Shown: positions 1 through 64,000 of the stretch, in pieces
How positions within the stretch are numbered: the first letter of the stretch is position 1
Layout: the number at the start of each line of letters is the position of its first letter
From: Asterias rubens
Taxonomy: Eukaryota
DNA: 64,000 bases
Reading direction: 5' to 3'
Assembly: GCF_902459465.1 (NCBI RefSeq)
Contig: NC_047073.1
Span: 14,756,001 to 14,820,000, forward strand
The notes under the pieces: model-generated
What the model was told of the DNA's origin: nothing
The model's database searches: none
What the model saw: only the letters and a program-made list of their open reading frames with translations
Made by a program: the position numbers and the translations under genes

Positions 1-730
1 GAACAAACTCTACCTGGCAAGTAGAAACACACATGGTGTTACCGCAAACCAAATATATATTGATACCTCACCATGCAATGCCTAAATTCTTTTGTACCCT
101 TTTCACTGATGAAAGAGGTTTCTAAAAAAATAATTGCCTTGTTAGTGATTTCCAATCCATGTTTAGTTTCACCTCACATGTAGGTACTTGTGAAATTTGT
201 GTGTAATTTCTTTTCCCAAAAGACTTTGATGCTTTATTATTTTGTCGTTAACAAGACAAATAGTTAATTATTTTCTGCAAATTATTTATTATGACCCATC
301 AAAATGAACTAGGCATATCTGAGCTTTTAAGGAACTGGTGGTTCTCAAATGTAATACTGTAAAAAATTAACTATGCCTAGTGATCAAATGCACACAAAAC
401 GTGCAACTACACAGCTGATGTAAATTTGTCCGATATTTGTCGTTTATTTTAGGTTGCGTAGAGAACCCTACTGAAGTACTTTCGACGAGCAGTAGCGTCT
501 AGACAAACAGTAAGTACAGTCTTTCTTATGATTTTTCTCCTGTAGATGATCAGCGTATATTAATAGAAACATGAGTCTTTAACCAATAGTTCTTTTCCGA
601 ACCAACACTACTCATAAAGAGATTCACATAGTGTTATCGCAAAATGTTCTTATAGTTACAATTCCACCGTACAAAGTTTCAAATCCTACTAATGGTGGCA
701 TGGTGGGCATCAAATAGGTGGGGGTGGGGG

Positions 731-790
731 GGGGGGTGACAAGGGGAGGGGGGGTGACAAGGGGAGGGGGGGTGACAAGGGGAGGGGGGC
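731..790 (+). repeat. G-rich 18-bp tandem repeat (GGGGGGTGACAAGGGGAG) x3
   Basis: Read directly; preceded by a poly-G run. Confidence 0.85.
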
Positions 791-1368
791 ACAATATCAA
801 ATGTCCCCCCATCTTTTTGACCACCTTAATCATGAAGCCCAAGTATTGCACTGTGTAAGACCAACCCTGTGTCTCGCCATGGGCATTAATCCTGGGGGCT
901 ATAAGGATGACACAACTTTTTAGAAGGGTGGGGGACACTATATCAAATGTCCCCCCTCAAAATTTACCAAAGATTGCACCACAGAGCATCTAAAATGCAG
1001 AATTTTCCCGTGCCTATATCCGCTTAGGGCTTAGATGAAGTGTCATTTTTAGTAACAATACAAAGTATGAGAATACTAGTGAATTCTTTTTTTAAACCCT
1101 GACTTGCAGCTGCCCCCAAGCCGGTTTCCAATGCATCAGCTTTCTACAGTAGAGGGCGCCAGATTGCTGGTTACTCTGCCACGGATGCATTGCTACAATC
1201 AAGGTGAGTTTATTGGTTTTTTTTTAAAGTGGGGCCTTAAAAAAACATGGTGTTTTTTATATGGCATTAGTTCTATTTGTCCTCACAACCTGATGTTGAT
1301 TTCTTTAGAGCACAACAACTTTTTTTTAATTCGGGAGACTTCTCTACTACCTCAGATTAGATTCTCTG

Positions 1369-1568
1369 AATGGACCCTACCCATGAAATATGCTAATTAC
1401 ATTCATGCATGCGTACAGACCCTGTTGGTTGCAGACGCGCAATCGCGTCTGCGTCACGCACCCATTAGCCATTTAAAAAAACAGCGCGATGCTCCCTCAT
1501 TTTGCCAACCAAAACGTTAGTGCGCACGCGCTATGTGCAATTTACATATTTCATGGAAAGGGTCTATT
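1369..1568. mobile_element. MITE, about 200 bp, about 30-bp TIRs; related copy in opposite orientation at 14194-14419
   Basis: AATGGACCCTACCCATGAAATATG ... CATATTTCATGGAAAGGGTCTATT; the interior matches the reverse complement of 14194-14419. Confidence 0.85.
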
Positions 1569-1944
1569 GGGGAGACTTCTCAGTTCTGAAAAGAACTGTC
1601 CTGCTTCTTAAATACTACCTAGGCAGAAGGTAGGAAATCTACCTAGCAAGTAGATACGCATGTTGTTATCGCTAACATTGATACCTAGGTTATTGATACC
1701 CCACCGTGCAATGCCTCAAGTCCCATATTCTTAATGTTGTTTGTCCCCTCAGGCAAACCAACTCTAACGTCACGGTAAAGCGTACCCCTGGATTCCTGAG
1801 CGTCTCTAACTCAAAGAGGTTGTACCCGATCACAAGCTACCCGGCTGGAGGCAGAAGAGCATCCCCACAGCAGTCAAAGACGTCTCAGATCAGTCTTCAA
1901 GGGTAGGTCATTCACACACTTAAAAAAAAAAGTATTATTATTAC

Positions 1945-2117
1945 TTTTTTACCCTTTCACCGATGTGTGTTAGCACTGTATACTCAGTACTTTGCCGATT
2001 GCTGTGGAAAAATATCACCAGCATGTTACTCGGGTGGGATTCGAACCCACAACCCTTGCAATTCTAGAGCAGTGTCTTACCAATAAGACTACCGTGACTG
2101 CCAGTAGCTAGAGGCAG
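1945..2117 (-). mobile_element. tRNA-derived SINE; full + strand copy at about 61528-61705, fragments near 9200, 30010 and 63950
   Basis: A-box-like TAGTCTAGTTGGTAAGA and B-box GGTTCGAATCCC head, followed by a shared non-tRNA body. Confidence 0.8.
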
Positions 2118-2484
2118 TTTGAATCCTATGTTTTGGCAGCGGGTACCACAACGATATAATAGATGTTAACATAGGATTCGAACTGCCAATACGGGTACTG
2201 CATTAATATTCTTTAATTCTTTAATGTAACATTACCATCTATAACAATAATAACATTAATTAGTTTTTATCTCAAACTGCTCCACATACCTTGCAGAAAA
2301 AAACAAAATAAAATGAGTGCTTTGATATGCCCCTAAGTAATGGTGTGCTAAAGCTCTATGTAAGATGAGTATTATTATTAAATGATAAGTCAGCTGGTCC
2401 TGCTTGCTGGTCTCTCTTCAAAAGTTAGTTGTGGGCGAATCCTGATAAAGTGACGTTCACATTATTTGTTTCCCTTGTTACCAG

Positions 2485-5400
2485 GCAACAGCCAGAGCAG
2501 TCAAGTGCAGTGACAAGCCACTTGGAGGCATTCAACTCATCGTCTGCGGAGACTTTCTTCAACTCCCACCGGTCACTAAGACTGGTGAGAAACGGGTATT
2601 CTGCTTCCAGGTAACACTCATTGATCATGTTTTCTTCTGATTTGGACTTTCCATGAAAGTGGAAATTTTTGCATGATTTGTATTCTACTGGTGCTCGATC
2701 ACAATCCACTCCTCTGGCTGGTAGCCGTGATGTTTTTTAAATCTGTCCTTAAGACTAATATCTTTTTAAAGAAGCTTTTTATTGATTGTGCATATATTAT
2801 TAAATGTTTTTACGCTGAAGTGGATTTCATATATTGTTCCTTCCTGTGCATATATTGTTCCTTTACTAATTTATTTGGGTTTATTGTCTTAATGTTTTGC
2901 AATTTTTACTCTACGGATTGTTCTGTAAGGTTCTTGTATTTTCATTTGTTTGGATTGCTGTATATTTTCCTGTTGTAAAATTTTTAATATTTTTTTAATT
3001 ATTTTGTTATGCGCTTGTGTACATTTTATGGAATGGGCGCAATACAAATGAATAAATTATTATTATAATAATAATAATTTTTATTATTTCAGGAAAGCTC
3101 TAAAGACTCGTTTCTTTGACTCCTAATTTTGTTCTCCTTATTTTTGCTGTTCTATTATTCTACTTGTTAAAGCACTGTACTAAACAGCTTTGTAAGAGCA
3201 TCATATAAACGCTTTTATCATTTTGAATTGCATTGTATTGTATCAAATTGTTGATTGTATTGCTTTGCATTGTATTGCATTGTATGGTATTGTATTGCAT
3301 CACATTGTATTGTATTAATTGTTTTGCATTGCATTGTATTGTAATGTAGGTCTATTCTAGTTGTATTCTATTCTTACAACCACTTTAAAATCCTTTAAAC
3401 ATAGTCTGTATTTTCTTTCTGCAGTCGGCAGCATGGACTCAGTGCATCCAGCTTACAATGGAACTCACTCAAGTCAAACGCCAAGATGATCCCGTCTTCA
3501 TCAATATCTTGCAGAATATACGCATTGGAAGGTAACAAATCTGTCATGTGCACTATATCAAGATTATCAGAATCGAAAAACTTCATTGAAATACGGACAA
3601 GCACTTTCATTTTAACGGTAACAGTTATTTTCGCAACAAGTGAAAAACAAGTAAAATAAATTTCAACTAAAATTTTCTTTGAACTGTAGATGTCCACAGG
3701 AGCTATGTGATCGTCTGACTGCTACGGCCAATCACATCATCGATCGGGATGGTATCCTAGCAACTAGGCTGTGTACCCACAAACAGGACGTTGACCTCTT
3801 GAATCAGGTTCACCTCAAGAAACTGACCGGTAAGAAAAGCTAATGTGATTTACTGTAAGGTGTCATGGACGAGTGGTTTAGAGTGTCCAATTCAAGATCT
3901 ATTGGTTAAGTCCTCGGAGTGTAGGTTTTGAATCATGGTTTCTCATTGGGTCCTTGAGCAAGATTCTATGCTATAATTGCTTTTCTTCATGACTGCACCC
4001 AGTGTACCTGCGAGGGTAAACGTTAATTTTGTGCATTGAAAAGCCACTGTGAGCTGCTGAAATGTCATGGCAGCTCAGGGCTGTATACAGTCACCCCAGG
4101 GAGCTGTTTTATGAGTAAGATTTAAAGGAACACGTTGCCTTGGATCGGTCGAGTTGGTCTTTGAAAAGCGTCCTGTAACCGTTTGTTATAAAATTGATAT
4201 GGTTAGAAAGATGTTGTAAAAGTAGAATACAATGTACTACACAAATATGCCTCGAAATTGCGTGGTTTTACATCGTCGGCTAACACAGTCGGCCATTTAG
4301 TGGAGTCAAAACTTTTACTCCCATAATTGGCCGACCGTGTTAGTTCGCGACGTAAAATGAAAACGTGCAATTTTGAGTGATACTTAGTGTGGATCATTAT
4401 ATTTTACTTTTAAAACATCTTTCTAACCACATGCATTTCATAACAAACGGTTTCAAATTTTCATAGACCAACTCGTCCGATCCAAGGCAACGTGTTCCTT
4501 TAACGTATGTCACGTTCATCGGATTCAAATTTTGGGGAATAAAAACTTATGTATTTTTCCATAACCATGTTACTTCGAGGTGAACTGGTTCTTGAAATGC
4601 TTCATAATATTGAAAGCTGCTTTGTAGGTTTAAAAACCAAATGCTTTTAATTGATATTTTAAGAGTGATTACCAAATGTATATTTTCCTTTTGAACATGT
4701 TGAAGGCACTAGACAATGACTGGTAATGACTCAAATTATACAATACATAAAAAGTTACTTCATAAACGAACAATGGAGAGCTGCCGATAGTATAAAACAT
4801 TGTAAGAAACGACTCCCTTTGAAGTAACACAGATTTTGAGAAAGTGGTAATTTCTCACTAAAACATTTGAATCTAGGAAAGACTTTAGGCCTGCCATGTA
4901 GTAAGAACACATATTTGTGCAACAAGGGTGTTTTTCTTTTTTTGATTGTTTTCTGGCAATTTCGATGACCAATTTAGCCCAAATTTTTCATCTGGATTTG
5001 TTATTTTATACATCAATGTTGGGATACTGAGAATATCTTTGACAAAACTACCAACTTTGTCCAACTGATGCTTTTTAACTTTAACAGGAGATCCTAGAGT
5101 GTTTGATGCCTGGGACAGCGACCCCAACCTAGTGAGTATTATCAACAGTCAGTGTCCAGTCCCTAGGAGTCTTGAGCTTAGGGTTGGAGCCCAGGTCATG
5201 CTGGCCAAGAATCTTGACGTACAGCAGGGTCTGGTCAACGGAGCTAGAGGGGTGGTAACAGGGTTCGGCGCAGGGGAAACTGGTAAGCTTAAACTAATAT
5301 AAAAAAACGGATCCTGGAAAAGTTTGTCCCTTGCAAAAGATCGTTGTTTTATGTTGTGAAGTGTGTTTGGTATGTCAGTACTGTAGGGTAGAAGACGAAG

Positions 5401-8205
5401 AATTCCCCCAACCCATATTGTTTTGTGTATGTATTAGGATGTCATGGCCGAGTGGTTAAGAGCATTGAATTGGTTAAGTCATCCAGATGTTGGTTCGAGT
5501 CCCGGTCATGACACTTGTGTCCTTGAGCAAGATCAGGCCTCTAGGCCTATGCTTCGTTTTTAAAAGGCAAGGGCACCGAGGCATTTTCTCCTTGGTATAT
5601 AAATGGGCACCCTATGAGGAAATTGTAAACCTCTACAGGAGCATTCCAAGGTCACCAAGGCAATGACCAGGGGGCACGGAGGCAAATGCCTTCGTTGCCT
5701 CCGTGAAGTTTCAAGCCTGCAAGATGCCTTCAAATACTATAATTGCTTCTCTTCACCCAGGGTGATAAATGGGTTCCTGTGAGGGTAGAGGTTAACTTTG
5801 TGTTTGAAAAAGCCTTCAGAGTGCCAAGCTGAGAAAGATAACAAAGAATGTTGTTGGCCAAATGACCAGTCAGTCGATTTCGAGAAACGCTAGGATTAAT
5901 CCTATCTCGATTTAGGACGAGTAACCTGTCCTAACTTAGGATGGGTTCAATGCATCCTCGGAACATATTTGGATACGGAACTGAACTTGTCTTGTAAGTT
6001 AGGAGGAGTTTGGTGAAATCATCGGCAGGGCACTAGTGCAAAGCTGATGGCAACCCTTTTGCCAAATCGCTATGAATGAACTAGTTTGTATTACAAAATT
6101 TATTTGCTATTGTAAATTGTACCATATTAGTTGTACACGTGTATAAATTTGCTTTCCAAAATGGCAAGCATGGCTGCAGTTGAGAAACGTGCCATTGGTC
6201 CAAAGCGAATGAATTAATACATTAACCCTTTGTATTTGCAGGCCTACCCATAGTGAAGTTTATGTGCGGCGTTGAGCAGGCCATACGGATGGAACGTTGG
6301 CCGATACGAGCCGGTGCTGGTCTGGTACTCAGCCGTCGGCAACTCCCTCTCAAGTTGGCCTGGGCAATATCAATTCACAAAAGCCAGGTGAGATACTCAG
6401 TTTTCTAACATTCCAGTTGCACAACTCTGGGCCCAAATTCATAGAGCTGTTTTAGCCGCAAGAAGTAGATGCACATCAAAATTGGCTTGCCAAAATAATG
6501 TTACCAGCCAAAATACCCTGTCCCGTGTACAGTTTGTGACTGGTATTCTGCTTATTTCTGCTTAGCAGAAATATTTTTTTCTTCAGTGGCTCTTTGAAAT
6601 TGGGCCCGGTGTTCATTAGTATTCTTTATTGCCATGTCACACGAGGCAATTTACAGGCAACCAGTTCGCAGGCAATCTCCAAGAAGAAAAGGCATTCATA
6701 TCATTCTAATGTTCACATATTATTCTTTGGGATCGTATTAAAAAAGACAATGTTTATAAACAAATTACTCAGTGCTACTAATGTGTTCACTGTGGAATGC
6801 ACTGCAGTTGGTTGCCTCCAAGTTGCCTGTGAAAAGTTGCCTTGTGTGGCAAGGTCCTTGCGTTATAAAAGTATGATGAGTGCTTTCCAGTTTCCTGTGG
6901 CTTTTTTTTATTTTTTTCAATTTTTTTAACACATTTTGTATTCTTGCATTATAAAAATTGAGTGCTTTACATTTTTAATTTTTTCTCGTGGCTTGTGTTG
7001 TTGTTCCACATATTCATTGCACTTTGGGTGATTTGATCCCTTCTCCCTTTTGCAGCCTTATCTTAGATTGTTTTTTAAAAGATGTGTTAAATGCTTTTAT
7101 ACAATCTATTGTTGTGCCTTTTGACTGGTTTGCATTGCAATTGTATTTTATTATGTAAATTGTATCAATTGTGCTTTAAATGTTGTTATGTTTGATTGTT
7201 ATGTATTACTTGATCTGTTCTTGTCCCTTTTCTGAACAATCATTTTCTGTGATTGCTCGTGCCAGAAATGTTTACCCATATTTTTCAGTGTCAACTTGAA
7301 AATTTTTTATTACTTTGTTCTTCTTTGATATTTAGTTTTTACCTACACTGATCAATGTGTGTAAAGCACTGTCTAGTACTTAAAATGACATTTGGCTTTC
7401 TAGAGCAGTTGTCTGAACACTAGACCATCGTGCTTGCCCTATAGCTAGAGGCAGTTCGAATCCTATATTAGATTTGTGTTGATATATTTTACTAAAATAT
7501 TATATATTGAATATTCTCATTTTGCTTGATTACGTCTTTGGTGCACTGCATTTATTTTTCTTTAAATTTTGTATTGATTTTAATTGACACTTTTATTATT
7601 CCAAAATTAGAAACATACCACTATAACCTAAGGGAGCCTAGGGTAAAAATAATGTACATACGTTTTAAGATAATCGTTTTATTAGTACATACATATTGAT
7701 TGCTTTTATGGTAATTGCTTAGTAAGATTTGAAACTTTGCAAGGTAGTAGTATTAGGTGAGGGTTGCGGTAGCGCCATGTGTAAATCTCTCCAATGAGTA
7801 GTGTTGTTGGTTCTAGACAGAACCAAAGGTTGGCAACTGTTTTACTTACAAGTGCGTAGGCCTAATGGTTAATTGCTATAACACTCTCAATGAAATCTCA
7901 TACTCATATCAGTTATCATTGTTTTGTATTTAACTGTATTTCAATACTTTCGCTCACAGGGAATGTCCTTAGACTGTGTGGAAATCTCGCTCGCTCGTGT
8001 CTTCGAGTGCGGCCAAGCCTACGTGGCTTTATCCCGAGCCCGTAATCTAGAGGGCCTACGCGTCGTTGATTTTGATCGGGCCTGCGTGCGCGCCCATCCG
8101 GACGTCGTCAAGTTCCATCACGTCTTGCGGAGGCAGCAGCGCATGATGCAGACTGAGATCGAAGACTACACACAAGATAAGGAAAACATCAGGCCGTATC
8201 TTTAG
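2485..8205 (+). CDS. PIF1: ATP-dependent DNA helicase PIF1, 3' six coding exons (5' part not in window)
   Basis: Exons 2485-2610, 3425-3531, 3690-3829, 5088-5282, 6242-6387 and 7960-8205 are all GT-AG and frame-consistent. Motifs: [87 protein letters not shown]-terminal DKEN. AATAAA at 8293-8298. Confidence 0.95.
3223..3350. repeat. Degenerate (TTGTA/TTGCA)n microsatellite
   Basis: Read directly. Confidence 0.8.
4126..4499. mobile_element. TTAA-flanked non-autonomous DNA transposon (Kolobok-like), family B; second copy about 22291-22738
   Basis: TTAA|AGGAACACGTTGCCTTGGATCGG ... CCGATCCAAGGCAACGTGTTCCT|TTAA. A TTAA target with AG..CT ends fits the Kolobok superfamily. Confidence 0.85.
5438..5790 (+). 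mobile_element. tRNA-headed SINE split by a nested 186-bp element; related copies at about 3860-4020, 11150-11310, 33070-33200 and 35850-36150
   Basis: tRNA-like head, then GTGTCCTTGAGCAAG...CTTCACCCAGG...ATAAATGGGT core shared among the copies. Confidence 0.75.
5534..5719. mobile_element. Short CAGG...CCTG element with 6-bp TSD (hAT-like); relatives at about 11770-11890 and 14864-15030
   Basis: CAAGAT at 5528-5533 and 5720-5725 flanks the insert. Confidence 0.7.
6429..6607. mobile_element. MITE with GGGCCCAA(A/T)TTCA...TGAAATTGGGCCC ends; further copies at about 50570-51155, 55770-56072 and 61150-61340
   Basis: Terminal inverted repeats and a shared GCTTAGCA-rich interior. Confidence 0.7.
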
Positions 8206-10381
8206 CAGGGATTAGTATATCAGGTTTTTATCTGAATTACAAGATTTTGAGTCAACCTGATAAAGAAAATCAGCTGTTACTTTCCACGTAGAAATAAATG
8301 CTGCTCTTCCATCTAGTGCTGAAGACACTGTTCATAAAACCTCTGTGAAATCTAAACTCCAGGGGTAACCAAAATGTGGAAATGTCGTTTTGAACAACCT
8401 CATAACATTTGGGTCCTAGATTCAAACTTTTTGTTGTTGTCAGCAATGACTCTCACCCTTGTCGTAGGAAAGCAGCTGTAAAGTGCTTTATCCATGGCAC
8501 CCAGTTTGATTAACCAGAAAATAGTCGATCAGCAAGACTTAGCAAGAAACCGGTTGTGTGGAGTGTACATTTATAGTGCATTATGAGTGGTTGCCAGATT
8601 ACTATGCAAAAACCCTCTGTGTGCTAAATACATGTATCGTGCAAAGCAACCTCAATGGATGAGAAATATCAGAAATTAAAAAAAAAAATTCTCTGCCAAG
8701 TGACAAAAAAGCTAAATTACTTTTTTCAGAAAAAAAAAAGATCATGCTCTTAAAATTATTTTTCTAGCGCTGAGGATAGACGTACTGTTGCTGATAGCTC
8801 CTTGAAATCCGTTGTTAAGTTGTGGAAATGCAATCATTTCCAAAGACCTGCAATGTTGGTCTGAGTGTCGGTACTTTTTCGTCAGCTAATGACTTTCGTC
8901 CCTGGTTCAATGCTTACCGAGGCCTGACGCTTAACGGGGAGGCAATTGCCTCCATGCCCCGGTCGTCATTGTTGATTTCACAGTTGTGTACGATTTTCAA
9001 GTCCAAGGTGTGGTCACAGATTCTTTCGATCCCAAATCTTTACAGCGTGCCACTCTACATTTAAGTCTAGCAATGACTCACTACTTGCAAAGTTTTTAAA
9101 ATGTCGTTTAAAATCTATTTATTGACGTCTATGTATACATATAGAGTTTATTAGCTATAATTACTGTTAAAACTGTTTAACCTAAGTCATTCTTAAATAT
9201 TTGTGTTTTACCCTTCATCAATGTGTGCTAAACACTGTTTACTCGGTACTTTCCTCCCCGAGTCCTGGGGACAGAAATTTCACAGACCTTTTCCTGTGAA
9301 CAATTTCAACCAGATCATGTTTTAATGCTAAATTAAAAATAAAAATTAATGAGTACCTGCCTTCATGGTTTTGATTTGCTTGATTATTAAATTTCTATTG
9401 AAAATATAAATTTATCGATATAATTGCTTATTTCCCCCCACCCCCAAGACTCGGTTGGTTGAGTTTGGTATAAAATAGCGAAAACTAATGCCTAGTAAAC
9501 AAACAAATTAATGTTACAATACATTAAATCTAGAAGGGTCTTTGACGATTTCCTTACAAAATGTCCTTACAAAAGACTAGTCTAGTTGTGTACACATTCC
9601 AGTGCCTTTCCGGCAGGCAAGATGCTACACTGGTCATTTGGGAAATTTAAAGTTTGTGTCATCATTTCTGCATAAATTGAAGACTTGACAATACAACAGC
9701 TGAACAGGCTTTAAGATTTGCCCCCTTGATTCACATAACAAGTTGATAGAAATCAGATTTGTGCAGTCGTTCCTGCAGGAAGTCCAGGCTCTGTGACTCT
9801 TTTGTAACAAAGTTATGCCACAGGGTACCAGACCATGTTCCCCACACCGCCCTATTTTTTACCTTCTGCCCCCCCCCCCCCCCCACTTCCCAAAGGCACT
9901 TTAGTTTCCAAGTTTCTGACTACTGTATTATTGTGGCATTTTTTGTATCCAAATTGGCCAAGTCAGGAGCATGGAGTTGCAAATGAAAACGGCCAACTCA
10001 CTTCAGATACTGCATAATCTTTTGTTACTCTACAATGTATTAGTTTTTTTCCTGTTTGTTTTCTAAGTCATCGTGGGAGTTGGGAACTACATGGGTAAGG
10101 TGTCGACCAACTCTCAACATCTTGGGCCTAATCTTCTTAATAATAGTAGTGGCTTCTTATATAGCGCGCATAACCGTCACTCAGTGGTGCTTTAATTTTC
10201 CTGAAATGTATGTGGGACTACGCTTGAATTGTGGGACCTACTCCTTTTTACATCTTGTGTGCTTTATTCTAAGTCGTTATGAAGTTGAGAACCAAACCAG
10301 CCAACTCACTCGCAAATCTCAACCATAATCTTCTCGTACAGGGTTTTCATCTTGTTTATAAATGTGGTGTGAATCTCATCC

Positions 10382-22990: not shown

Positions 22991-23409
22991 GCATGCCTGC
23001 TTCTCGAACACGTTGTAGCCGCGTCCTTCTTAGCTGCGAGTAAGGACGATTAGCCCCCCAAATTATTATTTATTATTAAATCGGCTGTTAAATGGAAGGG
23101 ATTAAAGTTAATCCAAAGGATTGTAAATAGGGACCAAACCATTTTTAGATTTAAAATTATAATTGAACTCATTGTTCCTGTATTTTGAACGATCCAACGG
23201 AACGCACGCGGAACGCTGGTCGGTCTCATTCTTCGTGAGCTCGATCAATATTGAATTATCTATCTACCATTTCTGTGTGGAGCTGTATTTATGGTAGTTT
23301 GTCATCGTCGTATGGCCACTAACGCCGTCAAGTTCAGAGGCGACGTAACACCGAGGGAATACTATAATACTTCTCTGCTACTTTAGACAAGATTGCTTTT
23401 TGAGCCATC

Positions 23410-24009
23410 ATGTCATTATCGATTCGCTGTCTGCACACTCGACCGGACCTGATCGTCTCGTGCTCAAATCTGTTGAAAAGCGTCTGGCCCTGTTCCAGGA
23501 TTGAGCGTCTGCAGCATTTGGAGAACGAGAACTGCACTGGGTTCCCGTGTTCGTTAGTTCTCATTGACCATGGAGAGAACCGGCCAGATTCCGTAATCGG
23601 ACATTTCCGGATTGTTCCGGTAAAGTTCCCGATTCAACCGAATAGCGTGTATCTTGAGGCAGGTTGTGTAGACAAATCCAGACAATTGGAGGGATTGTAC
23701 AAACAAATGCTGAATTTTGCCGACAAATATGCGTTTGAAACCTTGGAGTGTCAACAGATCTTTGCGTGGATTTTAAAGAATTCGATCACGTTTTTCAAAC
23801 GTGGAGGATTTGTTGAATGCCCCGACTTTACGGTCCGAGCAGTTGGAGCTAATGCACTGGAACCATTTGGCACCCCGAGGTTTTGGACCAAAGACACACC
23901 GCCCCCTGATAACTTGAAGTTCGCCCCTGATGGTTTCATCATTACGAAGGACGCCTTGCTGAACACGGTCATGATGAAGAAAACGTTTCGAACCAAGATG
24001 GAACTTTGA
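23410..24009 (+). CDS. NAA80: NAA80-like GNAT N-acetyltransferase copy 2, intronless, 199 aa
   Basis: Open ORF with good start context (ATCATGT); LHTRPDLIVSC, WP, FPCSLVLID, VIGHFR and terminal VMMKK motifs. Confidence 0.85.
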   Translation: MSLSIRCLHTRPDLIVSCSNLLKSVWPCSRIERLQHLENENCTGFPCSLVLIDHGENRPDSVIGHFRIVPVKFPIQPNSVYLEAGCVDKSRQLEGLYKQMLNFADKYAFETLECQQIFAWILKNSITFFKRGGFVECPDFTVRAVGANALEPFGTPRFWTKDTPPPDNLKFAPDGFIITKDALLNTVMMKKTFRTKMEL

Positions 24010-24735
24010 CATGCTTGGTTTTGTACTTGCAGCCCCCCCCCCGCCCCCAACAGAAACAATACATTCTAGCTGTGAGTGACGTACATTAAATACCAGTCTG
24101 GTGTTGTTTACAGTGGTTGTTTGTTTGCTTTTATATTACTCATCTCGGCCTGTATTCGAGAAAATGTTAACGTTGAGTTTTCTTAAGGAGTGCACTGGCT
24201 TAACAAGAAAATTGTGCACTTTTTGAGAAAAGCATGACAATTCTAGGATACTTAGGTTAGACCATAAGATACATTTTTAGATGTGGAGGGAAGTCAGATT
24301 TGACATATGATGACCTTGAGAGGTCAAAATCCAAAATGGCCGCCAATCTGCCTGGTCTAATGTTAAAACACGCTTAGATTTTGCATGAAGGTCAAGGTCA
24401 AGGTCGAATTAGGTAAACATGAGAGTGTTTTTTTTTTTATTACTTTGCCTCCGTTTTAACACTTAAGGAGTCATTATAAAAAAAATTAAGACCCATGGAT
24501 GTTAAACCTAACCACCACTTTGACTATCAAGGGCCCAATTTCACGCACGAGTTTCTACTTAATAGTGCTATACATGTACATGAAAATGCATGCTAAACCT
24601 TCTGTTGCTTTAATATTGCACAAAAATAATGAAAATACCAGTGCAAATCGATTGCGTACGTACGCGCTAGTTGGTTAAACCTCCTTAAAGTTTAAGCTCC
24701 TCACCACGTGGAACAAAAATACAAAACAAATTAAT

Positions 24736-24840
24736 ATGCGACGGGGGGGAGAAAAAATGCGACGGGAAAAAAAGTGCGACGGAAAAAAATGCGACGGAGA
24801 AAAAAAATGCGACGGAATAAAAATGCGACGGTAAAAAAAA
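24736..24840. repeat. Tandem AAAA(T/G)GCGACGG motif x6 (probable transposon subterminal repeat)
   Basis: Read directly. Confidence 0.75.
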
Positions 24841-25260
24841 ATTGGAATAAAGGTGGCACATATAGAACTCCATACTACGGTACTATTGTGATGGGTCGAT
24901 AAAGCACGGGGTTAGAGGTTAAAGGGTCAATTTTTGGGAGGGATTTACCTACCCGTAGAAAATGTACACGGGAGATAAGCAATGGCAGCCCCCATGCCAG
25001 AACCCGCGTATATGTACGCGCGGCCGATCTAGTTATTCTGTTCTATATCTATGCTTTAAGCCGATATGCGTGCGTATAAAGATGTACCATATATATATAA
25101 TTAATATCACTTTTTTCCAGAAGCCTGAACCTTCAGGAACAGTCAAAAACTAAATTTGGTCGCGACTTTTTGCGACTTTGGAAAAATATTCAATTTTGAA
25201 TTTGTATACCCCTATGAGAGACGCCTGTTTTTTACTCAACCACCTGTATGACGCGTGTTA

Positions 25261-25440
25261 CATCTTGGTTCCACAAGTTTTCTTCATCATTACCGTGTTT
25301 AGCAAGGCGTCATTCGTAATGATGGAACCATCGGGAGCGAACTTGGTTCCAGTGCATTAGCTCCAACTGCTCGGACCGTAAAGTCGGGGCATTCAACAAA
25401 TCCTATCCGTTTGAAAAACGTGATCGAATTCTTAAAAATC
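25261..25440 (-). pseudogene. Inverted 3' fragment of the NAA80-like gene with a 52-bp internal deletion
   Basis: The reverse complement matches codons of about 121-197 of copies 2/3 (KNSITFFK...VGANALEP, deletion, then ...TCGTKM). Confidence 0.9.
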
Positions 25441-25679
25441 CTTTGCCACTTCGCACCCTGGACGCTTCGTACCGACTTATGACATTTCGTACCTTGGACA
25501 CTTTTTTGTACCTTGGACACTTCGTACCTTCTTACAAGACACTTAAGAACCTCGTACTAAGTAAAAGGTCTTGTTGTTTTTTTTCTCAAGCTAACAGACC
25601 CTGCGAATTCAGTTGAAACTTTTGCATGCTTGTGACTTTATCTTTATGAATATTTTTTTAATTTAAATCTAAAGCCTCC

Positions 25680-25869
25680 AGCCTGGTTCATACTTCCTGC
25701 GAATGTGAATTCGATACGAATTTTACGTGAATTTTACATCACAACAACTCCTGTTTTCGCTGCTATATTCGCACATCTCAATATTCGCACGTAACGCAAT
25801 TTTCGCACGTAAACTTTTGATATCAACATTCGTATCGCAGTCACATTTGCAGGAAGTATGAACCAGGCT
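25680..25869. mobile_element. MITE with AGCCTGGTTCATACTTCCTGC TIR
   Basis: About 40-bp imperfect terminal inverted repeat. Confidence 0.85.
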
Positions 25870-27666
25870 TTACTTGAAAAATAAAACAATCTAGATAGGA
25901 CCATTCGGGTAATTTTTTTTTGTAACAATGTTAGGTACGTTTTGCTCAGTTGCCGATGATAATTATGTTGTCATTCATGTAGTTCTTGATTTTAACAAAC
26001 TTTGTTTCAGAGACAGAAAAGACAGTTCAAATGTGAACTTAACAACCAGTGAGCTTTTCGTCAAAAAGATCTTTGCCAGCCAATAGTAGCCTATATGTAC
26101 AATAATTTTAAGATAAAGAGTAAGCATTGTTCAATTATTGCTTTACGGGGTTCTCATCAAGATAAATTACATTATTTTAATCAATATTCAACGACAGACC
26201 AAAATAATACTTAATGTTGTATTGCAAGTTGCTTGTGATATTTAGAGATAATAGGGAAAATAAGAAACTAGTTGAATTAGAAAGTATAATGTTTACAGAT
26301 CTCTAATTAACTGGGTGTTCCTGTAACTACTTTTTTGTTATTAATTCTCAGTGCTGACCTAGCATTAAACATTTATTTAAATAATTAAGACTCTGTAAAA
26401 TGTGGATAAATGCATGAGAAATTCCTGCAGCTGAAAGAAGAAATCAAATAAATAAATTAATTCATGAAACAAGAAAATAATGTTGCAGTGTTTTTAATAA
26501 AAATGTTGTTAACAATTGACCAATCTTGACAGAATAAAAGCATGTGAGAATGGGCAAGTAATGGTGGTCATTTGAAGGCAATAGTGTTTCTTTAATAAAG
26601 GTGTAAACCACGGCGCATATCTACTATTATTTTCGGAGGAATGGCATAATAAGATGCTTCAAAATATAATATTGTAATGGGCTTAGCCATTGTACGGCAG
26701 ACCTACTTTAAACGAATCCCTTTTAGACAAATGCACAACCATTTGAAAAGCCTGGCACCTCAATGTTTACCCAACACCGCATTAATCAGTGTGACGTTTG
26801 AAGTTGGGTACAAGACATGACTGCTATGTACGGAAACGCTAGGCAAATGCCTAGCGTTTCCTTACACAGCAGCTGATTGGTTACACAGGTTACATAGGAC
26901 AGTGAGCAGTGTCCATGTTTTGACCAATCACGTGTGGGCTCTCATTTTACAAGCGAGACATGGCGGACTTCTCGAGTCTGAACGGTCACGCTGACGAAGA
27001 CGGATTCTTTTGGTGAACTTGACTGTTTCGAGTGACCTTAGAAATAACGAAAACAGCGAAAGACTACATTAATAGTTTACCTAACAGTCCATCTGTAAAA
27101 TTCTTTTGCACGACTTCGTTAAATATTTAAAAAATGACGTTTTTGGAGACCCTTATTTCTGCACAAAGAGGGTAACGTTTTTTGTCTCATATTTCTTATT
27201 TTTTGATATATAAAATTATGAAATAATTTTTGTAGGTACAATAAAACCCTTTAGCGCCGTTTTACGAGAGTTTTTGTCTGTTACAGTGTATAATATTCCC
27301 GAATTGGATTTTTTTTAAATGTGTCCTCCGAGCTCATTATATATTCATAGCCGCGACGGTCATGAATACGTAACAAATGAAATAGACCTTATGCACATGA
27401 CGTCATTTCAGCACGGCGCCCCCGCATTGAGGTTAAAAGGAGGTTGTTCATTGGCCAGTCTATGTGCGTTTCGATTGTTTCGTCACCGTTTGACCTCAAA
27501 GATGACGTCAATGCATAAGGTCTATAAAAGGTTTTTCTGACCGGTGTTGACCCTTTCTGTGTGGAGCTGTATTTATGGTTGTACGCCGTCAATAGTGGCG
27601 ACGACACCGAGGGAATACTATAATGCTTCTCTGCTATTTTGGACAAGATCTCCTTTTTGGGCCATC

Positions 27667-28266
27667 ATGTCGTTATCCATTCGCTGTCTGCACACTCGAC
27701 CGGACCTAATCGTCTCGTGCTCGAAGCTTTTGAAGAGCGTCTGGCCCTGTTCAAGGGTTGAGCGTCTGCAGCATTTGGAGAACGAGAACTGCACTGGGTT
27801 CCCGTGTTCGTTAGTTATCATTGACCATGGAGAGAACCGGCCAGATTCCGTAATCGGACATTTCCGGATTGTTCCGGTAAAGTTCCCGATTCAACCGAAT
27901 AGCGTGTATCTTGAGGCAGGTTGTGTAGACAAATCCAGACAAATGGAGGGATTGTACAAACAAATGCTGAATTTTGCCGACAAATATGCGTTTGAAACCT
28001 TGGAGTGTCAACAGATGTTTTGGTGGATTTTCAGGGATTTCATCTCTTTTAACAAAAGTATAGGGTGTGTTGAATGCGCCGACTTTACGGTCCGAGCAGT
28101 TGGAGCTAATGCACTGGAACCATTTGGCACCCCGAGGTTTTGGACCAAAGACACACCGCCCCCTGATAACTGGAAGTTCGCCCCCGATGGTTCCATCATA
28201 ACGAAGGACGCCTTGCTGAATACGGTCATGATAAAGAAAACTTGTGGAACCAAGATGGAACTTTGA
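27667..28266 (+). CDS. NAA80: NAA80-like GNAT N-acetyltransferase copy 3, intronless, 199 aa
   Basis: Open ORF with 21 amino-acid differences from copy 2; homology to copy 2 extends about 150 bp upstream and about 80 bp downstream. Confidence 0.85.
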   Translation: MSLSIRCLHTRPDLIVSCSKLLKSVWPCSRVERLQHLENENCTGFPCSLVIIDHGENRPDSVIGHFRIVPVKFPIQPNSVYLEAGCVDKSRQMEGLYKQMLNFADKYAFETLECQQMFWWIFRDFISFNKSIGCVECADFTVRAVGANALEPFGTPRFWTKDTPPPDNWKFAPDGSIITKDALLNTVMIKKTCGTKMEL

Positions 28267-30580
28267 ATTTTATTTTTATTTTTTTCCTTGCAGCCCCCCC
28301 CCCCCACACACACACACTATACATTGCAGCTGTGAAGTGACGTACATTTTCACCTGTGGGCTATCGACTTTGGCCGTGTAGTTATATGCTTTGTGTTTTT
28401 TGGCGTTTAAAGTGGAACTTAAACCCATCAAACAAAATGGAACATTCAACCTCGGTGATTTCGTCTCAATCAAAGCCATGAGTTTTGGCCCTGAGTGCGG
28501 GATGCTGGTTGCTTGACAAGATGCCTTCATCGCAATAAGAAATACTGTATAGAACAGCTACCTGAGCGGAATGTTTTCAACGGAAATGGTGTTTTAACTT
28601 GTTTATAATGCACCGGATCATCATTTTAATGTAATTTTTATATGGTACACTTCTGAATTTTTCGCAATTATCGACTAAAACATCAGGCACCAACCTAAGG
28701 TTTTCAAAAACTAAAAACACTAACCTTATGCCGTTGACGGCGCGCGTCAAAGGACAATGCCGCTGACGTCATCTCTGGGAGTTTGCTTTGTTATACCTCC
28801 ACGCTGTATTAACAAAGCGGCTTTACAAATTGGAGCTCCCAACTATGACGTTTTGAGAGTGATTACGTAACGGGCCTTTTCGCAAATCTCCCAGAAAAGC
28901 GCTGGATAGCATTCGAAATGATTGTTTTTTTACACAATTGAAATTGAAGTTGAAATTTATAATCATATGACTCGATTTCCTTATTCATTGAAAACATTTT
29001 AAGTGAAATTCAGCAAAGTTCACGACTTGACATTTTCGTTCAAGCAGATCTTTAACACTCGTGTATAACCTGCCCAAAAAATTGTCAGATTATGTACGCT
29101 TGCAGCTGATTTTTTAATTTTTTTTGTTTTCCACCAAGAAAGTATCCTATTGTTTTACGTATTATCATCTTACTGGTTCTTAATTTGATAAAGGCTGGCT
29201 GGTCCTGATTGTTTGGCACGTTGCATTGGATTGGGCACGTTGTGCTATACAAAAGGCGTTTGAAAGCGTTCGTTTGTTGGAAGAGTGCTTTAGAAGTATA
29301 ATAATCCACACAAATGCTTCAAGATTGTGTGGTTTTCCTTTTACTTCGTGAATGTACACGGTCCGCTGATTTGCAAAACCAAAATGTTGACTCGACAAAA
29401 TACTGGACCAACCGAATACTGGATTCAGCTTTAGGCTAGCTTTGCCCGCGGTTGTTTTGACAATTGCGCGTGCTGTGCGCATGCGTAGGCTCAGACGAGA
29501 GGATGGAGCCTGAAACCGAATCAAAAGCCGAAGCCGTCTTTTCGAAAAGGGCCGTAGTTCACGAAGTAAAAGGAAAACCACAACATTTCGAGGCATATTA
29601 ATATGTGAATCTTTATGTTCTACAACTCAGTACATGTATATTCATTTCATAACAAACGCTGCCATACGCTTTCTGTAGCCCAAAGCGCCCAATCCAAGGC
29701 GATTATGTATATATATGGCTTGATATTATGTTATTGTTTACCCGGAACTTAAAGAAGGCACTTTGATTGACACGTTTGGTAGTTGTTAAAGACCAGTATA
29801 TTCTCACTTGTTGTATCCCAACATAATTATGCATAAAATAACAAACATGTGAAAATGTTGGCTCAATTGGTCATCAAATTTATGCAAGAAAATAGTGGAA
29901 GAAAAAAACACCCTCGTTGCACTAAAATTGGTGTGCTTTCAGATACATAAATAAAATACCTCAGCTGAAGTATTTCTTTATTAGAATGACAAATAACCTA
30001 CTAATTTTGCTTTTTACCCATACACCGATGTGTGTTAGCAATGTATATTCAATACTTTCCCCGAGTCCTGTGAAAAAAAATATCACAGGCATAATTATTA
30101 CTCGGGTTGGAATTTACCTTTTTCTCCAAAACTTACCAAGTAAGTTTGTATGCTATTATAACACTTGTTTTGAGTAATTACCAATAGTGTCCAGTGCCTT
30201 TGAAGAGTCTTTTCGAAACCTTGTCGAGTCGGCTTTCATCTTAAGCGGCTGTGTCCATCTTTCTGACTCTCAGCAATAAAAAGCGTACATTTTGTGAAAC
30301 TTGCTGACGGAGCAAAAAGCCAGAGCCAAACCCGCGGTTTCGACAATACACTTTTTAATAAGCCTTTGGGCATGACTGGTTTCAGGCTTATCTTGATTTT
30401 TATATCCGACAATATTACACAAGAATTCCTTTGTTCTATGTAATTCACTGTTCACTTTCTTATGTAATATTGATGTTAACCAACATTAACTACATGCCTG
30501 GTGGCGACAAGTTTTGTAAACCGACATTAAATACAGATGCCTGTTGGTGACTTTAGTGATTTGATGTACACCGTTATTAA

Positions 30581-30959
30581 AGGCAGTGGACACTATTGGT
30601 AATTACTCAAAATATTTATTAGCATAAAACCTTTCTTGGTGACAAGTAATGGGGAGAGGTTGATGGTATAACACATTGTGAGAAACGGCTCCCTCTGAAG
30701 TGCCATAGTTTTCGAGAAAGAAGAAATTTTCCACGAATTTGATTTCGAGACCTCAGGTTTAGAACTTGAGGTCTCGAAATCAACCATCTAAACGCACACA
30801 ACTTCGTTTGACAAGGGTGTTTTTTTTTTTCATTATTATCTCGCAAGTTCGATGACCGATTGAGCTCAAATTTTCACAGGTTTGTTATTTTATGCATATG
30901 TTGAGATACACCAACTGTGAAGGCTAGTCTTTGACAATTACCAATAGTGTCCACTGCCT
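30581..30959. mobile_element. TTAA-flanked non-autonomous DNA transposon (Kolobok-like), family A, best-preserved copy of at least 12 in the window
   Basis: TTAA|AGGCAGTGGACACTATTGGTAATT ... AATTACCAATAGTGTCCACTGCCT|TTAA. Other copies (approximate): 4705-5052, 14012-14145, 18415-18790, 19946-20710 (two), 29790-30198, 33722-34070, 38452-38790, 44850-45325, 46029-46424, 52214-52512, 56830-57160, 62105-62455. Confidence 0.9.
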
Positions 30960-31629
30960 TTAACTATATACCTGGTGGTTATTTTAATACAGGGGCTTAC
31001 TAAATTGATTATGGACCAAAAGCCTCATTATAACATCTAGAAGAAAAATTTTTTTGCAGACATTCTTTAAACGTATTTGTGATAGTGGCACCGTTATAGT
31101 TTGCAGTAACATCATGTTTTAGTAGATGACATTATTTTTAGGATTACACGAAGTATACTCAAATTTAAAATTAGCTTGCGGTGATTTAGCATACTATGTG
31201 GTCATCTTTTATAAGATTATATAACTTCATGCAGATTGTCTATCTTGAGCTTTGTGAGTTGCATATGATGTGATTTGTTAAACGAATAAACAATTATTGT
31301 AACACTTATACTGTATAGGGGTGTCTAACTTCATTGTACGTTTATTTCAATGTTGTCATTTGAGTACAACAAGAATATCATTTAACACCATTACATTATT
31401 TGTCATAACAAAACAGACTCATATTAGAAAATTATGTGTCGTAAAGGTAGAGTTAAGATACAGAATGACAACATAGGTTTGGGCGAAGCACTGCTCTCTG
31501 TACCCTAACCTTTGAGCAGACAAAATAGACAGGGCACAGGCCATAAACAACTATAATGACAAACAAACGAATACACATAAAAAGTAACATATTAAACTAC
31601 CGCAATGAGTCAATGACACATAATGAATA

Positions 31630-44041
<12,412 letters not shown>

Positions 44042-44482
44042 CACCAAGCTAGAGAAATTACGCTCCGACTGGATGATGTGAAATAAGGTCAACTTCGAAG
44101 AAAGGGATGAGATATTTGTTCGTGAATTGTACAGCTCTGTCTGGTACTTGAACCACTGCGGGGAATTCTATTTAACAAACTGTGTAGCTCTCCATACATT
44201 CATCACATTTAAATACTTCTTAGGATGACACTTTCAGACGATTTCTGGACAAAGCAAACCGGAGTTAAAAACACAGCGTACCAAGACACAACAGAAAAAG
44301 GTGAACCAGGATTTCGCTAAAAAGTACCACTTCGAGACAGGATCCGTATTGCCGTGTTGCCACCAGTCAATTCATCAAGACATAACACGGAGTTTAAGGT
44401 CAACACCATGACAACTTGGTGTCAAATTGCCCACCCCGCGTCTTTTCGTTTTTCAAAGTCAATTGAAACAAAGGTCTTAGAA

Positions 44483-44597
44483 GGGGAAACCCCTCGCCAC
44501 CCCAATCACCCCCCGCAGAGGTCATACGTGTGTTATGTGCCATTTCATAATTATTTTTTAACATGTGCAAGCACACTGTGAAAGTAAATTGACGTCA
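44483..44597 (-). promoter_or_regulatory. Candidate kappaB site (GGGGAAACCCC, 44483-44493) and CRE (TGACGTCA, 44590-44597) upstream of the SRCR gene
   Basis: Motif matches 440-560 bp upstream of the ATG. Confidence 0.3.
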
Positions 44598-45029
44598 CAA
44601 CCTCATGCCCTGAGGCCCAAAGAAAAGCTGCGTTATTGTTTTAGATTCGTCGCGGTGCGTAGTCACAGTGTGACGAATCGGATAAGGTGCAGTTTTGAGT
44701 AAAATCACTTTTGAATGTTTTGACATGTATTCATTCACCTACATTATCACTTGCCGAATGGAAGGTATGTTTTTAAGAATATTTGAGGTAGCATTATAAC
44801 CACTCACTCTCGGTCGTCAACTTCGCCCCATTTCTCACTTCCTTTGGTAATTACTCCAAGTAATTGTTAGCACGGGAGAGCTGTTGATTATTTTGGAAGC
44901 AGCTCCCTCTGAAGTAACGTAGTTTTTGAGAAAGAAATATCTCATCCCAAATAACATTCAAAGACTTCAGGCCTGAAGCTTTTTTTTTAGGCATCTGAAA
45001 GCACATAATTTATTATGATTTTGGAGGTT

Positions 45030-45160
45030 GAACAAAGAATTGACAAGAGTGGGATTCGAACCAACGACCTCCGTGTATTAACGTGCCGGCGCGCCGGCGC
45101 CGCGGCGCTCTACCAACTGAGCTATCTAGCCCTATGTTCGCGGTGTCCCTATTTTGTCAA
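45030..45160 (-). mobile_element. tRNA-derived SINE; related head-to-head pair at about 60500-60600 (-) and 60640-60740 (+)
   Basis: GATAGCTCAGTTGGTAGAGC A-box and GGTTCGAATCCC B-box with a disrupted anticodon arm. Confidence 0.7.
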
Positions 45161-45881
45161 TATCTTTGTTAATAATAATTAATTTTGCAATAAAAGGATG
45201 TTTTCTCTTCATATTCTTGCAACTTCGGTGACCAAAGTCCAAATTTTCACAGATTTGTTATTGTATGCATATGTTGGGATACACCAAGTTGAGAAAACTG
45301 GTCTTTGACAATTACCAATAGTGTCCGAGTCCACCCATGATTTTTTTTTTAAGGTCCTCATCACATGTCTTCCTTTGTTTCTTCTATTGTTCTATCCATT
45401 TATCCCTCTCTGCCACATCAAAATAAGAAAACTGACACCCTCCCGACAGCTTACGGCCTGCCGTTACGCAGTCGTTTTCTCCGGTGGGGGAGGGAGATCC
45501 ATTTACCGGTCACGTTTCGACGAACCACGCTGTGAAAACAAGTCAATAAATCTCCACTGCTGTTCCTCCCCAACTGCGGGGGGGAAAATCCAATCACCCT
45601 GAGTACAATCATTCAGCATCATACGATGAAGCAAGGTCACGTCTTGGAAATTTGAGTCAAGGATCGAATTTGGTCGTTAAAAAAGCACGGAGCTGACAAC
45701 TTTGGATTTCACAGAGTGAGTCCCACTCTGTATGCGACCCAAAATGAAACAAACCCACTTGAAACTTTAACAGCGACAAAACAATAATCTTGTCAAGTGG
45801 ATTCCATTACTGTCCCTATTTATCAACGAACCCCCAAATCAAACAACCAAACAAACAAACAGACAATGAACCCCCCCCCCC

Positions 45882-45913
<32 letters not shown>

Positions 45914-47749
45914 GACCGAAAACACCAACAACATTTCAAGCATAAACATTTCAATTATAGTTAAGACACAAAATCCATGGGAAAAGTGCTAAAAAGAGAA
46001 CTTTGCGGTTCCATATAGGGGCAATGGCGGAAAGCTCATACCCTTTAAAGGCTATCGGTAGTTACTCAAAATAAATATTAGCATAAAAACGTACTTGGTG
46101 ACGAGTAATTGGGAGAGGTTGATATTAAAAAAAAACCATTGCGACAAACGGCTCCATCTGAAGTGACACAGTTTCGAGAAAGATGTAATTTTCCACAAAT
46201 TTGATTTCGAGACCTCAGATTTAGAATTTGAGGTCTCGTAGTAATCAAGCATCTGAAAGCACACAACTTCGTGTACCAAGGGTGTTTTTTCTTCTTTCAT
46301 TATTATCTCGCAACTTCGATGACCAAATGAGCTCAAATTTTCACAGTTTTTTTATTTATGCATATGTTGAGATACACCAAGTGTGAAGACTAGTCTTTGA
46401 CAATTACCAAAAGTGTCCAGTGTCTTTAAACAAACCGCGCTGATTGGCATTGACGGCCGAATGCACGCCAAACATGTTATCGTATTATCAGATACTCTAA
46501 CCAAATTCAATTTTTTTCTGCTGAACTTTCATTTTCAACTGAATAAAATACATCCCAAGATTGGTTGCTTTGTTTCCAATCAATTCAACACTACGTTTAA
46601 TAGTTGTGTGACATTATTTTACAAACTGTGGCCATTTAGTTTTTGTTTTGCATTTATGGCTTTTCGTAGTTTGCCAGTCTCGGTTGGCAAAACTGGTTAT
46701 TTCCTGAATTTTTCAGAGCGAACTTTTAAACATGACGTCACCAACTTTACATACCATTGGTACCGATAAACTATAGTTGACGCCCTCTGTTGTTGGAATT
46801 GATCCAAACATTCCTGTAGACGGTCCTCATCGTCGACTATAATACAACACGGTCGCAAATCAAGACTGAGGGCTCTTTTAGAAACCGCGGCTTCGGCTTG
46901 GCTCCACCCCCTCTCGTCTGACGCCATGAGCGCGTACACGCAAAACACGTGCATTTGTCAAAACAACCGCGGAGCCAAGCTATAGTCTGAGCCGAATCCA
47001 AAGCCAAAACCGTGGTTTCTAAAAGGGCCTAAGAGCTAGGGGCCTCGATTGTAAACTGTGTATAGGCTATACTATACTAGCGTAAGAAAGGAGCAGAGGA
47101 TACTGAAGGGGGGGGGGGGGTAGTCATCCTGGTCATACATCCAAGTACATGTTCATACAGTATACAAATGTATACATGTAGGCCCTTCGTCTATGTCAGA
47201 GCCTGTCCTAAATAACGCGGTCAAATCTGCCACCAGCTTCATTGACAGATTTAACACTGACCCCACCAATCATCTTCCAATTGGTATGACCTTTGACCTT
47301 GCCCTGGATTCTCGGAACAAGCTCTGTCGGGGTTCAATGTCGTCATCCTCCTCGCTCAACTCTCGAAAGTCCTTCTGACTCGGTCATCCTGTTTCTTTCT
47401 CCATGGTTATCCCATGAAAATAAACTAAAATTTTAACTTCACTGCAACTTGAGTTTGTATCAGAAAGGTGTGAAACATTTTAAACGTTTTGTTGTTTGTT
47501 GCTAGCCTGGTGTACGAAGATTAATCATGGATAGGTTTTAAGAGTCATTTGCTCTAGGATTTTACCATTATTGAGGTTCTATGCTCTATCGTGGGATTTA
47601 GCCCTTAACCTTTTCCACCAATCGACATTTCTTTAGATGCTTTTCGATACTGAATCAGCCAGCTAGACCACATGGGCTAGAATTTTAACTGGTCCTATAT
47701 TAGTTTTAACTGTCATTTGAGCCAGCTGTTAACGAGACGCACGACGCTG

Positions 47750-48360
47750 GTTGCGCCAACTCGCTGCACCCTTCCAATATGGTTTCACTTCCACCCCTTC
47801 CAGCCGGCCCACCTTCATAGTTGCATACGATTGCATGCACCCGTCCACATACAGTTGCACCCCTTCCACCCCGATTGCACCCCTTCCACCTGGTATAAAC
47901 GGTGGCACCCTTCCAGCCTAAGGGTAACACCCCTCCCCATGGTTGCACCCACCCCAGGTGCACCCCTTTCACTCCCGTTGCACCCTTCCACACCCATGGT
48001 ACCCTTCATGTCCCCTGTTGCACCCCACCTCGGCTGCACAATCCCCCGTTGAACCCCTTCCATCACACCCATGGTTACACCCTTCCACCCAAGCTGCACC
48101 CGTCCGACTCAACAGTTGCACCTTTCCTCCCCATGCCCCCCCCCCCCCGTGGTTGATGCAACCTTCCACCTCAACCAGTTGCATCCCCCCCCCCACAATA
48201 GTTGCATGCACTCTTTCACCACAGTTGCCACCCCCCCCCCCCCCCCCCCGTGGTTGCACCTTTCTCTACCCATGGTTGCACCCTAGCTCTACGGTTGCAC
48301 CCTTTCACCTCCATGGTTCGTAGAGAAAAGCTACAACAGGCGACCATCCACCTCCGTTGT
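47750..48360. repeat. Degenerate GC-rich minisatellite built on GGTTGCACCCTTCCAC
   Basis: More than 20 variants of the TGCACCC core. Confidence 0.85.
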
Positions 48361-51199
48361 TGCACCATCAACTTCTCAAGAGCGTGTGTACCTCTTGCAA
48401 AATCGTTGCAAAGCACATGCACTGTCCGAGCCCATCCACATGGTAGGCTCGTGTCTAGTACATGGACTTAGATAAACACCTGGTGCTTATTCTTTATACA
48501 TCATCACCCCCGGGGGATTTTACTTACACCGCCGTTTGACTTTGAAGGACAATAAGGAAAGGAAAACACACATAACCCATCAAGTGGACCGAAAACAACT
48601 GCAAGATTTATGCAATGTTTCATGGCTTGCAGGCCCTGCATTTTTATTTTTTTCCAGACGCGTGCAGGATTTGTTTTTTTCAAAATCTCTGATATTGTAT
48701 TCCTTGCTCTGAAGTTGGTTTGAGATTTTTGTTACCAGACAGGGACAGAGTCCTCCCCGACCACCTTTGTTAATATTCAGGCCTATATCTTAACCAGACT
48801 ATGGCCCTCAGCCCATCCCATCCCGCCCCACCCATTGAAACCCTTGCACCCCTTTACCCTTGCTTATTCCTAAATATCGCACCAACACCCACAATGAATC
48901 GTCTTTTGCTTTGTATGCCATCTGTACTTTATTCTCCGGTATTTTGTGTTTGTTGTCATTACAATGAATAATTATTTTAAATCTTTGAATCCTCGAGATC
49001 AATTGAAACAAATTACCAAGGTTTGGCTTTCTAGTATAGGTCCTTGACTGTGAGCAATGGTTTTCCGAATTAATTCGGCTGTGTACATCTGTGGTGTGCA
49101 TGACCTGTTGAAACAAACTACTGTTAAAAAAACAAAAAACAAAAACATGCCTATTTCACATTGTTTTTCAAGTTTTCACTACAAATCAATTTCATTCCCC
49201 CTGTCCACGCTGGGGGTGGGATTGACAATAGATTCAGCGATATTGCGCAATGTCTTTCACAATGTGTGAATGGAAAAAAGGAGACCGCGAGTTCTTTTAA
49301 TTCCTAAAAAATATTCTACCTCGCTTGATGCATGATCGAGTTTCGGCAAGTTCGATCCCGAACCCCGGCAAATTGTCTGTCATACAATTTATTTTCAATT
49401 AGCCCCTATTAGCTCCTGTTTGGACACCTACCGCCAATTAAAACCAGTCCAACAATGTTGATACTATTGCGCCAATGGGAATAAACAGCTCAATTTGAGT
49501 GTCAATGCCACTTTTAATGACAGTATTTAAAGGCACCAACCTTTTAATTTTGTAACCGTTTGATTATTTTAATCCTACAATAAATGGAGGTTGCGTTTTT
49601 GAGATATCGCCAGAAATCCCGAATGATGCCCACACAGGATAGGAACACACAATCTGAGAAGCGTTACTGCAGTAGCGCTTCTCGGATTCAAATGTTGGGC
49701 ATAAAACAGACGTAAATACGTTAACAAGCTAAGTTAGTGTTCGTCTCCTGAGACGAAAATTCATCGAGACATAGTTTTACTCATTTCCCCAAAACTATTG
49801 CACCTCAGCAAGCAATAATTGAAGCTTTCTACCATCATAATCTTCAAACAATGTGTAAGTTTAATGTAAATCTGTGAACATGCATTGTGTTTAGTGTCCT
49901 TCAAAAATTAACAAACCCTTAGCGAAGTAATATCACTATCAGTAAAATTAGTTGGTGGAATTATAGAGCAAGATAAATCATACCACCCATCCGCCCCCAG
50001 CGCACCCACACGGATCTTCTGAGGTCACTGTTCCATTTAGGCCGTTTATCCAAACACCTATCAGCGTCTCAGAATTCACACGAAGAAATTGTTTCCTAAA
50101 AGTGGGTGATCAAAGTTATTTCTATCTTCAGCTACTCTTTAACCCTAGATACAGTACTGACCAATCACCAGCCGGCACAGCTATCGGATGCCCCGCCCAC
50201 TTTATGACGTCAGAGTATCGTACGATCGGTTGTGCTTTTTTTCAAAGCCCGGATTTTCTGGAACAATTGTCCCCCACAGGACCCAGTGATTTGAATGGAG
50301 GAACAATTGCAGAGCTAAGAGGAAGGGGAAGCAATTACCAAAGACTTCGTCATAAGGGTTGGAAGTTTCGCAATCCTCTTTCTTTTGACTGTAGTTGAAA
50401 CGTATTTGAATCAAATTTAATTGGCGTGTATTGAGTGTGTAGTTCCAATAGCATAACCACCAAACGAATTTCTTTTTCCTCCATGCTGAGTTGCAACATG
50501 TTGTCTTGTAGAAGATGGGTTACGAAATGTGTTAAGGGGGGGGGGGGGGGGGACCACACGGTTCAGTTTCATCAAAGCCTGTAAGCACAGCACAGGAAAG
50601 TATTTATTGCTGACCAGAATCAGGTTACCAGCCTAAACTTATGAGTTCCAGTGTTGCTGCTGCTGGCGCCCGACTCAATTTTTGCTTAGCTTTGTTATTT
50701 TCTGCTTACCAGCTTTACGATGAGCCCAGGGTCAAATTCCATTAAGTCTGTAAGCACAAGAACTTCTATACAGAGAGTGTTTCTTAAACAGAAACGGGTT
50801 ATCATCAATTTTCATTATGTCTTTTATGACTGCTTGTGCCCCACAATATTGCTTAGCAAAGAAAGTTGTCAAGCAGTATTTTTTGCTTAACAGCTTTCTG
50901 AAATTGGGCCCATGGGTCCAATTTCAGAAAGCGTCTAAGCATAAGAACTTGCTTTGCACTGGAAAATATTGCTTGACAGAAATGGGTTACCAGCAAATGT
51001 CATTCGTTTACCCTTTTTAACTAATGCCCCACTCAATGAATATTGCTTAGCAAAGAAAGTCGTCAACAGCTTTGAAATTGGTATGAATGGTGTGGTCCCA
51101 TTCATTGTCTGCTTAGTAAAGAAAGTTGTCAATTATTTTCTGCTCAAACGGGCCCTGTGGCCCACAGAGATAAAAGCAGCACAATGACCGACAGTGGAA

Positions 51200-51610
51200 T
51201 GGAGCTTTGCCAACAGTAGAGGCCACAAGGGGGATTCCCGGGAACAAAGAAAAGAAAAAGGGTCCCCTGGACATTCCTGAGGATTGCCCTTTTTTTCTTG
51301 TGACGTCAGATCGCCTGAGATCGGGTGATCAGCTGATCTCCGAGGGAGGCCAATGCGGAGTAACGAAAGGCCGGGTGACTGCCTATATAAACCGGGGAGG
51401 GATTCCCTGCTGTGAACCACTCGACCGCAAACTCCAGGGCACCTCACAGCTGACCGTGCCACTAGCTCTGCAACACGCCGGCCAGTCCTACCTCCCTGCA
51501 CCCCTGAAGAAGTATTCCGTACACACTGAGAAGAAGACCACGGGAAACTTCATTCTCCAACAAGAGTATATTCTGATTCTGCAAAATAAAGTTCAGGTTA
51601 GTTGTAAAAC
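51200..51610 (+). promoter_or_regulatory. Promoter-dense island resembling a solo LTR
   Basis: kappaB GGGGATTCCC 51230-51239, CRE 51301-51308, CCAAT 51350-51354, TATATAAA 51384-51391, GGGATTCCC 51399-51407, AATAAA 51585-51590. No TSD was identified. Confidence 0.45.
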
Positions 51611-52571
51611 ACTGGTCTGCAGTGCAAGTTTAACAGTCGATTTGGGGGGTTCAGTATCTTCGAGTGGTTTGGATTGCACAACAGGTGTCAAAATCTTCTG
51701 GTTATGTTGCAATATTTGACGCCCATGTGGTTTTTGGCTAAAATGGCTTTCTTGTTTTCCCTCACACTTTAGCCATGCTTTAGCGTAACCCCACTGCGAC
51801 CAGGAAAGTAAAACGTGTATAACTCTTGAAAGTTGCTCTAAAAATGTATGTTTCATTTTGTTTGTATGTTATGCTATTATGCTTTTGGAGAAATTCCAAT
51901 TGTAAAACAAACTGATGATATGCAGGTAAATCTGTTTGTCCTTCAGTTATGCCTTCTTATAAAGCCTGCAAGAGCAGAACACTCTAGCAAAGTTACCAGT
52001 CAAAATATTAAGGTGCAGCCGCGTACCCCGGTCATTTCATTTTTAGCAAAGACAATTATACATGTATTAAGTAGATTTTTCTTCAGGAAAATTGGGCTCT
52101 GATGTGTTCTGTCTGGTATTCTGGGCAATTCAGATAATGCATATTCATATTCGTTTTGTATAGCACCCCTTACACACATTCTGATTGTAGGGCACGCGAT
52201 AAGTGTTATTTTAAAGACACTGGACACTATTGGTAATTGACCAAACGACCAGTCTTCTCTCTTGGTGTATCTCAAGATATTTACAAAAAAACAAACCTGT
52301 GAAAAATTCGAGCTCAATTGGTCGTCGAAATTGCGAGATAATAGTAAAAGAAAACACACCCTTGTCACACGACGTTGCGTGCTTTAGATGCTTGAAATCG
52401 AGGTCTCAAAATCAAATTTGTGGAAAATTACTTCTTTCTCGATTACTACGTCACTTCCCATTCTCGATATCAAGTAAGGTTTTATGCTAAATATTAATTT
52501 CGAGAAATTACCAATAACAAGAAGGCCACGAAAACGCGACGCACTATAAACGCAGCAAACAAGGTACTGTA

Positions 52572-52747
52572 TCCGTAGCAATCGATGTACTATCCCATAG
52601 CAACCGATGTACTACTCCATAGCAACCGATGTACTATCCCATAGCAACCTATGTACTATTCCATAGCAACTGATGTACTATTCCATAGCAAGCGATGAAC
52701 TATTCCATAGCAACCGATGAACTATTCCATGGCAACCAATGTGCATG
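52572..52747. repeat. 22-bp minisatellite x8 (TCCATAGCAACCGATGTACTAT)
   Basis: Eight units counted directly. Confidence 0.95.
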
Positions 52748-53111
52748 ATAACCATTGCAACGTCAGCTCCTTGATATAGGCCATTAATGTATGGGGTGTG
52801 TTTAAAACAAAATGACTGTTTTGGATAAAAACTATGACTCCCTCGGTGAACCGGAGGATTTTTTTCTGCACCACGAATTTGTTTATTTATTTATTTTTAA
52901 AAATCTTGCTACTGTCGTAGTACTTTTCGAATGGGAATTTTTGTTTTCTTAATAGATTCAAAAAGGGGAATCCTCAAAAAAAGTCAGGAAAATTTGTATA
53001 TCATGGTTTGTATAAGCAGTGATGGTGAAAAGGTTAACCCCAGTAAAGTTGCACATGTTTATTTCTATGTTTTGATATATTTTTTAGAACTGCTAAACCA
53101 TCGAAGCAATC

Positions 53112-54817
53112 ATGTCCGGCATCGTACTCACATTGACTCTTCTAGTCTGCATCCTGGTCATCACTGAGGCGTGCTCACCATCATCTACAGGCAGTGGAGG
53201 CGGGAACCACACACCGTCTCCAGCGAATGATGGCAACGTCTACAACCCGGGAAAGGGACCGATTCCCCCGCACCCATTCAGGTAAGAAACGCAGTCCCCC
53301 AAAAACCTACAATATTTTGTTTACTTTTTATTTGGGGTTGAACTGAAAAACAATTCAAGATAGAGCATGATTTGAACTACCAACAACCTCCAAATTAACG
53401 TGCCGGTGTCGCATGCAATTACGTCCTCTATGCAATACTATCCGGAGGCAGTATTGCACGTGCAATAATGTACGCCGGACGGTTTTGCATATGCAATCGT
53501 GTCCGCCCGGACGCTGCTGCATAATGCAATTGTGCAACATTCGCATATGCAGTTATGTCCGCCCCCGTGCAAAACCGTCCTTGCAGTAAATTAAACGCCC
53601 TTGGTCGACGGAACACGTTTGCCATTTTTTCACAAGCTAAGTGCATGTCATGAATGACATGGGAAATGTTGGGTATTCGCTGCAATCATAAAATACGTGA
53701 ATATTCATGCTGCATATGCTCTTAATGTTTGTCTTCTACGTTGGCGGGGAACTTTTTAATATAATTATAATTGGCCCTATTGAAAAGTTATTTCAATTTT
53801 GAATGGATTGTTCTAATTTGCAGAAGACGTAGAGATGACAACGAAGATGTCTCCCTCGACAAGAAACTACAAGCCATGAATAAGATGATGAGCGAACTAT
53901 TTGACGAGCTGGACGCGGATGATGACACTAAAGTGAGCAAGGAGGAGTGGGTGAGGCGGAAGGGCAACGCGGAGGACTATGTGCAGATTGTGGCCACATT
54001 CGACAAAAATGGTACGTTGGGTCATGAATGTTGAAAATATTGTCTAAAACTCCGTCCATGGTTGGGTGGGTGTCTCTTTTTTATACAGGTTTGGCAGAAC
54101 TGACAAATAAATCGCAGAAACAGTTACTGGAACAACAAAAACGTTGAAATTTGGGGTTCATCCACTGTGCGAATCTGGAGAAAAATAATAGTGAATAAAC
54201 TATGAACAATTTTCAGCATGTAAAATACTATTTCAGTATATTTGGTTGTAACAACCGAAATCACCTAGTCGTGTGGTTTTTGGGTTTTTTTTTTTGAGGG
54301 GGGGGGGGGGGGGGAGTAGTTTATTTGTTTATTTATTTTATTGTATTCATTCATTTATTTATTTTTTGGGGGTGGGGGGTCACGAGTATATGACTTCATT
54401 TTAGAGATAAATATTTCACACACACAAAATTGTTCAATGAATTTCAAGCTTTCGGACTAAATATTGAACAATGAAGTTTAAATTCTTAATACGTTTCAAC
54501 GGACTAGTACTGGTTTTCACAAAGAGCTTAATTTGACCTTAAGATATGTGTTAATCTTTGTGCAACGTCACCAAACAAATCAGTATGACGATTTACAATT
54601 CATCTTAAGATAATTTTTAGTGCTTGGTAAAAATTTTTCTTTTTAGGCCAACACACCAATCCAACCCCTTGCGCGGTTAATTTTGTTCTTTGTAAAAATC
54701 AAGCCCAACTGAGATCTAAAATCGTTAACTTATTGCCATGAATAATATGATTTTATTTTTGTTGCAGGAGATGGCTTGTTATCGCGTGATGAATTTCTGG
54801 CAGCATCAAAATCGTGA
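53112..54817 (+). CDS. Small secreted precursor with two EF-hands, 135 aa
   Basis: Exons 53112-53281, 53824-54011 and 54768-54817 (408 nt, GT-AG). MSGIVLTLTLLVCILVITEA signal, then CSPSSTGSGGGNHTPSPANDGNVYNPGKGPIPPHPF, RRRR, and EF loops DADDDTKVSKEE and DKNGDGLLSRDE. Confidence 0.87.
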
Positions 54818-57800
54818 GACGTCATCACATAACAATGGGTAAGTTTCAACATTAAGGTACAAGCGTGACTCTTGATTTTGATTTACCCACTTTCTGAAGT
54901 TATGCCATTTTAAAACAAGTTGTCTTCTTCTTTCTTTGAAGGGGGGGGGGGGGTTGTTTATCGTCGTGAAGCTAAACCACAACCACATTAAGTTCTCAAA
55001 AAATGCATCCATTTGGAGCATTATTTTGGTCTTTACTTTGTCTCTGCATTAAAAGTTATTTTTGTGCATTTTTAGGTAACCAAACACACCACCATCCCTG
55101 ACCCCTAACCCCCCCCCCAAAAAAAAAAAAAAAAAGAAGAAGAGAAAAAAGAAAAAGAAAAAAAACCCACAAATCAACAACAAAGACAACATAATATTTA
55201 TCCAAATGTTTTGTTTTCCTCCAGGTATATTTTTTTCAGAGAGGTCAATCACAGGTTTGATCGTCCCCTGAACACACATGGCCCGACTTCTGTTTCCTGG
55301 TTGATTCTTCAAAGCTAGATTTTGTCTTGCTTCAGGAGCTAATGGTACTTCGCAGTGGAAAGTATTAAGAGGTGGATTATGGTTTGACGAGTGGATGGAA
55401 GGCTTTCAAATTCATAGTGGGTCATAAAAGAGTTGTCGATTACTCGCATTATTGTTCTCAAAATCACGTTGACATCGTACCCATACGTTGTTTTTGTATT
55501 TCAATAAATGTCTTATTTGTCATGAGCATTTTCGATTCGCCAGGATCTACACTATTTTATTTTAGGCCTAAAATAGTTTCTAATTAAAATTAAATACTTT
55601 CTTTTGTATAGAGAAATATATTTTGTATTATTATTTTAAAACTAAGCAAAAGTACCCTCTACAATTTCATTATATAAAAACAAATATTTGTTTTTTAATA
55701 AAATTGAATTAATAATTGAGTGAAATTTGCGGCATTTATTCAACAAGGAGCAGATTTAAAATTATACCATGGCTCAATTGCATGGAGCTGCTAACTTGCT
55801 CAACCATTTTCTGACAAGCAAAACTGTTCGAGAAAAATAAATCACAGATGGCCTTCATTTGGCTGGTAACCTTATTATAATAAGAACCTCTTTATCAGTC
55901 CGCCATAAGCCTGTAAGCATAAGCACAGAAAGTATTGCTTAACAGAAACAGGTTACCAGCCAAAATAACATTAAGTTTGCATTGTTGTGGCTGGTGCCCC
56001 ACTCAATTTTTGCTTAGCAAATAAATTTGTCAATGTTTATTCTCTGCTTATCAGCTTCATGAAATTGGGTCCGTCCAACCGTAAGGGTCTATCTATCGCA
56101 ACGTCACAGCCCAAGTTTTTACAAGCCGAGGTCACGGAAAACTAATGGAAAGCCATAAACGCAAAACAAAAACAGATGGTCACAGTTTGTAAAATAATTT
56201 CACAAATAAATAATAGTGTTGAGTTTGTTTGAAACCAAGCAACCAATCATTGGAATTAATGTTTTATTTAATTTGCAAAATATTTTGAATTAATTTGGTC
56301 AGAACATCTGGTAGGCCTACATGAATGAATGTTTTTATAGCAATCGGCCGACCGTACACAACGGGCCCCAGTTTCATGGAGTTGCTTCATCGCCGACTTT
56401 ACTTCGCAATTTTCATTTTTCATAGCGCTGCTAGCCAGCCTTAAGCACACTAAGTCTAGCTAAAACTAAGTTGATATTATGTTTGTGCACTTTAGATTAA
56501 TAGCTATAAAATAAGCACTGCTATGAGCCCCCCATGCTCTGAAAACCGTGAAGCTCCCATGTTTAAAACGATGTTGAGTGATATTTTAATAAATTATTTT
56601 GATACGTATTTTCAACTGTCTGTTCATTTTATTTTCCCTGTCAAGTGTGTTGGTTCGCAACCAGTAGGCCTCACTTGGAAAGTTTACCTTTGCCTTGAGC
56701 ACGGCGGAGAAGTGTTATGTTTGAGAGCAAACGGCTGGATACGGCTGTTTTTTCTGCAAGATCTTCATTTTCTGGTCAAGCTTGGATGAAACCCGCATTA
56801 ATGCGGGAACACTATAAAAACAGTGTTTAAAGGCAGTGGACACTATTGGTAATTACTCAAAATAATGATTAGCAACCTCATTTGGTAACGAGTAATGGGG
56901 AGAGGTTGATAATATAATACACTGTCAGAAAGGCGCCCTTTGAAGTAACGTAATGTTTTTCGAGAAAGAAGTAATTTTCCACAAATTTGATTTAGAATTT
57001 AAGGTCTCGAAATCAAGCTTCTGAAAGCACACAACTTCGTGTAACAAGGGTGTTTTTCTTTCATTATTATCTCACAACTTCGACGACCAAATTGAGCTCA
57101 AACTTTCACAGGTTTTTTTATTTTATGCATATATTGAGATACACAAAGCGAGAAGACCGGTCTCCTTCTGGTTATGTCTACATAGGGACGTTTCCCAAAA
57201 TTCTCATTATACAACTTGGGGGTATACAAAATTTTATGTCTATGTTAAAGTGAAATTATTTTCAAATCAGAAGCTGCTGAAGGCAAATTTTTATTGCCAT
57301 TATTTTAAAGCCATTATACACTTTCGGTAAACAGTATTAATCAAGTCCCACACTTCGTGTATCACAACTTATATATAAAATAACAAACCTGTGAAAATGT
57401 AGGCTCAATCGGTCATCGGAGTCGGGAGAAAATAACGGGAAAACCCACTCTTGTTTCTGCACGTTTTGCCGTGTCATGACATGTTTAAAATAAATCCGTA
57501 ATTCTCGAAATCGAGATGATAATTCCTGCCTCTAGCCATTGGGCAATCTCGATGATCTAGTTGGTATTTAAGACACTGCTATTGTTTTAATGTTTTCTCA
57601 AAAAGTAAAGCATTTCATGAAAAAAATATTTCAAGAGAAGTCTTTCACCATTACCTTCTGTGAACCCTGTAAGTTATTTGTAAATCTGTGAACTTTTAAA
57701 AAATTAATTGTCTGTTCCGAAAGTGTCCAATAGCTTCAAATCATAGGTTTCTGCGCCCGATCAGAAGGGCTAAATTAATAGCAAAAACTTGTTGAGCTGT

Positions 57801-58265
57801 AATGTTTTTAGTGTTCCAAAAGTACCTCTAGAGGGCGGTATACTAAAGTTGAGTCTTTTCGAGTCAACAATCTCAAAAAAGACCCTCTACAAAATAATTA
57901 TGTCACTGCAAATTTCTTTTGTTTGTCGTCTTTCCATCAATGCAAACCTTCAAGTCTATCAACAAGAATGGAGCAAACCAGCAAGCCATGCATCCAGTGG
58001 TATCCACAGACAATATATAAAGCAAAAAAACAACAACCCAATAACCTATAAATTAGCCCAATGTGGACGTGCTTATCTGAAAATCTGAAAAAGGGCCACA
58101 CGACCCGGCCCATATCAATCAATCAGCCCAGAGGTGCTGGGGTGTGGCGGAGGGAACCCCCTAATTTAAATAACAATGATATCTGTAGTCACTGTTGTGA
58201 TGGCCCTGAAACAGGAAGTAGAGCGGTGGGAAACTAAAGTTCGGAATTTCTGAAGTGGAACGATC

Positions 58266-58385
58266 ATGGCGGCCAAAGTACGGAAATCACGTTCGTCATT
58301 TGAGTTGGTCTGTGCTTTTTTCGTCTTGATAGCAACGGCCAGATTTCAGCATCGATTGACAGCATGTGTGTGCCAGTGCTGTTAA
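58266..58385 (+). other. Candidate 39-aa uORF in a putative non-coding first exon (donor at 58479) of the cytokine receptor gene
   Basis: ATCATGGCG start context; MAAKVRKSRSSFELVCAFFVLIATARFQHRLTACVCQCC*; downstream GAAG|GTACGT donor. Confidence 0.3.
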
Positions 58386-59683
58386 GGAGTTTGTTAGTTT
58401 AATCAGAGGTAACTTTATTGCTTTTCGTCAACTTCATATATTATTATTTCGGAAACTTGGATTTGTTTAATATGGAAGGTACGTACGCCCCATCACTTCA
58501 GTGTCGGTTGCTGTTTTATGTTCGGTCTTGGGTTGTTTTTATTGGAACAATCTAAATGAATATCCATACGTGACATGTGCTCAGAAAACGGTATCAATTG
58601 GCAGTATGTTTCTCTTGATAGTGTTGATGATCGTGCGGGGCTTTTTAAACTGTAATCATGACGTTAGTGGTCATCATAATTCTACCTCCATGTGGTCATC
58701 AATACAGGACTTGCACCAAATCGAGTTGTCTGGCTCTATTATTATCTATCAAGGTCAAACCTCTGAAGTTCATAAACATCGGTTCAAATTTGTCTTGGAA
58801 AAATGCCTGTTCTGCCAAACGAGTAATTGACTCAAATGAGATATTCCATTCCTTTTGGTAAAAATGAGTGGTAAAAATGAGTGGAAATGTGGTGGTAGCC
58901 GATACTAAAGGAGGAACTTGAAGTTCATTTAACACAATAAAAGCCCTCAAAAAAGTATGATGATGGCCTGAAAAGTGGGGGTGTGATCCAACATTTTTTT
59001 CTGATAAAGATGGAAACATTTATAAAGTCTTAAAGATAAAGATGGTTTGCCCCTCTATTTTAATTAATTTACATATTTAAAACTTGAATTTCACTTAAAC
59101 TTGAATTTCACTGAAAGGGACAGGATTGGAAACTAAAAACCTCAATGTATAATTTTAGTCTAAAGGCCTACTGATTATGAATTTCCCTCAAAAACCGTTT
59201 TCTCTTTCTGTGAAAAATTTCCCCACAAAATGTGTAACATATTCGAGAAAATTGATCCGTCCCAAGTTTGGTGAAACGGTGTGCTAAAATGTGTTTCCAA
59301 TAAACAACTCAACTTAAAACTCCTTCTATCAATTTCATTCTTTTGCATCTCTTTTTATTTCTACTTTCACAACTGTTGAACTAAAAAACAGTATTTTAAG
59401 CAACCTGGTGTTTTAAACGTTTTTTTTAAACATTATTAGACAATGATCTTTGCAAAAGTAAAAAAATTTTTTTTTTAAGTTAACCTGCGTCAACAAACGA
59501 ATCATTTTGCTTCATCACATCACAATGACAAGCATCAAATTTTGTTTCCCCCAGCCACTGACGTTCCTCAGCTCATCAGGGTTTGTATTTCTGTGTAGAA
59601 ACCCAATGCTTCAAGTGACTCTTACTGTATGGACTCGGCCTAGAATCCGCTTCACTTTCCTAGACCAGCAAGACAAATGCACG

Positions 59684-62600
59684 ATGAACCGCATGATGTC
59701 TCTTCACTGCGTGTTTCGAGCAACTGCCGTTCTCCTCTTGTCAGTTCTGTCAACATTCCCAATTGTGGTGTCTGCTTTAGATGGTAAATATTTATTAAAA
59801 TACATAGATTGCAAAACAAAAGTTTTGACCCTAGCAGAGTCTTTCTCGAAGGCTAAATGACAACACAAAAAAAATCAGGTAACGCAACATAAGCAGTGAA
59901 TTGGAAATAAATTAATAGAGAGAGAGAGTCGGAAAGCACACAGAAAAAAGTAAGAGGTAAACAATGAAAAGGGAGACGAGAAAGCCTCTTCTAGAGGTGA
60001 AATGTCAGGCCATTAGGCCAAGTAAAAAAGGAAACAAGTTTAGCGTCACCACCCGCTTCCTTTTCACAGGCCGCCTCCTTTTTAATTTTTTTATGCACAT
60101 TTTTTATGCACATTTTTTTATTATTTTGTTTTGTTTGTTAAATAGGGTTATTTTAAATGATCTCAGCAAAAACAATCTGAATGTCTTGTCTGAATGCCTC
60201 GACTAAATTGTTTCATTTATGTTTTATGTATTTCAGCAGTAGAAAAAACATTGGATATTAATTTGACATTTTAACAAAGAATGGCGGCCATCTTGAAATA
60301 AAAAATAAAAAATATAATGCCCCTCTTCCTCCTTTTTTGAAAAACCCGGACCTGAAACATGTTTTTTTTACTCGCCTTAGCCTAGAAATATTTTTTCTTA
60401 AATTTATACCATACAAGGTCATTTTGGGTTGGTAAGCAGTTTGCAATTCAGCTAATTCTATTTTCTTATTTACATATTATGTCTTAAATGATTTGAATTG
60501 AACAAAGAACAATTTACTAAAGCGGGGTTTGAACCAACAACCTTTGGATTAACTTGCAGGCATTTTACCAACTGAGCTATCTAGCCTTATGTTGGCAGTC
60601 TCCTTTTTATTGATAAAAAACAAGGGAGACTGCGGACATAGGGCAGAAGGGCCAGATAGCTCTGTTGGAGGAGCATGTTAGTCCAGAGGTCGTTGGTTCA
60701 AATCATGCTCTAGTCAATTTTGTCTCTGTTCAACCCATATAATTTTCCCAGTCAGTTTCCCTTGTGGTTTATTATTTATTTATTTGGTAATTGCTCCAAC
60801 GGTTAATGATCAATGTTCTTCGGAGCACTGGATGGTGAGCTTTTGTTTATTAAGAATCATTGGTAAAAAGGACACCCTTTGAGGTTATTTTTGCACCCAA
60901 AAAAACTTTGAATCTAAGAAAAGCGAGAGGCTTTCATAATTCAAAAATCAGTTATTAAATGTCAAAGTTCTTTGTCTGTCTTCCCTCATCAGTGTGATCT
61001 GGAATCTCAATTACTTTTTTGTACATTTAATATAATCATATTGGCACTTTTTAGGTGTAAAGACATTTGGGATCTTTCAACTCCAATTTGAAGGGATTGC
61101 ATATATTTACCTTATTTTAATTTAATATCATCATTGGAAAGATCCGATCTTTCTTGATAAAAACAGGATTACCAACCAAATTTCCACTTGTTGCATATTG
61201 CTTGTTACTGGTATTCAGCTGTTGTTTGCATATCCTGATAATCACGTGGAAATTTGGTTGGTAATCCTGTTTTTATCCAGGAAGAAATTTCATGCTAAGC
61301 AAATTTTTGTGCTTAGCAGCTCTATGAAATTGGGCCCTGGTAATTAAGCTTGGGTATGGAGGGTGAACATGGACAAAAATACGATGGCCCTTGTGCTCAG
61401 GCTTGAGTGCTTTTTGTGTGTAAGCTTAATATTAAAGAGGTTAAGCTGTGGCTAAAATCAAGTAACTTTTGATACATTAGATGTTAAATTTGCATCGGGG
61501 ATAAAGAATATTAATTTTTTTGCCTCTAGCTGCCGGGCAACCTCGGTAGTCTAGTTGGTAAGACACTGCTCTAGAATTGCAAGGGTCGTGGGTTCGAATC
61601 CCACCCGAGTAACATGCCTGTGATATTTTTTTCACAGGACTCGGGAAAGTACTGAGTATACAGTGCTAACACACATCGGTGTATGGGTAAAAACCAAAAT
61701 TAATACTTTGATACATTGTTAGTAATAAAATTATGTCTTCTTTTAAACAGGTTATGTGGAGCCAGGGAGAAGTGGAGAACCTGTGTTGGTTGAACAGGGT
61801 ACCGACCTACACCTGAACTGCACCCTAAGCAATGTGACGCAGCCTGGCGACCAAACGGCCGCGGACATAGTGTGGTACCGAGGCTCACAAGCTGTCCCTA
61901 CAGACTGTTACTCCGCAATCAGTGAGAGTGTGTCGCAGCTTTCGTTGATGAATGTCACGTTTGATCAGAGCTCTTCCTATTCGTGCGGCTTCCCAGAGGA
62001 TGGTATTTTAATGAAGATTTGGGTTGAAGTTTTAGTTGGAAGTAAGTGATGAAAAATATTCTTGAAAAAAATCTATGTAACGTGCCCCTGGTGGCAGTTG
62101 ATTAAAAGACCCTGGACTCTATTGGTAATTGTCAAAGACCAGTCCACTTGGTGTAACTCAACAAATCTGTGAAAGTTTTAGCTCAATTGGTTGTCCAAGT
62201 TGCGAGATAATAATGAAAGAAAAAAACACCTTGCCACACGAAGTTGTGTGATTTCAGATGCTTGATTTCGAGACCTCAAATTCTAAATCTGAGGTCTCGT
62301 AATCAAATTTGCGAAAAATTACTTCTTTTTCGAAAACTACGTCACTTCAGGGATTTCTCACAATGTTTTATACTATCAACCTCTCCCCATTACTCGTTAC
62401 CAAGTAAGGTTTTGTGCTAATAATTATTTTGAGTAATTACCAATAGTGTCCACTGTTGCAATATGCATAAAGTTGTTTATTGACCTTTGACCTTTCGTGT
62501 GTTGCATTAAACGTTTCCGGGTGTTAGCTTAAACCAGTGACTAGTGTCTACAATCTTGTGTACCTAAAATCATTGTTTACTAACTAAAGTATGAAGCATA

Positions 62601-63683
62601 GCATATTGAAACATCCACTGCCTTTAACGCAGTCAAGTGGAGAATGAAGTATAGCCATCTGGCCTTGTGAAGTAAATCATGCAAAATCTCCTTTGTTTCA
62701 CCCTAAATTTAAATCAAAGGAGCTGTAAAACTTAGTCCAAGGCAGAAACTCTCCAAAAACAAACAGAACTTAAAAATTAAAAAACTTGTAATTTTGCAGC
62801 AAAACCCGAGCCTGTTAAGCTGGAATGCATAATCCGTAATCCTGACGAGTATCGATGTAACTGGGTAGAAACAACGAAAACAAATCTTCGGACAACTCAT
62901 CATTTTCAGTTCCGAATGTAAGTAATTTCACAATAGTGCTGCAATGCAAGACTTTGGAATGCTAGATGGAAGACAAATCCTCACTGTTACCGTAACTGTA
63001 AACCATTTTACCAAACTCTCACTTTTGCGTTTTCACTCTTATCCACACGAAGATTTGCCAATTTTTATTTTGTATTACATAGCGCCGGCGCTACATAGCG
63101 TTGGGCGGGGCCAAAAATTACCTCGCTGCGTTTTTGTGATTTGAAAGAGGCAATTTGTGTGACCTGGATAAATTTTAGTTTTCACAAACAGACACTCTTC
63201 ATTTGCGCATTGGTTTGTTTACAACCCGCGTTTAATTACTCATTAAGTACTGTGATTTAAATTAAAATAAAACGTTGCCATGGTTTAGGATCGCCACTTT
63301 CATCCTTGGAAAAATTTCAACGTTGAAATGGCAAACAGTTTCCCAAATAATGATTTTAAAAATAACACTTCATACGCCATTCTCTCATGAAAAATTTGCT
63401 GCAGGGGCAAAGCTGCGTCTTAGTGAAAACAGTGGCGAAACAACAAATTACCACTAATTTTAAGAGTGATTACCAATGGAAACCTTCCCTGTCTAAATTG
63501 TTCTTTTTAGATTCAATGATGATTATTGGAGAGACTGCCCATGTCAAACTTGTGAGCAAACTACATGTACCTGCTTTATTGGAATCGCTCACAATAGCGG
63601 AGGTCGACAAGAGGTCCGAGTCACCACGACAAATGCACTCGGTGAAGCCGTCACGACTCTGTCCTTCGACCCTTACAACGATG
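59684..63683 (+). CDS. Class I cytokine receptor, gp130/domeless-like (5' four coding exons; continues beyond window)
   Basis: Exons 59684-59783 (signal peptide), 61751-62041 (Ig-like D1: LNCTL...IVWY...YSC...VLVG), 62800-62917 (KPEPVKLECIIRNPDEYRCNW, the C-x9-C-x-W signature) and 63511-63683 (C...C...VRVTTTNALG...FDP). All are GT-AG and in frame. The order parallels gp130 D1-D2. Confidence 0.88.
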
Positions 63684-64000
63684 GTAGGTTATAAACCAAC
63701 AAATCAGAACCTACCAATCTGTAGAGCTCTGACTATCCTTTATAAACAGTGCCAATACTAGCCCTTTTCACACGCAGGAAGAAAGCAGGTGGTCCACGGT
63801 CATAAAAACACAAGGTTGTCAAATCCACATGGTGTGAACCTGCTCTCCATAAACAAAGGTCTATGGTTTTAATGAGGGAATATAAGAGAGGCAACAAGGT
63901 ACTGTTAGGGTCCTGGTTGTTTGATAAAGGACTGAGCCAAAGGCATTCATCTGGTTGGGATACGAACCCACAACCTTTGCCATTCTAGAGCACAGGTTTT

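What the first reader, a model, noticed from the sequence alone, without database searches (positions are those of the whole stretch)
453..2610. USP37-like exons sit where the Walker-B exon of PIF1 should be: chimera, intronic gene fragment or misjoin
Seen: the first PIF1 exon in the window (2485) starts at motif III, yet the splice-flanked exons upstream (1110-1203, 1753-1902, perhaps 453-509) encode an S/T/Q-rich chain ending SLQG, not PIF1 motifs I/II. Established (recalled): this chain resembles the USP37 linker immediately before the Cys box (FYGSR, KRSLGFL, LQG-FSNLGNTCY), and I saw no Cys-box exon in the next 62 kb. Seen: three AGs lie at the PIF1 exon start (ending 2484, 2491, 2495), and splicing 1902 to 2496 is in frame ([17 protein letters not shown]). 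The TAG-containing 57-nt exon is phase-symmetric and so skippable. A SINE lies in the junction intron (1945-2117). Inference: this could be a USP37 N-terminus fused to the PIF1 C-terminal half, a decaying USP37 fragment inside a PIF1 intron, or an assembly join.
Basis: partly seen in the sequence, partly recalled or inferred. Interest (0 to 1): 0.75.

Follow-up and report, generated by a model that had tools for sequence, protein, structure and literature searches.

The report
USP37 gene fragment beside starfish PIF1
The "foreign" exons just upstream of the PIF1 helicase exon are one cut-short copy of a large, recently duplicated stretch of starfish DNA. That stretch carries a piece of a USP37-type deubiquitinase gene, and the available RNA splices PIF1 straight past it, so this is an ordinary gene fragment, not a fusion protein.

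Summary
Exons 1110-1203 and 1753-1902 are real, spliced, USP-derived exons. Exon 2485-2610 is PIF1 motif III. 1902->2485 is out of frame and 1902->2496 is in frame. A tRNA-derived SINE lies between them, and the window has no Cys-box exon. The 57-nt "exon" 453-509 has no support.

Window 1-2276 is one copy of a multi-kb low-copy repeat in Asterias rubens. Two other copies, on LR699103.1 and LR699100.1, differ by under 1% in substitutions. They run 1.17 kb further and there hold the USP Cys-box exon (FSNLGNTCYMNAILQ...). NCBI names one of them "ubiquitin carboxyl-terminal hydrolase 37-like".

The window copy stops sharply at 2276|2277, 208 bp before the PIF1 exon, so it lacks the catalytic exon.

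RNA contigs that join the two USP exons continue into sequence absent from window 1-6000. A PIF1 mRNA contig joins 2485 directly to about 1 kb of upstream mRNA that lies outside the window.

Best reading (0.68): an inert USP37 gene fragment inside, or bounding, a PIF1 intron. No fusion transcript was seen. A misjoin inside the repeat is not excluded. I could not locate the PIF1 5' exons or the intact USP37 gene. Ordinary; low interest.

The parts
1..2276 (+). Right-hand end of one copy of a low-copy repeat that carries an internal piece of a USP37-like gene. The copy runs off the window's left edge.
   Evidence: It aligns over 2.28 kb to L001 26673-28891 and L002 8932-11153 at 96.4-96.6% identity with gaps counted. 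Only 26 substitutions fall in 2208 aligned sites across the three copies. The homology stops sharply at 2276.
453..509 (+).
   Evidence: It has stops in all three frames. RNA contigs cross it unspliced. It is absent from the NCBI models P0001 and P0002. It is unrelated to the KEN-box exon of L001.
1110..1203 (+). USP37-like linker exon B (APKPVSNASAFYSRGRQIAGYSATDALLQS).
   Evidence: An RNA joint links it to exon C (X5 record 21). It matches P0001 and P0002 at 100% protein identity. It is near-identical in L001 and L002.
1753..1902 (+). USP37-like linker exon C (...KTSQISLQG), the last exon before the Cys box in the paralogous copies.
   Evidence: RNA contigs in four runs cover it. phmmer gives P0001 at E 1e-12 and P0002 at E 6e-7. 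In L001 and L002 the Cys-box exon follows it.
1876..1878 (+). AAA run where L001, L002 and all four RNA runs have AA. The extra base is private to the window, and it is what makes 1902->2496 in frame.
   Evidence: (alignment) and table 4 (one base left out at 1876 in X1, X2, X5 and X3).
1929..2117 (-). tRNA-derived SINE inside the repeat.
   Evidence: Rfam tRNA at 2029-2096 on the minus strand, 39.3 bits, E 4e-6. Copies lie at window 61521-61709 and in L001. RNA contig depth there is very high.
2249..2276 (.). Last 28 bp of the repeat copy. One RNA-library contig matches the window only from 2249 rightwards and has other DNA to its left.
   Evidence: table 7 (X1, place 2249, 255 loose letters before it) and (breakpoint sequences). 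Reading this as a short shared stretch at the junction is inference.
2277..2484 (+). Unique sequence: the 3' end of the PIF1 intron that precedes the motif III exon.
   Evidence: It has no homology to L001 or L002, nor elsewhere in the window.
2485..2610 (+). PIF1 exon with motif III ([17 protein letters not shown]).
   Evidence: Pfam PIF1 positions 126-162 of 223, E 5e-9. The RNA contig X3 record 18 enters it at 2483/2485 from 1031 nt of mRNA that lies outside window 1-6000.
3425..8205 (+). The remaining PIF1 exons: 3425-3531, 3690-3829, 5088-5282, 6242-6387 and 7960-8205 (with stop). Together with 2485-2610 they give an open 319-aa C-terminal half.
   Evidence: Splice-consistent model. RNA contig pieces lie at 3422-3529, 3688-3828 and 5087-5283. 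Pfam Pif1_2B_dom scores E 4e-17 on 5087-5281. Five of the 7 listed differences from a relative's mRNA are synonymous.

Best explanation
Window 1-2276 is the right-hand end of one copy of a large low-copy repeat (a segmental duplication) in the Asterias rubens genome. The repeat carries an internal piece of a USP37-type deubiquitinase gene. In the fullest copy seen (L001) that piece comprises a KEN-motif exon, a long satellite-filled intron, two linker exons (B and C here) and the Cys-box exon.

The window's copy is cut off 374 bp after exon C. It therefore has no catalytic exon and cannot make a deubiquitinase. The cut end lies 208 bp upstream of the PIF1 motif III exon, so the fragment most likely sits inside the PIF1 intron between the motif II and motif III exons. 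PIF1 pre-mRNA is spliced across it. If B and C were included, the PIF1 frame would hit a stop in exon C.

Shown: the repeat, its sharp end, the USP identity of the exon that follows in the paralogues, the B-C splice, and a PIF1 mRNA that skips B and C. Inferred: that the PIF1 5' exons lie upstream of the repeat in this genome, and that an intact USP37 gene exists elsewhere and supplies the long RNA contig.
For: Repeat: window 1-2276 matches L001 and L002, two other A. rubens loci fetched from records LR699103.1 and LR699100.1. Only 26 substitutions fall in 2208 sites among the three copies. The break at 2276|2277 is sharp, while L001 and L002 stay alike for 1172 bp more.

USP identity: the exon after C reads FSNLGNTCYMNAILQSLFCLECF... 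at L001 29191-29319. It matches Pfam UCH at E 7.7e-7, and all 93 PDB matches are USPs. NCBI names are 'ubiquitin carboxyl-terminal hydrolase 37-like' (P0002) and LOC117297949 (P0001). The position fits the human USP37 layout of PH domain, linker and Cys350 (PMC8579576).

Fragment status: the window has no Cys box, QNDAHEF motif or His box. L001 and L002 have no further USP-domain motif (QNDAHEF, His box) in the 10 kb after their Cys-box exon.

RNA: X5 record 21 (814 nt) joins B to C, then runs 487 nt that lie nowhere in window 1-6000. X3 record 16 (2574 nt) has 2278 nt after exon C that also lie elsewhere. X3 record 18 (2113 nt, PIF1) has 1031 nt upstream of 2483 outside the window, then 2483-2607, 3422-3529, 3688-3828 and 5087-5283.

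PIF1 is under constraint here. The 319-aa C-terminal half is open, and 5 of the 7 listed differences from the relative's mRNA are synonymous. Including B and C in the PIF1 frame gives a stop (BCD frame 0).
Against: I could not see upstream of the window, so it is not shown that PIF1 exons with motifs I and II lie beyond the repeat in this genome.

The RNA runs are coded. They may come from relatives, and one is a marine metatranscriptome, so they do not show how this individual's copy is spliced.

Only the best-supported joints were printed (186 were not shown), so a rare 1902->2485/2496 joint could have been missed.

The window copy keeps B and C open in one frame, thanks to a private extra A at 1876-1878, which is not what simple decay predicts.

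Copies that differ by under 1% are hard to assemble, so the long-range path through the repeat may be wrong.
Confidence: 0.68

Rival explanations
1. Assembly artefact or haplotype-specific structural variant. The path through a repeat whose copies differ by under 1% was mis-threaded, or the junction exists on only one haplotype. In that case the reference arrangement (USP37 fragment directly upstream of PIF1 exon D) is not the normal gene structure.
For: The copies differ by only 0.7-0.9% in substitutions over 2.2 kb and share satellites, which is difficult for long-read assemblers. One contig in X1 matches the window from 2249 rightwards but has 255 unrelated letters to its left (table 7), so another left flank for this PIF1 intron exists somewhere. 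Many of the differences between copies are homopolymer indels.
Against: The break at 2276|2277 lies in unique, non-satellite sequence with no N gap, and at most 28 bp are shared there. That is too short for an overlap-based misjoin. A repeat-to-unique boundary has to be spanned by real reads to be assembled at all. The X1 contig may come from another species or carry a transposon insertion.
Confidence: 0.15
2. A true rearrangement has separated the PIF1 3' half from its 5' exons. The repeat copy marks a breakpoint rather than an intronic insertion, and the PIF1 part in the window is an orphaned or duplicated half-gene.
For: No Walker A/B exon lies in the window. The scan's notes on the 26 kb upstream mention a satellite and a PAXX-like gene but no helicase exons.
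Against: The six PIF1 exons are open with canonical splice sites. Differences from a relative's PIF1 mRNA are mostly synonymous, as expected for the functional orthologue. That mRNA joins exon D to about 1 kb of upstream mRNA. Absence of a note is not absence of exons.
Confidence: 0.08
3. A real chimeric gene. Transcription through the USP37-like exons is spliced from 1902 to the minor acceptor at 2495|2496, giving a USP37-linker/PIF1 C-terminal fusion protein.
For: 1902->2496 is in frame ([17 protein letters not shown]) and B and C have strong splice sites. The private extra A at 1876-1878 is what puts this copy in frame.
Against: No such joint appears among the contigs shown. All three spliced contigs that carry exon C continue outside window 1-6000. 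The acceptor seen in RNA is 2484|2485, which is out of frame with exon C. The product would lack the PIF1 Walker A/B motifs and every USP catalytic residue. A search of 1.84 billion representative proteins with exon C found no chimeric product.
Confidence: 0.05

Closest known systems
USP37 (ubiquitin carboxyl-terminal hydrolase 37; human protein of 979 aa with N-terminal PH domain, linker, catalytic Cys350 and His906)
   Same: The chain sits directly N-terminal to a canonical USP Cys box in the paralogous copies (…SLQG|FSNLGNTCYMNAILQ). A KEN motif lies in the preceding exon of L001. NCBI's pipeline names one copy 'USP37-like'.
   Different: The window copy has no Cys box, no His box and no PH-domain exon. 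It is a two-exon fragment. I did not test the linker's similarity to a bona fide USP37 directly, because no full-length USP37 sequence could be fetched.
Segmental duplications / low-copy repeats carrying partial genes (duplicated, unprocessed pseudogene fragments)
   Same: There are at least three copies at separate places in the assembly, fetched from two different sequence records, each multi-kb and under 1% diverged in substitutions. Introns and satellites were copied along with the exons. The copies end at different points and carry frame-breaking indels (12-nt deletion, 5-nt insertion, 1-2-nt indels).
   Different: In L001 the 22.4-kb unit is followed head-to-tail by the start of a second unit, and L002 ends at the same base. 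Such a precisely shared end is more typical of a defined unit than of random duplication breakpoints.
PIF1 family 5'-3' DNA helicase (metazoan PIF1)
   Same: Motifs III-VI and the 2B domain are encoded by six intact exons at 2485-8205, and these match a relative's PIF1 mRNA.
   Different: The exons for motifs I, Ia and II are not in the window. Their place directly upstream is taken by the USP37-fragment repeat.
Cryptic 'poison' cassette exons in introns
   Same: B and C have strong splice sites, lie on the sense strand of a PIF1 intron, and would bring in a premature stop if included.
   Different: No PIF1 transcript that includes them was seen. This is a possible side effect, not a shown function.

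Membership tests
USP deubiquitinase (Pfam UCH, PF00443) | Cys box with the catalytic cysteine (NLGNTCY) | tested here: not met
   None in any frame of the 64-kb window. It is present only in the paralogous copies: L001 29191-29319 (UCH E 7.7e-7) and L002, where it is broken by a 5-nt insertion.
USP deubiquitinase (Pfam UCH, PF00443) | QNDAHEF motif and His box (GHY) | tested here: not met
   Regex over six frames of the window, L001 and L002 found no credible match.
USP37 specifically | N-terminal PH-like domain (UCH_N) upstream of the linker | not testable with these tools
   The upstream exons would lie outside the window. In L001 nothing recognisable lies between the unit's left end (7645) and the KEN exon.
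USP37 specifically | Linker sequence similar to that of bona fide USP37 orthologues | tested here: inconclusive
   The only support is NCBI's automatic name for P0002. There was no PDB match and no Pfam match for the linker. The length filter kept full-length USP37 out of reach, and the representative search found only the two fragments.
PIF1 helicase | Motifs III-VI and the 2B domain | tested here: met
   Pfam PIF1 positions 126-162 of 223 and Pif1_2B_dom at E 4e-17. YVALSRAR lies in the last exon, and the 319-aa model is open.
PIF1 helicase | Walker A (motif I) and Walker B (motif II) | tested here: not met
   Absent from the window. A relative's mRNA carries 1031 nt upstream of exon D that lie outside the window.
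Segmental duplication / low-copy repeat | Two or more copies longer than 1 kb and over 90% identical at separate loci | tested here: met
   Three loci. Identity is 96.4-96.8% with gaps counted, over 2.3-8.5 kb, and over 99% counting substitutions only.
Transposable element | Terminal repeats, target-site duplication, or a transposase, RT or Rep ORF | tested here: not met
   The ends seen carry no TIR and the unit has no TE-type ORF. Only one shared right end and one head-to-tail junction were seen.
Chimeric (fusion) gene | A transcript joining exons of both parents in frame | tested here: not met
   No contig joins 1902 to 2485 or 2496. Contigs with exon C and the PIF1 contig are separate. The data are limited, because only part of the joint table was shown and the runs may come from relatives.

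The most novel reading that the evidence does not exclude
The 22-kb unit is not a passive duplication. It would be a defined DNA unit that copies itself, for example through a circular or rolling-circle-type intermediate, and carries USP37 exons to new chromosomes. Its landing in PIF1 would then have created, through a private 1-nt insertion, an in-frame USP37-linker/PIF1 chimeric reading frame used at low level.
Probability: 0.05. Interest if true: 0.6.

Novelty: new member of a known kind. Interest (0 to 1): 0.22.

Why it matters
The main value is for annotation and assembly quality. It explains why USP37-like exons appear where a PIF1 exon is expected, and it warns against calling a USP37-PIF1 fusion. 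It also flags a family of near-identical multi-kb repeats, found at three or more places in the A. rubens assembly, that can mislead assemblers and gene callers. NCBI already lists two of the fragments as genes.

Biologically it is a modest example of young duplicated gene pieces as raw material for exon shuffling, and of strong ectopic splice sites dropped into an intron of a replication helicase gene.

Tried and rejected
- The 57-nt 'exon' 453-509 was rejected. It has stops in all frames, no spliced RNA, no place in the NCBI models, and no relation to the KEN exon.
- A Cys box or other USP exons further along the window: none found.
- L001 or L002 as the intact USP37 gene was rejected. Neither has further USP exons within 10 kb. 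L002's Cys-box exon is frameshifted, and L001's exon C is frameshifted relative to its Cys box.
- The satellite as an amplified KEN exon was rejected.
- A transposon reading of the unit has no support from TIRs or ORFs.
- A Helitron-type PIF1 was rejected. This PIF1 has introns, a metazoan C-terminus, and a spliced mRNA carrying about 1 kb 5' of exon D.
- Attempts to fetch a full-length USP37 or the A. rubens PIF1 protein failed. The length filter of the search for homologous proteins excludes them for any query I could give by reference. PDB holds no USP37 match. The Atlas gave only a generic UCH result.
- Earlier notes of this scan mention neither USP37 nor PIF1.
Full report
**What is at the coordinates.**
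- Exon B (1110-1203, 94 nt) and exon C (1753-1902, 150 nt) have good acceptors and GT donors.
- In one frame they read APKPVSNASAFYSRGRQIAGYSATDALLQSR-QTNSNVTVKRTPGFLSVSNSKRLYPITSYPAGGRRASPQQSKTSQISLQ(G), ending in phase 2.
- Exon D (2485-2610) reads [30 protein letters not shown]... It matches Pfam PIF1 at profile positions 126-162 of 223 (E 5e-9), so the first 125 positions of the domain, which hold motifs I to II, must be encoded elsewhere.
- Splicing 1902->2485 is out of frame and 1902->2496 is in frame.
- No Cys-box, QNDAHEF, His-box or Walker A/B motif occurs in any frame of the 64 kb.
- The SINE is real. Rfam tRNA scores 39.3 bits at 2029-2096 on the minus strand, other copies exist, and RNA contig depth over it is very high.
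- The 57-nt 'exon' 453-509 has stops in every frame, is crossed unspliced by RNA contigs, and is not used in any gene model.

**The exons are real and USP-derived.** A phmmer scan of 1.84 billion representative proteins with exon C found two short Asterias rubens proteins. P0001 is NCBI 'uncharacterized protein LOC117297949'. P0002 is NCBI 'ubiquitin carboxyl-terminal hydrolase 37-like'. Their loci, L001 (LR699103.1) and L002 (LR699100.1), come from assembly GCA_902459465.3. Earlier notes of this scan describe this genome as the common starfish.

In both loci exon C is followed about 670 bp later by an exon reading FSNLGNTCYMNAILQSLFCLECFTADMQNQDIIPLMQKSSLYW. That exon matches Pfam UCH (E 7.7e-7, above the curated cut-off), and all 93 of its PDB matches are USP catalytic domains.

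In L001 a further exon 17.6 kb upstream encodes ...FQEKQLLLEERKEN. The order of linker then Cys box fits the human USP37 layout of PH domain, linker and Cys350 (PMC8579576).

The '37' rests on NCBI's automatic name only. I could not fetch a full-length USP37 to compare.

**The exons belong to a repeat that ends just before PIF1.**
- Window 1-2276 aligns end to end with L001 26673-28891 and L002 8932-11153.
- Counting substitutions only, the three copies differ at 26 of 2208 sites. Most of the 3.5% BLAST difference is indels.
- L001 and L002 are alike over at least 8.5 kb, plus shared satellites. A neighbouring note of this scan places a satellite 5.6-13 kb upstream of the window. That matches the L001 layout, so the window's copy very probably extends at least 13 kb to the left.
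- Homology with the window stops between 2276 and 2277. L001 and L002 continue together for 1172 bp more, through the Cys-box exon, to a common end at L001 30063 and L002 12318.
- The window copy is therefore cut short and has lost the catalytic exon. Bases 2277-2484 are unique and lead into PIF1 exon D.
- Neither L001 nor L002 is an intact gene. No further USP-domain motif turns up within 10 kb downstream. L002 has a 5-nt insertion right after the Cys codon. L001 has a 12-nt deletion and a frame-breaking 1-nt difference in exon C.
- The window has a private extra A (AAA at 1876-1878, against AA in both paralogues and in all four RNA runs). This extra base keeps its B-C frame open, and it is the reason 1902->2496 is in frame.

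**RNA evidence (Logan contigs of four RNA runs).**
- X5 record 21 (814 nt) joins B to C. It has 86 nt before and 487 nt after that lie nowhere in window 1-6000.
- X3 record 16 (2574 nt) has exon C at its positions 145-296, followed by 2278 nt that lie elsewhere.
- X2 record 11 behaves the same way.
- Transcripts containing these exons therefore run on into other sequence, presumably the Cys-box exon and the rest of a USP37 mRNA, and not into PIF1.
- X3 record 18 (2113 nt) is a PIF1 mRNA. Its first 1031 nt lie outside the window. It then covers 2483-2607, 3422-3529, 3688-3828 and 5087-5283. This confirms the 2484|2485 acceptor and shows that B and C are skipped.

Caveats: the runs are coded and may be close relatives. 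Only the best-supported joints were printed. No DNA reads were laid across the junction.

**PIF1 itself looks healthy.** Six exons (2485-2610, 3425-3531, 3690-3829, 5088-5282, 6242-6387, 7960-8205) give an open 319-aa C-terminal half with the 2B domain and motif VI. Five of the 7 listed differences from the relative's mRNA are synonymous third-position changes.

If B and C were included in PIF1 mRNA, the frame would stop inside exon C. At most they are potential poison exons.

**Verdict.** The best reading is an inert, cut-short copy of a young low-copy repeat carrying a USP37 gene fragment, lying in or bounding the PIF1 intron before the motif III exon (0.68).

A mis-threaded assembly path or a haplotype-specific variant remains possible (0.15). 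The copies are nearly identical, and one contig in X1 has different DNA left of 2249. Against this, the junction lies in unique sequence and has no gap.

A true break of PIF1 (0.08) and a real fusion gene (0.05) are less likely.

I could not see upstream of the window, so the position of the PIF1 5' exons and of the intact USP37 gene remains open. The finding is ordinary.

Noticed in passing
L001:7645-30790: A 22.4-kb unit (7645-30063) is followed head-to-tail by a second copy of its first ~600 bp (30064-30649 matches 7645-8237 at 96%). L002 ends the shared block at exactly the same base (12318). The unit has no TIRs and no transposase-like ORFs. This could be a tandem duplication or a defined copying unit.
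   Followed up: partly
L001:10513-24379: Between the KEN exon and exon B lie 5.4 kb of a 12-bp microsatellite, about 5 kb of a roughly 330-bp satellite (15967-21177) and a 59-bp VNTR (21600-24379). L002 shares them. They probably correspond to the satellite noted 5.6 kb upstream of the window.
   Followed up: partly
window:2249: One contig of the marine metatranscriptome run X1 matches the window from 2249 rightwards but carries 255 unrelated letters to the left (…GATTAGAATATGG). This is an alternative left flank for this PIF1 intron in another allele or species.
   Followed up: no
window:2521: The window's PIF1 has Leu in KPLGGIQ where the relative's mRNA has Phe (C>T at 2521).
   Followed up: no
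window:726-789: A G-rich 18-bp tandem repeat (GGGAGGGGGGGTGACAAG, 3.6 copies) lies inside the repeat copy. Its copy number differs between the three copies and accounts for part of the indel difference.
   Followed up: no
window:31500-43200 (minus strand): A long run of SRCR-domain exons (…GRVE…WGTVCDD.WD…A.V.CRQLG…) forms a multi-SRCR gene. An assembly gap (N) lies at 43377-43534.
   Followed up: no
window:4000-5000 and 5400-6000: RNA contig depth is very high over PIF1 intronic repeats, indicating abundant transposon families.
   Followed up: no
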